Below, piece by piece: positions 1 to 64,000 of a DNA stretch of 64,000 nucleotides. Source of the stretch: a virus. Both the position numbers and the translations under genes were made by a program. How positions within the stretch are numbered: position 1 is the stretch's first letter; each line of letters begins with the position of its first letter. Where the stretch lies: IMG/VR virus record IMGVR_UViG_3300047550_002723, positions 1 through 64,000 of that record; one strand, written 5' to 3'. The notes beneath the pieces are model-generated. The model searched no databases and had not been told where the DNA came from. It worked only from the letters and a program-made list of their open reading frames with translations.

Positions 1-14
1 CATATTCTCAGTAT

Positions 15-1514
15 ATGCAAAATAGTTCTATGGGAGAGCAAGAAAAAGCGGAAGTAAGAGCAAAACTTTTTGGTAAAGAAGGTGGTGGAATGCAAGCAGA
101 AGACTTTACTAATTACATGAAAGACTCTGCTTCTAATGCAGTTTCAAAAGCACTCTATAAAGTTTTCTTGGAAAAAAATGAAGAAGTGGTTGACTTAAAT
201 CAACTCAAATATGGATTGGAAGAAAAAGTAAATGATACTTCTGAAGGAAAAAAATATAAAGTAAGAGTTACTGATCGTAAAAGTAACGTTACATATGTGA
301 GATATGCAACAAGACAGAAAATTAGTGAACTCAGAGCAAAAGGTCTCGAAGTTGAAATGACCGAATATGGAACTCCATATGAAGGTGAAAGAACAAAAGG
401 TGAAAAAACTGCTGAAGTTTTAGGTAACAGAGCAAAAAAAGATTATGATGGTGATGGTAAAGTAGAAAGTGGTGCTAAAGAGTATCGTGGTTCAGTTCAT
501 AACGCCATTCAACGCAAGAAAGGTGGAGTTGCTGATGGTAAAGATACCTCAAGCGTAAAAGAGAGTTTTTTAGGTGAGGTAGCGGCAACTGCAAATTTGC
601 CACAGACTGACGCTTCTCAACAAGTAAATCCCGATTCAAATTCTGCTCAGATTGATTTTACTACTAAAAGAAATAAAATAGTTGTAAATCCTACCGATAA
701 CTCACAAACAAAATTAATGGCACATCACGAAATGGATGGTGATGTAATTGTTGAAAATGGTTATTCTAAGTTCCTTAAAAAAGTTCATGCTCTTCAAGAA
801 AAAGCAGAAAGTGAGCAACAGCAAAAACTGTTTGGTCTTGCCCTTTCAGTTAAGAGGGGGAAAACACCAAGATCTGAAGTAAGTGCTGAAGTTCTTAAAA
901 TCGTTGATACGATGAGTGAGAAAAAAATTCGTGATTTTGCTAAGACTAAGCATGAAGGAATTCCTAAACAGAAAGTTCAGAAAGAAGAAACTGAGTGTGG
1001 TTCTGAGAAAGAAAATAAAGTAGATCGTCGTCCTCTTGAAACTGCAATTAATCTTGCAAAAAATAAAGCAAGAGCAATGGGTGCTAAAAATCCACTAGTA
1101 ATGGTTACTTCTGAACAAGCAAGTCCTGCACTTCCCGGAGAAAATAGACCTGGATCTCCAAAGGCACCCGGTGGTCGCCCTCATCTTCCTGGAGAAAAGC
1201 AAACTCCTCTTCCAAAAAAATCTACCAAATTGGAATTGGCATCATATGAACCAGAAGGTAAAGTTATTGATGAGAGAAGAAGAGAAGAAAAAGGAACTCC
1301 AAGGAAACCACGTGATCGAGCATTTGAGATAGTTGCTCAATCTATGGGAACTGGTAGAGCAGGAGTTCAACCTAGAGGAAAGAAAAAAGTTCCTGGCGAA
1401 AAACCACCTGCTGCGGGACAATATGGTGCTCCAGAATCTCCTGCACAAAAAGTAGCAAAACGTCGTGCTGCTGCTCAAAGGGCACAGGACAATATGAGTT
1501 CAAGATTTGATTGA
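15..1514 (+). CDS. Charged late protein, probable internal head/virion protein (likely 5'-truncated by window edge)
   Basis: 499-aa K/E-rich ORF; frame is open back to the window start; motifs KDYDGDGKVES, QQKLFGLALSVKRG, LASYEPEG typical of cyanomyovirus hypotheticals. Confidence 0.55.
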   Translation: MQNSSMGEQEKAEVRAKLFGKEGGGMQAEDFTNYMKDSASNAVSKALYKVFLEKNEEVVDLNQLKYGLEEKVNDTSEGKKYKVRVTDRKSNVTYVRYATRQKISELRAKGLEVEMTEYGTPYEGERTKGEKTAEVLGNRAKKDYDGDGKVESGAKEYRGSVHNAIQRKKGGVADGKDTSSVKESFLGEVAATANLPQTDASQQVNPDSNSAQIDFTTKRNKIVVNPTDNSQTKLMAHHEMDGDVIVENGYSKFLKKVHALQEKAESEQQQKLFGLALSVKRGKTPRSEVSAEVLKIVDTMSEKKIRDFAKTKHEGIPKQKVQKEETECGSEKENKVDRRPLETAINLAKNKARAMGAKNPLVMVTSEQASPALPGENRPGSPKAPGGRPHLPGEKQTPLPKKSTKLELASYEPEGKVIDERRREEKGTPRKPRDRAFEIVAQSMGTGRAGVQPRGKKKVPGEKPPAAGQYGAPESPAQKVAKRRAAAQRAQDNMSSRFD

Positions 1515-1553
1515 TTAATAAATAGGACAGGATACTCTCATACGGAGGACATT

Positions 1554-1727
1554 ATGGGTGCAGTAGTCGCAGTAGTAAAACCAATTCTGATTCAAATTGC
1601 AACACATCCAGCAGTTAAAAATTTAGTTCTTGATCTGCTTGCAAAGTATGTCAAGTCAACCGATAATAGCATTGATGATGTTGTTTATCAATTAGTTAAG
1701 GAAAATTTATTTAAACCTCAAGCATGA
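1554..1727 (+). CDS. Small hypothetical protein (57 aa)
   Basis: MGAVVAVVKPILIQIATHPAVKNLVLDLLAKYVKSTDNSIDD..., GGAGG RBS upstream; not in ORF track. Confidence 0.7.
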   Translation: MGAVVAVVKPILIQIATHPAVKNLVLDLLAKYVKSTDNSIDDVVYQLVKENLFKPQA

Positions 1728-1888
1728 TTACTTGCTTTTTAACTAATTGGGGAGTAACTATTACTCTTGGTTTATTATTAACTGCCTCAGAATGGTTAGC
1801 AAAAACAAAAAAAATTGAAGAAAATGGTTTATTAGATTTAATCAATCATTTTTTAAAAACACTCCTACATAAAAGAGACCAAAAGTAA
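1724..1888 (+). CDS. Small membrane protein (54 aa)
   Basis: ATGA overlap with previous gene; MITCFLTNWGVTITLGLLLTASEWLAKTKK... Confidence 0.6.
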   Translation: MITCFLTNWGVTITLGLLLTASEWLAKTKKIEENGLLDLINHFLKTLLHKRDQK

Positions 1889-1902
1889 AGGTCTCTTTTT
1901 TT

Positions 1903-1910
1903 TATAAATA
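1903..1910 (+). promoter_or_regulatory. T4-type late promoter TATAAATA
   Basis: Exact consensus after terminator hairpin AGAGACC..GGTCTCT-Tn, ~30 nt upstream of ORF 1942. Confidence 0.8.
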
Positions 1911-1941
1911 TCTTTAGAAAAGAATTCATAGGTAAGAAAAC

Positions 1942-2505
1942 ATGTCTCTTTGGGGCAATAAAGATTCTTTAAGCAATCTAACTGGAACTATAACAATTAA
2001 TCTTGCTACAAAAACAGTAACTGGAAGTGGAACGACTTTCGCAACTGCCGGAATTTCAACAGGTGATATTCTTGTAATTGGTGTTGGTGCTACTTACGGT
2101 CAAGCAGTTATTAGTGGAGTAACTTCTGCTACCCAATTGTCTATCGGATCTACTCAATTTATTATTGGAATAGGAACTGTAGGTTTTGGAGCAACTGTGG
2201 GAGTTGCCTATACAGTAACACAAAAACCAAAATACACTCTTGAAGACGGGCAATTCTTCGCACCCGATGTAAAGGCAAATAGATTTTCTACAGTTGTTGG
2301 TGTAGATACCACTGAAGTTGGTATTGCTCGCACAACAACTGTTGGTGGAAAAGCGGGTGCTTATGGAGTATCTCATGCCGGATGGGTTGGTATCGTCACA
2401 TATGTTGATAATCACGGAAACTTCAGAGTTAAATCAGAAACTCTTGTTGCTGGAAGTATGATTACCAGCGATGCAGACGATGACTCAAGATTCCCAGATT
2501 CCTGA
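1942..2505 (+). CDS. Virion structural protein (G/T/V-rich, beta-rich)
   Basis: Late promoter; MSLWGNKD start and HAGWV..RVKSETLVA end typical of cyanomyovirus structural proteins. Confidence 0.6.
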   Translation: MSLWGNKDSLSNLTGTITINLATKTVTGSGTTFATAGISTGDILVIGVGATYGQAVISGVTSATQLSIGSTQFIIGIGTVGFGATVGVAYTVTQKPKYTLEDGQFFAPDVKANRFSTVVGVDTTEVGIARTTTVGGKAGAYGVSHAGWVGIVTYVDNHGNFRVKSETLVAGSMITSDADDDSRFPDS

Positions 2506-2514
2506 TAATATGGT

Positions 2515-2886
2515 ATGAAATTTGATGAGTTGAATGAAGATAATTATTTACTATTCGCAATAAAATTTTATGATAATCCTCAATCAGTTACGTTTGAGGA
2601 TTTTGAATCTGATTTGAAAAGAATTAAGTATATAAAAAGATTATTAAAAAGATATAAAAATACTGGTGAGTTGAAAATTCATCTGATATTAAATCATTTA
2701 ACAGTTTTATTTAATGTTTTTAATGATGCCACTGTTCCATTATTATTTTATAATTTGGATGAAGATTTGTGGTCTTATATAAAAAGTTTTTTAATATTTT
2801 TGAATAGAATACCAGAATATCCAAAAACTTCAATAAATGATATTCCTGAAGATAAAGAATGTCTAAAGCAATTGCAATCAATTTAA
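2515..2886 (+). CDS. Conserved T4-like cyanophage hypothetical protein
   Basis: 123-aa ORF MKFDELNEDNYLLFAIKFYDNPQ..., usual position upstream of primase. Confidence 0.7.
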   Translation: MKFDELNEDNYLLFAIKFYDNPQSVTFEDFESDLKRIKYIKRLLKRYKNTGELKIHLILNHLTVLFNVFNDATVPLLFYNLDEDLWSYIKSFLIFLNRIPEYPKTSINDIPEDKECLKQLQSI

Positions 2887-3101
2887 TGGAAAGCAAAATA
2901 AATAGAATTATTGATATCATTCATTCTCTTAAGGAGGAAGGTATGGTAACTGGTACTCCTACTAATAATATTTCGAGTGGAAATATTGCAAAGTATGATC
3001 CAGTGATGGGATTTACCAGAAGAAAAGTTCCAACAATTATAGGGAAAGGTAAGTTTCCTGGTTCTAGAACACGTTGGAAAAACACTAATATTCACAATTA
3101 G
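2886..3101 (+). CDS. Hypothetical protein
   Basis: TAATG coupling to previous gene; MESKINRIIDIIHSLKEE... Confidence 0.6.
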   Translation: MESKINRIIDIIHSLKEEGMVTGTPTNNISSGNIAKYDPVMGFTRRKVPTIIGKGKFPGSRTRWKNTNIHN

Positions 3102-3105
3102 AACA

Positions 3106-3528
3106 ATGTTCCAACAATCATCTACCGAAACAAAGATAGCATTACTCGAAGAGCGCATTAATGTTTATGAGCAGATGATGGAACGCATTGATACAGCAAT
3201 TCAAAAGATTGGAGAGACAAGTCAAAATATCAGTCAAATGCTTGCTATTCATAATGAAAAGATTGAACAATGTAATCGTACAGATAGTATAATTGTAACA
3301 ATGATTGAAGATATAAAAAAATCTTCAAAAGAACAACACGATCAAATAAGTGAAAAGTTAGGTGAAAGAATAGAAAAAGTAGAAGAAAAAGTAGAAAGTA
3401 TTTCAAAATTTAGATGGCAAGTATTAGGTGGTTTAGCAGTAGTTGCTATCTTTATTAAATTTGCCCCACCAGCATTTAATCTCTTGACACCCCGCACTTC
3501 TCCTGTTACAGTAGAAAGACTGAAATAA
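3106..3528 (+). CDS. Coiled-coil protein with C-terminal transmembrane helix
   Basis: Heptad-rich body, RWQVLGGLAVVAIFIKF tail. Confidence 0.65.
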   Translation: MFQQSSTETKIALLEERINVYEQMMERIDTAIQKIGETSQNISQMLAIHNEKIEQCNRTDSIIVTMIEDIKKSSKEQHDQISEKLGERIEKVEEKVESISKFRWQVLGGLAVVAIFIKFAPPAFNLLTPRTSPVTVERLK

Positions 3529-3539
3529 GCACTCTCATA

Positions 3540-4511
3540 ATGGATTTGGTTGATTCCAAGTATATTGGACTAGTTTCATCACGTCTACAAAAATTTAAGA
3601 GGGTTAAAACGGATCTCTACAACTTCCGCTGCCCTCTTTGTGGTGATTCTAAACGTAACAAAAGTAAAACTAGGGGTTACTTATATTCTGTAAAAAGTAA
3701 CACCAACTTTAAGTGTCATAATTGTGGTGCAAGCATGTCTTTCAATAACTTCTTGAAGGAGTTAGATTCTATGCTTCATAAGCAATACACACTTGAGAAG
3801 TTTAAGGAAGGACACACTGGTAAAAACTTTGTGGTTGAAGAACCAAAGTTTGAGTTTTCTAAACCCATCTTCAAAAAAAAACTAGACTTACCAAAGGCAT
3901 CAGAGAATCCTGCATCCAGAGAGTATCTGGAAAAACGAAAATTAGATCCTGAAAAGTTTTATTATGCTGATAAATTCAGAGAGTGGGTGAATACTCAAAA
4001 ACATACTTTCAACACTATTGGTAGGGATGAGAGTCGCATTATTATACCAATGTATGATAGTGAGAATAATCTTATCGGTTTTCAGGGAAGAGCATTAGGT
4101 ACTAACCTTGTTAAATATATCACTGTGATGCTTTCTGATGACGCACCAAAAATCTATGGGATGGAGAAGATTGATTCTACGAAACCCATTTACATCGTTG
4201 AAGGACCCTTCGACTCCACGTTTATACAAAATGCTGTTGCTATGTGTGGGTCCGACCTTGATATTAGGTCGTTTGGTTGGTGCGATTATATTTACGTTTT
4301 TGATAACGAACCACGTAATCGAGAAATCGTCAACAGAATATCAAAAATCATCGACAGAGGTGACAAAGTAGTGATTTGGCCAGCAACTATTCATCACAAG
4401 GACATTAATGATTGTGTGCTCGCTGGACTTAATGTTATGGATGTGTTAAAATCAAATATCTACTCTGGTTTAGAAGCAAAAATCAAATTTAACAATTGGA
4501 AGAGAATATGA
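3540..4511 (+). CDS. gp61: DNA primase (T4 gp61-like)
   Basis: N-terminal Zn finger CPLCGDS..CHNCG; TOPRIM motifs VEGPFDS, FDNEPRN, KDIND. Confidence 0.95.
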   Translation: MDLVDSKYIGLVSSRLQKFKRVKTDLYNFRCPLCGDSKRNKSKTRGYLYSVKSNTNFKCHNCGASMSFNNFLKELDSMLHKQYTLEKFKEGHTGKNFVVEEPKFEFSKPIFKKKLDLPKASENPASREYLEKRKLDPEKFYYADKFREWVNTQKHTFNTIGRDESRIIIPMYDSENNLIGFQGRALGTNLVKYITVMLSDDAPKIYGMEKIDSTKPIYIVEGPFDSTFIQNAVAMCGSDLDIRSFGWCDYIYVFDNEPRNREIVNRISKIIDRGDKVVIWPATIHHKDINDCVLAGLNVMDVLKSNIYSGLEAKIKFNNWKRI

Positions 4512-6808
4512 GTAACGGAACAAAAGTCGTTAAAAGAAATGGTGCCACTGAGGTATTGGAGTTGAATAAACTTCATGTAATGGTAGAAGAGGCATGTAAG
4601 GATCTTGCAGGGGTCTCTGCAAGTCAAGTTGAGATGCAATCTGGTATTCAATTTTATGATGGTATTACCACTGCAGAGATTCAGGAAATTTTGATTCGCT
4701 CTGCTTCTGATCTAATTGATCTGGATCATCCTAACTATCAGTTTGTTGCAGCTCGTTTGCTGTTGTTTGCTCTTCGAAAACAATTGTTTGGTCGTATACA
4801 TGAATGTCCTACCGTAAAACAGCATGTAGAACGTTGTGTGGGTAGAGGTGTTTATGACCCAGAGATTCTGTCGATGTATTCCCATGAAGAGTTTGAAAAA
4901 CTTCAGTCGTTCATTGATCATAGTCGTGACTATTTGTTCACTTATGCAGGTCTACGTCAGGTCGTTGATAAGTACCTCGTGCAGGACAGAAGTTCTGGGG
5001 CACTTTATGAAACGCCACAGTTTATGTACCTTTTGATTGCAGCAACCATCTTTTCCAAGTATCCAAAAGAAACACGTCTAGATTACGTTAAGAGGTATTA
5101 TGACGCAATCAGCAAGCACAAAATCAACATTCCAACACCAATCATGGCAGGTGTTAGAACCCCACTTCGCCAATATGCAAGTTGCGTTCTTGTTGATGTT
5201 GATGACACCTTGCCTAGTATCGAGTCAAGTGATTCTGCAATTTTTAGGTATGTTGCTCAAAGAGCAGGAATTGGTATCAACGCAGGTCGAATCCGTGGGA
5301 TCAACAGTAAAATCAGAGGTGGAGAAGTTCAGCACACTGGCGTTATTCCATTTCTCAAAAAGTTTGAGGCAACTGTCAGAAGTTGCACTCAAAATGGCAT
5401 CAGAGGTGGATCAGCAACTGTCCACTTCCCAATCTGGCACCAAGAAATAGAAGATATTCTTGTATTAAAAAATAACAAAGGAACCGAAGATAATCGTGTT
5501 CGTAAGTTAGACTATAGTATCCAAATCTCTAAACTCTTCTATGAACGATTTATCCGCAACGAAGAGATCTCACTCTTCTCTCCACACAACGTTCCTGGTT
5601 TGTATGATGCTTTTGGTCTTGATGGATTTGATGAGTTATACAATGCTTACGAACGAGATGAGTCTATTCCAAGGAAAACTATTGGCGGTCAAGAACTATT
5701 TCTTTCACTCCTGAAAGAAAGAGCAGAGACTGGTCGTATTTACATTATGAATATTGACCACTGCAACTCTCATTCATCATTTGTTGATAAAGTTGAGATG
5801 AGCAATCTGTGTCAGGAAATTACCCTGCCCACCAAACCTCTTCAACACATTGATGATACTGATGGTGAAATTGCTCTTTGCATTCTTTCTGCTATTAATG
5901 TTGGTAAAATCAGGGATCTTGAGGATCTTCAAGTTCTTTGCGATCTTGCTGTTAGGAGTCTTGATGAACTTATTGATTTTCAAGGATATCCCGTCAGAGC
6001 AGCAGAAATCGCCACCAAGGCACGTCGTTCTCTGGGTGTAGGTTTTATTGGTTTGGCACATTATCTTGCCAAGCACGGCGAGCATTATGATGACCCTGGT
6101 GCTTGGAAACTAGTCCACGATTTGACAGAAGCATTCCAGTATTACCTAATTCAAGCAACTGTTAATCTTGCAAAAGAAAAAGGTGCGTGTGAATACTCAC
6201 ATCGCACTAAGTATGGGCAAGGTATTCTACCAATTGATACATACAAGAAGGATGTGGATGAAATCGTTCCAAACGAACTGAAGTATGATTGGGAAGGTCT
6301 TAGAGCACAGGTTAAGCAGTATGGGGTTAGAAACTCAACACTGTCCGCACAGATGCCATCGGAGAGCAGTTCCGTTGTGTCAAATGCAACAAATGGAATC
6401 GAACCACCTCGCGGATACTTGTCCATTAAGAAATCGAAGAAAGGACCACTTAAGCAGATTGTTCCTCAGTATCAAACACTTAAGAACAATTATACGCTGC
6501 TGTGGGATATGCCTAGCAATCGTGGTTATATTCATATTGTTGCTGTTATGCAAAAATTCTTCGATCAAGCGATTTCTGGAAACTGGTCGTATAATCCAGA
6601 GAATTATGCCGATAATGAAGTTCCTACTTCAATAATGGCACAAGATCTTTTGACTACATATAAGTACGGCTGGAAAACCAGTTATTACCAAAACACTTAT
6701 GATAACAAGTCTGATGAGGTAAGTGAAGATAAAATCCAAAAGTTGGATTCGTTAATTGATGAAATTCTAGAACTAGGAGAAGAGGATTGTGAGTCTTGTA
6801 AGATTTAA
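4508..6808 (+). CDS. nrdA: Ribonucleotide reductase class Ia alpha subunit
   Basis: ATP cone (VVKRNG), PTPIMAG, ASCVL, SNLCQEI catalytic motif, C-terminal CESCKI; ATG at 4508 overlaps primase stop. Confidence 0.97.
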   Translation: MSNGTKVVKRNGATEVLELNKLHVMVEEACKDLAGVSASQVEMQSGIQFYDGITTAEIQEILIRSASDLIDLDHPNYQFVAARLLLFALRKQLFGRIHECPTVKQHVERCVGRGVYDPEILSMYSHEEFEKLQSFIDHSRDYLFTYAGLRQVVDKYLVQDRSSGALYETPQFMYLLIAATIFSKYPKETRLDYVKRYYDAISKHKINIPTPIMAGVRTPLRQYASCVLVDVDDTLPSIESSDSAIFRYVAQRAGIGINAGRIRGINSKIRGGEVQHTGVIPFLKKFEATVRSCTQNGIRGGSATVHFPIWHQEIEDILVLKNNKGTEDNRVRKLDYSIQISKLFYERFIRNEEISLFSPHNVPGLYDAFGLDGFDELYNAYERDESIPRKTIGGQELFLSLLKERAETGRIYIMNIDHCNSHSSFVDKVEMSNLCQEITLPTKPLQHIDDTDGEIALCILSAINVGKIRDLEDLQVLCDLAVRSLDELIDFQGYPVRAAEIATKARRSLGVGFIGLAHYLAKHGEHYDDPGAWKLVHDLTEAFQYYLIQATVNLAKEKGACEYSHRTKYGQGILPIDTYKKDVDEIVPNELKYDWEGLRAQVKQYGVRNSTLSAQMPSESSSVVSNATNGIEPPRGYLSIKKSKKGPLKQIVPQYQTLKNNYTLLWDMPSNRGYIHIVAVMQKFFDQAISGNWSYNPENYADNEVPTSIMAQDLLTTYKYGWKTSYYQNTYDNKSDEVSEDKIQKLDSLIDEILELGEEDCESCKI

Positions 6809-7973
6809 AACTAACGCACAGGAGAAACCAATGGTCGAATCAATGACCGTTTTTAATTCTCAAGAAGTAGACACCAAAAAGCAACCAATGTTTTTTGGCC
6901 AACCACTAGGAATTCAAAGATATGATTCTTACAAATATCCAATCTTCGATAAATTAACAACACAGCAATTAGGTTATTTCTGGAGACCAGAAGAGGTATC
7001 TCTTCAAAAAGATCGTAGCGATTACCATATGCTACGCCCAGAACAAAAACACATCTTCACCAGTAACCTGAAGTATCAGGTGATGCTGGATTCTGTTCAA
7101 GGTCGTGGACCTGGTATGGCGTTCGCGCCCTATTGCTCACTCCCTGAACTGGAAGCGTGTATGAAGGTATGGGAATTTATGGAGATGATCCATTCCCGTT
7201 CATACACTTATATCATCAAGAACGTTTATTCAGACCCATCTGAAGTGTTTGATACTATCTTAAAAGAAGATCGTATCATGGAGCGAGCAGTGAGTGTGAC
7301 TCAAGCATATAATGATTTTATCAATAGTGCTCATCGCTATGACAATTCTGACGAATGGGCTCATGCATTAGAACAAGTACCATACGCACAAGAGGCAAGG
7401 TATGAACTCAAACGCAAACTCTTTAGAGCAGTTGCAAATGTTAATATTCTTGAAGGTATTCGCTTTTATGTCAGTTTCGCTTGCAGTTTTGCATTTGGCG
7501 AACTCAAACTTATGGAAGGAAGTGCAAAAATCATCTCATTGATTGCTCGTGATGAAAATCAGCATCTGGTTATCACACAGAACATTCTGAATAAGTGGAA
7601 AGAAGGTGATGATCCAGAAATGGCACGTATCGCCAAAGAGGAAGAGCAATGGTTCTATAAGACCTTTGAGAATGCAGTAAATCAAGAAAAACTTTGGGCA
7701 GAGTATCTGTTCAAGGATGGTTCGATGATTGGTCTAAATGACAAACTGCTACAACAGTATGTTGAATGGATTGCAAACCGTAGAATGAAAGCAATTGGAC
7801 TCAAACCACTTTATGATATTTCAGCAAAAAATAATCCTCTTCCCTGGACAGAGCATTGGATTTCTTCGAAAGGTCTTCAAGTTGCCCCACAAGAAACTGA
7901 AGTTGAATCATATATCGTAGGAGGAATCAAACAGGATGTTACCAAAGATACTTTCTCAGGATTCCAACTATGA
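6789..7973 (+). CDS. nrdB: Ribonucleotide reductase class Ia beta subunit
   Basis: FWRPEEV, EMIHSRSY, LEGIRFYVSF, DENQH, APQETEVESY motifs; start may be GTG 6789 or ATG 6831. Confidence 0.97.
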   Translation: MSLVRFKTNAQEKPMVESMTVFNSQEVDTKKQPMFFGQPLGIQRYDSYKYPIFDKLTTQQLGYFWRPEEVSLQKDRSDYHMLRPEQKHIFTSNLKYQVMLDSVQGRGPGMAFAPYCSLPELEACMKVWEFMEMIHSRSYTYIIKNVYSDPSEVFDTILKEDRIMERAVSVTQAYNDFINSAHRYDNSDEWAHALEQVPYAQEARYELKRKLFRAVANVNILEGIRFYVSFACSFAFGELKLMEGSAKIISLIARDENQHLVITQNILNKWKEGDDPEMARIAKEEEQWFYKTFENAVNQEKLWAEYLFKDGSMIGLNDKLLQQYVEWIANRRMKAIGLKPLYDISAKNNPLPWTEHWISSKGLQVAPQETEVESYIVGGIKQDVTKDTFSGFQL

Positions 7974-8082
7974 TGAATGGTGCGAACAGGAAATTCTGAA
8001 TGCATATCAAGAAGCAGCAGAATCTGACGAGTTTCTGTTTGGTGATTACGATTTTAAGAAAGAATGGTTAGAGGGTCGTTAA
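7936..8082 (+). CDS. Small acidic hypothetical protein (48 aa)
   Basis: MLPKILSQDSNYDEWCEQEILNAYQEAAE... overlapping nrdB 3' end; not in ORF track. Confidence 0.5.
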   Translation: MLPKILSQDSNYDEWCEQEILNAYQEAAESDEFLFGDYDFKKEWLEGR

Positions 8083-8097
8083 GACCCTCTTTTTTTA
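8071..8097 (+). terminator. Intrinsic terminator
   Basis: GAGGGTC-gttaa-GACCCTC followed by T-run. Confidence 0.8.
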
Positions 8098-8141
8098 TAA
8101 ATAAAATTATAAAAACATATGTTTTTATAAATAAAATTATA
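8092..8141 (+). promoter_or_regulatory. Duplicated late promoter (2x TATAAATA, 30-bp period)
   Basis: TTTTTATAAATAAAATTATA at 8092-8111 and 8122-8141. Confidence 0.8.
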
Positions 8142-8160
8142 GAAAAAACAAAAAGAAAAA

Positions 8161-10062
8161 ATGTCTAGAATTACGGGAACTGATGCTTTTGGTTTGATGG
8201 AGGCGTATAATTCAATTTATACTTCAACAGAAGAACAAATTGAAATAGAAGAACTTGGAATTTCAATTATAGAAAATGCAGCTAATGTTTTATTTTCTCA
8301 AGGATATGATGTAAATGATTTATGCGATTATTTCGAAGAAGCAAGTACTGAAGTAATTTCTGAAGATTATTTAAATTTTGCAGAAGGACAAACATACATC
8401 TCTGAGAGTTTTATTGTTTCTGATGAGTATATGCAGGAACAAATTGAACTTTTGAATATGATTTTAGATGAGGCATCACAAACTCGTCTACAAAAAATGG
8501 CAGACAAAAAAAATAAAATTTTAACTGGGCCCACCGGAAGTAAACCACATTCAACAACTAATGCTGCAATTAAAAAATATGGGGGAACTATAAGAAGCAA
8601 TATTTCTGGTGGAATACCAAGTACTATAAAACAAAATAAACCAAGTACACCTTCATCAAATCCAAGGGTAACTTCTTCATCAAATAGGGTTACATCTAAT
8701 TATTCTGTCCCAGCATCACAGATGGGACCAAAATTACCACCAAAACCTGGTATTCTTCAAAGAGCAGGTAATTTTGCTAAAGGTTTGATGAGTAAGGCAA
8801 AAGATGTTGTAAAGAAAATTCCGGGCGCTGGAACGGCAGCAAAGATTGCAAAAAGTCCAATTGGAAAATTTGCCGGAAAAGTTGGAAGTAGAGTTCTTCC
8901 TGGTGTTGGTGTTGTTGCTTATGGTGCTGATGCTGCAAATAGATTTAAAAAAGGCGATTGGGGTGGAGGTCTTTTAAGTACAGCAGGTGCAGTTACATCT
9001 GCAATTCCTGGTGCTGGACTTGTTGCCGGATTAGCACCTGCTGGCATCCAGATGGCAACCGATGCTTTAGGTCTTACAGGAGATAAAAGTAGAAAAGGTA
9101 ATGCACCAACAGGATCACCAAAACCAACCAAATATGGTATGGTTGATACCAGTAAGGGTATGAGATATAAGTCTTCATCAGATAATAAGCATTATAAGAA
9201 TTACAATGATGCTTTGGCGGCAAGAAATTCAAGACTTGGTGTAAAATCAACTCCTGCTGCTACTCCTGCTCCTGCAACGTCACCAAAACCAGTTGCGTCA
9301 ACTCCTGCCCCTGCAAAACCAGCAACTACTACAGCACCTGCAAAACCAGCAGCGACTCCTGCAAAACCAGATTATGGAACTTGGGCGAAAAAGTATCCAG
9401 ATCTTGCAGCAAAAGTAAAACCTGGTCAAGCGGGATATGATGAGATTTCTGCAACTAGAACTAAACCAGGTCCAAATGAAAAGCAAGATCAAACTCCAAC
9501 TCAAGGACCATCAACTGCACAAATTGATACTAAATCTATAGAAGCAGATCTTAAGAGAGATCAGGAAAGACAACAGAAAAAATTGGAACAGCAAAATAAA
9601 ACCCCTGTAACTGCAAAAGAGTCATATGAACCTTATGATGTTGTTTTAAATTACTTACTCTCTGAAGGTCATGCAGATACCTTAGAAGAGGCAAATTACA
9701 TCATGTTGGAAATGGATGAAAAGGCAATTGGTATAATCATGGAACAATATGAGGATTATTTACTTGCTGAAGAAATTCAAAAGTGGGTAAATGGTCTTGT
9801 AGAGGAAGGTTATGATCTTTCACAATATACCTGGGATGATATGATTGAGTATTATGTAAATGAAGCAAAAGAGGATGAAGAATTAACACCACTTCAAAAA
9901 ATTAGAAAAAGAAATAAGGCATATGCTATTCCCGGTGAACCAGCAGGTCAACAAACTTCAAATCGTAGAGCAGAGCGTTCATCTCAAAGAGGAGTTAAAA
10001 AACAAAAAGGAGAGAAAAGTGCTTTTGGAACCATGAGACATGTTGGTGGTCCATATAAGTAA
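8161..10062 (+). CDS. Large late protein, probable internal virion/ejection protein
   Basis: Acidic helical termini with repeated L-x-x-EG(Y/H) modules, central basic, Gly-hydrophobic and PA-rich segments; late promoter. Confidence 0.55.
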   Translation: MSRITGTDAFGLMEAYNSIYTSTEEQIEIEELGISIIENAANVLFSQGYDVNDLCDYFEEASTEVISEDYLNFAEGQTYISESFIVSDEYMQEQIELLNMILDEASQTRLQKMADKKNKILTGPTGSKPHSTTNAAIKKYGGTIRSNISGGIPSTIKQNKPSTPSSNPRVTSSSNRVTSNYSVPASQMGPKLPPKPGILQRAGNFAKGLMSKAKDVVKKIPGAGTAAKIAKSPIGKFAGKVGSRVLPGVGVVAYGADAANRFKKGDWGGGLLSTAGAVTSAIPGAGLVAGLAPAGIQMATDALGLTGDKSRKGNAPTGSPKPTKYGMVDTSKGMRYKSSSDNKHYKNYNDALAARNSRLGVKSTPAATPAPATSPKPVASTPAPAKPATTTAPAKPAATPAKPDYGTWAKKYPDLAAKVKPGQAGYDEISATRTKPGPNEKQDQTPTQGPSTAQIDTKSIEADLKRDQERQQKKLEQQNKTPVTAKESYEPYDVVLNYLLSEGHADTLEEANYIMLEMDEKAIGIIMEQYEDYLLAEEIQKWVNGLVEEGYDLSQYTWDDMIEYYVNEAKEDEELTPLQKIRKRNKAYAIPGEPAGQQTSNRRAERSSQRGVKKQKGEKSAFGTMRHVGGPYK

Positions 10063-10086
10063 TTTAAGAAGATTATAACATCTTCA

Positions 10087-10122
10087 AGGGGGCTTGACAA
10101 GTCCCCTTTTTTTGTCTAGACT
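10087..10122 (+). terminator. Terminator hairpin overlapping sigma70-type promoter
   Basis: GGGGGCTTG/CAAGTCCCC hairpin + T-run; TTGACA(10094)-17bp-TAGACT(10117). Confidence 0.65.
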
Positions 10123-10149
10123 ACCTTTGTCCCGGTTGAAGATGAGGCT

Positions 10150-10575
10150 TTAGCTAATATTAGAAGACTTAAGAACCACGCCATAAATTCTTTCAGATTC
10201 GCTCATATAAAAGGTTCCACCAATATTTGTGTTGTAATATTCTTCACTCATTAATACATTACGATTAAATTGTTCATAAGTTTCATAATAACTCATAGAT
10301 TTCTTATGAGGACATAGGTAAAGAATTTCACGAAGAAAATGTTCTTTACCTAATCTTTTTACATCTTCATTAAGTTCATCACAAGATCCGAAGTAATTTT
10401 TCCAATCAGATTCTTCGGTTTTTCTTCGTCCTGTTTTTCTGTTCTTTTGTCTTGTCCAGAAATGTTTTTTACCAATGTACTTTTTATTATTCGTAAGATT
10501 CGTAATTATATAAACAAACCCTTCCATTCCTTTGGGAACAACGGTAAAGACCAATCCATTATATTGCCAATCCAT
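10150..10575 (-). CDS. GIY-YIG family nuclease-like protein
   Basis: GFVYIITN..KKYIGKK, later YYETYEQ..YYN. Confidence 0.8.
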   Translation of the reverse strand: MDWQYNGLVFTVVPKGMEGFVYIITNLTNNKKYIGKKHFWTRQKNRKTGRRKTEESDWKNYFGSCDELNEDVKRLGKEHFLREILYLCPHKKSMSYYETYEQFNRNVLMSEEYYNTNIGGTFYMSESERIYGVVLKSSNIS

Positions 10576-10659
10576 AAGAATTCTTTATTTGATTATTTAG
10601 AGTTGCATTTGGAGAAGGGGAATGGTAGACTGAACAAAGATGATGATTTTCTAAATACT

Positions 10660-10860
10660 ATGGTGACCCTTGAAACCACTCTTCGTCAATCACATGATTG
10701 GGCAATTGATCGGATGCATTTCCTATGCGAACAAAAAAATATTGAAAATGCCCATGCGATTCAATCTGAATTTAGTGAATGGTTGAATCCAGATATTCCA
10801 GAGCATGATGTATTTTCATTAGAGTACATAGGAGAAGAAGATGACATTGGATCTTCATAA
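10660..10860 (+). CDS. Hypothetical protein
   Basis: ATG 10660 after CTAAATA; MVTLETTLRQSHDWAIDRMHFL... Confidence 0.6.
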   Translation: MVTLETTLRQSHDWAIDRMHFLCEQKNIENAHAIQSEFSEWLNPDIPEHDVFSLEYIGEEDDIGSS

Positions 10861-11512
10861 CTTTTTTAAGTTTTACGACGAAAACAATTCAAATCATGTA
10901 TCAGCAGTTCAATGGTTAGAAGATAACCTACCTGCTCAATTCCTTGACGATTCAGAAACCGATTGGATTGGAATTTTTAGAACTAAACCACCTACACCAG
11001 CAGTTCTAAATGTTCCATACTTCAATCAAGTAGATAACTATAGAGATGCACATAGAACTTGCAACAGTTCATCATGTGCCATGTGTCTTGCTTTCCTTAA
11101 ACCAGGAAGCATCAAAGGCGATGACGAATATGTCAAGAAAGTATTTGCGATTGGTGACACGACTGACCATGCGGTTCAGACAAAGGTTCTGGCAGGTTAT
11201 GGAGTTAAGTCACACTTTAGTTACAATCTTTCTTTTGCTGACATTGATAAAAGTCTTGACGCTGGGAAGCCCGTTGTTATTGGTATCCTTCATAGGGGTT
11301 CTCTTTCTGCACCTACTGGTGGGCATATGTGTGTAGTCATCGGTAAAACTCCAGATGGTAAAGGATACTATGTCAATGATCCATATGGTTCATTGAACGA
11401 TAACTATACTGGTCCTGTAACTAACGGTAAGAAAACAATTTATACGAAAGCAGTTCTTAAGCACCGTTGGTGTCCAGGAGGCAACGATGGATGGGGCAGA
11501 ATCTTCGACTAG
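10841..11512 (+). CDS. C39-like cysteine peptidase with N-terminal lysin-associated module
   Basis: LNVPYFNQ..TCNSSSCAM, GGHMCVVIG, VNDPYG (C/H/D triad). Confidence 0.85.
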   Translation: MTLDLHNFFKFYDENNSNHVSAVQWLEDNLPAQFLDDSETDWIGIFRTKPPTPAVLNVPYFNQVDNYRDAHRTCNSSSCAMCLAFLKPGSIKGDDEYVKKVFAIGDTTDHAVQTKVLAGYGVKSHFSYNLSFADIDKSLDAGKPVVIGILHRGSLSAPTGGHMCVVIGKTPDGKGYYVNDPYGSLNDNYTGPVTNGKKTIYTKAVLKHRWCPGGNDGWGRIFD

Positions 11513-11633
11513 ATTTAAGGCAAAGATGCTTAAGGTCATTAAAGATCTTACAAATAGTGGAAGGTATCTAGAGGCAAACGAACTTTATCAACGTTATTTC
11601 GGAGACAACAATGGCAAGAATCGATCTACATAA
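11487..11633 (+). CDS. Small ORF bridging peptidase and lysozyme (48 aa, or 35 aa from ATG 11526)
   Basis: MDGAESSTRFKAKMLKVIKDLTNSGRYLEANELYQRYFGD...; overlaps both neighbours. Confidence 0.4.
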   Translation: MDGAESSTRFKAKMLKVIKDLTNSGRYLEANELYQRYFGDNNGKNRST

Positions 11634-12282
11634 CTTCTTCAAGTTTTATGACGAGAAGAACCCCAATCACGTTAAAGCAGTGCAGTGGTTGGAAGATAAC
11701 CTCCCAGTCAAGTATCTAGAAGATAATATTGATTGGGCGGAAATTTATCGTGGAAAAAAGACTAGTGTTGCACCAGTATCCACACCCACTGCTGCAGCTA
11801 CTGTGACAGGTGGTGATGATATGCCTATGATGGGATTAAAACTCATCAAAGAGTTTGAAGGATGTCATTTAAAGGCATATCCAGATCCTCTCACCGGTGG
11901 ACTTCCAATCACTATTGGTTGGGGTTCAACTCGTAAGAAAGATGGATCGGCATTTAAACTTGGTGATACTTTAACTCAGCAAGAAGCAGATGAACTTCTT
12001 ATTGAACAATGTAAGAAAGAGTTCCTTCCTGCCTTGCGTAAAATCCCTCATTGGAGTGAAATGTCTGATGGAAAAAGAGGCGCTCTGCTCAGCTTTGCTT
12101 ATAATCTTGGTGCCGGTTTTTACGGTGGCGATAACTTTAATACTATTACTAAACGCTTGAAGAATAAAGAGTGGGACTTAGTTCCCGATGCGCTTTATCT
12201 CTACCGCAATCCTGGTTCAAATGTAGAAGCAGGACTTGCTCGTAGAAGAAAAGCAGAAGGTGAATCTTGGAAAAAAGGTTAA
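11611..12282 (+). CDS. Lysozyme/endolysin (GH24) with same N-terminal module
   Basis: LIKEFEGC..AYPD..TIGWGST catalytic E/D/T; ALLSFAYNLG; GLARRRKAE. Confidence 0.92.
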   Translation: MARIDLHNFFKFYDEKNPNHVKAVQWLEDNLPVKYLEDNIDWAEIYRGKKTSVAPVSTPTAAATVTGGDDMPMMGLKLIKEFEGCHLKAYPDPLTGGLPITIGWGSTRKKDGSAFKLGDTLTQQEADELLIEQCKKEFLPALRKIPHWSEMSDGKRGALLSFAYNLGAGFYGGDNFNTITKRLKNKEWDLVPDALYLYRNPGSNVEAGLARRRKAEGESWKKG

Positions 12283-12300
12283 CCCTCACACTCAAGGACA

Positions 12301-12660
12301 ATGGTAGAACCAAAGAAAAAGGAAAAATGTATGAGCACTATCGTTAGAATTACAGTTTTGAGTTGGAGTGCTGCTTTACTTACAGCATCATACGCAGGTC
12401 TTCTTGCAAAAATGGATCCAACTTTTATTGCTACGGTATTTACTGCCGCAGCAGCAACCTTTGGAGTTGATACTCTGAAGAAAGGAGATGATAAAGATGG
12501 AGATCAACCTCGTAGAGAACCTGAGATCACAGGAGTTGAACCAACTCCAGAACCAGAACCTCCAGCAGATATCGCAGTCGCAAGTGCCCCAACTGAGGGT
12601 TGCCCAAACTGTGATCCAGGAGATACCCCAGACTATAGTAGATCGTCTAGGGCAGTCTAA
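12301..12660 (+). CDS. Two-TM membrane protein, holin candidate
   Basis: Two hydrophobic helices (ITVLSWSAALLTASYAG; FIATVFTAAAATFGV) directly after the endolysin. Confidence 0.5.
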   Translation: MVEPKKKEKCMSTIVRITVLSWSAALLTASYAGLLAKMDPTFIATVFTAAAATFGVDTLKKGDDKDGDQPRREPEITGVEPTPEPEPPADIAVASAPTEGCPNCDPGDTPDYSRSSRAV

Positions 12661-13390
12661 TTCACTTAGACCTCCAGTTACAAAGGGTTTGGCACTTCCT
12701 ATTTTTGAAATGCCAAACCCCTCTTTAAATTATCCTGTGATTGATGTTCCAACACAGGAAGAGTTTGATGCGGCAGTAAGAGCAGATAAGGAAAAACAAC
12801 AACAGGAAATTGATAAATCAAGAGGATTACCTGATACCTCCCCCCCTCAATTGCCTCAAGCACTTCAAACCCCCCCTACTCAAACGCCCATTGCTGAAAT
12901 CCCAGCAGATAAACCTCAACCAACATTTACAGTTCTTGGAACCGATATTAATCTACCTGATCCTTCTCTTGTTGCTACGGCAGGTGCTGTCGCAGTAGTT
13001 ACGACTGCTGCCACAATGATGGCAACAACGACACTCAATGTCCTTAAGAACGCAGCAGAACCCTTAATTAAAGAGGCAACTAAGAATAAGTTTAAAATCA
13101 AAATTAAACAAGTTAAACCAGTTCTGCATTATGTTTTAGCAGAAGGTGGTCATATTGATATTTTTGAATATTCTTCTGAGGGAACTAAAATGATTGGTCA
13201 AACGGATAACGTAGAGCAATACATCCGTGACCAAGTTGAAATTAATGCTTTGTATGAGATTGATAATAAGATTATTATTGACGATGTAATTTCAAATAAA
13301 TTTACAAAAGAGGGGCAGAAGAGATTTAAACCTCTCTTTGCCCCTGCGAAAAAAATTGCTAAAAAACTTTCTGCTCGTTTATCAATTTAA
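12497..13390 (+). CDS. P/Q-rich protein with internal hydrophobic helix
   Basis: LVATAGAVAVVTTAATMMATT segment; start uncertain (12488/12497), overlaps upstream gene. Confidence 0.6.
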   Translation: MEINLVENLRSQELNQLQNQNLQQISQSQVPQLRVAQTVIQEIPQTIVDRLGQSNSLRPPVTKGLALPIFEMPNPSLNYPVIDVPTQEEFDAAVRADKEKQQQEIDKSRGLPDTSPPQLPQALQTPPTQTPIAEIPADKPQPTFTVLGTDINLPDPSLVATAGAVAVVTTAATMMATTTLNVLKNAAEPLIKEATKNKFKIKIKQVKPVLHYVLAEGGHIDIFEYSSEGTKMIGQTDNVEQYIRDQVEINALYEIDNKIIIDDVISNKFTKEGQKRFKPLFAPAKKIAKKLSARLSI

Positions 13391-13536
13391 AAATCTAAGT
13401 TTGAGACAATCCAAGTAATAATTGCTGCTGGTACATGAGCAATCACATTGTAAAGAGAATCAAGGATAAAATTATTAAACCTTGATTCTTTTTTTTCTTC
13501 TTTCTTTTCTTCAGACTTTTGTATTGTTTGAGTCAT
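13387..13536 (-). CDS. Small hypothetical protein (49 aa)
   Basis: MTQTIQKSEEKKEEKKESRFNNFILDSLYNVIAHVPAAIITWIVSNLDF; ATGA coupling with SNase gene. Confidence 0.55.
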   Translation of the reverse strand: MTQTIQKSEEKKEEKKESRFNNFILDSLYNVIAHVPAAIITWIVSNLDF

Positions 13537-13946
13537 TTCTTTCTCTTGGCATCGAGTTCTGAGAAATTCTTTTTCTTTGTTCCACCATCATATTCCCAAG
13601 CATATCCTTCAATAATCATCTGATTGTTGAGTGATACTTCTTCATTGTTAATAAATAAGTGACCAATGATTCTTCCATATTTTTCGGTAGAATCTGGTAG
13701 TTCAGTTTTGATGATAATATCTTTAGCAAACTCAAGACGGTGCTTTAACCAATCTTTTGATTCAAGTCCGTACTTTTTTTCATTTACATCTGCTGTGCGT
13801 GATTCGGGAGTATCTACACCAGCAAGACGAATTCGTTTTGTGAGGGAGATATCAAACCCAAGATCAATATCCGCATCGATGGTGTCCCCATCAACAACTT
13901 TATGAATCTCACGAATTCTGTAAATATAAGGATCTTTGTTTTCCAT
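13533..13946 (-). CDS. Thermonuclease (SNase-like)
   Basis: VVDGDTID, RIRLAGVDTPES, EKYGRIIG motifs. Confidence 0.9.
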   Translation of the reverse strand: MENKDPYIYRIREIHKVVDGDTIDADIDLGFDISLTKRIRLAGVDTPESRTADVNEKKYGLESKDWLKHRLEFAKDIIIKTELPDSTEKYGRIIGHLFINNEEVSLNNQMIIEGYAWEYDGGTKKKNFSELDAKRKK

Positions 13947-14158
13947 CAGAAGGGTAAACCGAACTTCTGAGTATTTAGTTTTGGAATAGGTAATTTTTCA
14001 AATGCTTTATTGACCTGATTCTCTACAACTTTACCAACGAACTGCTCTGGGTTGTTGAGAATTGCTTCTGCTTTTTTATAAGTCACATAAGCACCATAAC
14101 AAAGTGCTCCACTAATGACTAAACTTGTTGTAGATAAAATAAGTGCTAGGTGCTTCAT
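13946..14158 (-). CDS. Small membrane-anchored protein
   Basis: N-terminal hydrophobic helix, 70 aa. Confidence 0.6.
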   Translation of the reverse strand: MKHLALILSTTSLVISGALCYGAYVTYKKAEAILNNPEQFVGKVVENQVNKAFEKLPIPKLNTQKFGLPF

Positions 14159-14334
14159 TTTTTCTTTCCTCCTTTTTTAATCGTTCTTTTGTCGGGACGA
14201 GAGTGTCCGTTCTTGTGAATCCATTTTGCCATCCTTCATTTCCTCATGTGCTAGTTTTAATATGTAGTAGATTACATATGCTGTAAAGGTAAGACCACAA
14301 CTTAATATAATTACTACTCCCCAAGGAAATATAT

Positions 14335-14532
14335 TCATTCTCGTCCCTCTTCTTTATGAATCCAAACTTTCAAATCTTTTACATATTTTCTTAATATTTC
14401 TGCTTGCGATAAATGCCAGTCATCTCCAGTTTTTGTGTAATTCTTGATATGCTCGTCTATAGCATCAAGACACTTTTTAATTACTGGATTCCAGGGTTCT
14501 CGAATCGGGGTATTCCATTCTCTTTTGGACAT
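14335..14532 (-). CDS. Hypothetical protein
   Basis: MSKREWNTPIREPWNPVIKKCLDAIDEH... in the minus-strand operon. Confidence 0.65.
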   Translation of the reverse strand: MSKREWNTPIREPWNPVIKKCLDAIDEHIKNYTKTGDDWHLSQAEILRKYVKDLKVWIHKEEGRE

Positions 14533-14632
14533 AAGTATTCAATAGTATAAAGTTGCCCTTTGTGTATAAAATCAATCTTACATAAATTCGGACCAATCAT
14601 AACATTACCAGCAATTAAAATTTCTAATAACA

Positions 14633-14746
14633 TTATTTCTTTTTGCCTCCATTTTTTGCTTTCTTGGCAGTTGCATTACCTTGATTTTGTTTAGGTTGCT
14701 TTCCACCACCAGATCCTTTCTTACCTTTATTTGCGGACTTGGACAT
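14633..14746 (-). CDS. Very basic 37-aa K/G-rich peptide
   Basis: MSKSANKGKKGSGGGKQPKQNQGNATAKKAKNGGKKK; not in ORF track. Confidence 0.6.
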   Translation of the reverse strand: MSKSANKGKKGSGGGKQPKQNQGNATAKKAKNGGKKK

Positions 14747-15344
14747 TTTCTTGCATTTTTGGAGACTTAATATTTATTGAATTTGCGGGATCTATTGTAA
14801 CAATTTTTGGTGGTTGTATTATAATATCCGCACAAATCTTTGCATAAGGACTCTGTGGATGAAATGATATTCCGTTCTTAATTGCTTCACCACACTTCAA
14901 CAGACGAACTAGTTCAAAATCAAGTCGTGCCTTATCTGCCTCTGCCTGCTGCCTGGTTATTTCAGTTCTGACTCTTGCCTTACAAAGTTCCTGAAACGAC
15001 CCATCAAGAGGTATAGAGAATCCTGCAGAGAGTCCTCCATTAAATGAATTGGTTTGATATGTTGTTGGATCAGTACTACCTGCAAGACTATTGTATCCAA
15101 AGGTCTGGAGATTCAGAGTTGGACCTTGGCAAGAAACACCACTACCATAAGTATTTACAGAAAAAGGACCCTGTAGCACCTGTACCGCCTGGTTGGTTAC
15201 ATTACCGGTCGCAGATGCTGAGGGTCCTGCAATATTCGTATTAGAGGGTGCTTCTGCAAATACAGGAGACGATAAACCGATTATTGTGTGAAGACTGATA
15301 ATGAATTTGTGGTAGACTCTTCTACCGTTTTGCGATCTATCCAT
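14727..15344 (-). CDS. Secreted/envelope protein
   Basis: Signal-like ..IIGLSSPVFA/E; four Cys; start uncertain. Confidence 0.6.
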   Translation of the reverse strand: MDRSQNGRRVYHKFIISLHTIIGLSSPVFAEAPSNTNIAGPSASATGNVTNQAVQVLQGPFSVNTYGSGVSCQGPTLNLQTFGYNSLAGSTDPTTYQTNSFNGGLSAGFSIPLDGSFQELCKARVRTEITRQQAEADKARLDFELVRLLKCGEAIKNGISFHPQSPYAKICADIIIQPPKIVTIDPANSINIKSPKMQENVQVRK

Positions 15345-15643
15345 GTTTCTTTCGCAATTCCAGGAGTCAAGTGTGTTTCACTAAACTGGAACGGAGCACC
15401 TTGATTAATAATTGTGTAGTTCGCACCTGGACCAGGACGGTCAGGAATATTAATATTAGTACCAGTGACAGTATAAGATGTCCCAGTTGTATATTCTATT
15501 TGTTTGATTACTTCAACTACTTCAGTGCGAGTTTTAGTCTCAGAAGTAATTGTTCCACTTGTAAAATTAGGAGTGACTGAACCAGCATATGAAGGAGTAA
15601 TAACTCCCAAGACTACAACCAGTCCGAGAGTTATATGTTTCAC
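15281..15643 (-). CDS. Secreted beta-rich protein
   Basis: Signal peptide MKHITLGLVVVLGVITPSYA. Confidence 0.65.
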   Translation of the reverse strand: MKHITLGLVVVLGVITPSYAGSVTPNFTSGTITSETKTRTEVVEVIKQIEYTTGTSYTVTGTNINIPDRPGPGANYTIINQGAPFQFSETHLTPGIAKETWIDRKTVEESTTNSLSVFTQ

Positions 15644-16101
15644 TTGAATACGCTCAGTTCAATTGTTCTTTGTGCTGTACCAGTTGATCCAGGTCCACCA
15701 GCCGTGATAGTAGGCACACCAGTTCCACTAAGAGAACCTGCAAGGGATCCTTTATCTCCACCTAATTGTGTGGTGGAATTGCTATAGAGATTTGGTGAAG
15801 CAATTGTTCCAGAAGCTGCCGACTGAGAGGTGACAACTGTATCAGCAGTAATAGAAGTTTCTGCGAAACTAAATGCTTGCCCATTTGTATTGATGTTATA
15901 GGAACCTGCACTTCCAACTCCACCAAGAGTTGTAACATTGATATTTGTTCCTGATACTGAGTAGGAAGCACCTACTCTATTTGATTGAACCACTGCACCC
16001 TGAACGCTTAACTGTACGGAATCAACAATTTTATTTGTAATTTCAGCAGCAAAAGCAGGAGTAGTAAAGAATAACGAAAAGACTAGTGCTAATCTCTTCA
16101 T
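15640..16101 (-). CDS. Secreted S/T/G-rich beta protein
   Basis: Signal peptide MKRLALVFSLFFTTPAFA from ATG 16101; minus-strand CTAAATA late-type promoter at ~16132-16138. Confidence 0.65.
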   Translation of the reverse strand: MKRLALVFSLFFTTPAFAAEITNKIVDSVQLSVQGAVVQSNRVGASYSVSGTNINVTTLGGVGSAGSYNINTNGQAFSFAETSITADTVVTSQSAASGTIASPNLYSNSTTQLGGDKGSLAGSLSGTGVPTITAGGPGSTGTAQRTIELSVFK

Positions 16102-16212
16102 TGTTCTATGAGGTGATAAGATATACATTTGTATTTAGTAAGACGATTCTCAAACTGGACTACTTGACAAAACCTAAATAAAAACTTATTATGGAAAATC
16201 CTTCAACAGGGA

Positions 16213-16305
16213 TTACATCATGAGATTTTGATGTGATTTTAGAGCCGTGGAAGGTGCCCTTCGAGAGAGGTGGTGTACCCCCCTTCTATACGGATGTAGA
16301 GTTCA
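16213..16305 (+). promoter_or_regulatory. Structured 5' leader of the cell-wall hydrolase gene
   Basis: ACATCA/TGATGT hairpin, then CCGT-GGAAGG...CCTTCT-ACGG stem enclosing a CTTC-GAGA-GAGG hairpin; GC-rich relative to flanks. Confidence 0.45.
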
Positions 16306-16315
16306 ATTAATTTTA

Positions 16316-16969
16316 ATGCAATCAATCTTTACAGTAGCCCTGCCTCTTCTGGCAACGGTTACAACCAGTACGGCAACACTGCCTTTCTCTAGTTATAAAC
16401 TGCAAGGTCCTCCTCCTCCAGTGGACGAAAAACCTTACTCAATTATTAAAGAGTTTGAACCTGAGAAGACAGCAATCCTAGAGGTTGCACCAACAAAGCC
16501 AAAAGAGAAAAGGTTAATTTGTAAAGGGTGTTCGGAACATGAGAACCTTGCTTTGGAATATTTCCAAGATCAAGGAATTAAAGACAGAAACGCCCTTGCT
16601 ACCATCATGGGCAATATTAAGCAGGAATCTATGTTTGTGCCTAATATTTGTGAAGGTGGTAGTAGGACTCAGTACCATCACTGCTGGCGTGGTTATGGAC
16701 TGATTCAATGGACATCTGCCGATCGTTATTATGGATTGGGTGATTTTGCTAAGAAGTTTGGTGGCTCTCCATCAGAACTTCAAACGCAACTTCGTTATCT
16801 AACAAATGAAGTTCAGTGGCAACGAATTGAAGACCGTATGAAGACTCCTGGAAAGTCTATCAATCGTTACATGGACTATGCGTATAGTTGGATTGGTTGG
16901 GGGCATCATGGTGCTCGCACTTCGTATGCTCATGATTATGCCTCTCGACTGATTCAAGTGGAAGTCTGA
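16316..16969 (+). CDS. Phage tail-lysozyme-like cell wall hydrolase with signal peptide
   Basis: ATIMGNIKQES, GYGLIQWT..R, QLRYL motifs; ATG 16316. Confidence 0.8.
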   Translation: MQSIFTVALPLLATVTTSTATLPFSSYKLQGPPPPVDEKPYSIIKEFEPEKTAILEVAPTKPKEKRLICKGCSEHENLALEYFQDQGIKDRNALATIMGNIKQESMFVPNICEGGSRTQYHHCWRGYGLIQWTSADRYYGLGDFAKKFGGSPSELQTQLRYLTNEVQWQRIEDRMKTPGKSINRYMDYAYSWIGWGHHGARTSYAHDYASRLIQVEV

Positions 16970-17037
16970 TTAGTTAAGGGAGTCTCTTCTCCCTTTTCTT
17001 GCATATATAAACATATCTTATTTTATTGGAGATTATT

Positions 17038-17220
17038 ATGACTGTATCACAAGAACTGCTGAATGCTGTTGAAGCGTGGAAAGTAGAAGACGAAAAATTT
17101 ACTGCTGGAAATAGTGCAGCAGGCACTCGTGCTCGTAAAGCACTTCAAGAGATTGCTAAACTGGTCAAAACTCGTAGAACTGAGATCACTGAAGAAAAAA
17201 ACGCCCGTAAGGCGGCTTGA
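17038..17220 (+). CDS. Histone H1-like Hc1-family protein
   Basis: GNSAAGTRARKALQEI signature. Confidence 0.7.
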   Translation: MTVSQELLNAVEAWKVEDEKFTAGNSAAGTRARKALQEIAKLVKTRRTEITEEKNARKAA

Positions 17221-17280
17221 CGAATTAAGGTCTAAGACCTTATAATACTCTCATGGGCAAAGGGGGTCCAAACCTCTTGT

Positions 17281-17332
17281 AAGACCTGCCCCTCCCATGC
17301 CTCTCAACGATGCACAAACAGGGAGGTCTCTT
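17281..17332 (-). ncRNA. abiF-like RNA hairpin (minus strand)
   Basis: Reverse complement CCUCCC-UGUUUG-UGC-AUCGUUGAGAG-GCA-U-GGGAGG resembles the abiF motif as I recall it; not searched. Confidence 0.45.
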
Positions 17333-17609
17333 GTCTCAGTAGCTCAGTCGGAATAGAGCATCTGCCTTAAACATAAATGGAGCGTCATAAAGGAAACTTT
17401 ATGAATGTAACTTCTCAAATTCGGGGAACCCTTTAAAATGGCAATCCCGAGCCAAGCATCGTTAGATGAAGGTGTAGAGACTTTACGGGAAGTGCCTAAG
17501 TCCTTTGGGATATGGTAAAGAGAAAGTCCAGACCACAAACAGAAATGGCGGAGAAATCCGTAGTGGTAAGCTAAGCAGTTGGTCGGGGGTTCGAGTCCCT
17601 CCTGAGACG
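17333..17609 (+). tRNA. trnR: tRNA-Arg(UCU) split by group I intron (exons 17333-17368 and 17571-17609)
   Basis: Joined exons give GTCTCAG/CTGAGAC acceptor, GCTC/GAGC D-stem, CTGC-CTTCTAA-GCAG anticodon arm, GGGGG-TTCGAGT-CCCTC T-arm. Confidence 0.9.
17369..17570 (+). mobile_element. Group I intron, 202 nt, in tRNA anticodon
   Basis: Follows U, ends in G; P AAATTCGGGGAA, Q AATCCCGAGC, R GTAGAGACTTTA, S AAGAGAAAGTCC; GAAA-capped P2 and P9; CCTAAG/TATGG receptor in P8. Confidence 0.9.
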
Positions 17610-17658
17610 TTTTTTGAACCTTTTAATGCATAAATAATAGTAACTAAAAGGTTCCATT

Positions 17659-18129
17659 ATGGTTAAATGTTTATTTTGTGGAGAGAAGACTTCTAATCCA
17701 AAATTTTGCGGTAGAAGTTGTGCTGCTTCTTATAATAATAAAAAGGTTCCTAAAAGAAAACCAGAACATAAATGTATTGATTGTGGGAAACCCATAACAG
17801 CAAATCGCGCTCGTTGTATGGAACACTATTTGGTATGGACTAAGAATAGAGAAGTAAAAGATATGACTCTTAAAGAAGCAATATATGAAAAACATCACAA
17901 ATCATCAGCATTCGCCTTAGTGAGAACAAGAGCAAGAGCAGTTGCTAAAAAACTTGGTTTTAACGAATGTGTTAAATGTGGATATGATAAACACATAGAA
18001 ATAGCACATATTAAACCAATATCTTCTTTTAGTGATGAGGTTATGATAAGTGTAATTAATGCCCGTGAAAATATAATGCCTTTGTGCCCAAATTGCCATT
18101 GGGAATATGACCATAACCTTTGGACTTGA
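17659..18129 (+). CDS. Free-standing HNH endonuclease with N-terminal Zn fingers
   Basis: CVKCG..IEIAHIKP..NARENIMPLCPNCHWEYD; several CxxC. Confidence 0.88.
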   Translation: MVKCLFCGEKTSNPKFCGRSCAASYNNKKVPKRKPEHKCIDCGKPITANRARCMEHYLVWTKNREVKDMTLKEAIYEKHHKSSAFALVRTRARAVAKKLGFNECVKCGYDKHIEIAHIKPISSFSDEVMISVINARENIMPLCPNCHWEYDHNLWT

Positions 18130-18160
18130 CATAATCTCAGAACTGGTGTAATATATAAAA

Positions 18161-18218
18161 GTGATAGAGGGTAAGTCCCTGTTATATCCTTATGAGATAT
18201 ATCACACTTACTCCATCA
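18161..18218 (+). ncRNA. Hairpin ncRNA, abiF-like variant
   Basis: GTAAGT/ACTTAC stem enclosing CCCTGT-TATATC-CTTATGAG-ATATA; directly downstream of TTGACA..TAATAT promoter. Confidence 0.4.
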
Positions 18219-18221
18219 AAA

Positions 18222-18313
18222 GTAGGAAGTGCAACCCCTCTCGCTGGTCTAGTATTCTGTGTCTGGATGAAGGGAAAGGTGATTCTGTCCGCACATAGAA
18301 ATCCCTCCTACCA
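18222..18313 (+). ncRNA. Unknown structured RNA ending in CCA
   Basis: GTAGGA/TCCTAC closing stem, GTGC/GCAC, TTCTGTGT/ACATAGAA pairings; 4 nt before tRNA-Asn. Confidence 0.4.
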
Positions 18314-18317
18314 TTAT

Positions 18318-18390
18318 TCCCCAGTAGCTCAGTGGCAGCAGCAAGAAACTGTTAATTTCAAGGTCGTTCGTTCAAATCGAACCTGGGGAG
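18318..18390 (+). tRNA. trnN: tRNA-Asn(GUU)
   Basis: TCCCCAG/CTGGGGA acceptor, CT-GTT-AA loop, GTTCG-TTCAAAT-CGAAC. Confidence 0.9.
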
Positions 18391-18394
18391 CCTT

Positions 18395-18468
18395 GCCCCC
18401 ATAGTTTTAGCAGTTAAAATAATCGCCTTGTAAGCGATAGTCGCGGGTGCAAATCCTCGCTGGGGGCT
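18395..18468 (+). tRNA. trnT: tRNA-Thr(UGU), atypical D-loop and T-arm
   Basis: GCCCCCA/TGGGGGC, ATCGC-CTTGTAA-GCGAT. Confidence 0.8.
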
Positions 18469-18547
18469 CTTGACATAATACTCATTATGTCTTATAATTT
18501 TCCTATCCGTGTGAAGGAAATGTGCTGGGAGAGAAATCTCCCACTTT

Positions 18548-18619
18548 GCGGTTGTAGTTCAGTGGTAGAACGCTATCCTTCCAAGTTAGATGTCGCCCGT
18601 TCGAATCGGGTCAGCCGCT
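18548..18619 (+). tRNA. trnG: tRNA-Gly(UCC)
   Basis: GCGGTTG/CAGCCGC, CT-TCC-AA loop, TTCGAAT T-loop. Confidence 0.92.
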
Positions 18620-18655
18620 TCGGGAAACCGAATTCCCGTTAATATCTAAATAAAA

Positions 18656-18760
18656 CAAGTGATGAAACCTCAAATACTCGTTGAGTCACTGAACTAAACG
18701 GAGTTTGTCGAAACTCCTTACATCCGCAGGAAACTCTGCGAGAAAATATAGAGGTACTAT
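18656..18760 (+). promoter_or_regulatory. Structured leader of porin-like gene
   Basis: AGTGA/TCACT, GGAGTTT-GTCG-AAACTCC, CGCAG-GAAACT-CTGCG hairpins; upstream CCTC can pair with the GAGG RBS. Confidence 0.45.
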
Positions 18761-18761
18761 T

Positions 18762-19127
18762 ATGTTTAAATCCGCAATCGCAGCTGTTGCTGCAACTCCT
18801 TTCCTTGCTTCGGCTGCATTTGCTGGCCCTTATGTTGAGAGCAAGACTACTGGTGCCGTTGTTGACGGTGATTATACTGGCGCTCAAACTGAACTGCGTG
18901 TTGGTTATGAGCAAAAGACTGGTGGTGTAACCGTGTTTGGTGAAATCGGACCTGGTTATGAGTGGAATAATGGTGGCACTAATGAAGGCGTTGCCGTGGG
19001 TGAAGTTGGTGTGAACTTCCCAATTGCTAACAACCTTACTGGTAAAGTAAAAGTTGCTGGTGAATATGGTTTTGATTCTGAAGTGTTTGGTCTTGGTGGT
19101 GAACTGAAGGTTCGTTACTCCTTCTGA
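18762..19127 (+). CDS. Small outer-membrane beta-barrel (porin-like) protein
   Basis: Signal peptide ..ASAAFA/G, alternating beta strands, C-terminal KVRYSF (terminal Phe). Confidence 0.75.
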   Translation: MFKSAIAAVAATPFLASAAFAGPYVESKTTGAVVDGDYTGAQTELRVGYEQKTGGVTVFGEIGPGYEWNNGGTNEGVAVGEVGVNFPIANNLTGKVKVAGEYGFDSEVFGLGGELKVRYSF

Positions 19128-19206
19128 TAATTACTACATAGTATAAATTGGGGAGTTGACAAAACTCCCTTTTTTAGTGTATTATAAGTAACGAGTTAGA
19201 AGTTTT

Positions 19207-19362
19207 ATGTCTCTTATTTCCCAGCGTGACAGAGAAGTTGCTCTTGAAGCACTTGATTTTTATCTTTTTAATAAAACTGAAGATTTCACTGAAGAAAAAA
19301 GGATGGAATTGAATGCCCTAATTAATTGGATCAAACTGGAATACACCAAGAATGAAAATTAA
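19207..19362 (+). CDS. Small hypothetical protein
   Basis: MSLISQRDREVALEALDFYLF... after TTGACA/TATTAT promoter. Confidence 0.6.
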   Translation: MSLISQRDREVALEALDFYLFNKTEDFTEEKRMELNALINWIKLEYTKNEN

Positions 19363-19516
19363 TTTGTGGTATTGTGTTGATATGAATCAATGGCGTTGGA
19401 CACTTACGGATAGTTCAAGACCAATTCGTAAACAAGAATCAGGTCAAAGAGAAAATCTTCGGGATGCTATGAATGATGTAGCAAATACTGTAGAATATAT
19501 GATGACCAAGATTTAA
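19352..19516 (+). CDS. Small hypothetical protein
   Basis: MKINLWYCVDMNQWRWTLTD...DAMNDVANTVEY. Confidence 0.6.
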   Translation: MKINLWYCVDMNQWRWTLTDSSRPIRKQESGQRENLRDAMNDVANTVEYMMTKI

Positions 19517-19522
19517 TTTCTT

Positions 19523-19595
19523 GGGCGATTAACTCAGCGGTTAGAGTGTCTGCTTTACACGCAGAAAGTCCGCAGTTCGAATCTGCGATTGCCCA
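19523..19595 (+). tRNA. trnV: tRNA-Val(UAC)
   Basis: GGGCGAT/ATTGCCC, TCTGC-TTTACAC-GCAGA, CGCAG-TTCGAAT-CTGCG. Confidence 0.93.
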
Positions 19596-19622
19596 TTATA
19601 AATAATTTGAAAAAGAAGTGTA

Positions 19623-20057
19623 ATGGAATCTCTATATAAACTTCTGAGTGATACGCAAGCATCACTCTTTTTGCTGTTTCAAAAAACTTGGGTCTATCAC
19701 TGGCACATTGTTGGTGAAGATTTTAAACAAATTCATGATTTATTTGGTGAGCAGTATCTTGCCATTCAAGAAGAGATCGATAGACTCTCTGAACATATGA
19801 GATTCTTAGGTATCAAACCCATTAGTTCTTTATCGAGAGTATTGGAAGTTTCTGGAGTTTCAGAAGCAAAAACTAACATTTCTTCAATAGAAATGATTCG
19901 TGATCTTTTGGAAGATCATAAAAAAGTAATTACTATGCTTGACTCTGCTGCCATTGAAGCAGAAGAACAAAAATCAAGAGGCACGATTAATCTTCTTGAT
20001 GATTTAAACGAAGCACATGGAAAATTTGTTTGGATGTTAAGATCATTTACTGAATAA
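19623..20057 (+). CDS. dps: Dps / mini-ferritin
   Basis: HWHIVG.DF.QIH.LF..QY...EEIDRLSE ferroxidase pattern; TATAAATA at 19597-19604. Confidence 0.88.
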   Translation: MESLYKLLSDTQASLFLLFQKTWVYHWHIVGEDFKQIHDLFGEQYLAIQEEIDRLSEHMRFLGIKPISSLSRVLEVSGVSEAKTNISSIEMIRDLLEDHKKVITMLDSAAIEAEEQKSRGTINLLDDLNEAHGKFVWMLRSFTE

Positions 20058-20074
20058 AACTATCTTATAATACA

Positions 20075-20332
20075 ATGGAAAATTTAAGAATCAGATGTCG
20101 TTCCTGTGGTAAGGAAATCGAAGGGCATCATAGTAAAACTGTATCATGCGGTTGTCCTAATATGGCAACTATTCGTGGTGATAAGATTTCGGCAGTTGAC
20201 TTATCTAATGTTGTTATGCTAAACTCTTATCATAATAAAACGAAGACTGGTGTTCTTACTAATGAAGATCTTGCATTTCAAGAATCAAGGCGTCAAAGAA
20301 AAGTAAGAAGACTAGACTTTGAAGTCCGTTGA
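20075..20332 (+). CDS. Small Zn-binding hypothetical protein
   Basis: CRSC..CGCPN. Confidence 0.65.
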   Translation: MENLRIRCRSCGKEIEGHHSKTVSCGCPNMATIRGDKISAVDLSNVVMLNSYHNKTKTGVLTNEDLAFQESRRQRKVRRLDFEVR

Positions 20333-20343
20333 GGACTTTTATT

Positions 20344-20426
20344 GGAGAGAGTCCGGTTGGTCGAGGACACCGCCTTGAAAGCGGCTGGGTTTAAAAGCTT
20401 CGCAGGTTCGATTCCTGTTCTCTCCG
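20344..20426 (+). tRNA. trnS: tRNA-Ser(UGA)
   Basis: GGAGAGA/TCTCTCC, CCGC-CTTGAAA-GCGG, long variable arm, G discriminator. Confidence 0.85.
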
Positions 20427-20539
20427 TTTAAGAATTGCAACAAAATTTAAGATTGTCTTAAACACTTTCTTGAAATCAACACATAGTTGACATAGTAGAA
20501 TTACTCACTAGCATAACTAGTAGTATTCACCTCAAACTT

Positions 20540-20689
20540 ATGGATCAACACACCTACGATAATTGGGTGAAGATCAAGGAAACTTTCGAAGCTTCTGGAA
20601 ATCTAGATAATATGTTTTATAAGAGAGCAGTTGAAATTGTAAAAACCCGAAGAGATCCCCTAGCAAAGTTTCTTGGAGATGAAAAATGA
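20540..20689 (+). CDS. Small hypothetical protein
   Basis: MDQHTYDNWVKIKETFEASGNLDNMFYKRA... Confidence 0.6.
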   Translation: MDQHTYDNWVKIKETFEASGNLDNMFYKRAVEIVKTRRDPLAKFLGDEK

Positions 20690-20892
20690 TGGAACCCTTT
20701 GATGATGATTATGTGACTCGCACCGAAGTTCAGGAGATGATCGATGCAGCAATACGACAACACAACCGTAATGCTTCTATCATTAGTATGTGCGTCGGTT
20801 GGGTGGTTCTTGCTTTATTTGCTGAGGGACTTTTGAGACTTGTAGGAGTGATTCCACCACTACTTCCTTTTCTTAAAATTACATTGAACTAA
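20686..20892 (+). CDS. Small membrane protein
   Basis: EMIDAAIRQHNRNASIISMCVGWVVLALF TM segment. Confidence 0.65.
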   Translation: MMEPFDDDYVTRTEVQEMIDAAIRQHNRNASIISMCVGWVVLALFAEGLLRLVGVIPPLLPFLKITLN

Positions 20893-21070
20893 TGGTATCA
20901 ATTACAGAAGAAGATTTAAAAGAATTACAAAGAATAGTTTTACAGCAGAAGATAGACGAATTATTTGAAGAACCATCTACTTACGAGGATGAAGAAGATG
21001 AGTAGCACAATCTTTAAAGCAATCTGTATTTTTAGTCTCATAGCAATTTTTATAAATTGGGGACTTCACA

Positions 21071-21268
21071 ATGCCTATCCACAATAAGAAGTATCAGTTT
21101 GCAATGTCTGCTTTTGTAAGAATGTACGGGCATGGTGTGAATTATAATCATGATATCAGGCAGTTTTGTATAGAATGGTCTGAGTGGGATGTAAGTGTTC
21201 CTTTATCAGGTCTTGATGAGGTAGATCAATATTTTTACTATGAATATAAGAATTGGAGAGGAAGATGA
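21071..21268 (+). CDS. Hypothetical protein
   Basis: 65-aa ORF in tightly packed small-gene run. Confidence 0.55.
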   Translation: MPIHNKKYQFAMSAFVRMYGHGVNYNHDIRQFCIEWSEWDVSVPLSGLDEVDQYFYYEYKNWRGR

Positions 21269-21389
21269 TTTTTCACATCGTAGAAACACTCGCAGCAAGT
21301 CCAGTCTGGTTGGGACTTTGTGGTGCAGGATTGACAATCTTACCCTTTATGGGTATAATGCTTATACACCGAACTAAATAACGGTGTAT

Positions 21390-21465
21390 CCGGATATCGC
21401 CTAACTTGGTCATGGCACCTGCTTTGGGAGCAGGAATAATTTCAGTTCAAATCTGAATATCCGGA
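21390..21465 (+). tRNA. trnP: tRNA-Pro(UGG)
   Basis: CCGGATA/TATCCGG, CCTGC-TTTGGGA-GCAGG, TTCAG-TTCAAAT-CTGAA. Confidence 0.9.
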
Positions 21466-21541
21466 CTTGCCAGTTTCTTCACTGGCACACTTGACTAAAC
21501 ACTCAACAACCCTTATAATACTAAGGCAACAAATCAAAACA

Positions 21542-21754
21542 ATGTCTCTGATTCAAAAATTCAAAAAAGATGTTAGCACTCTTCGTCTTGCTGCTAACGG
21601 GGAAATCTATCTTGATGTAAAGAGTCCGAAACTTTATAAAAAGGTACGTCGTTTTTATGAAAACGAAGGAGTAGTATTTTCTGGTGACCCCCTTGACGAC
21701 TACGAAATGCTTATGGAGTATGTCGCCAGTGATCTTGAGGCAGTTGAAGTCTGA
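21542..21754 (+). CDS. Hypothetical protein
   Basis: MSLIQKFKKDVSTLRLAANGEIYLDV...; TTGACT..TATAAT promoter upstream. Confidence 0.7.
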   Translation: MSLIQKFKKDVSTLRLAANGEIYLDVKSPKLYKKVRRFYENEGVVFSGDPLDDYEMLMEYVASDLEAVEV

Positions 21755-22020
21755 TGAAAGTGGTGAAAAAACCAACCGTTCTTATGGAACGGTTTCCTTA
21801 TCGTTATATTCAGGTCGGTACTTTGGAAATCAATGGAAAACCTGACTGTCGCATTCAAAAAGTAGATTCTTATACTGGTAGATATCGTGATATGTATCTC
21901 TGCGATAATGAGATGCAACTTATGACTGCTATGGAAGATTTTGAATATACTCTCTGGTTAGATGACCAACCATGTTACATAGATATGAGGGAGAATATCG
22001 GAGTATCTCATTATAAATAA
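21754..22020 (+). CDS. Conserved cyanophage hypothetical protein
   Basis: ERFPYRYIQVG..NGKPDCRIQK..RYRDMYLCDN. Confidence 0.7.
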   Translation: MKVVKKPTVLMERFPYRYIQVGTLEINGKPDCRIQKVDSYTGRYRDMYLCDNEMQLMTAMEDFEYTLWLDDQPCYIDMRENIGVSHYK

Positions 22021-22039
22021 CCAGAGATACTCCAATAAA

Positions 22040-22546
22040 ATGCCATATAAAAACAAAGAAGATGCTGCAGCGCAAAAGAGACGATGGAGATTAGCTAATC
22101 CTGAAAAAGTATCTGAATCTCAACGAAGATATAGGGAAAATAACCCATACAAATATGCTGATAAAAGAACAAAAGAACAGCATAAAATAAAAAATAGTCT
22201 TCAAAGAGAGAAAAGAAAAACTATTCTTTTTGAACATCTTGGCAATAAATGCTGTAAGTGTGGTTCTACAAAAAATCTAGAACTAGATCATATCAATCCT
22301 CTTCTTAAAACTACTAGACAATCTATTTTGTCCGTTGGTCTTGAGAGAGCACTTGAAGAATGTGATAACATTCAACTTCTGTGTAAAGAGTGTCATACTA
22401 GAAAAAGTCAGGCACAGAAAAAAGCGGCATATTATCTCTTTTATAATATGCCGCTAGAAGAGCAAGAAAAGTGGATTGAAAAGTTTATAGATCATAAAGG
22501 TTTTATAGATAGATTAAGTCCTCTAAAAGACACGGATGGTCTATAA
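22040..22546 (+). CDS. Free-standing HNH endonuclease
   Basis: CCKCGS..LELDHINP..NIQLLCKECH; basic N-terminus; own late promoter. Confidence 0.88.
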   Translation: MPYKNKEDAAAQKRRWRLANPEKVSESQRRYRENNPYKYADKRTKEQHKIKNSLQREKRKTILFEHLGNKCCKCGSTKNLELDHINPLLKTTRQSILSVGLERALEECDNIQLLCKECHTRKSQAQKKAAYYLFYNMPLEEQEKWIEKFIDHKGFIDRLSPLKDTDGL

Positions 22547-22558
22547 CAGCACTGGTCG

Positions 22559-22816
22559 GTGATGAAATCCCCCTTAACAAAAAACACCGATGTAATGCGT
22601 TACATTGGTAATATTCTTCTCCTCTCAGGATACTTTGTCCTTCTATGGGGAGATCCAAAAACTGGATTGCTTATAAAGTGTATTGGAAATGTTTTTGTCA
22701 TTCCTTTTGCTATCAAGTATAAGTTTTGGGACATTCTTATATTATGTGGTTTTTATGCTGCAATTGAAGTTCCAAAATTAATTCAACTAACCTTTCCTAA
22801 TTTGTTTATAAATTAG
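22559..22816 (+). CDS. Small multi-pass membrane protein
   Basis: Three hydrophobic segments; likely start ATG ~22595 (MRYIGNILLLSGYF). Confidence 0.6.
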   Translation: MMKSPLTKNTDVMRYIGNILLLSGYFVLLWGDPKTGLLIKCIGNVFVIPFAIKYKFWDILILCGFYAAIEVPKLIQLTFPNLFIN

Positions 22817-22942
22817 GTGGTGGAGTCAATGACCCATTGAGTTTCCAATCTCTCTTTAAAGGATTGGTGGTGCGGATGGGGTTATCCCGCCTGGTTTCTA
22901 ATTTCCAGTCAAAGAATTGGTGGCGTGCATGGCGAACCTAAT
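22812..22942 (+). ncRNA. wcaG RNA motif-like element
   Basis: Tandem GTTTC-stem-loop-TGGTG units closed by ATTAGGT/ACCTAAT, upstream of gmd/fcl cluster, the context described for wcaG RNA in cyanophages. Confidence 0.7.
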
Positions 22943-22946
22943 ATTA

Positions 22947-22983
22947 AAGGTGGGTTGCATAAACCCACCTTTTTTAGTATAAT
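22947..22983 (+). terminator. Terminator overlapping sigma70-type promoter
   Basis: AAGGTGGGTT/AACCCACCTT + T-run; TTGCAT(22955)-17bp-TATAAT(22978). Confidence 0.7.
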
Positions 22984-23006
22984 AACTAGATATCAAATCA
23001 TACCTT

Positions 23007-23831
23007 ATGAATTTACATTTGACCTATTTTGGAGACAGTAATTTCTCCATAGGTAAGAATAGAATCAGAAAGCAAGCAGAAAACTTTGAAGTCTTTGAAA
23101 CAATTCAGGAGTTTGGGGAATCTGACTTGGAGGATAATCTATTTTGGGAGCAATATGCAAAACCAATGATGAATCCTCGTGTAGGAATGCCTAGAAGGTA
23201 TTATGGATATTATGCGTGTAAACCTTACTTTATTCTCAAAGCACTAGAAAATATTCCCGAAGATGATGTGCTTCTTTATGTTGATTCTGGGTGTGAGTTG
23301 AATAAAAACGGTTTAGAGAAACTGAAACAATATTATGAAGAGTGTCTCGAAACTCAGGGAGTCTTCTTTACTTTAGATCTTCCAGAAATTCAGTGGACAA
23401 AGATGGATACCTATCGCTATATTGTTGGAGACAATGATGAATACCTAATGACCCGACAAGTTATTTCCGGTATCTTTTTCCTGAAGAATACACCTATGAT
23501 TCGTGAGTTAGTTCAGAAATGGACTGATGTTTGTGTTGAAGATAGTGGAAGATATCTTGATGATAGTCCTTCAATTCTTCCAAATCATGAAATTTTTAGA
23601 GAGAATAGACATGACCAATCTATTTGGTCTTTACTATTGAAGAAAAAGTCAGAAACACATGACTTTACATTTCATGATGATGATACTTATGAAACTATTT
23701 GGAACTCTGCAGGAATGTCAGGAGTGCCTGTAGGACAGCAACAAGCACAAATTTGGAATACCTACGGTAGAGAGTATCCAATCTGGGCAACTAGAAGCGG
23801 TCAAATAGACTTTACAAATTGTGAGGTATGA
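23007..23831 (+). CDS. Putative glycosyltransferase (GT-A-like)
   Basis: KPYFILKAL..LLYVDSGC, ENRHDQSIWSLL. Confidence 0.65.
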   Translation: MNLHLTYFGDSNFSIGKNRIRKQAENFEVFETIQEFGESDLEDNLFWEQYAKPMMNPRVGMPRRYYGYYACKPYFILKALENIPEDDVLLYVDSGCELNKNGLEKLKQYYEECLETQGVFFTLDLPEIQWTKMDTYRYIVGDNDEYLMTRQVISGIFFLKNTPMIRELVQKWTDVCVEDSGRYLDDSPSILPNHEIFRENRHDQSIWSLLLKKKSETHDFTFHDDDTYETIWNSAGMSGVPVGQQQAQIWNTYGREYPIWATRSGQIDFTNCEV

Positions 23832-24169
23832 AGGAAAGATTTGAGAGACCTTGGGGTTGGTATGAAAATCTCAAAGAAGAGACTGGATATAAAGTAAAGA
23901 GACTTTATGTGCAACCAAATCAAAAGATATCTTTACAATATCACAATCATAGAGATGAGCATTGGGTTGTAGTGTCTGGTGATGGAATATTAGAATTAAA
24001 CAAAGACAATAAAAATTTAAAAGTTGGAGATCATATTCTTATACCAGTTTTGTCTAAACATCGAATTACTGGTGGAAACAGTGGTATAATAATTATAGAA
24101 GTTCAACTCGGAAAAATCTGCAATGAAGAAGACATTGTTAGAATTGAAGACGCATACGGAAGGATTTAA
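23828..24169 (+). CDS. Mannose-6-phosphate isomerase type II cupin
   Basis: ERPWGWY, SLQYHNHRDEHWVVVSG, IEVQLG..EEDIVRIED. Confidence 0.88.
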   Translation: MKERFERPWGWYENLKEETGYKVKRLYVQPNQKISLQYHNHRDEHWVVVSGDGILELNKDNKNLKVGDHILIPVLSKHRITGGNSGIIIIEVQLGKICNEEDIVRIEDAYGRI

Positions 24170-24172
24170 CTC

Positions 24173-25174
24173 ATGAAAAAAGCATTAATTACAGGAATTA
24201 CAGGTCAAGATGGGTCGTATCTCGCAGAATTACTACTTGAAAAAGGTTATGAAGTTCATGGCATTGTCAGACGAGCATCCCTTATTAATACTGATCGTAT
24301 TGACCATATCTATGATTCTATTACTCTCCATTACGGTGACCTTACTGATTCTACCAATCTTGTAAGAATCATTCAGATTGTGCAACCAGATGAAATTTAT
24401 AATCTTGGTGCTCAAAGTCATGTGAAGGTTTCTTTTGAGATACCTGAATATACTGGACAGGTAGATGCTTTAGGAACACTGCGTATTCTAGAAGCAGTGC
24501 GTCTTTTGGGTATGGAAAAGAATGTCCGTATCTATCAAGCATCAACTAGTGAATTATATGGATTAGTGCAGGAGATTCCGCAAAGAGAAACCACACCATT
24601 CTATCCTCGCTCGCCCTATGGTTGTGCAAAGATTTATGGATACTGGATTACAAAAAATTACCGAGAGTCTTATGGGATGTATGCCTGCACAGGTATTCTT
24701 TTTAATCATGAATCCCCTCGTCGCGGTGAGACATTTGTTACTCGTAAAATCACCCGCGCTCTCTCAAGAATATCTACAGGACAGCAAAAGATTCTTGAGT
24801 TGGGAAATTTGAATGCAAAAAGAGACTGGGGGCACGCAAAAGACTTTGTGGAGGCGATGTGGTTGATGTTGCAGCAAGAAACTCCAGATGATTTTGTAAT
24901 TGCAACTGGAGAGCAATACTCTGTGCGTGAGTTTGTAGAAGAAGCAGCACCTTACTTTGGTATGAAAATTGTCTGGGAAGGTGAAGGTTTGAATGAAGTT
25001 GGTATTGATAAAAATACTGGAAAAACGATTGTCAGAGTCAACCCTAAATATTTCCGACCTGCTGAAGTAGAGACTTTGTTAGGTGATGCCACAAAGGCTA
25101 AAGAAAAATTAGGTTGGACACCTAAAACTTCTTTCAAACAATTAGTTGAGGATATGTGCATTTATGGACAGTGA
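24173..25174 (+). CDS. gmd: GDP-mannose 4,6-dehydratase
   Basis: [38 protein letters not shown]. Confidence 0.97.
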
Positions 25175-26108
25175 TTCTAAGATTTTTATTGCAGGGCATA
25201 GAGGTCTTGTAGGGTCTGCAATTTCTAGACATCTAACATCTAATGGTTATACAAATCTTTTGACTCGCTCTAGAGCACAATTGGATTTGAGAATTCAAAA
25301 AGATGTTGATGAATTCTTTGCTGTAGAAAGACCTGAATATGTTTTTCTTGGTGCAGCAAAGGTAGGTGGTATTGGTTACAATAAAGCAATTCCTGCAGAC
25401 TTTATTCGTGAAAATTTGCAGATTCAAACTAATGTAATTGATGCAGCATATCGTAATGGATGTAAGAAGTTGCTCTTCTTAGGATCTGCTTGTATCTATC
25501 CGAAACATGCTCCAGTGCCAATCAAAGAGGAGTATTTGATGACTGGACCACTTGAAGAAACAAACATCTCATATTCACTAGCAAAAATTGCTGGATATAT
25601 GATGTGTAAAAAGTATACAGAGCAGTATGGATTCCCAACTGTATCTGTGATGCCCAATAATCTTTATGGAATCAATGATAATTTCATTCTTGAGCAGTGT
25701 CATGTGATTCCAAGTTTTATTAATAAGTTTGTTACCGCAAAAGATTCTGGTGCTGAAAGTGTAGTTTGCTTTGGTGATGGAAGTCCTACTAGAGAGTTTC
25801 TCTTCTCTGATGACCTTGCAGATGGTCTTGTTTTTCTGATGAATAATTATGAAGACCCAGAAATTATTAATATTGGTCCTGAAAGAGAAGTAAGTATTAA
25901 AGAACTTTCTGAAATCGTTTCAAGACTTGTTGAGTATAATGGTGAATTAATTTGGGATACAAGTAAACCAAATGGCACTCCACGCAGAGCACTTGATACT
26001 TCAAAGATGACTTCTTTGGGATGGAAAGCAAAAACTTCTCTTGAAGATGGGCTAAAAACTACTATTGATTGGTTTCTAAAAAATAGGAGTAACTATGTCA
26101 GACTATAA
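25164..26108 (+). CDS. fcl: GDP-L-fucose/colitose synthase (Fcl/WcaG/ColC family)
   Basis: [38 protein letters not shown]. Confidence 0.92.
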
Positions 26109-27267
26109 GTGGCCACTTATGAAAAACTCTATCTCTCTTTGGGATAGATTTCAACTTGCCAAGTTTGTTTTAACTTCTGATAAATTTACTCAGGGTGAAA
26201 ATGTTGAGCGATTTGAGAATGAGTGGTCTAAGTGGTTAGGTTGTAGATATTCTTTATTTGTAACTTCTGGAAGCACTGCAAACTTTTTGTTGGTTTCTTC
26301 TATCATAGAAAAGTATGGCTTAGAAAGGGGTGACAAAGTATTAGTCCCATCCTGCACTTGGGTTACAAATATTAATCCAATTATTCAACTGGGACTTACT
26401 CCAATTTTTTGTGATGTAAATCTTGAAAATTATAGTTTTGATTTAGACAATCTTAAAATTATTTCTGAGTTACATCCTGATATTAAAATGGTATTTGTGA
26501 CTCATCTGTTAGGAATTCCTGCTGAAATTAAAAAGTATCGCAAAATATTTCCTAATGCTTTGTTTATTGATGATGTTTGTGAGTCGCATGGATGTCTTGA
26601 TAAGAGTGGAAATAAGATAGGTAAAACCAGTCTTGGTGCTACCTTTAGTTTTTACTTTGGACATCATATGTCAACCGTAGAAGGTGGTATGATTTCTACT
26701 GATAGTTGGGAATTATATGACTTAATGAAAATGAAAAGGTCTCATGGACTTGCAAGAGTATCAGATCAGTTTAAGTATTATCAAAACCAAAATCCAGAAA
26801 TAGAAAAGTCCTTTCTATTTGTAAGTGATGGGTATAATTTTAGAAACACTGAGTTTGGTGCAGTATTGGGATTATCTCAACTCAAGAGATTAGATAAATT
26901 TATTGATAATAGGGATAAGACATATGCTAGGTTTGTAGAAATGATGTCCTCTTCAAAGAATAGAGACAATTTTTACCCAATAGTGTATAATGAAGGAAAC
27001 AGTTGTTTCTGCTTTCCTTTTATTTGTAAAACAAAAGAAATTAAGTCTAAACTTATTTCATTGTTAGATAAGTATAAAATTGAATATAGACCTGTGGTTG
27101 GTGGAAATCTTTTAAGGCAACCTTACCTTAAAAATTATTCTATCAGTGGAAAGACAGAAAACTTAAATGTAGATATTATCCATGAAAATGGAATCTATAT
27201 TGGAAACAATCAATTTGTTTCTAACAAAGATATGGACTTACTGGAAACTATTTTAGGAGAATTATGA
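26095..27267 (+). CDS. DegT-fold PLP enzyme, ColD-like 3-dehydratase
   Basis: TSGSTAN, DDVCESHG, SFYFGHHMSTVEGG with His at the usual PLP-Lys position. Confidence 0.8.
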   Translation: MSDYKWPLMKNSISLWDRFQLAKFVLTSDKFTQGENVERFENEWSKWLGCRYSLFVTSGSTANFLLVSSIIEKYGLERGDKVLVPSCTWVTNINPIIQLGLTPIFCDVNLENYSFDLDNLKIISELHPDIKMVFVTHLLGIPAEIKKYRKIFPNALFIDDVCESHGCLDKSGNKIGKTSLGATFSFYFGHHMSTVEGGMISTDSWELYDLMKMKRSHGLARVSDQFKYYQNQNPEIEKSFLFVSDGYNFRNTEFGAVLGLSQLKRLDKFIDNRDKTYARFVEMMSSSKNRDNFYPIVYNEGNSCFCFPFICKTKEIKSKLISLLDKYKIEYRPVVGGNLLRQPYLKNYSISGKTENLNVDIIHENGIYIGNNQFVSNKDMDLLETILGEL

Positions 27268-27608
27268 GCAAGTTTGCTGATTTAATCGATCAATGTATCA
27301 AGGAAACTATTGATGAAGTACTTTCGCGTAGAGAACTTCCTGATGTTGAATACATTGAAACAGACAATCTTGGTGAAGTAATTGAGAAACTTTCAATTCT
27401 TCACACTCGTATGTGGATGCTTGAGGATGCAATTCAGGAAGCAAAGACAGATACTGAAATTGCTGACTTGAAGCGTAAGATTGATATTTGCTTTAAAGTG
27501 AAGCGTCCTCGTCTTGTGCAAGCAGTTAATCTTCTTGTGGATAATGCTATCGCAACAGGAAGAACTCTCCGCGAGGACTCTGTAAAACTTTACAAAGGAG
27601 TTGAGTGA
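27264..27608 (+). CDS. Helical hypothetical protein (DUF4254-like)
   Basis: LGEVIEKLSILHTRMWMLED. Confidence 0.6.
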   Translation: MSKFADLIDQCIKETIDEVLSRRELPDVEYIETDNLGEVIEKLSILHTRMWMLEDAIQEAKTDTEIADLKRKIDICFKVKRPRLVQAVNLLVDNAIATGRTLREDSVKLYKGVE

Positions 27609-28302
27609 TATGTCGCTCAAGTACATTCATCATCACTTGGGTCTTGGAGACCATATCATTTGTAATGGCATGGTCCGTCATTTTTGTAAAAAATATGATA
27701 ATATAGTGCTCTTTTGCTATACACATTACTATGATAATGTAAGTTATATGTATCGTGACCTAAGCAATCTAGAAATCTTTAATTTTGATGTTGAGGAGGA
27801 TGCTATAAGATTTGTTGAAAACAATAAGACTGTTAAAAACAATCTAATCAAACCTGGATTTGAGAATCTTGATAGTTGTTTGGATAGGATGACTTTTGAT
27901 GAAGCATTTTATCATCTTGCTGGTCTTGATTTTCAAATTAGATTTGATGAGTTTTACTTTGAAAGAGACATAGAAAAGGAAGATGAAGTTTGTAAAACTT
28001 TAAATCCTGACGATGAAAAATATATCTTTGTTTTGGATGACCCAAAGAGAGGATATAATATTGATATGAGTAAGGTTACAGATGAATATAAGGTAATTCG
28101 TAATGATTATCAATTCAAGATGTTTGATTATGTTAAACTACTTGAAAATGCCGAAGAGATTCACATGATGCAAACTGGATTTTTGGATATGGTTAACTCC
28201 TATAAAATGGATAAACCAAAAATCTACAGGCACAACTATGTTAGAAACTATCCAGAATCAATTCACTCTAAAGGTCTTAATGAGGTAATTGGAATTGACT
28301 GA
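27601..28302 (+). CDS. Putative glycosyltransferase-like protein
   Basis: HHHLGLGDHIICNGMVR N-terminal motif resembling GT-B enzymes. Confidence 0.55.
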   Translation: MSDMSLKYIHHHLGLGDHIICNGMVRHFCKKYDNIVLFCYTHYYDNVSYMYRDLSNLEIFNFDVEEDAIRFVENNKTVKNNLIKPGFENLDSCLDRMTFDEAFYHLAGLDFQIRFDEFYFERDIEKEDEVCKTLNPDDEKYIFVLDDPKRGYNIDMSKVTDEYKVIRNDYQFKMFDYVKLLENAEEIHMMQTGFLDMVNSYKMDKPKIYRHNYVRNYPESIHSKGLNEVIGID

Positions 28303-29055
28303 AACTGGATACATATCATATTCTGATTCAAGATTCAACTACCCCTATAAGGGGTTTTGTTCTATTGTTTGTGGAATCATTGATATGGCTTTAGAGCATT
28401 ATATTGTGAGTGGTAATTTCAATATTGAAGTATCAGAAAGTCAGACATTAAATTTGTTTGATAATATCTCACCAAAAACCAATAAGAGTTATAATGTTGG
28501 GTCATGGTGGTTGGAAAGATATTTTTCAAATCAAACTTATCAGGGGGAATATAATGCTCATACTCCAGCAAACATAGATAATCTAAAAATTAAGAATAAA
28601 GTTTACAATAATATTCTTAAGATTAAAGATGAGTATGTAGAAAAGTTTGAAAATAAGAGAATAGATTTAGAAATTGATGAAGATACATTGGGAGTTCAGA
28701 TAAGAGGCACTGATAAAAAAGAAGAAATTCCAGAGATAAAAATTGAAAGTATCTTTAACCTAATTGATTCTAATGATAAAGAAAGGATATTTGTAGCAAC
28801 AGACGACACTTGGATTGTTTGTTGAATAGATATGGTAGTAGAATCACTTATGATGACACTCTTCAAATTAGTAGTGGATCTCAATCAATTCATCACAATT
28901 GCTCAAATCGCTCTCAAGTAAATGAAGAAGTATTATCTAGCGTTTATTTACTTTCAAAGTGTAGTCACTTTTTGTATAGTTTTTCGAACGTTAGTTTACT
29001 GGCATTGATACTTGGAATAAATGATTTTCAATTCATCGATTACCTAAACAAATGA
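28289..29055 (+). pseudogene. NodZ/GT23-like fucosyltransferase split by a frameshift near 28808
   Basis: LGVQIRGTDK..IFVATDD in one frame; continuation LDCLLNRY..VYLLSKCSHF..SNVS in another. Confidence 0.7.
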
Positions 29056-29759
29056 TTAGTATTGTAACTGGCACATTAAATCGTGTGGGAATGCTTCCTA
29101 ACCTGATTAAAAATACTGTTCTTGCTGACGATAGAATAGAACTTGTATTGGTTGATGGTGGGAGTAATGACGGCACTGTAGATTACATTAAGCAAGTCAA
29201 TCATCCTCAAATTAAACTGATTGAGATTGGCGGTAGAAGTTCTTATCCACATTTCATGAATATTGGTATTCGTGAATCAACTCACGAAATAGTGTGTCAG
29301 TGGAATGATGATGTTGTTTTATGTAATGATTGGTCTGAAGTTATTATTGAAACTCAATCAAATCATGATTTCTATCTTTTTAATTGGAAGTATGGATCTT
29401 TCGATGAAACTAAAAATCCAGATTGGTTGAATGGTGTGGACCACACATCTGGATGGTGTTTGTGTAATGTTGCGGATTCTGGTGGAGAGATTGTAATGAA
29501 TTATGGATTATATCGTAAGAAAATATTTAGAGAAATTGGAATGTATAATCCCGAATATCAGTATTATTGTGCAGATGGTGATATGTCTTATCGTGCATAT
29601 TCTTTCGGATACAAAGTTAAAGATCTAAGGCATATTAAGGTGTGCTCTCTTCCTACAAGTAAGATTGCAACTTCTCATCCAGGAGATCATTCGATATACC
29701 ATAAAAATATGGATATGTATCGAAAAAAAATCTTACCAGAAAGTCTTCAATATCTTTGA
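29052..29759 (+). CDS. Glycosyltransferase family 2
   Basis: ISIVTGTLNR, VLVDGGSNDGT, WNDD. Confidence 0.85.
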   Translation: MISIVTGTLNRVGMLPNLIKNTVLADDRIELVLVDGGSNDGTVDYIKQVNHPQIKLIEIGGRSSYPHFMNIGIRESTHEIVCQWNDDVVLCNDWSEVIIETQSNHDFYLFNWKYGSFDETKNPDWLNGVDHTSGWCLCNVADSGGEIVMNYGLYRKKIFREIGMYNPEYQYYCADGDMSYRAYSFGYKVKDLRHIKVCSLPTSKIATSHPGDHSIYHKNMDMYRKKILPESLQYL

Positions 29760-30433
29760 ATAATCATATCGCGGTGATTAGATAATTGCTTATCATTCTC
29801 ATCAAATGGTTCTCCAATAAAAGCAAAGTCATCTAACTTGCGATCTCTTTTAATTGGATTTCCAATTTGCTCATAATTAAAATATTCGTCATGAAGAAAT
29901 AAACTTGTAACTGCTTGGGGATAAATTACCTCCTGTAGAAATCTCTGGTCTACTGCTCGGTCTGATATCCAATGTGATGTGCTGATATATTGTTGCATTT
30001 CTTCATCAATGTTTTGAATGAATCCAGATTTGCAACCCCACATTCCAGCACTAATTTCCCAAGCGTGCCCTCCAGGATGGTCTCTAATGATATGAAACTG
30101 TTTATCTGATTCTAACCATTCATTTACAGCAGTAACATCACGCTCAAATAAACGAGAATCGCAATCTCTTGAGATGAAACATTCAATACCTTCTTCAGAT
30201 GCTGGACTAAATCGCCACATTGCGTTAGAATGATTTTGATTATCTCTTTCTACGAGTTTCACATTATTACCTTTCAATTCTTCTAATATATAAGAAGGCA
30301 CTGAGTCATCATGATAAACTCTCATTTCCCATTCTGGGTAAAACTTATTCTTAAGAAGAGAGTTTTTAATTGCTCCTATAGTGTATTTTGGGTTATCACC
30401 CCATAAAGAAAAAGATATAACTTTCATATTCAC
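29747..30433 (-). CDS. Glycosyltransferase-like protein (inverted orientation)
   Basis: ISFSLWGDNPKY, MWRF, ISRDCDSR, IIRDHP, AGMWG, DQRFL. Confidence 0.7.
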   Translation of the reverse strand: MNMKVISFSLWGDNPKYTIGAIKNSLLKNKFYPEWEMRVYHDDSVPSYILEELKGNNVKLVERDNQNHSNAMWRFSPASEEGIECFISRDCDSRLFERDVTAVNEWLESDKQFHIIRDHPGGHAWEISAGMWGCKSGFIQNIDEEMQQYISTSHWISDRAVDQRFLQEVIYPQAVTSLFLHDEYFNYEQIGNPIKRDRKLDDFAFIGEPFDENDKQLSNHRDMIIQRY

Positions 30434-30451
30434 ATCAATTCTTTATTATAT

Positions 30452-31267
30452 ATGACTGAGAAAAAACAGTATAACTTAGTTGGTGGTGGATTTAACCATT
30501 ATGATAATGGAAACAAAGCATCTTCCATTTATAAGCAAGAATCAAAATTTATAGAATGGGTTGATTCTGGTGCAGAGGAAACTTTTTATATAGATCGTCA
30601 TATTGGACTTGCTTTTGATGATAATTGTAGTAAAAAGAAGTATGCTTGGTTATTGGAATCCGAAAATATTTGTTCAGATGTTATTGAAGATGTAAAGAGA
30701 AATTATCTTCACTATACCCGTGTTTATGATGCTATCTTTACTCACAATCAAGAATTAGTTAAACTTCATCCAAAGTTTAAGTTTGCACCTCTATATGGTA
30801 GTTGGATTCCTGAAGCAAAACTTTATGATAAAAGTAAATTAATTTCTATGATTTGCTCTAATAAGGTAATGTGTGAGGGCCATCAATATCGCTTATCCTG
30901 GGCTCAAAGACTTCAGGGAAAAGTTGATTTTTATGGAAGAGGATTTAATGAGATTCAAACCAAGGAAGAAGGTCTAGTAGATTATATGTTTTCAGTTGCA
31001 ATTGAAAATGCTTCCTACGAATCTTACTTTACTGAAAAGATTCAAGACTGTTTTTCTACAGGAACCATACCAATCTACTATGGGTCTCCTGATATTGGAA
31101 AGTTTTTTAATCCCGAAGGAATTATTACACTTACTGATGATTTTGATGTTTCTCAATTGACTCCAGACCTTTATTATGATAAACTGGATGCAGTAAAGGA
31201 AAATTTAGAGAGAGTCAAAGATTTTCTAATCAACGAAGATTACATTTACAACACTTACTTAAAATAA
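30452..31267 (+). CDS. GT10-like alpha-1,3-fucosyltransferase
   Basis: YMFSVAIEN..YFTEKIQDCF..GTIPIYYG. Confidence 0.8.
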   Translation: MTEKKQYNLVGGGFNHYDNGNKASSIYKQESKFIEWVDSGAEETFYIDRHIGLAFDDNCSKKKYAWLLESENICSDVIEDVKRNYLHYTRVYDAIFTHNQELVKLHPKFKFAPLYGSWIPEAKLYDKSKLISMICSNKVMCEGHQYRLSWAQRLQGKVDFYGRGFNEIQTKEEGLVDYMFSVAIENASYESYFTEKIQDCFSTGTIPIYYGSPDIGKFFNPEGIITLTDDFDVSQLTPDLYYDKLDAVKENLERVKDFLINEDYIYNTYLK

Positions 31268-31269
31268 TT

Positions 31270-31890
31270 ATGTTACTTAGTTTTAAAAATATTAAAACAA
31301 AATATGATATGAATATCACAGGAATTATTCATATCGGAGCGCACAGAGGTCAAGAAGTATACGACTATATTGATTGTGGAATTCAAAATATTATTTTGTT
31401 TGAACCATTAAGTACTAACTTTTCAATTCTTGAACAAAAATTAGCAGATGCTAATGCAAATATTTTTGGACATCAAGTTGCTCTTGGCAATGATGAAAAA
31501 TTGGTAACTATGTATTTGAGTGATAATGATCAAATGAGTAGTTCAATTTTAAAACCAAAAAAGCATCTTCAAAATCATCCAACAGTTCATTTTAATGGAA
31601 CTGAAGAAGTTGAAATGAAAAAACTTGATAGTTTTTCTGATGAAACTATCGGACATAATTTTATTAATATGGATGTTCAAGGATATGAACTTGAAGTTCT
31701 TAAAGGTGGTGCAGAAACTTTAAAAAATATTGATTATGTTTACTGTGAAGTAAATCGTGATGAAGTTTATGAAAATAATGCATACATTGAAGAATTAGAT
31801 GAATATCTTGCCAATTACAATATGGAAAGAGTTGAAACTGATTGGTCTGGTGGTATATGGGGTGATGCTCTTTATATCAGGAGAAAATAA
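31270..31890 (+). CDS. FkbM-family methyltransferase
   Basis: IHIGAHRG, FEP, MDVQGYELEVLKG. Confidence 0.88.
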   Translation: MLLSFKNIKTKYDMNITGIIHIGAHRGQEVYDYIDCGIQNIILFEPLSTNFSILEQKLADANANIFGHQVALGNDEKLVTMYLSDNDQMSSSILKPKKHLQNHPTVHFNGTEEVEMKKLDSFSDETIGHNFINMDVQGYELEVLKGGAETLKNIDYVYCEVNRDEVYENNAYIEELDEYLANYNMERVETDWSGGIWGDALYIRRK

Positions 31891-32741
31891 TGACTATCAG
31901 TTATAATCGCCTAGGATCAAACGGGCGTCTTGGAAATCAAATGTTTCAGTATGCTGGACTTCGTGGTATTGCCGCAAATCGTGGGTTTGATTGGGTTATT
32001 CCTCCTCCAGAAAATTATGGTGACTCTAATTATGGACTTTTTGACTGTTTTGAGATGTCAACAGTGGAGAAAAATAATTTTGGATTTTTGAACGCTCAAA
32101 GTATTCAAACTGGAGTATTTCATTTTTCCGAAGATTTATTTAATGATTGTCCAGATAATATAAATCTGCATGATCATTTTACAACGCAAAAATATTTTTT
32201 GAACATTGAAGATACTATTCGTAAAGATTATACATTTAAAAATAGCATTTTAGAACCTTGTAAAGAAATTATAAGTCAATTTAAACATCCTATTTTTCTT
32301 CATGTTCGTAGGGGAGATTATGCTGCACATACTGACGCACATCCACTAATCCCGATTGAATATTATGAAAAAGCATTAAAGTTGTTTCCAGAAGATTCTG
32401 AAGTTTTGGTATTTTCTGATTCTATTGATTGGTGTAAAGAACAGGAATTTTTTCAGGGTGATAGGTTTATGTTGTCAGAATATTCTGAAACATATCCACA
32501 AGTTGCGGATACTTTGTTTGGAAAACAAAAATCAAAAATTCCATATTTTGATCTTTGTATGATGACTCTTTGTGAAGGTGGTATTCTTGCCAATAGTACT
32601 ATGAGTTGGTGGGGCGCTTGGTTAATGGAAAATAAAAAACAACCAATTGTTGCACCAAAACCATGGTTCGGTAAATTTTATGATTATTATAATATGAATG
32701 ATTTATTACCTGACGATTGGATGGAGATTGAATATGAATAA
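31890..32741 (+). CDS. GT11 alpha-1,2-fucosyl/colitosyltransferase
   Basis: GRLGNQMFQYA, HVRRGDY, NSTMSWW. Confidence 0.9.
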   Translation: MTISYNRLGSNGRLGNQMFQYAGLRGIAANRGFDWVIPPPENYGDSNYGLFDCFEMSTVEKNNFGFLNAQSIQTGVFHFSEDLFNDCPDNINLHDHFTTQKYFLNIEDTIRKDYTFKNSILEPCKEIISQFKHPIFLHVRRGDYAAHTDAHPLIPIEYYEKALKLFPEDSEVLVFSDSIDWCKEQEFFQGDRFMLSEYSETYPQVADTLFGKQKSKIPYFDLCMMTLCEGGILANSTMSWWGAWLMENKKQPIVAPKPWFGKFYDYYNMNDLLPDDWMEIEYE

Positions 32742-33561
32742 TCTAACTTTTTTGATGCCTTGTAGAATTGAAAGTGATGATCGATTAAAAAATATTATAA
32801 CAGTAATTTCATATATTCATCATAATTTTCCAGATTGTCCAATTATTATTAAGGAAAACGATAAGCAATCCATATTTCAGCAAAGAGTAGTTCCAATTAT
32901 TAAAAATATTTTTGGATATTTTCCAGAAAATGTAAGACACATTTTTGAACAATCTGAAGAATCATTCTTCCATAAAACTAGAATCTTAAATGATTTGGTA
33001 ATGGCAGCAGATACTGATATTGTTTATAATTATGATATTGATCACTTATTGCCGATTGCTAGTTATAAAAAGGCATATGATATGATTAGTAGTGGGCAGT
33101 TTGATGCTGTTTATTGTTATGGTGTTGGTGTATACCAATATCTTGTTGACTACCCAGTTGAAGCATTTCAGAAGTTTATCAAATCTGGATTTGATTTTAA
33201 AGTGATTGAACCTGGATGTAACATTTCCCCTTCAGTTATGGGGCTTGGGCAAATGATTCGTAGACAAACTGAAATTGATTGCTATATGTGGAATGAAAAC
33301 TTTTTGGCCTGGGGTCCGGAAGATTGTGAATTTCTTTATCGAATTCAAGTTCTAGGTGCAAAAGTTGGTAGAGTGAATGATGTATGCTACCATTTGAATC
33401 ATTATAGATCTTTCAATTCTCATTATCATAATCCAAAGTGGCAGGAAAATATGAATATTTGGCAAACTATTCGCACTTGGGATAAAGATGCTATAATAGG
33501 ATATTATGAGGGACAGAATTATGTTGAGGAGAGGAGGAGTCAACTGAATGCTAGCGTTTAA
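32734..33561 (+). CDS. GT2/GT7-like glycosyltransferase
   Basis: YDID, WNENFLAWGPEDCEF..YHLNH. Confidence 0.75.
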   Translation: MNNLTFLMPCRIESDDRLKNIITVISYIHHNFPDCPIIIKENDKQSIFQQRVVPIIKNIFGYFPENVRHIFEQSEESFFHKTRILNDLVMAADTDIVYNYDIDHLLPIASYKKAYDMISSGQFDAVYCYGVGVYQYLVDYPVEAFQKFIKSGFDFKVIEPGCNISPSVMGLGQMIRRQTEIDCYMWNENFLAWGPEDCEFLYRIQVLGAKVGRVNDVCYHLNHYRSFNSHYHNPKWQENMNIWQTIRTWDKDAIIGYYEGQNYVEERRSQLNASV

Positions 33562-34354
33562 TTATCTTGGAAAGTTGGGGCGCTTGGGAAACCAAATGTT
33601 TCAATATGCCTCATTGAGAGGCATTGCTCGAAATCGTGGATATGATTTTTGTATTCCCAATCATCAGGAAGTATTGAAAGATCCTTATGGGTTTGATTTG
33701 AAGATAGAATTATTCTATCCATTTAAAATGACATATGTGCTTCCTCATAATATTAAACTTCTTGATAGGGGATACGCACCTGTAGCGGAAGAGAAGCAGT
33801 TTCATTTTGATGAGACTCTTTTTAATATGTGTCCAGATGAAATTACTCTTGCTGGATTCTTTCAATCTGAAAAATACTTTAAGCATATTGAAGATGAAAT
33901 CAGAGAAGATTTCTCTTTTAAGAATGAGATTCTAGATCCTTGTAAAGAAATGATAGAGTCGGTTGGTGAAGCAATCAGTCTTCATATTCGTCGCACAGAT
34001 TATCTGCAGAATCCAAATCATACTACTCTTGGATTGGAATATTATACTGAAGCACTTCAAAAGTTTGATTCAAATCTCCCTGTGATTATCTTTACTGATG
34101 ATGTAGAGTGGTGTAAAGCGCAGGAATTATTCTCTGACGAACGCTTCATGATTTCTGAATCTGGAGACCACTATGTCGATATGTGCTTGATGACTCTGTG
34201 TAAATATCATATCATTGCAAATTCTTCATTTTCTTGGTGGGGTGCTTGGTTATCCAATTCTGATAGTGTAATTGCACCTATCAAATGGTTTGGTGAAGGA
34301 AATCAAGATAAAAATACAGAAGATTTAATTCCAGAAAGATGGAGTAAACTATAA
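33548..34354 (+). CDS. GT11 alpha-1,2-fucosyl/colitosyltransferase
   Basis: GRLGNQMFQYA, HIRRTDY, NSSFSWW. Confidence 0.9.
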   Translation: MLAFNYLGKLGRLGNQMFQYASLRGIARNRGYDFCIPNHQEVLKDPYGFDLKIELFYPFKMTYVLPHNIKLLDRGYAPVAEEKQFHFDETLFNMCPDEITLAGFFQSEKYFKHIEDEIREDFSFKNEILDPCKEMIESVGEAISLHIRRTDYLQNPNHTTLGLEYYTEALQKFDSNLPVIIFTDDVEWCKAQELFSDERFMISESGDHYVDMCLMTLCKYHIIANSSFSWWGAWLSNSDSVIAPIKWFGEGNQDKNTEDLIPERWSKL

Positions 34355-35145
34355 TGGACAGAAATAAATCTGCTTATAAACTTAAAAATATTGGTCCAAT
34401 TTATTATCTTAATCTAGATGGGCAACCAGAAAGAAAACAATATATGGAAGACCAGTTTAAATATTGGGAGATTGAGAATTACGAACGGATCTCTGCGTTT
34501 GATGGTAGAGATGATGATCTTAGCGATATTATTAAAGGTCGTTATCCAGAAAACATGACTTCTGGTGAGATTGGATGTACTACTTCTCACTTAAAAGCAA
34601 TCAAACATTGGTACGAGACTTCTGATTCTCCTTATGCAATCATCATGGAGGATGATGTAGATCTTCAAATTGTAAGATTCTGGAATTTTACTTGGGTAGA
34701 TTTTGCTTCTAAAGTTCCTTATGATTGGGATGTAATTCAGTTAGCAATCATTTGTACAGGTAATCTACATGTAAAACTACATAAAAGATTTGTGAATGAT
34801 TTTTCAACTGCTTGCTATATGATTACTCGCCATCATGCTGAGAAACTACTGAAGTTTCATGTTCGTGATAGTAAATATAAACTGGACCAAGGTGTAAAAC
34901 CAAGACCTGTTGCTGATGATTTAATTTATAATTCAGGTAATACTTTTTCAATTCCTCTTTTTCTTTATCGTATTGCTTTAGGTTCCTCTATTCATCCAGA
35001 ACACATTGATGTTTTTCATCGTGCAAGTCATGATGGTTTACTTGAATTCTGGCAAAAGCAAGGATGTGATATGAACATTGGTGATTTGATGAATTATGAT
35101 CCTTATCTTGGGAGAGTTACTGAGACATCTCAATCTCAACAGTAA
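34354..35145 (+). CDS. Glycosyltransferase family 25
   Basis: YYLNLD..ER, SAFDG, GEIGCTTSH, IMEDD. Confidence 0.88.
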   Translation: MDRNKSAYKLKNIGPIYYLNLDGQPERKQYMEDQFKYWEIENYERISAFDGRDDDLSDIIKGRYPENMTSGEIGCTTSHLKAIKHWYETSDSPYAIIMEDDVDLQIVRFWNFTWVDFASKVPYDWDVIQLAIICTGNLHVKLHKRFVNDFSTACYMITRHHAEKLLKFHVRDSKYKLDQGVKPRPVADDLIYNSGNTFSIPLFLYRIALGSSIHPEHIDVFHRASHDGLLEFWQKQGCDMNIGDLMNYDPYLGRVTETSQSQQ

Positions 35146-35180
35146 GCATTTATACTTATCAATGTTTTCATATTCACACA

Positions 35181-35218
35181 AAGGGGTGCTTGACACCCCT
35201 TTCTTTTTGCTATATAAT
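35181..35218 (+). promoter_or_regulatory. Consensus sigma70 promoter embedded in terminator hairpin
   Basis: AAGGGGTG/CACCCCTT hairpin; TTGACA(35190)-17bp-TATAAT(35213). Confidence 0.75.
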
Positions 35219-35245
35219 TCTGTAACAGTTCTTCACAAAACTACA

Positions 35246-35440
35246 ATGACTGTAACTACTAATGAATTTGGGCAACAAAATATGTTTGCCAAAGAACCTG
35301 TGATGTACTATGAAAATTATGGGATGTTGACACCTAATCAAGTCAGGGAGCGTACTAATGGCCGCTGGGCAATGGTCGGTTTTGTTGCTGGCATCATTTC
35401 TTATGTTAGCACTGGTAACTTCTTCTTCGGCATCTTCTGA
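35246..35440 (+). CDS. hli: High-light inducible protein
   Basis: ERTNGRWAMVGF. Confidence 0.9.
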   Translation: MTVTTNEFGQQNMFAKEPVMYYENYGMLTPNQVRERTNGRWAMVGFVAGIISYVSTGNFFFGIF

Positions 35441-35537
35441 TGACTGAAGCACTCTGGACAATCACGACGGTTGCTTTTTTCGTGATTTTGGGTTATGCTG
35501 TAGATCAACTCTCTGAAACTTATTGAGTCTTAACACA

Positions 35538-35828
35538 ATGGCATTTAACATTACACTTCAATCCCCTGACGGCACCGAAACCACTATTCAATGTGCTTCT
35601 GATCAATATATTCTTGAAGCAGCAGAGGAGGCAGGTGTTGATCTACCTTCCAGTTGTCGTGCTGGTGCTTGCTCTGCTTGCGCGGGCAAACTGATCAGTG
35701 GTACTGTAGATAATGAGGATCAGTCGTTCCTTGATGATGATCAAACTGCTGAGGGATGGGTCCTAACTTGTGTAGCATATCCCACCAGCGACTGTGTGAT
35801 CCTTACCGAGCAGGAAGAAAATCTGTGA
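35538..35828 (+). CDS. petF: Plant-type [2Fe-2S] ferredoxin
   Basis: CRAGACSAC...LTC. Confidence 0.96.
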
Positions 35829-36115
35829 GCACTGCTGGAATGCTAGGGCAGTTTGCAATTGCCCTTGAAACACTTGGGTGGGATGCTAGTGATGAAATCT
35901 CTGTAGAAATTGGTGGTGTAGCAGTCACAGGAACTGCTACTAGTCCAACTGCAAATCCAAAGTGGGCAAAACCTTTTGGAACTGTATCCTACCAAAACGA
36001 TGCTTTCATCGTAATTAAAAACAAGTCAAGGAATCCTGTCGTTCCTTCACAACCAAATCCTGAACTTAAACAACAACACCCTTATCAAGGAGAAAACAAT
36101 GAAAAATCTTTTTAA
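35825..36115 (+). CDS. Hypothetical protein
   Basis: GTGA coupling with petF; [24 protein letters not shown]. Confidence 0.6.
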
Positions 36116-36218
36116 CGAGCGCAGTGAGCGCATTAATGGTTGGTTCGCAATGATTGGATTTGTTGCTGCCGCTGGTTCTTACCTCACTACAGGCCAAATT
36201 ATTCCCGGTGTTTGGTGA
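36099..36218 (+). CDS. hli: High-light inducible protein (39 aa)
   Basis: ERINGWFAMIGF..TGQIIPGVW; not in ORF track. Confidence 0.92.
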   Translation: MKNLFNERSERINGWFAMIGFVAAAGSYLTTGQIIPGVW

Positions 36219-36277
36219 AATAATTCTACATAATAATAAACTCTGCTCTAAATAAGGGGCAGAGTTTTTTTTTGTAT

Positions 36278-36442
36278 ATGCCAAGAGGACAATTGACAAA
36301 GGACATCATAAAATGTGAGATCCTCAAAATTAAAAGAGATTTGGATAAAGAGTGGATGAATAAATCTGGATATGATCCAAAATGGTTGGCACATCACTAT
36401 CTCAACAAAGTCTTGGATAAATTGGACGAGTACAGGGCTTGA
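36278..36442 (+). CDS. Small hypothetical protein
   Basis: MPRGQLTKDIIKCEILKIK...HHYLNKVLDKLDEYRA. Confidence 0.6.
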   Translation: MPRGQLTKDIIKCEILKIKRDLDKEWMNKSGYDPKWLAHHYLNKVLDKLDEYRA

Positions 36443-36515
36443 CAGATCGCGCAAGACCGTAGTATGATAAATAGGTAAACAAATGTTACGGATTCCTCAT
36501 AATTCGTTACATTGT

Positions 36516-36632
36516 CCACTCCCACTAACCGAGACCTATGGGGAGTATAAATTACGTCTCTCATACCCACACTGGAGGGTGGTGTGGGATATAATGTATT
36601 CGTTCAGTTCCCCCTGAGCACTACTTACCCTT
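36516..36632 (+). ncRNA. PhotoRC-II-like psbA leader RNA
   Basis: ACTCCC/GGGAGT stem with GAGAC/GTCTC pseudoknot, CCCACAC/GTGTGGG hairpin with GAGGGT loop, in psbA 5' UTR. Confidence 0.65.
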
Positions 36633-36640
36633 TAACGAAA

Positions 36641-38645
<2,005 letters not shown>

Positions 38646-38651
38646 TGAAAT

Positions 38652-38679
38652 TAGAGACCCTTTACGGGTCTCTTTTTTT
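38652..38679 (+). terminator. psbA terminator
   Basis: AGAGACCC-tttac-GGGTCTCT + T-run. Confidence 0.85.
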
Positions 38680-38732
38680 GTACTATAATGGTGTTTAAGA
38701 TTTTATAAATAGTTAAAAGATTAAACACCATA

Positions 38733-39254
38733 ATGAGAACCACGAAGATTTGTAGAACCTGCACACAAGAACTTCCTATCTCCGATTTTAGAGAAGGTCG
38801 TAGAAGGTGTATGAGATGTGAAGAAAAAACTTATGCTGAAAACTGGGCAAGTAAAACTCACATTATCTGTAATAAGTGTGGTGTAGAAAAACTCATTTCA
38901 GAGTATTATAAAGGGCACAAGAGATGTAAAGAGTGCTATAGTAAAGATTATAAGGATAAAAAACCTTCTTATGATGATAAGAAGGATTATATGCTAAAGT
39001 ATACTTATGGTGAAGATTTTGGTTTGGAGCAATATAAAAACATTCTTCAAGAACAAAATGAAGTGTGTGCTATTTGCCTAAATCCAAATACTAATGGTAG
39101 AAAGGATAGTAACAATCTCTATGTTGACCACAACCATAATACTGGAAAGGTTCGTGGATTACTTTGTAGTAACTGTAATAGAATGCTTGGTATGGTTGGA
39201 GATAATATCAGCACACTAACTAATGCAGTTAAATACCTACAAAAGCATCAATAA
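38733..39254 (+). CDS. Free-standing Endonuclease VII-type homing endonuclease (F-CphI-like position)
   Basis: CAIC..LYVDHNHNTGKVRGLLCSNCNRMLG; two N-terminal Zn-finger repeats. Confidence 0.88.
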   Translation: MRTTKICRTCTQELPISDFREGRRRCMRCEEKTYAENWASKTHIICNKCGVEKLISEYYKGHKRCKECYSKDYKDKKPSYDDKKDYMLKYTYGEDFGLEQYKNILQEQNEVCAICLNPNTNGRKDSNNLYVDHNHNTGKVRGLLCSNCNRMLGMVGDNISTLTNAVKYLQKHQ

Positions 39255-39521
39255 AAAATGCTCCTCATCCTCCTCCTCTTCCAACTTTTTGGAATCCTAA
39301 TGTTTATATTATCCATCACACAAGATCTCTAATACATAGAGAGGTTGCTTTTATCAAATGAAAAACCTAGAACTTTCTGAAGACCAGATTAAACTTTTGG
39401 CAGATGCAGTATGGATGCGTCAAAGATGCTTTATTGCGGGAGATAGAAGATTTAAAGAATACGGAGCAATGTTAGAAGAACTTCTTGAAGGAATGGAATA
39501 TACACCAAAAAGATTCTGATT

Positions 39522-40226
39522 ATGACTTACGATACAGTCTTTATTTCTGATGTGCATTTAGGCACACCTAGATGTAATACAGAAAAGTTTCTGAAGTTTC
39601 TCAAAGAACTCAAAACTAAAAAACTAGTTTTAGTAGGTGATATTATAGACATCTACTGTATGGAAAAATATAATACTCGCTGGACTAAAGAGCATACTGA
39701 GTGCGTTCATCAAATTCTTAACCTAGTCAAGAAAGGAACAGAAGTCATTTATATTCTTGGAAATCACGAAGGGCAGATTCGTCGGTACTGTGATTTCAAA
39801 CATAAGAATTTTAAAATGGTAGATGAGTATATTCATGAAGACTCAAATGGAAATAAATTCCTTTGTGTTCATGGAGATAAGTATTCTGAGTATTCTTCTG
39901 GGTCTTGGAAGCAACTTATCTTCAACAAAGGGTATGAAATTATTACACCACTGAGTTTGTGGTTGGAAAGATTCTTCCGTTTTTCATTGGTGTATTTCTT
40001 GAAGAATAGTGTGCGTGGTAAGAACTATATCAATCAATATGAAACTGATATTGCTTCTTATTGTGCTCAGAGAGATAAAAAGTATGCTGGGGTAATTTGT
40101 GGGCACATTCATTCTGCAAATATTCGTAACTTTGGTAAAATCACTTATATGTGTTGTGGTGATTTTGTAGATACTTGCTCTGCGATTGTGGAAAAAAATG
40201 GAATGTATGCACTTGAAAAATACTGA
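39522..40226 (+). CDS. Metallophosphoesterase, UDP-2,3-diacylglucosamine hydrolase (LpxH/LpxH2)-like
   Basis: ISDVHLG, LVGDIID, GNHE, HGD, CGHIH. Confidence 0.8.
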   Translation: MTYDTVFISDVHLGTPRCNTEKFLKFLKELKTKKLVLVGDIIDIYCMEKYNTRWTKEHTECVHQILNLVKKGTEVIYILGNHEGQIRRYCDFKHKNFKMVDEYIHEDSNGNKFLCVHGDKYSEYSSGSWKQLIFNKGYEIITPLSLWLERFFRFSLVYFLKNSVRGKNYINQYETDIASYCAQRDKKYAGVICGHIHSANIRNFGKITYMCCGDFVDTCSAIVEKNGMYALEKY

Positions 40227-40334
40227 TGATTACTACAGAAACTCCCTATAAGTTAGCAGAAATTATTCGAGACACTTTTCCACAACTTTACAGACCTGGT
40301 AAAGTGTCTTATAATAAAGAAAAGGAACTTAACA

Positions 40335-40616
40335 ATGAACGAGTATTGGATTGTAAAAGAAACCAAAACTGGTAAAGTAATTTGTCAATGTGGTGATATT
40401 AATGACGCTCTTATGATGGTATCTTTTGATCCTCATAATAGAACTTATAGTCGTAGTAGATTTATTCTTGATCAGGTGATTGATGTAACTTCTACAACTG
40501 ATAAGCAACTTCCTGGACAACTTGGATTACCTGCCGCCAAAGAACAACTGCAACCAATAGAATTGCAACAGCAAGTTTGGTTGCCAGAAGGGAAGCAAAA
40601 ACCAGTGATCGTATGA
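40335..40616 (+). CDS. Hypothetical protein
   Basis: 93-aa ORF. Confidence 0.6.
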   Translation: MNEYWIVKETKTGKVICQCGDINDALMMVSFDPHNRTYSRSRFILDQVIDVTSTTDKQLPGQLGLPAAKEQLQPIELQQQVWLPEGKQKPVIV

Positions 40617-40816
40617 ATCATCGAAAAAGAAAACAAGCAAAAAATCTGAAAAAGAAAGTGTATACACCTGAAGGATATATTAATGATCCACCTGATTCTG
40701 TATGCCCTCACTGTGATCAGAAAAATAAACCTTGTTCACATGTAAATAGTTTAAGTCGTGCTTGGGCAAGGAGTGCTTGTGCTAAAAAACATTCTACAAA
40801 ATCTTCAGAGGGATAA
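40613..40816 (+). CDS. Small basic Zn-binding hypothetical protein
   Basis: ATGA coupling; CPHC..CSH..AC. Confidence 0.55.
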   Translation: MNHRKRKQAKNLKKKVYTPEGYINDPPDSVCPHCDQKNKPCSHVNSLSRAWARSACAKKHSTKSSEG

Positions 40817-40920
40817 AGATATTACTTACTATGATGAGTGGCATTACATTTATATCACTCTCAAAGAATTAATCGAAGTCATTAAAACTCACAATAAATA
40901 ATTATAAGTCGCAGTAACTT

Positions 40921-41292
40921 ATGGATCTCCTCCATTCGCCTCAGGAATACTTGTTTCATTTGAGAACGACAAGTCCAGGAGAAGCGAAACGATTATGGAG
41001 ACATAACATAAAAGAGCAATGGAATCATCAGTGTGCTTATTGTGGGTCAGAAGAAGACCTTACAATTGACCATATCATTCCACAGTCCAAGGGTGGAATG
41101 GACTTTACAAAAAATGTTGTTTGCTGTTGTAAAAAATGCAACCAATCAAAGGGACATGAGCACTGGAAATTGTGGTATGTTCAGCAAGATTTTTATAGTG
41201 AAGAGAGGTTTGATAAAATAGAAGAATGGATGAAACCAGATCCTCCTGTTAATTTATTCAAATATCGTCCAAGACGCAATAATGTATCTTGA
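40921..41292 (+). CDS. Small HNH endonuclease
   Basis: CAYCG..TIDHIIPQSKGG..NVVCCCKKCNQSKG. Confidence 0.88.
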   Translation: MDLLHSPQEYLFHLRTTSPGEAKRLWRHNIKEQWNHQCAYCGSEEDLTIDHIIPQSKGGMDFTKNVVCCCKKCNQSKGHEHWKLWYVQQDFYSEERFDKIEEWMKPDPPVNLFKYRPRRNNVS

Positions 41293-41348
41293 ATAAATAA
41301 ATGAAAGGCAGTACATACTGTTTCTTTGGTAAATACCGAATGCGATAA

Positions 41349-43202
41349 ATGTCAACTCCGATCAGGATTAAACGCTCTGCTGTTCCTGGTAAAAGACCTA
41401 CAGTAGACCAACTCTTAAGTGCTGAATTAGCCTATAATACTTATGATGGTGAACTCACTGCAAAAAGAGAGCGTCCAGGAATCGGCACAGACATTATTCG
41501 TATCGGTGCAGGCGCAACAGTAACTAATGTCATTTATGTCACAAAAGACGGAAACGACTCCAACACAGGACTCAAACTCGGAGACGCAAAAGCAACCATC
41601 GCAGGAGCAGTCGCAATCTCAACAGCAGGATCTGTTATTAGAGTTAGTGCTGGATCTTATGTAGAAAATAATCCTATTCAAATTCCCAATCAGGTTAGCA
41701 TTGTTGGGGATAGTTTAAGAGAGGTCTCCATTACTCCACAAAATCAGGGAGACCTTTTTTATGTTGGTGTTGGAAATTATATTGCCGAAATGTCATTTGT
41801 AGGTTCTGCAAATACTGGGGCAATTTTTGCTTTCAATCCAAACAAACCAGTTTATAACGACCAGTCACCTTATATTCAGAACTGTACTAACTTCATTCCA
41901 AACAGTATCGGAATGAAAGTCGATGGGAAATATTCAATCGGACCAACTAAGTCAATGGTTCTTGACTCATATACACAATACAATCAAGGTGGTATCGGAG
42001 TCTCAATTACAAATGAAGGATATGCACAGTTAGTTTCACTCTTTACAATCTGTCCAGACACTGCCGTCTTCTGTGGATCTGGTGGTGCCTGTGACTTAAC
42101 AAACTCCAACGCATCATTCGGTAATTATGGTCTTGTTGCCGATGGTATTGGATTCAGAAAGTACACGGGGATTGTGACCGTATCTGCGGAAGCAAATAGT
42201 GATACTTTTGTTTTAGATTTGAACGTGTCAACTTATAACGTATCGAATGCAGTTTATGATAATGTCAGTGGTGTAACAACAATTACGACTTCAGCAAATC
42301 ATAACTTCAGTGTTGGAATGGGAGTGACGATTGCAGGTCTTGGATTTACCTGTCCTTCTGGTCCTGGTATTGTAACATATCCAAGTGGAAATTTTGGTTA
42401 TGTGTTTGAAGTTCAGTCAGTTCCAGCAGCAAATCAACTTGTAGTTAATGTTGGTCCATCAACTCTTCCTCATACTTATGTTTCTGGTGGAACTGTTAAA
42501 ATTAATGTCGTAAGACCTTTTGATGGTCAGGTTGTTTATTTTGATAATTTATATTACACTGTTAATAAGATTATAGTTGGGTCTGGAGGCACTGGATATA
42601 CAAATACACCAATTATTACGATTGATTCTCCATTAACTGATTGGGGAGTTCAGGCAACAGCAGTTGCAGAAGTTGTGAATGGTTCTGTGACTTCTGTTGA
42701 AATTGTTTCAAGTGGAAGGGGATATACAACAACACCGAATATTACTATTTCATCACCTGATGTTGGGATAAATACAGCAACAGTTACTTTAGAATTACTT
42801 CCAACTTATTATTCAATCTTAAGTTCTACTCCAGTTTCTTCTGGAATTTGTACAATTACTGTGACTGAGAATGTTCCTTATGCTGTTGGTGTTGGATTAA
42901 CAGTGCCATTCTTTAAACAAAGTAGAGTATTGGCATCTGGACATTCTTTTGAATATATTGGTTCTGGTACAAATATTAATGCTGCTCTTCCTACTCAGGG
43001 TGGTGTTCCAATTCAAGATAATGAAATTGATATGAGAAATGGTGGTCTAGTTGTTTTTACAAGCACGGATCAGTCAGGTAACTTTAGAATTGGTGATGGT
43101 GTGCAAATTAATCAACAAACTGGGACAATTTCAGGTAGATTTTATTCTAAGAGTTTGTTTTCAACAATGACACCATTTATACTCGCACTAGGAGGAGAAT
43201 AA
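41349..43202 (+). CDS. Tail/baseplate-associated structural protein
   Basis: IRIKRSAVPGKRP N-terminus, IYVTKDGND beta-helix-like domain, SGHSFEYIGSG. Confidence 0.7.
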   Translation: MSTPIRIKRSAVPGKRPTVDQLLSAELAYNTYDGELTAKRERPGIGTDIIRIGAGATVTNVIYVTKDGNDSNTGLKLGDAKATIAGAVAISTAGSVIRVSAGSYVENNPIQIPNQVSIVGDSLREVSITPQNQGDLFYVGVGNYIAEMSFVGSANTGAIFAFNPNKPVYNDQSPYIQNCTNFIPNSIGMKVDGKYSIGPTKSMVLDSYTQYNQGGIGVSITNEGYAQLVSLFTICPDTAVFCGSGGACDLTNSNASFGNYGLVADGIGFRKYTGIVTVSAEANSDTFVLDLNVSTYNVSNAVYDNVSGVTTITTSANHNFSVGMGVTIAGLGFTCPSGPGIVTYPSGNFGYVFEVQSVPAANQLVVNVGPSTLPHTYVSGGTVKINVVRPFDGQVVYFDNLYYTVNKIIVGSGGTGYTNTPIITIDSPLTDWGVQATAVAEVVNGSVTSVEIVSSGRGYTTTPNITISSPDVGINTATVTLELLPTYYSILSSTPVSSGICTITVTENVPYAVGVGLTVPFFKQSRVLASGHSFEYIGSGTNINAALPTQGGVPIQDNEIDMRNGGLVVFTSTDQSGNFRIGDGVQINQQTGTISGRFYSKSLFSTMTPFILALGGE

Positions 43203-43206
43203 AAGA

Positions 43207-43548
43207 ATGGCATTAGCACTTAACGTATTTAAAACAGTTACTAAAATTGCTCCAACAAGTCCAGTTGGAATCTACACCGCACCAGTTGGATATACCGGAG
43301 TTGTCCTTTTAGCACAGGCAGCAAATATTGGAAATAATACTCAAACAATTTCTTTTTCTCATAAAAGGTCAGTTGCAGGAATTGCAGTGACTACAGAAAT
43401 TTTAAAAAATTATCCAATATCGGCAAGTGATACTGCAAATCTTCTTGCAGGTAAATTAGTTCTTGAGTCCGGTGATGTTCTTGTATTATCTGCAAGTAGT
43501 GGAACTGATATTAAATTTTTAGGAAGCATTCTAGAAACACTTAACTAA
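43207..43548 (+). CDS. Small structural protein
   Basis: YTAPVGYTGVVL..GKLVLESGD. Confidence 0.65.
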   Translation: MALALNVFKTVTKIAPTSPVGIYTAPVGYTGVVLLAQAANIGNNTQTISFSHKRSVAGIAVTTEILKNYPISASDTANLLAGKLVLESGDVLVLSASSGTDIKFLGSILETLN

Positions 43549-43549
43549 A

Positions 43550-46500
43550 ATGGCAAAATACGTCAGCGGCAGACAGAAAAATCTTAAGGTTGGTTTATCC
43601 TCTTATAGTGAGAATTTAACTTCTCTAGAGGTTATTGGATCTGCTGTTTTTAGTGGTGAAAGTTCTGGGGAACTTGTTAGAATTAGTCAAATTGGTACTG
43701 GTCCTGCTTTAATTGTAGAAGATAGTGCAAATCCAGATACCACACCTTTTGCAGTTACGACGGATGGTAGAGTTGCAATTGGTCTTGGTCCATCTGGTAT
43801 TAGTACATTTTATAAGTTAGAAGTTGATGGTAATGGTAATGGTGGAGGTGTTCGTTTTGTAAGTGGTGGGCAGGGTGACTTAATCTTTAGTCACTCAAAT
43901 TTAGTTTCTAATATTCGTGCTGCTGGATCTGTTCAACTTGGTCTTGGTGCAAATGGTGAAGATGCAATAAGAATTAATTTGAATAATAATGTTGGTATAG
44001 GCACAACTGTACCGACATCAAAATTGTATGTTGTTGGTGATGGATATTTTACTGGTGTTATTACTGCTTCAAATCTTAATGTAAGTGCAGCATCTTCTTT
44101 TGCACAACTTTATGTTTCGGGTATTTCTACTCTCGCTGCAAATGGTGGAATTACTACAACTGGTGGAGACTTATATGTTGGTGGTGATTTATACATTGCA
44201 GATGATTTAAGATTTGATGAATTTACTGCAAGGAATGCAAACGTAACTGGCATTACTACTCTTGGAGTTACAACAGTAACACGCTTAACAGCACAGAGTA
44301 TTAATTCTTCTGGTATTGTAACTGGTTCTACCTTTAGACCTTCAAGTGGATATATTCAGTCACCAAATGGCACCAATGCTTTCTACATTTATGATGGCAC
44401 TGGAAATGTAGCATTCCAAGGAACTATTGGTGCAAGTCAAATTAACAATGCTAGTGGTTATAAGGTAATTGGGTTTGCTGGAACTGATATTACCTTTGAG
44501 AATGATGCTCGCATTGGCAAGAATGCTTATATCTTAGGAGTTACAACTTCTCTTGGTGGTTTTGTAGGCAACTTAACTGGTATTGCAGCATCTGCAACTC
44601 AATTAGTTACTCCAAGAACTTTTGAAATTACTGGAGACGTTGTAGCATCTGCAATCAGTTTTGATGGAACTGGTAATGTATCATTAGCAGCAACTATTCA
44701 ACCTAATAGTGTTGGTCTTGGCACTGATACCTTTGGTGATTATGTAAAGAGTATTTCTGGAACTGTAGGTCAAATTGACGTAACTGGAGGAACTGGCGAA
44801 GGTTCAACTCCTGTTGTTGCTTTTTCTGCAAATCCAACCATTGGTGGAAATGTAACGATTGGAAATGACCTACAAGTCAATAATAATTTAAATGTTAATG
44901 GTAATATTACAATTGGTGGAACGAGTGCTTATATTATTGTAAATGATTTTAGAGTTAAAGATGGTGATATTGTTCTTGGTTTTACCACTAATGGTTCTGG
45001 ACAAGATATTTCAAATGATACTACCGCAAATCATGGTGGTATTGCTGTTGCGTCCACAGAAGGAAATCCGTTAGTTCAACTTTTTATTGCTGGTATTGAG
45101 ACAACCCCTGCCACATATAAGAAAATTATGTGGTTCAAAGCGGGTGCTTTTGCTGGACTGAATACTGACGCTTGGTTGAGTAATTATGCGATTGGTATTG
45201 GCAGCACTCAATTCCCATCAGGAACCAGACTTGCTGCTGGTTCAGTTCAATTCACTGAGAATGATTTAGCAGTTGTAAGAAATATCAACGCTTCTGGTAT
45301 TATCACAGGAACTCTTGCAAATACTCTTACACTGAATACTTCTGGGACTGGTCTTTCTGGTTCTACAATTTATAATAATTCTGGTGCTACAACCTTTACT
45401 GTCACCAGTAATGCAACCAGTAATAATACCCCAAGCACAATTGTTGCTCGGGATGCTTCTGGAAACTTTAGTGCAGGAACAATTACTGCTAACTTAACTG
45501 GTACAGCATCAACAGCATCCTTTGCTACAACAGCATTTAATTTAAGTGATGCAGCAAACATTACCACTGGAACCATTAATAGTGCTAGATTATCTGGAAC
45601 TTATAATATTGATATTAATGGTAATGCAACTTATGCAACCAATGCTGGAATATCTACAAATGTTATAGGTGGCATTGCCTCAGTTACTCAATTAAATGTT
45701 TCAGGTATTACTACTCTTGGAGTTGCAAGTGTAACTAATTTAACTGTACAACAAGTTAATGCATCTGGTATCGCTACATTTGGATCATTTAATATTGGAG
45801 CAACACAGGTTATTAGTTCTGCAAGACAATTGCAGAATATCTCTTCTCTTGATGCCACTACAACAGCAACAATTGAGGCAGCAATTCAAAATGCTCCTAA
45901 TACCTTTACTGATTTGCAAGTTACTGGTATTAGTACTCTTGGAATTACAAGTACTACTAATTTAACATCACAACAACTGAACGTATCAGGTATTTCTACA
46001 TTCTCTGGCATTACTACTAGCACATCATCACTCTTTGCTAACCAACTAAGTGTCTCTGGTGTTTCTACATTCTCTGGTATTACTACTAGCACATCATCAC
46101 TCTTTGCTAACCAACTAAGTGTCTCTGGTGTTTCTACATTCTCTGGTATTACTACTAGCACATCATCACTCTTTGCTAATCAATTAAGTGTTGTAGGACC
46201 ATCAACCTTTGTTGGTATCACAACCAATAATTCTACTCTCTTTGCTAACCAGTTGAGTGTTGCTGGAGTCTCCACTCATATAGGTATTAGCACATTCCAG
46301 TCTACACTCTTCGCTAATCAATTAAGTGTTGTAGGACCATCAACCTTTGCTGGTATCGCAACCAATACTTCTACACTCTTTGCTAACCAATTCAGTGTTG
46401 CTGGTGTTACAACTCTTGCTTCGAATGGTGGTATTACAACAACTGGTGGTGATTTATATATTGGTGGTGATTTGTATGTTAAAGATGATTTAGTATTTGA

Positions 46501-49288
46501 TGAGTTTACCGCAAGAAATGGAACACTAACCGGAAGCTTAACTTCAAAACAAGTTGCTTCTCAATATTTTGGAGAATTACATAGAAATACTCACACATCA
46601 ATTACTGTAACTTCAGAGAATAAAACTTCAAATCACAAATATAGTGGAAGTGGTTCTGCCCTTGGATATTATTTTGATGGAGATGAATCACCATATCTTC
46701 AGTTTATTCCTGGAAAAACATATAGGTTCGATCAGTCTGATGCTTCAAACACAAACCATCGTTTAAGATTCTATCTTGATGCAAATAAAAATCAAGAATA
46801 TACTGGTGGAGTAACATCTAGTGGAACTCCAGGAAATTCTGGTGCATATACGGAAATTGTAGTTACTAAAACTACACCAATAGTTCTTTATTATCAGTCA
46901 GACAATGATGTTCTGATGGGTAATCAAATACAGACGGTTGGATCGTTTGTATATCTTGAAAATAATCTTGGTGTAGGAACTGCAAATCCAGTTCAACAAT
47001 TCCAAGTTGGTCAGACATTTGTTGTAACATCGAATACTAATGTTGGTATAGGAACTACAAATCCAACCGCTAAATTGGATGTTATTGGACATACTGAACT
47101 TGATACTCTTAATGTTTCTGTTGCTTCTACTACAGGGAGATTGAATGTTTCTGGTCTTACAACAACTCAAACATTACATGTAAGTTCTGGATCTACATTC
47201 AGAGATGATATTACAGTTCTTCTTGATGGAACTTCTGCCATTGGCATTGGAACAACTGCGTTTACACCACTATCTGGATATATCGTAGATGTTCGAGGAA
47301 ATGTTAATATTGGTGGAACACTAATTGTTAATGGATCTAATGTAGAAGATAGTATAACTTCCGAACAGGGTAATTTTGTTAGTGTAGCAACTACTAATCT
47401 TTATGTTTCTGGTATTGCCACGTTCATAAACAATCCAGTTGATATAAAGGCAGGAATTGCAGTCACTGGTGGAAATGCCAATTTTGATAATGGAACTCTA
47501 TTTGTTGATGCTTCTGGAAATAGGGTTGGTGTTGGAACAACTCTTCCATCTTATACACTTGACATTATTGGTAGTGTTCATGCAACTGGTTATACATCAA
47601 CAAGATATTTAACTGTAGGAACTGGTTCTAGTGAATATACTTTCCCAGATTATGATGGTGTAAATGGTGCAGTTTTAAAAACGGATGGAAATGGAAACCT
47701 TGATTGGGTTACTAATTCTGCACTGAGACAATCGACAGAAATTACTGCAGGTGCTGGACAAACAAACTTCAATGTTACATATACCCCAGGACTAGTTGAT
47801 GTTTTCCTGAACGGTGTAAAACTTGCAAGTACTGATTATGTAGGAACAAGTGGAACATCAATAGTTTTAAATGTTTCTGCCTCTTCTGGAGACACTTTAC
47901 AGGTAGTAGCATTTAGTACTGATAGTGTTTCAACCAGAGCAATTCTTGACTATTGGAATGGTGATGAAGTTGGAAACATTTACAATATTACAGATAATGT
48001 TGGTATTGGTGTAAGTGTTCCATCACAACTTCTTGATGTTGCAGGTGATGCAAGAATTCGTGGTGGTCTATACGACAACACAAATTCCTCTGGTTCTAAT
48101 CAGCAAGTTCCTCTTTCTGATGGTTTAGGTGGATGGGTTTGGGGAAATGTTCCAACCGCAGGAGTCTCAACTGGTGGTGGAAGTAAGAAAAATGTTCAGT
48201 TTCATAATGCTGCTGGTATTCTTGGTGGATCAAATGAATTTAATTTTGATTATGACACATCTAGAGTTGGTATTGGAACAACTTCTCCAACTGAAAAACT
48301 AGATGTTAGAGGAAATATATATGTTTCTAATATTTCTACTTTAGGTACTGTTAAGATTTCGTCTGGAATTATTACTGCAAGTTCAGGAGTTGTTACTTAT
48401 TATGGAGATGGTTCTGGTTTATCAAACTTAAATGCTTCTAATCTTTCTTCAGGGGTAGTCCCATCTGCAAGATTAAGTGGTCTATATGATATTAGTATCA
48501 GTGGTTCCGTTGCTGGAGATACAATATCAGTTTCTACTGCAACAGTTACAAACAATCTTGTAGTTGGTCCAATTGGATCTGCAACAACTTTTGTAAGAGC
48601 AACTGCTGATGGTAATTTGAGAGTAACAGGAATCACAACTCTTGCTCAACTAGTCATTGGAACTTCTGCTGCAATTACTTCTGTTGATACTGATTTAAAT
48701 TCAGTGTCTGGATCTGATGATACTCTTGCTTCTGCAAAGGCAATTAAGACTTATGTGGATGCTCAGATTACTGCTCAAGCATTAAGTGTTCAAGGTGATA
48801 GTGGTGGAGCACTTTCAATTGATCTGGATAGTGAGACATTAACGATTGCTGGAACCCCAAATGAAATTACTGCAGTAGGTTCTGGTAACAGCATTACTGT
48901 TGGACTTCCTGATAATGTAACTGTTACGAATATTGTAACTGCAAATGCTGGTTTTGCAAATACAATGTCTTATTCCAATACCATTACTGGCACTGGAAAT
49001 ACTACATCTACAATTACTCTTTATGATCAATTATCCGCATCTATCTATCGTTCTGTAGAATACTCTGTACAGGCAACTCAAGGAACTAACTATCACTTTA
49101 CTAAAATTATAGTTGTTTCTTCTGGAACAACTGCTTACATGACAGAGTATGGAACTGTATTTAATAATTCTTCAGTTGCATCATATACTTCTGATGTTTC
49201 TGGTGGTTATATTCGTTTACGTGCAACCACATCAACTGCAACAACAACAAATTATGTTGTAAACTTTACTGCAAATAAGACTTACTGA
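43550..49288 (+). CDS. Long tail fibre protein (1912 aa)
   Basis: G/S/T-rich, many VGIGTTxP repeats, internal tandem repeats. Confidence 0.8.
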   Translation: MAKYVSGRQKNLKVGLSSYSENLTSLEVIGSAVFSGESSGELVRISQIGTGPALIVEDSANPDTTPFAVTTDGRVAIGLGPSGISTFYKLEVDGNGNGGGVRFVSGGQGDLIFSHSNLVSNIRAAGSVQLGLGANGEDAIRINLNNNVGIGTTVPTSKLYVVGDGYFTGVITASNLNVSAASSFAQLYVSGISTLAANGGITTTGGDLYVGGDLYIADDLRFDEFTARNANVTGITTLGVTTVTRLTAQSINSSGIVTGSTFRPSSGYIQSPNGTNAFYIYDGTGNVAFQGTIGASQINNASGYKVIGFAGTDITFENDARIGKNAYILGVTTSLGGFVGNLTGIAASATQLVTPRTFEITGDVVASAISFDGTGNVSLAATIQPNSVGLGTDTFGDYVKSISGTVGQIDVTGGTGEGSTPVVAFSANPTIGGNVTIGNDLQVNNNLNVNGNITIGGTSAYIIVNDFRVKDGDIVLGFTTNGSGQDISNDTTANHGGIAVASTEGNPLVQLFIAGIETTPATYKKIMWFKAGAFAGLNTDAWLSNYAIGIGSTQFPSGTRLAAGSVQFTENDLAVVRNINASGIITGTLANTLTLNTSGTGLSGSTIYNNSGATTFTVTSNATSNNTPSTIVARDASGNFSAGTITANLTGTASTASFATTAFNLSDAANITTGTINSARLSGTYNIDINGNATYATNAGISTNVIGGIASVTQLNVSGITTLGVASVTNLTVQQVNASGIATFGSFNIGATQVISSARQLQNISSLDATTTATIEAAIQNAPNTFTDLQVTGISTLGITSTTNLTSQQLNVSGISTFSGITTSTSSLFANQLSVSGVSTFSGITTSTSSLFANQLSVSGVSTFSGITTSTSSLFANQLSVVGPSTFVGITTNNSTLFANQLSVAGVSTHIGISTFQSTLFANQLSVVGPSTFAGIATNTSTLFANQFSVAGVTTLASNGGITTTGGDLYIGGDLYVKDDLVFDEFTARNGTLTGSLTSKQVASQYFGELHRNTHTSITVTSENKTSNHKYSGSGSALGYYFDGDESPYLQFIPGKTYRFDQSDASNTNHRLRFYLDANKNQEYTGGVTSSGTPGNSGAYTEIVVTKTTPIVLYYQSDNDVLMGNQIQTVGSFVYLENNLGVGTANPVQQFQVGQTFVVTSNTNVGIGTTNPTAKLDVIGHTELDTLNVSVASTTGRLNVSGLTTTQTLHVSSGSTFRDDITVLLDGTSAIGIGTTAFTPLSGYIVDVRGNVNIGGTLIVNGSNVEDSITSEQGNFVSVATTNLYVSGIATFINNPVDIKAGIAVTGGNANFDNGTLFVDASGNRVGVGTTLPSYTLDIIGSVHATGYTSTRYLTVGTGSSEYTFPDYDGVNGAVLKTDGNGNLDWVTNSALRQSTEITAGAGQTNFNVTYTPGLVDVFLNGVKLASTDYVGTSGTSIVLNVSASSGDTLQVVAFSTDSVSTRAILDYWNGDEVGNIYNITDNVGIGVSVPSQLLDVAGDARIRGGLYDNTNSSGSNQQVPLSDGLGGWVWGNVPTAGVSTGGGSKKNVQFHNAAGILGGSNEFNFDYDTSRVGIGTTSPTEKLDVRGNIYVSNISTLGTVKISSGIITASSGVVTYYGDGSGLSNLNASNLSSGVVPSARLSGLYDISISGSVAGDTISVSTATVTNNLVVGPIGSATTFVRATADGNLRVTGITTLAQLVIGTSAAITSVDTDLNSVSGSDDTLASAKAIKTYVDAQITAQALSVQGDSGGALSIDLDSETLTIAGTPNEITAVGSGNSITVGLPDNVTVTNIVTANAGFANTMSYSNTITGTGNTTSTITLYDQLSASIYRSVEYSVQATQGTNYHFTKIIVVSSGTTAYMTEYGTVFNNSSVASYTSDVSGGYIRLRATTSTATTTNYVVNFTANKTY
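45995..46410 (+). repeat. 69-nt (23-aa) tandem repeat, ~6 copies, first ones near-identical
   Basis: GITTSTSSLFANQLSVSGVSTFS unit. Confidence 0.85.
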
Positions 49289-49329
49289 TAAATAATAAAA
49301 AAGCATTTCATCAAAGGGGATAGTGAACC

Positions 49330-52300
49330 TTGACGAATCAAGATTTTAGAGTTAAAAACGGTTTACAAGTTGGAGTTGGTGGAACTGTTTTTACTGCCGA
49401 TATAGGTGGTAAAGTAGGCATTAACAGTACATTTCCAACTGCAACATTAGACATTCAAGGAACAGTTAAGTCTTCTGGAACGATTACTGCCCCAACTTTT
49501 GCTGGAACAGCAACAACTGCAAATAATTTATCGAATGCTGCTAATATTACAACTGGGACAATAAGTGCAGATAGACTATCTGGAAATTATAATATTAGTA
49601 TTAGTGGTTCTGTTGCTGGAGATACAATTTCAATTAGTACTGCTTCAGTATCAAATAATCTTAATGTAGGATCTGGTAATACTGGTGTGTTTGCAACTGG
49701 TGGTGGAAACTTGCGTGTTTCTGGAATTACGACTCTTGGAGTTACAAGCACTACTAATCTCACAACACAACAACTAAATGTTTCTGGAATTACGACTCTT
49801 GGAGTTACAAGCACTACTAATCTCACAACACAACAACTAAATGTTTCTGGTGTTTCGACATTTACTGGAGCAGTTACCGGTACAATATCTACTGCAACAA
49901 AATTAGAAAATTCAAGAACATTTGAAATCACCGGTGATGTTGTTGCATCACCAGTCAGTTTTGATGGAACGGGTAACGTATCTTTAGCAGCAACTATCCA
50001 ACCCAATTCAGTCGCTCTTGGATCCGATACAACTGGTGATTATGTTCAGTCAATTAGCGGCACTTCTAACCAAATTACTGTTACTGGTGGAACTGGAGAA
50101 AGTTCAACACCAACTCTAAGTGTTCCAAATCAATTCACTGCCCCTCAAGATGTTACAGTTATAAGAGATCTCCAAGTCAATCGTAACTTAAATGTTAATG
50201 GTAACATCACAATTGGTGGAACTGCAGCAACATTATTTACAACAGAACTTAAAGTAGCAGATCCAGACCTCGTTCTTGGTTTTAGGACTGATGGTAGTGG
50301 TAATGATGTTTCTAATGATACTACTGCAAATCATGGTGGTATTGCTGTTGCATCAACAGAAGGTAATCCACTGGTTCAACTCTTTATTGCTGGCATTGAA
50401 ACTACTCCATCCACATATAAGAAGATTATGTGGTTTAAGGCAGGTGAGTTTGCTGGATTGAATACTGATGCCTGGTTGAGTAATTATGCCGTAGGTATTG
50501 GTTCAACACAATTCCCAACAGGAACTCGTCTTGCTGCTGGTTCAGTTCAATTCACTGAGAATGATTTAGCAGTTGTAAGAAACATTAATGCTTCTGGTAT
50601 TATAACTGGAACTCTTGCAAATACATTAACTCTTAATACATCTGGCACTGGACTATCTGGTTCTGCAACATATAATAACTCTGGTGCTACAACATTTACT
50701 GTTACAAGTAATGCAACTAGCAACAATACATCTAGCACAATTGTTGCTCGTGATGCTTCTGGAAACTTTAGTGCAGGAACGATCACAGCATCTTTAACTG
50801 GTACTGCTTCTACAGCATCCTTTGCCACAACTTCTTATAACTTAACCGACGCTGCAAATATTACTACTGGAACTATTAATAGTGCTAGATTAACTGGTAC
50901 TTATAATATTGATATAAATGGTTTTGCTTCAACTTCTGGAGTATCTACAAGTGTAAGTGGTGGTACTGGATCTCTTACACAACTTAGTGTTTCCGGTGTT
51001 ACAACAACATCAATACTTAATGTAGGAACTGGTGGAACAGTCATCACCACAACTGCTACTGGTTTAGTCGGCATTGGAACCACAAGACCAACATCAACTC
51101 TTGATGTTCGTGGTGAAATTAGCATTGGAAAAGTTAATAACTCAATATATGGGATAAATCCTTCTGCAGTAATTTCTGCTGAAAGTACTACTAATAATAA
51201 TATAATTTATTTTACTGCTGCAGAAGCTTCTGATGGTTCTCCAGCAACTGGTAATCGATTATCGATTGGCATTAATACTACTTCAAACTATAGTGGATCT
51301 GGTGCAGCTCCTGACCTTTTCTTTGTCGGTGAAGATAATATTATTACAGGAAATTCTTCTCCAAAAATAAAAATTGCTAATCCTAATTATCTCAATGATG
51401 ATTTTTATTCATTAGAGGCTGTATATTCTGGAGCAGGTGGAATCAACCCTCCTTATGGGTATATTAGAAACGAACTTTATGATGCAACATATTCTATAGC
51501 ATTAAATGATTCCTTTGCATTTTCTGTTGGAGATAGGGTTTCTATAAGTGGAACTAGAGCATCTAACTTCAATTCTGGAAATGAAGCATTTGTTGTATTA
51601 TTAGATGGGTCAACTTCTTTATTCCATAGTAAATCTAAAAAGTTTGAAACTTCTGGTGTTGGTGTAACTGTTTATGGTAATCTAAATGTGGGAACTGGTG
51701 GAACAGTCATCACCACAACTGCTACTGGTTTAGTCGGTATTGGAACCACAAATCCAATAGGAACACTTGAGGTTGTTGGTAGTGTTGTTGCAGATGGATT
51801 TGATATTAGGAACTTACCTAGAACACAGTTAGTTTCTTATGCTTCTGCTTCTGATATTTCTAACTCAGCATTAAGTATTACCGGAGTTTCAACTTATACA
51901 TTAGTAGGATCTTTTAGCACTACATATGAATACTCATATAGTGGACCTGCAATAAGTGCTGATGGTGGAACCATTATTGTTGGTGATTTCAGTGCCAGTT
52001 CACTCGGTGTTGAAGGTGCTGTCTATGTTTATGATCGTGTAGGTGCAGGAAGTTCAATTGTTCAGGTTGGTATTCTGACTAATGGCATTTCTGTTGGTGG
52101 TGGCACACCAGCTGCATTTGGGAATTCAGTAGCAACAAGTGCTGATGGTAAAACTATTGCTGTCGGTGCTATTGGTGATGAATTATCGGGCACTGGTAAT
52201 TATGGTCTTGTTTATGTTTTTGATCGTGTGGGAGTTGGGTCACTATCCACATTTAATCGGGTTGGTATTTTAACCGGTTCTTTTGCTACTGCTGCTTATG

Positions 52301-53943
52301 AATTTAGTGAAAGGTTGATAGTAAGTGGTGATGGAAAAACTATTATTGTTGGTGCCCCCACTGATGAACGATCTGGTACTACAGGAAATGGTCTTGTATA
52401 TGTCTTTGATCGTATAGGAAACTCATTTAGGCAATCTAATGTTTTAAGTGGTTCTCTTGCAGTTAATATAGGTGATAGATTTGGAGAATCGGTGGCAACA
52501 AGTTATGATGGTAAAACTATCATTGTTGGTGCTCGTGATGATGAGCAAACAGGTTCTGGTAGTGCTTCTGGTGTCGTCTATGTCTTTGATCGTGTAGGTT
52601 TAGGAACATCATTTAATCAAGTTGGCATTCTAACTGGATCTTTTGCTTCTAATGCTAATGATTATTTTGGATCTTCAGTAGCAACAAGTGTCGATGGCAA
52701 AACTATTATTGTTGGTGCTGAATTAGATGAAACTGGTGCTACAACTAGTGTGGGAGTTGTTTATGTTTTTGATCGTGTAGGAAACTCATTCAATCAAGTT
52801 GGTATTTTAACTGGATCTCGTTCTAATTTTGTTGGTCGATTTGGGTATTCGGTAGCAACAAGTGCCGATGGTAAAACTATTGCTTCTTATGCTCCTTCAG
52901 ATAATCTTGTCTATATTCATAAAAGAGAAGGGAATTCATTTACTGAGGTGGGAATTGTAAGTTATACGGGCAATTCCATAGAACAGCAGAAAATATCACT
53001 CACTGCTGATGGGAAAACTCTTATTCTATCTAATGAACAAGGAATTTATGTCTACGATCAAGTTCAAAATACTTATCTTTATTCTGGATCAACTGGTAAT
53101 ATAGGTATAGGAACGTCAAATCCAACATCAAAACTTCATGTTCAAGGTGATGTATTATTTACCGGAATCACAACAACATCAAGATTCAATGTAGGAACTG
53201 GTGGAACAGTCATCACCACAACTGCTTCTGGTTTGGTTGGAATAGGAACCACATCACCATTATCAAAACTTCATGTTCTTGGCAATACTTATCTTGATGG
53301 AACTTTAGATATAACTGGTGATGTCCAATCTGTTGGAAATATAAATGTATCAGACACTAAAACTTTATCATTCATTGGTGGGTCATCGGTTTTCAGCAAT
53401 CCACACATAACAATTGCTGCTTTAAATTCTTCTGCAAATCTTTATGAACTTTATGCTTATGACCAGACTTCTGGAACAGATTATGTTTTTGAAATTATAA
53501 AAATTGCTACAGATCGTCAGTTTATACTTGGTAATAATCGTGAATTTGTCGTTGCAGGTGGATCTCCATCAGGATATCCTGCTGATTCTTCTCAATATGC
53601 TTTTAAAGTTAAAATAGGTGCAGAAACTTCTTTATATCATAATCAATCCGAAAAACTAACTACAACTGGATATGGTGTAACTGTAACAGGTGGATTAAGT
53701 GTTTCTGGAGTTACAACAACATCGACACTTAATGTAGGAACTGGTGGAACAGTCATCACCACAACTACTGCTGGTTTAGTTGGTATTGGAACCACAAATC
53801 CAACATCAAAACTTCATGTAATTGGAGATGCTAGAGTTGGTATTAATACATCTCAAGGTGTAATTCTTACATCTGAAAATGGAACCAAATATCGTTTAAT
53901 TGTAAGTGATGCTGGTGTATTGAGCACTGTTTTGGTCACTTAA
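49330..53943 (+). CDS. Tail fibre/adhesin with FG-GAP-like beta-propeller (1537 aa)
   Basis: TTG start; FGxSVATSxDGKTIIVGA..GxVYVFDR repeats at ~51900-53050. Confidence 0.8.
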   Translation: MTNQDFRVKNGLQVGVGGTVFTADIGGKVGINSTFPTATLDIQGTVKSSGTITAPTFAGTATTANNLSNAANITTGTISADRLSGNYNISISGSVAGDTISISTASVSNNLNVGSGNTGVFATGGGNLRVSGITTLGVTSTTNLTTQQLNVSGITTLGVTSTTNLTTQQLNVSGVSTFTGAVTGTISTATKLENSRTFEITGDVVASPVSFDGTGNVSLAATIQPNSVALGSDTTGDYVQSISGTSNQITVTGGTGESSTPTLSVPNQFTAPQDVTVIRDLQVNRNLNVNGNITIGGTAATLFTTELKVADPDLVLGFRTDGSGNDVSNDTTANHGGIAVASTEGNPLVQLFIAGIETTPSTYKKIMWFKAGEFAGLNTDAWLSNYAVGIGSTQFPTGTRLAAGSVQFTENDLAVVRNINASGIITGTLANTLTLNTSGTGLSGSATYNNSGATTFTVTSNATSNNTSSTIVARDASGNFSAGTITASLTGTASTASFATTSYNLTDAANITTGTINSARLTGTYNIDINGFASTSGVSTSVSGGTGSLTQLSVSGVTTTSILNVGTGGTVITTTATGLVGIGTTRPTSTLDVRGEISIGKVNNSIYGINPSAVISAESTTNNNIIYFTAAEASDGSPATGNRLSIGINTTSNYSGSGAAPDLFFVGEDNIITGNSSPKIKIANPNYLNDDFYSLEAVYSGAGGINPPYGYIRNELYDATYSIALNDSFAFSVGDRVSISGTRASNFNSGNEAFVVLLDGSTSLFHSKSKKFETSGVGVTVYGNLNVGTGGTVITTTATGLVGIGTTNPIGTLEVVGSVVADGFDIRNLPRTQLVSYASASDISNSALSITGVSTYTLVGSFSTTYEYSYSGPAISADGGTIIVGDFSASSLGVEGAVYVYDRVGAGSSIVQVGILTNGISVGGGTPAAFGNSVATSADGKTIAVGAIGDELSGTGNYGLVYVFDRVGVGSLSTFNRVGILTGSFATAAYEFSERLIVSGDGKTIIVGAPTDERSGTTGNGLVYVFDRIGNSFRQSNVLSGSLAVNIGDRFGESVATSYDGKTIIVGARDDEQTGSGSASGVVYVFDRVGLGTSFNQVGILTGSFASNANDYFGSSVATSVDGKTIIVGAELDETGATTSVGVVYVFDRVGNSFNQVGILTGSRSNFVGRFGYSVATSADGKTIASYAPSDNLVYIHKREGNSFTEVGIVSYTGNSIEQQKISLTADGKTLILSNEQGIYVYDQVQNTYLYSGSTGNIGIGTSNPTSKLHVQGDVLFTGITTTSRFNVGTGGTVITTTASGLVGIGTTSPLSKLHVLGNTYLDGTLDITGDVQSVGNINVSDTKTLSFIGGSSVFSNPHITIAALNSSANLYELYAYDQTSGTDYVFEIIKIATDRQFILGNNREFVVAGGSPSGYPADSSQYAFKVKIGAETSLYHNQSEKLTTTGYGVTVTGGLSVSGVTTTSTLNVGTGGTVITTTTAGLVGIGTTNPTSKLHVIGDARVGINTSQGVILTSENGTKYRLIVSDAGVLSTVLVT
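49717..49850 (+). repeat. Perfect 63-nt tandem duplication
   Basis: VSGITTLGVTSTTNLTTQQLN encoded identically twice. Confidence 0.9.
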
Positions 53944-53971
53944 TAAATACTTATAAAGGTAAAAATATAAA

Positions 53972-56900
53972 ATGTCTAATAATAGAGAGTTCTCTCAATT
54001 AGCATCTAATATACAAGTAAATGAAAATTCCAACTTTATTGGAATTGCTACTGAGGGAAATTACTCTGTTGGTATTGCAACAAGTTCGTTTAAAGTTAAT
54101 TCCAGTGGACTTGTTGAAATAAAATCAATACAATGTTCTGATAACATTAGTCTTTCAGTTGGGGGAATATCAACTTTAGGAACTGTTAAGATTTCATCAG
54201 GTATTGTAACTGCAACTTCTGGAGTTGTAACTTATTATGGTGATGGATCTAAATTATCTAATATTATTTCAGGCATTGCAGTTCAAGATCAAGGTAGCAC
54301 AGTAGGAACATCAGTTACTACTCTCAATTTTTCTGGTGCTACGGTATCAGTTTCAAATGCTGTTAATGGTATTTCGACAATAACAGTTACTGCAAGTGGT
54401 ATTATAACTTATGTTGATAATGCTGGTATTGCAACTTATGCAACTAATGCTGGACTATCAACCAATCTTAAAGGCGGTCTTGCTGGTAACATTCCATATC
54501 AGTCTGCACCAGATACAACAACATTCCTAGCAAATGGTTCTTCTGGAACTATTCTCCAATCAAATGGTGTTGGTAACGCACCTTCTTGGGTTACTGCTGC
54601 CCCTGCTGGTGCTATTACTGGACTAACTATTAGAGATGAGGGGACTATAGTTGGTGGTGCTAACAGTGTATCACAATTAAACTTTGTTGGAAATATCGTT
54701 TCTGTTGCTTCGACTGCTGGTATAGCAACTGTTACATTTTTAGATTATGTTGCAAATGCTGGTGTTGCTACTTATGCAACTTCTAGTGGTATAGCAACTT
54801 ATGCATCATCAGCAGGTATATCAACTTATGCAACATCAGCAGGTATATCGACTTATGCTTCAACAGCAGGAGTAGCAACTGCACTGCAAAACTCTAGAAC
54901 ATTTGAAATTACTGGTGATATTGTAGCGTCTCCTATTAGTTTTGATGGAACTGGAAATGTATCATTAGCAGCAACAATTCAACCTAATAGTGTTGCTCTT
55001 GGTACAGATACGACAGGTGATTATGTTCAGTCAATTACTGGAACTGCAAACCAGATTACGGTTACTGGTGGAACTGGAGAAAGTTCAACACCAACTCTAA
55101 GTGTTCCAAACCAATTTACTGCTCCTCAAGATGTAACAGTTACTAGAGATCTTCAAGTTAATCGTAACTTAAATGTTAATGGTAATATTACAATTGGTGG
55201 CACTTCTGCTACCATTTTCTCACAAACATTAAATATTTACGATCCTGATATTGTTCTTGGTTATAGAACTGATGGTAATGGTAATGATATTTCTAATGAT
55301 AATACTGCCAATCACGGTGGTGTTGCAATTGCATCAACAGAAGGAACCCCATTAGTCCAACTCTTCATCGCTGGTATTGAAACAAATCCTGCCACATATA
55401 AGAAAATTATGTGGTTTAAAGCAGGTGAGTTTGCCGGACTTGGAACTGATGCCTGGTTGAGTAATTATGCCGTAGGTATTGGTTCAACACAATTCCCAAC
55501 AGGAACTCGTCTTGCTGCTGGAAATGTTCAATTCACTGAGAATGATCTAGCAGTTGTTAGAAATGTTAATGCTTCTGGTATCACAACAACCAGTAACCTG
55601 AATGTAACTGGTGTAGGAACCTTCTTATCATCAGGACTCAAGATAAGAAACCCAGCAAATACTTTCCAATATGATATTACTGGTGGTGCAATTACTGCTA
55701 ATAGAACTCTCAACCTACCTGTAATTACTATAACTGATACAGTAGCAGTTCTTAATTTATCTCAAACATTTGGAGCACAACAAAATTTTAACGATACAAT
55801 ATCTGCTATAGGGACACTTTCATTAACTGGTTCATCAACAGGAACTCACGTTTTTGGATCTAACCAAACATCAGGAACATTAACATTTGGTGGAACTTCT
55901 GGAACTGGTACAATTACATTAGGAAGAGCAACAACATCACAACAAACTGATATTCAAGCAGGTGCTACTGCTTCTGGAAATATCAAAACAATCAATGTTG
56001 GTACTGGTGGTCTTTCTGGTTCCTTTACTCGACTGAATATTGGACCAACTGCAGGTATTGGAACGGTTTCAATTAATACTGGAACCAATCTTGGTATTGG
56101 TTCAGTAACACCAACTTCAAAACTTGATGTAGTCGGTGATGCCAAGTTTACTGGTGTTGTTACTGCAACAAGTTTTAGTGGTAATGCTTCAAGTGCAACT
56201 TATGCTTCAACAGCAGGAGTAGCAACTGCACTCCAAAACGCAAGAACATTTGAAATTACCGGAGATATTGTAGCGTCTCCTATTAGTTTTGATGGAACTG
56301 GCAATGTTTCATTAGCAGCAACCATTCAACCAAACTCTGTTGCTCTTGGATCTGATACTACTGGAAACTATGTTGCTTCTGTTACTAATGGTTCTTATAT
56401 TACTGGTGCTGATGGAGGAAGTGAGGGTGCATCACTTACTATAGGTGTTGCAGCAACATCAGCAAACACTGCTAGTCAAGTTGTCGCTAGAGATTCGTCA
56501 GGAAACTTTAGTGCTGGTACTATTACAGCATCATTAACTGGTACTGCTACCTCTACAACTAATATACCAAACCTTACTGGTGATATAACTTCTAATGGGA
56601 CTGCAACTTCAATTGCTTCTGGTGTAATTGTTAATGATGATATCAATGCGTCTGCTGGTATTGTTGATACTAAATTAGCAACCATAAGCACTGCTGGTAA
56701 AGTGTCTAATAGTGCTACAACTGCGACTGATGCTAATACAGCATCTGCAATTGTTGCTCGTGATGCTTCTGGAAACTTTAGTGCAGGAACAATTACTGCT
56801 AACTTAACCGGAACAGCATCGACAGCATCCTTTGCCACAACTTCTTATAACTTAACCGATGCTGCAAATATTACTACTGGGACTATTAACAGTGCTAGAT

Positions 56901-58222
56901 TAACTGGTACTTATAATATTGATATAAGTGGTAATGCTTCTAGTGCTACTTATGCAACTACAGCAGGAGTATCTACAAGTGTAAATGGTGGTACTGGATC
57001 TCTTACCCAACTTCAAGTTACTGGTATTTCTACATTCACTAATGGACCAGTATTCATTGGAGCAGCAACTTCAACAGGAACTGCAGCACAACCACTTCAA
57101 GTTACTGGTGGTGCTTATGTCTCTGGTTCGACTGGTATCGGAACCACAAACCCAACAAGTACTCTTACAGTTCAAGGAACGACTAGAATTAGTGGTATCA
57201 CAACTATTCGTGATGTTACAATAGACAAGAGTATCGCATCTCCAAACGCAACTGTACCTGTTGCGATTATCGGTGTCACAACATCTGGTATTTCTACAGA
57301 GACTAATATTGATATTGTTCTATTGGCAAAAGGTACTGGTGCAACACTGGCGCAGGTGCCGGATGGGACAGCGGCAGGAGGAAATAAGCGGGGACAGTAT
57401 GCGACGGATTTGCAGAAAGATCGATCTTCATCATCGAATGTTGCTAGTGGAAATCATTCAGTCATTTGTGGAGGTCAAAAGAATATTGCATCCGCTAGTA
57501 TGTCTTCTGTTCTGGGGGGAGGATATAATAATGCAACTGGTACTTATTCTGTTGTTCTTGGTGGTTGGTTTTCCGATGCTAGTGGAAGTGGTTCTGTAAC
57601 TGCTGGATGGGATAACACTGCTTCAGGAAGTTATAGTGCTTGTTTTGGATATCAAAACATCTCTAGTGGCACTTATTCTGCAGTTGGAGGTGGACAGTAT
57701 AATAATGCAACTGCTGATTATTCCACTATTCCTGGTGGTCGATATGGCACTACACGCAGCATTATTGGTAATATAGTTTTTCCTGCTTGCGATATACCTA
57801 TTGCCTCATCTAATGGTGTTACCCAATCCGCTCTGCTCCTCCTAGCCCGCGAAACCACCGACGCCACCGCAACAGTTCTCACCAGCAACAGCAGTGCAGC
57901 AAGCACCACCAACCAAGTCATCCTGCCGAATAACAGTGCATATTTCTTCAAAGGTTCTTGTATTGCTGGTGTGACTGGTGCTGGTAATACAAAAGCATGG
58001 GAATTCAAAGGGGCAATTAAACGTGGTGCAAATGCTGCATCAACATCTATTGTTGGTTCAGTCATTAAAGATGTGATTGCTTCTGATGCAGGGGCATCAA
58101 CTTGGGATATTACAATTACTGCAGATACCACCAATGGCGGAATTAAAGTTGAGGTAACTGGACAAGCATCCACCACTATAAGATGGGTTTGCAAGATTGA
58201 AACAACCGAAATGACCTACTAA
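53972..58222 (+). CDS. Tail fibre/adhesin protein (1416 aa)
   Basis: Shared fibre module; C-terminal ASGxxSxxxGGxxN beta-roll repeats. Confidence 0.8.
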   Translation: MSNNREFSQLASNIQVNENSNFIGIATEGNYSVGIATSSFKVNSSGLVEIKSIQCSDNISLSVGGISTLGTVKISSGIVTATSGVVTYYGDGSKLSNIISGIAVQDQGSTVGTSVTTLNFSGATVSVSNAVNGISTITVTASGIITYVDNAGIATYATNAGLSTNLKGGLAGNIPYQSAPDTTTFLANGSSGTILQSNGVGNAPSWVTAAPAGAITGLTIRDEGTIVGGANSVSQLNFVGNIVSVASTAGIATVTFLDYVANAGVATYATSSGIATYASSAGISTYATSAGISTYASTAGVATALQNSRTFEITGDIVASPISFDGTGNVSLAATIQPNSVALGTDTTGDYVQSITGTANQITVTGGTGESSTPTLSVPNQFTAPQDVTVTRDLQVNRNLNVNGNITIGGTSATIFSQTLNIYDPDIVLGYRTDGNGNDISNDNTANHGGVAIASTEGTPLVQLFIAGIETNPATYKKIMWFKAGEFAGLGTDAWLSNYAVGIGSTQFPTGTRLAAGNVQFTENDLAVVRNVNASGITTTSNLNVTGVGTFLSSGLKIRNPANTFQYDITGGAITANRTLNLPVITITDTVAVLNLSQTFGAQQNFNDTISAIGTLSLTGSSTGTHVFGSNQTSGTLTFGGTSGTGTITLGRATTSQQTDIQAGATASGNIKTINVGTGGLSGSFTRLNIGPTAGIGTVSINTGTNLGIGSVTPTSKLDVVGDAKFTGVVTATSFSGNASSATYASTAGVATALQNARTFEITGDIVASPISFDGTGNVSLAATIQPNSVALGSDTTGNYVASVTNGSYITGADGGSEGASLTIGVAATSANTASQVVARDSSGNFSAGTITASLTGTATSTTNIPNLTGDITSNGTATSIASGVIVNDDINASAGIVDTKLATISTAGKVSNSATTATDANTASAIVARDASGNFSAGTITANLTGTASTASFATTSYNLTDAANITTGTINSARLTGTYNIDISGNASSATYATTAGVSTSVNGGTGSLTQLQVTGISTFTNGPVFIGAATSTGTAAQPLQVTGGAYVSGSTGIGTTNPTSTLTVQGTTRISGITTIRDVTIDKSIASPNATVPVAIIGVTTSGISTETNIDIVLLAKGTGATLAQVPDGTAAGGNKRGQYATDLQKDRSSSSNVASGNHSVICGGQKNIASASMSSVLGGGYNNATGTYSVVLGGWFSDASGSGSVTAGWDNTASGSYSACFGYQNISSGTYSAVGGGQYNNATADYSTIPGGRYGTTRSIIGNIVFPACDIPIASSNGVTQSALLLLARETTDATATVLTSNSSAASTTNQVILPNNSAYFFKGSCIAGVTGAGNTKAWEFKGAIKRGANAASTSIVGSVIKDVIASDAGASTWDITITADTTNGGIKVEVTGQASTTIRWVCKIETTEMTY

Positions 58223-58238
58223 TTAAAGGAGATTAAAA

Positions 58239-58514
58239 ATGGCATTACAAACATCACTTACAGAAACAAACATTGGTATTCCCCTGAATGATACTTATGC
58301 TCGTATTACCTTGATGAATGGTAATAAGGAAAGGTTTGTTGTTCAGGTTTCTCATTATGCGACTGCTGATGCTAGAAACAATAATGCATCACCAGTTTAT
58401 GATAGAACTTTTATGATTCCTTTTGCAGAATTACAACCTGCATCGGACCCGTTAGCAATGGGATATAACTGGTTAAAAACACAACCAGAATATTCTGATG
58501 CAATTGACTGCTAA
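58239..58514 (+). CDS. Putative tail fibre assembly protein
   Basis: Small protein after fibre; YNWLKTQPEYSDAIDC C-terminus. Confidence 0.55.
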   Translation: MALQTSLTETNIGIPLNDTYARITLMNGNKERFVVQVSHYATADARNNNASPVYDRTFMIPFAELQPASDPLAMGYNWLKTQPEYSDAIDC

Positions 58515-58548
58515 TTCAATAAATATCTAAAACGGAGATACTACTTCA

Positions 58549-59166
58549 ATGGCTGTTAATATTAATCATTATACAGATAACATTGTATCTTCTGGATCTA
58601 CTGTAATTGTTAATAATTTTAGAATTACTTCAATTGGTTCTGGGGCAACAGTTGGTAATGCGGGAATAACGACTTATTATGGTGATGGTTCTCAACTATC
58701 AGGTATTTCTGCTGGTTTATCAATAACAGATGATATTTCAACAAACGCAACCAGATATGTTTTATTTGATGATGCAACTTCAGGAACAATCACTGGAGCA
58801 AATGTATCATCTACAAAACTTACATTTAATCCATCGACAGGAAACTTAGTTGCTGGTGGTACGGTCACAGCAAACTCTGACGAAAAACTGAAGACAAATA
58901 TTAAAACTATAGATAATGCACTGGATAAGGTTTTGTCTTTGAGAGGTGTAGAGTTTGATCGTATAGATACTGGAGATCATCAAATCGGTGTGATTGCACA
59001 AGAGGTTGAAAAAATTGTTCCTGATGTTGTTTATCCAAAACAACCAGCACCTGATTATGAAACTAAATCAGTTGCTTATGCGAATTTAGTAGGTCTCTTA
59101 ATTGAAGCAATCAAAGAACAAAACAAAGAAATACAAGAACTGAAGAGAAGACTGGAGGAAGGTTGA
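58549..59166 (+). CDS. Short fibre protein with Peptidase S74 intramolecular chaperone
   Basis: SDEKLKTNI..ALDKV..LRGV, GVIAQEVE, LLIEAIKE coiled coil. Confidence 0.85.
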   Translation: MAVNINHYTDNIVSSGSTVIVNNFRITSIGSGATVGNAGITTYYGDGSQLSGISAGLSITDDISTNATRYVLFDDATSGTITGANVSSTKLTFNPSTGNLVAGGTVTANSDEKLKTNIKTIDNALDKVLSLRGVEFDRIDTGDHQIGVIAQEVEKIVPDVVYPKQPAPDYETKSVAYANLVGLLIEAIKEQNKEIQELKRRLEEG

Positions 59167-59167
59167 T

Positions 59168-61858
59168 ATGCCAGTTGTTGTAGGTCTAAGTTCAATCACT
59201 GGAGTTTCCACGGCAACAAGTGGCACTGATGCTGCTTACAAAGAGTATGTTGATAATAAACTAGGTGGATCAGTTCCAAGCATTTATGGAAATGAGAATG
59301 AGTTTCTCTTTACGGATGGAAGTACAATATCGTGGGAACCAATACAGGCAAGTCAAGAATATGCTACGGCAGGGTCTTATACTTTTAATTTACCGTCACA
59401 AGCAAAAGAGTTACTGATAGAAGCAACAGGTGCAGGTGGTGGAGGAGCAAGTGGAAATACTGATGGAAGTTCTTATGAAGCAGCAAGCATTTGGACTTTA
59501 AGAACTTCTGGTACTACTAGTACTCTTAATACTCTTACTTTTGCAAACAATACTTATGTTGCTGGTGGTGCTTCTGGGAGATTAAACACATCAACAGATG
59601 CAATCACTTGGACTTTAAGAACTTCTGGTACTACCTCTGCTATTATTGATATCATTTATGAAAATGGCACCTATATTGTTTCTGGTAATTCTGGTGTTCT
59701 TAATACTTCAACTAATGCAATTCAATGGACATTAAGAACTTCTGGTACTACTAATCCAATTTGGTCCCTTGCATATGGATCCACTTTAGCAACACCAACT
59801 TATATTGCTACAGGACAGATTGGTTATTTGGCATCATCCACGGATGCGATAACTTGGACTCTTAGGACTAATGGATCTGGAGTTGGACTTTTTATATTAT
59901 CTTCTATTTTTGTAAACAATATTTATGTTATTGGGATTGAAAATGGAAAATTAAATACATCTACTGATGCAATTGTTTGGACATCTAGAACTACAGGACT
60001 TCCAACTTCTTCCACTAATTTGTATTATGTAAATTTTGGGAATGGTATTTATATTGCTGCTGGGCAAGGGGGATTTGTAATTACATCTACTAATGCAATT
60101 GAATGGACACTGAGAACTTCTGGAACTACTACATCACTTGGAGAAGTTGGTCCCAATAATGGAATTTTATATGATAACACTAATTACATTATTGCAGGCA
60201 ACTCTGGTGTTTTAATAGCATCAACAGACACGATCACCTGGACTTTCAGAACTTCTGGTACTGGTAGTGCTCTTTATGCTCTTACTTACGCAAACAATAC
60301 TTATGTTGCGGGAGGAACATCAGGAACTCTCACAGTATCACCAAACACCACAACAGGATTCTCAGGTGGTGGAGGTGGTGGGGGTGCATCAGCATCATGG
60401 ATAATTTCTAAGGACCAAATCACAGGGTCTTCATTATCTATAAGTGTCGGTGCTGGTGGAACTGCTGGAACTGCTGGTGCTGGAACCACAATATCCTGGA
60501 CTGGACCTGGAGGAACTTATAGTATAACTGCGAATGGTGGAAGTCCTGGAACCAATACTGGACTTGCATTAGGTGGATCTGGAGGAACAGTACCAGCAAC
60601 AACCACAAATTATCTTCAAGCATCTGCTGGTGCTGCTGGTGTTGCTGGAAGAGTATCATCAGTTTCTGGATTTTCAGCACCAACCACAACTGCTTCTTTC
60701 CAAACTTCTGGTGGTGGAGGAGGTGCTTATAGTTCTTCTGGTGGTGTGAGTATTGGTGGTGCTGGAGGAACGATTAATTATTATGCAAACACTAACGCAA
60801 ACTCTAGTATTGATATTACTGGAAGAATTGCTCCTAATATTTCTGGATTATCTTATGGTAATGGTGGAGGAGGTGGAGGAGGTTCAAGTGAGAATGCTCT
60901 TTATTGGACTTTAAGAACTACAGGAACGAGCACTCAAACTATTAATACTTTAGTCTATGGAAACAATGTTTATGTGATTGGTGGTGGTAATGGAATATTA
61001 AGTTCATCAACAGACGCAATTAATTGGACTGCAAGAACTGCTTTAACAGGTTCAGCAGAAGTGAAAAGTTTAATTTATGGGAATGATCTTTATGTTTATG
61101 GTGACGTTGGAGGAAAACTAGTAGTTTCAACAGATGCAATTATTTGGATTTTAAGAACTTCTGGTTATGGTGTTACTGACATACAAAAATTATTATTCGC
61201 AAATAATTTATATCTTTCTGGAGGTAGTTCGAGAAAACTATTTACTTCAACAGATACGATTGTTTGGATTGCAAGAACTACTCCTTTTCCAGTTGGGGAG
61301 GGAACTTTAAGTCTTGGTTATGGAAATAATTTTTATCTTAGTGGAAGTAATACTGCACTTGTAGTATCCACAGATTCAATTATATGGGTTCTAAGAACTA
61401 CTGGGCAATCTCAAAATTGTTTAGATATTCTCTTTGATGGAAGCATTTACATACTTGGATGTTCTAATGGAAGATTATTAACTTCAACAGATACAATCAC
61501 CTGGATTGCTAGAACTGCAACTACTCAAACTATTAATGCGTTAAATTATGGAAATAATCTCTATGTCCTTGCTGGTGCTGTTGGAACATTAAACACTTCA
61601 ACAGATGCAATTACTTGGATATTAAGAACTTCGTCTACTTCTAATCAACTTTATGATCTTACTTATGTGAATAATTTTTATACTTATGTGGGAGCAGGAG
61701 GAGCAATAGGAACCTCACCAATCGCAGGACTAGTAGGTAATGGGGGCAACGGAATCAAAGGTGGTGGAGGTGGTGGTGGAGGATATGAAGCAACCACAGA
61801 CACTGCAGGAACTGGTGGAACTGGTGGTGATGGTTATGTTCGTATCAGTTGGTACTAA
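59168..61858 (+). CDS. Gly-rich virion protein with WTLRTS beta-propeller repeats
   Basis: STDAIxWTLRTSG repeats interrupted by glycine-rich segments. Confidence 0.7.
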   Translation: MPVVVGLSSITGVSTATSGTDAAYKEYVDNKLGGSVPSIYGNENEFLFTDGSTISWEPIQASQEYATAGSYTFNLPSQAKELLIEATGAGGGGASGNTDGSSYEAASIWTLRTSGTTSTLNTLTFANNTYVAGGASGRLNTSTDAITWTLRTSGTTSAIIDIIYENGTYIVSGNSGVLNTSTNAIQWTLRTSGTTNPIWSLAYGSTLATPTYIATGQIGYLASSTDAITWTLRTNGSGVGLFILSSIFVNNIYVIGIENGKLNTSTDAIVWTSRTTGLPTSSTNLYYVNFGNGIYIAAGQGGFVITSTNAIEWTLRTSGTTTSLGEVGPNNGILYDNTNYIIAGNSGVLIASTDTITWTFRTSGTGSALYALTYANNTYVAGGTSGTLTVSPNTTTGFSGGGGGGGASASWIISKDQITGSSLSISVGAGGTAGTAGAGTTISWTGPGGTYSITANGGSPGTNTGLALGGSGGTVPATTTNYLQASAGAAGVAGRVSSVSGFSAPTTTASFQTSGGGGGAYSSSGGVSIGGAGGTINYYANTNANSSIDITGRIAPNISGLSYGNGGGGGGGSSENALYWTLRTTGTSTQTINTLVYGNNVYVIGGGNGILSSSTDAINWTARTALTGSAEVKSLIYGNDLYVYGDVGGKLVVSTDAIIWILRTSGYGVTDIQKLLFANNLYLSGGSSRKLFTSTDTIVWIARTTPFPVGEGTLSLGYGNNFYLSGSNTALVVSTDSIIWVLRTTGQSQNCLDILFDGSIYILGCSNGRLLTSTDTITWIARTATTQTINALNYGNNLYVLAGAVGTLNTSTDAITWILRTSSTSNQLYDLTYVNNFYTYVGAGGAIGTSPIAGLVGNGGNGIKGGGGGGGGYEATTDTAGTGGTGGDGYVRISWY

Positions 61859-61872
61859 AGGAGGATAACTAA

Positions 61873-64000
61873 ATGACTACCGCAGGTTCTAATTTTATTT
61901 CTGGTATTACTACAACAGTTTTTAATTCAACTGATGTAGTCAATAAAGACTATGTGGATGCGAATGTTCAACCACTACCATCACAAACTGGTAATGCTGG
62001 TAAGTTTCTTACAACAACTGATGGAACAAATGTCTCTTGGGATTATGTTTCTAACTATCAGGAATTTACATCACCTGGAGAACAGACTTTTAATGTTCCA
62101 AGTTATTCTAATCTTTTGTTTATTGAAGCAGTTGGTGCTGGTGGTGGTGGAAGTGCAGGGCAGAGTAATGCGACTTCTAATCAAGGTGTGACCTGGACTT
62201 TAAGAACTTCTGGAGCAAATCAACAAACTTATGGTCTTGTGTATTCTGGACAATTTTATGTTGGTCCTAGTGGTGGAGGAAGAATAATAGCATCTACAGA
62301 CACTATTACGTGGAGTTTAAGAACTGCTGGATTTACCTCTATTTTATATAAAATTACTTATGGTACATCTCCAACAGGTACTTATCTAGTTGGTGGTGTT
62401 AGTGGAGCATTAAATACTTCAACAGATACAATCACTTGGGAATTGAGAACTTCTGGAACTAGTAATACTATACAATATGTTTATTATGTGAACAATATTT
62501 ATTTTGCTGGTGGAAATTCTGGAACATTACTCACTTCAACAAATGCAATTCAATGGACTTTAAGAACTTCTGGTCATGGTAGTGCTAATCTTTATGATTC
62601 TATCTATGATGGAGTAAATTATTATATTGTTGGATCTGGTGGATTTTTGAGCACTTCGACAGACACAATTTCTTGGACTTTAAGAACTTCTGGCGCTGAT
62701 GGGCAATTGTGGACAATTACTTATGCATCAGGAAATACTCAGGCATATGTTATTGGTGGTGATAGTGGAAAATTAAATACTTCAACAAATGGAATTGAAT
62801 GGACTTTGAGAACTGCTGGTGTTGGTTCTAATAGGGTTGAATCTGTCATTTATGCAAACAATACATATTTAATTGTTGGTGATATTGGAATTTTAAACAC
62901 TTCAACCAATGCAATTCAATGGACTTTAAGAACTTCTAATACTTTTCAAAATCTTTATCATATTATTTACGAAAACAACACTTATGTTTTTAGTGGTAAT
63001 AGTGGTATTATTGCAACTTCCTATTCACAATCATCAGGACGAGGAGGTTCATCAGGTTCCTATACTTCCTGGTATATTCCTAAAGCAATAGTATCATCAA
63101 ACCTCACAATCAATCCTGGTGTTGGTGGAGCAGGAGCAACCACAGACGCAGCAACAGGTTCGGCAGGAGCAGGAACGACAGTATCCTGGACTGGACCTGG
63201 AGGAACTTATACAATCACAGCATCTGGTGGTACTGGAACAGCAGCAGGAGAAGCACAACTCGCAAGTCAATCAAGTTCTTTTTATACCACTGCTGGACTT
63301 ACTGGAGCAAGTCAGTCTCTAGGGATAGGTCTCACAGCAACAGCACAAACTAATCAATTCCAACCAACAGGTGGTGGAAGTGGTGGTTCCAGTAACTTCG
63401 GTGATGGTTCTACAGCAGCAGGTGGTTCTGGAGGTGCAATAAGTGTTTATGGAATTTCGACATCAGCATCTGGTGGAACTACTAGTGGAACAAATGGTGT
63501 AATTGGTATTGCTTACACTGGACTTCCTTATGGTTCTGGTGGAGGTGGTGGAGGTGCAAAATCAGAAAGTCCATATTGGAATCTAAGAACTTCTGGTATT
63601 ACTTCTAATCTTAATAGTATTAGTGGAGTAAATTTATATGATGATATTGGAGGATATAATTATTATGGTTTAATGACTGCTGGTGATTCTGGAGTGTTAT
63701 CTACTTCAACGGATGGTCTTAATTGGACTTTAAGAACTTCTAGTTTTGGTGCTACTGCGATTAGAGCATCTTTATTAACTTTTTCACTTGGTCAAAAAAG
63801 TCTTATTGTTGGGGATGGTGGAAATCTACGAACAACCACAAATGGTATTCAATGGTCTACCTATTCTTCAGGAACAGCAAATGCACTTTATGCAATTGGT
63901 CCTGGGCAAGGTAGTGATGATGGAACATGGACCATTGGAGGTGCTAGTGGTTATTTGGCATCATCACTATTTTTAGACCTTACAATTTGGATTTCAAGAA
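61873..64000 (+). CDS. Paralogous Gly-rich/WTLRTS repeat protein (3'-truncated by window end)
   Basis: GGAGG RBS, MTTAGSNFISGITT..; frame appears open to window end; missing from ORF track. Confidence 0.75.
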   Translation, partial: MTTAGSNFISGITTTVFNSTDVVNKDYVDANVQPLPSQTGNAGKFLTTTDGTNVSWDYVSNYQEFTSPGEQTFNVPSYSNLLFIEAVGAGGGGSAGQSNATSNQGVTWTLRTSGANQQTYGLVYSGQFYVGPSGGGRIIASTDTITWSLRTAGFTSILYKITYGTSPTGTYLVGGVSGALNTSTDTITWELRTSGTSNTIQYVYYVNNIYFAGGNSGTLLTSTNAIQWTLRTSGHGSANLYDSIYDGVNYYIVGSGGFLSTSTDTISWTLRTSGADGQLWTITYASGNTQAYVIGGDSGKLNTSTNGIEWTLRTAGVGSNRVESVIYANNTYLIVGDIGILNTSTNAIQWTLRTSNTFQNLYHIIYENNTYVFSGNSGIIATSYSQSSGRGGSSGSYTSWYIPKAIVSSNLTINPGVGGAGATTDAATGSAGAGTTVSWTGPGGTYTITASGGTGTAAGEAQLASQSSSFYTTAGLTGASQSLGIGLTATAQTNQFQPTGGGSGGSSNFGDGSTAAGGSGGAISVYGISTSASGGTTSGTNGVIGIAYTGLPYGSGGGGGGAKSESPYWNLRTSGITSNLNSISGVNLYDDIGGYNYYGLMTAGDSGVLSTSTDGLNWTLRTSSFGATAIRASLLTFSLGQKSLIVGDGGNLRTTTNGIQWSTYSSGTANALYAIGPGQGSDDGTWTIGGASGYLASSLFLDLTIWISR

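Follow-up and report, generated by a model that had tools for sequence, protein, structure and literature searches.

A 202-nt group I intron splits a cyanophage tRNA-Arg(UCU) gene beside a separable, putative HNH homing-endonuclease gene

Introduction

The tRNA-Arg(UCU) gene of an uncultured freshwater T4-like cyanophage is split within its anticodon loop by a small group I intron, and an intact HNH gene follows just downstream of the tRNA. As judged from the loci compared here, intron and HNH gene usually but not always occur together and are separable. Probably, the locus holds two separate selfish elements within one early tRNA unit, namely a self-excising intron and a tRNA-flank-homing HNH enzyme, which would cut near the uninterrupted anticodon.

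In a 2014 review all phage group I introns then known were located in protein genes, despite the many tRNA genes of phages (PMC3984707). Later, Devoto et al. 2019 called introns in phage tRNAs unreported, and those that they described were not of group I (PMC6784885). A description of group I introns in phage tRNAs was found nowhere in the searchable literature. For bacteria, the initial annotation of the locus had listed four tRNA settings of such introns; this list is out of date, as a 2020 preprint by Williams gives 21 bacterial tRNA intron settings and includes Arg.3Ug in its seed alignment (bioRxiv 10.1101/2020.01.27.920355). The IC3 family, the Arg.3Ug setting, collaborative homing (S-PM2) and the position of SegB beside tRNA-Arg are known already, and the phage home of the intron is new in the searchable literature.

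Results

The window, i.e. the whole stretch of DNA that was analysed, comprises the first 64 kb of an IMG/VR record of 74,981 bases (about 32% complete) and has a GC content of 36.8%. It is marked as cyanophage DNA by its PhotoRC-II and wcaG RNAs, by genes for an Hc1 histone-like protein and a cyanophage OMP, and by a psbA gene that two group I introns interrupt; the DNA runs that cover most of it are labelled as freshwater or drinking-water metagenomes. ARAGORN calls six tRNAs in the raw window and none at 17333. The features of the locus are collected in Table 1.

Table 1 Features of the split tRNA-Arg(UCU) locus. Intron numbering (i) equals the window position minus 17368.
Feature	Position	Strand	Evidence
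Putative sigma-70-like promoter of the tRNA-Arg transcription unit, TTGACG-18-TATAAT	17217..17246	+	11/12 consensus positions; same arrangement in S-SRM01
abiF-motif RNA (RF03085), 5' leader, ends 5 nt before the tRNA	17291..17327	+	53.8 bits (gathering score 37)
tRNA-Arg(UCU) exon 1, positions 1-34, CUU end	17333..17368	+	ARAGORN, spliced and unspliced sequence
ORF-less IC3-type group I intron, 202 nt, between U34 and C35	17369..17570	+	Rfam RF00028, pair mapping, covariation
Intron P1	exon CUU/i12-14		
Intron P2 (GAAA loop)	i17-24/29-36		
Intron P3	i43-48/119-124		
Intron P4	i53-58/77-82		
Intron P5	i62-63/72-73		
Intron P6	i84-85/103-104		
Intron P6a	i89-92/97-100		
Intron P7 (pseudoknot)	i109,111-114/157-161		
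Intron P8 (CCUAAG..UAUGG tetraloop receptor)	i127-135/140-147		
Intron P9	i165-168/195-198		
Intron P9a (GAAA loop)	i180-184/189-193		
Intron omega-G	i202		
tRNA-Arg(UCU) exon 2, positions 35-73, CCA not encoded	17571..17609	+	ARAGORN; exact coordinates
Hairpin, arms 17616-17625 and 17645-17654	17616..17654	+	-11.5 kcal/mol, z -2.1
Free-standing HNH gene (putative homing endonuclease), 156 aa, intact	17659..18129	+	Pfam, PHROG HNH families, 74 IMG/VR relatives
Putative sigma-70-like promoter, TTGACA-17-TAATAT, overlaps the HNH stop codon	18126..18154	+	promoter motif match

The initial annotation had held that the tRNA cloverleaf closes only if 17369-17570 is removed, and these coordinates proved exact. 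ARAGORN calls tRNA-Arg(tct) after removal of the 202 nt and, with its intron option, reports i(38,202) on the unspliced DNA. The joined exons (17333-17368 and 17571-17609) form a canonical tRNA-Arg, in which the acceptor stem has 7 bp, the anticodon loop reads CUUCUAA and the T loop reads TTCGAGT. Other splice readings, e.g. CCUUAAA with a UUA anticodon, were rejected, as U33 and the 5-bp anticodon stem are lost. Exon 1 is 92-100% identical across 18 IMG/VR loci and exon 2 is 100% identical to the 3' half of the tRNA-Arg of S-SZBM1, whose intron-less gene is 97.6% identical to both exons. In the cultured Synechococcus phage S-SRM01 the order is Hc1, promoter, abiF-motif RNA, tRNA-Arg(UCU), leader, tRNA-Asn, Thr and Gly, with an uninterrupted tRNA-Arg and no HNH gene. 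Further empty sites with the same synteny were found in IMG/VR (L183, L243, L186), and the intron-less tRNA of L241 is identical to that of the window over all 75 nt. No record of the cultured-phage collection contains an intron-split tRNA-Arg of this kind.

The assignment of the insert to the group I introns withstood the covariance-model check: RF00028 matches 17358-17552 with 64.6 bits (gathering score 50, E 4e-14). The insertion after U34, the terminal G, the P/Q/R/S core sequences, the length and the lack of an ORF, all claimed before, were likewise verified. The 5' splice site directly follows CUU, whose U(-1) lies opposite the G of the guide GAG, the intron ends in G17570 (omega-G), and the cores comprise P4 UCGGGG/UCCCGA and P7 GAGACU/AGUCC; the ORFs that overlap the intron all extend beyond it. 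Homologous introns of the Anabaena and Azoarcus types guided a hand drawing of the helices P1 to P9a, in which P7 is a pseudoknot; the window intron forms all 51 drawn pairs. In an alignment of 22 distinct phage introns (14 from tRNA-Arg(UCU) and 8 from tRNA-Leu(UAA), 72-100% identity) 96.9% of the cells were paired, compared to 34-45% with the partners slid, and none of 500 shuffles was as good on any measure. Compensatory changes were observed in 27 of the 51 pairs, including three of the five pairs of the P7 pseudoknot and five of the six of P3, and the exon CUU, the guide GAG, the AAA of J3/4, P4 and the final G are invariant in all 22. Pairing and covariation of this extent indicate that the fold is under selection, which argues for an active intron. 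Given the intron-less orthologues in S-SRM01 and S-SZBM1, the degree of pairing and the shuffle control, chance can be excluded as the source of the split-tRNA reading.

The intron shares its insertion site after CUU (post-U34) and its GAG guide with the IC3 introns of cyanobacterial tRNA-Leu(UAA) (Leu.3Ug), Azoarcus tRNA-Ile and Arg.3Ug. Furthermore, the core strings AAAUUCGGGGAA and GGCAAUCCCGAGCCAAG, the GAAA loops of P2 and P9, the 11-nt receptor in P8 and an ORF-less length of about 200 nt are common to all of them; the core strings are nearly identical to those of Rba190.Arg.3Ug of a bacterial assembly (Williams 2020). Unlike these relatives, which reside in bacterial or plastid chromosomes, the window intron lies in a phage tRNA array. 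It is 75-82% identical to phage tRNA-Leu(UAA) introns. By homology it belongs to the IC3 subgroup of tRNA introns, and from its fold it should be self-splicing.

That the split gene is a dead tRNA whose intron has lost splicing we regard as extremely improbable. Contigs of four metatranscriptome runs contained no spliced junction of this phage; the RNA-library contigs cover the intron interior, the unspliced exon 1-intron junction and part of the HNH gene, and may be DNA carry-over. Moreover, P1 has only three exon pairs and a large loop. A 3-bp P1 is also found in Anabaena-type tRNA introns. Against loss of splicing, the core helices are all kept by compensatory change, the U•G pair and omega-G are invariant, and the exons are canonical and conserved. 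Joins of CTGCCTT to CTAAGCAG in the RNA libraries have flanks that differ from those of the window and were therefore assigned to intron-less tRNA-Arg genes from other organisms, and one apparent skip of the intron turned out to be an intron-less relative similar to S-SRM01.

No other promoter-like site was found between the putative promoter at 17217-17246 and the tRNA-Arg, so that the abiF-motif RNA and the tRNA-Arg would form one early unit. In 10 of 12 related loci the RF03085 motif (43-54 bits) lies 5-7 nt upstream of tRNA-Arg(UCU), and its position is the same with or without intron and HNH gene. Apart from the window, the motif is carried by L004 (2512-2548), L025, L045, L064, L172, L183, L186, L243, L257 and L031. 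The abiF-motif RNA is otherwise linked to abortive-infection abiF genes; the phage-borne copy may serve as a decoy against defence systems or as a signal for processing. At the other end, the second putative promoter forms the 3' edge of the HNH insertion and would feed the next leader and tRNA-Asn/Thr. In the empty sites (S-SRM01, L064, L183, L243) the 3' end of the tRNA-Arg is joined directly to the TATATAAA..GATAGAGGGTAAG leader. The stretch after the post-HNH promoter and before the next tRNA is itself a conserved leader, GATAGAGGGTAAGTC...ACTTACTCCATCA at 18160-18230, also kept in L004 (2650-2710), L064, L183, L243, L186 and others; it matched no Rfam family.

Across 45 long ORFs of the window, AGA accounts for 52% of the Arg codons and is the commonest of them, in agreement with the initial annotation, which had further suggested that splicing gates the supply of the AGA-reading tRNA; for this second part we found no support beyond codon usage. 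The intron might be kept mainly for the benefit of the phage, by timing or gating the AGA-tRNA supply or by evading a host anticodon-directed defence, and both the codon usage and the high conservation of the intron sequence would agree with this. That no second tRNA-Arg was found on the 75-kb record would agree as well, but this record is only about 32% complete. Close relatives of the same synteny (S-SRM01, L183, L243) do without the intron, there is no sign of regulated splicing in the sequence, and a selfish-element explanation suffices. A benefit of this kind is therefore very improbable as the main reason for the presence of the intron.

The free-standing HNH gene described just after the tRNA was confirmed as well. 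Its ORF starts 49 nt past the discriminator base, and two Pfam models match residues 104-156 above their cut-offs (PF13391 with 29.9 bits, cut-off 21; PF01844 with 22.3 bits, cut-off 21.4). The motif residues C104xxC107, H111/H115, N138, C143xxC146, H147 and H151 are intact over 104-151. A sequence search of solved structures with the HNH protein gave no useful match. In syntenic genomes the gene is optional: S-SRM01, L064, L183 and L243 lack it, and over 25 loci have it at a constant distance of 44-51 nt from the tRNA. By this optional-gene criterion it would be a free-standing homing endonuclease, for which DNA cutting is predicted.

The hairpin in front of the HNH gene carries the T4-late-promoter-like CATAAATA in its loop (17629-17636) and the AAGG ribosome-binding site of the gene in its 3' arm. 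Most relatives have TATAAATA instead; among about 20 distinct spacers this motif is nearly invariant, and the arms of the 10-bp hairpin vary with compensation. The same design is known from I-TevI, I-TevII, I-TevIII and segB of T4 and from mobE of Aeh1, where the ribosome-binding site is hidden in read-through transcripts and exposed in late transcripts that start inside the hairpin (PMC2988022). By analogy, the HNH hairpin would act as a late switch. A T4-type late-promoter motif lies at most about 30 nt before all three homing-endonuclease ORFs of the window, the other two being preceded by TATAAATA at 37405-37412 (LAGLIDADG ORF) and 38704-38711 (Endo VII ORF).

These two ORFs belong to the psbA region (36584-39254), where two group I introns divide psbA into three pieces. 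The first intron (about 37146-37888; 47.9 bits, below the cut-off) contains the LAGLIDADG ORF (37438-37836), and the second (38220-38447; 79.7 bits) is ORF-less and is followed by the Endo VII or F-CphI-type ORF (38733-39254). This second intron and the Endo VII ORF are a candidate for a second collaborative-homing pair of the S-PM2 type in the window.

The initial annotation had proposed that intron and HNH gene form a collaborative-homing unit, against which an independent distribution of the two would speak. A scan of IMG/VR yielded 74 loci with HNH relatives, 29 of them with copies of at least 83% identity. Among these close copies, 24 lie 44-49 nt downstream of an intron-split tRNA-Arg(UCU). 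Two (L248, L253; HNH 85% identical) follow a tRNA-Arg(UCU) with the same anticodon stem that is split by a 45-nt insert, two (L257, L262) follow an intron-less tRNA-Arg(UCU) with a different anticodon stem, and for one the upstream sequence is absent from the locus. The 45-nt insert is placed after C35, one nucleotide past the intron site and about 120 nt upstream of the HNH start (locus position 2501); it forms a T-arm-like hairpin and is not of group I. The cognate anticodon arms that adjoin close HNH copies are thus interrupted in 26 of 26 cases. The HNH gene was found beside none of 120 uninterrupted cognate arms (CTGCCTTCTAAGCAG), 104 of which come with at least 700 nt of downstream sequence; this contrast is a weak test, because only about 12 of the 120 loci share the window synteny and most stem from other genomic contexts. 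In all of these locus counts related contigs are not independent samples. The distribution fits an enzyme that would cut the uninterrupted anticodon region, and with it collaborative homing at this locus is plausible. A tentative, more specific possibility is that the HNH enzyme recognises the DNA of the uninterrupted tRNA-Arg(UCU) anticodon stem-loop, and that the 202-nt ribozyme and the 45-nt tRNA-like mini-insert were independently recruited as immunity elements.

Seen from the intron, this HNH gene is present in 16 of about 26 intron-bearing loci listed, and about 10 loci have the intron but not this HNH gene (among them L064, L031, L042, L024 and its kin, L007 and L091). L064 has a 99.6% identical intron, an empty HNH site and a downstream junction of the S-SRM01 type. 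In L042 the intron-split tRNA-Arg(UCU) is followed at 53 nt by the start of a different 119-aa ORF (2824-3183), whose C-terminus resembles that of HNH proteins (PF01844 17.3 bits, below the cut-off). This ORF, too, is preceded by a hairpin with TATAAATA; it appears to be a second nuclease lineage at the same site. Conversely, about 10 loci have the HNH gene without the intron (L257, L262, L281-L287, L289), so that all four combinations of intron and HNH gene exist. The HNH genes of a clade with 57-66% identity always follow tRNA-Arg(UCU) genes that lack the intron and differ again in their stems, a derived branch has relocated to tRNA-Ile(GAU) or to other sites, and distant relatives occur in the tRNA arrays of Felix O1, Erwinia phage Ep030 and Synechococcus phage MA01. 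Divergence is uncoupled, too: in L049, L043 and L108 the identity to the window is 100% for exons and intron, 84% for the spacer, 83% for the HNH gene and 81% for the upstream lysozyme gene. With flanks of such low identity, the intron segment must be younger than its surroundings; it was exchanged without the HNH allele, and intron and HNH gene are therefore not an obligate unit. As to the proposed collaborative-homing unit, a strong linkage and a compatible distribution were found, and so was the occurrence of each partner apart from the other.

This separability bears on a further explanation, according to which the linkage reflects proximity only. The HNH enzyme would then be a marker-exclusion nuclease similar to SegB whose cut lies 3' of the tRNA in its flank, in the T-arm or in intergenic DNA, and the intron would confer no immunity, would be dragged along or not by co-conversion and would spread mainly by recombination between identical exons. 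The four combinations, the identical intron beside an HNH gene of about 83% identity, the intron-less tRNA-Arg genes next to the oldest HNH clade, the intron-less arrays of Felix O1, Ep030 and MA01 and the cutting of the tRNA intergenic region by T4 SegB all agree with this. Nevertheless, within the clade of at least 83% identity no HNH-adjoining cognate arm is uninterrupted; the inserts are of two unrelated types, placed 1 nt from each other, a pattern that would hardly be expected if the anticodon region did not matter to the HNH enzyme. We consider linkage by proximity only unlikely.

To assess the spread of the intron, an 18-mer from the P5/P4/P6 region was used, which is found in at least 118 IMG/VR loci; at about half of the matches listed ARAGORN calls a split tRNA. 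Among the matches listed there are at least 26 tRNA-Arg(tct) genes with introns of 197-219 nt, many tRNA-Leu(taa) genes and others with less certain labels. In fact, putative IC3 ribozyme introns are common across the tRNA genes of phages, in those for Arg(UCU), Leu(UAA) and others. The window tRNA and intron recur at 93-100% identity in 18 loci. Loci with a lysozyme gene of only 65-86% identity share exons and intron at 97-100% identity, which, on the evidence of these identities, shows mobility of the intron. The intron tree is poorly resolved, and switches between tRNA-Leu(UAA) and tRNA-Arg(UCU) are not countable from it.

Related introns of 190-250 nt that end in GTGGTAAG were also observed in other phage tRNA genes, tRNA-Leu(taa) included (L013, L017, L018, L020, L021, L024, L035, L046, L056, L062, L077, L089, L092, L093, L103, L116, L117, L119 and others). 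The ARAGORN labels among them comprise Tyr(ata), Ser(aga), Phe, Lys, Thr, Gln, His and Met, and the odd ones probably reflect mis-set intron boundaries. Some contigs (L024, L053) carry two split tRNAs 600 nt apart. A related group I intron of the Pelagibacter phage HTVC120P (L318, record 19433-20607; 75% identity over 125 nt) is not in a tRNA; it sits between two CDS, each annotated as 'capsid protein', and probably an intron-split capsid gene has been annotated as two genes.

For comparison, 185,579 species genomes of GTDB were scanned with a gapped pattern (CCTT, GGAGC guide and P4 core). Of 53 matches, 52 were chance matches in coding DNA and one was true, namely a tRNA-Arg(tct) with a 213-nt intron on an 8.4-kb contig of a Chitinophagaceae MAG (L346); this contig may be a phage fragment that was binned with the MAG. 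The tally of at least 26 IMG/VR loci versus one true GTDB match is no measure of the frequency of bacterial Arg.3Ug introns, because the pattern is narrow.

Discussion

The closest known arrangement is that of S-PM2, where an ORF-less psbA intron and the free-standing F-CphI undergo collaborative homing (Zeng, Bonocora, Shub 2009; PMC6083498). As in S-PM2, an ORF-less group I intron interrupts a conserved gene of a T4-like cyanophage, a nuclease gene lies just downstream and the nuclease is never seen beside its uninterrupted cognate target; a psbA intron with an Endo VII gene is shared as well. Unlike in S-PM2, the target is a tRNA gene, the nuclease is of the HNH and not the Endo VII type, and intron and HNH gene are separable. 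Furthermore, F-CphI was shown to cleave the intron-less allele and to be blocked by the intron, and for the window HNH both are predictions.

T4 offers a second parallel with the GIY-YIG enzyme SegB, whose free-standing gene lies between tRNA-Arg and tRNA-Ile and which cuts intergenic DNA of the tRNA region (PMC2988022, PMC2790892). In both cases a free-standing homing endonuclease gene adjoins tRNA-Arg in a T4-type phage and has a late promoter, putative in the window, inside a hairpin that sequesters the ribosome-binding site, and co-conversion of neighbouring markers, as in SegB and in mobE/I-TevIII trans homing, would be a further likeness (PMC2988022, PMC2790892). The nuclease families differ, and the T4 tRNA genes have no intron. 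In Felix O1-like phages HNH relatives of 32-51% identity likewise lie between tRNA genes, but the neighbouring tRNAs are without intron and a preference for tRNA-Arg(UCU) is not seen. HNH genes in tRNA arrays are also known from T5.

For the reading of two separate selfish elements we infer the following course of events. Transcription from the promoter at 17217 would yield an RNA in which the intron folds into P1-P9 and the anticodon stem holds the exons together. Two guanosine-dependent transesterifications would then excise the intron and leave a normal AGA-reading tRNA. The HNH cassette begins 7 nt past the tRNA, and its family would home to the 3' flanks of tRNA genes, mainly of tRNA-Arg(UCU). 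Because the cassette brings its own late-promoter-in-hairpin switch, we propose that the enzyme would be made only late in infection. In a mixed infection it would most likely cut the tRNA-Arg(UCU) of phages without the HNH gene, at or near the uninterrupted anticodon region. Donor-templated repair would then transfer the HNH gene and usually the intron as well, given that the latter lies within 90-290 nt. The intron, in turn, would spare the donor from self-cutting.

With respect to phage genomes in general, tRNA repertoires are under-counted, because standard tRNA finders miss intron-split genes. The ribozyme is small and has two GAAA loops and a canonical receptor, and an easy assay is expected. 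If the anticodon stem-loop is indeed what the HNH enzyme recognises, collaborative homing would take place at a tRNA gene, and pressure from a homing endonuclease would drive different introns into the anticodon loops of phages. The locus provides a natural series of states, in which intron and HNH gene are both present, one of them is present or both are missing, and in which the site can also hold an insert of another kind. This series is suited to asking by what route ORF-less introns gain mobility and whether a homing endonuclease exerts selection for the interruption of its target.
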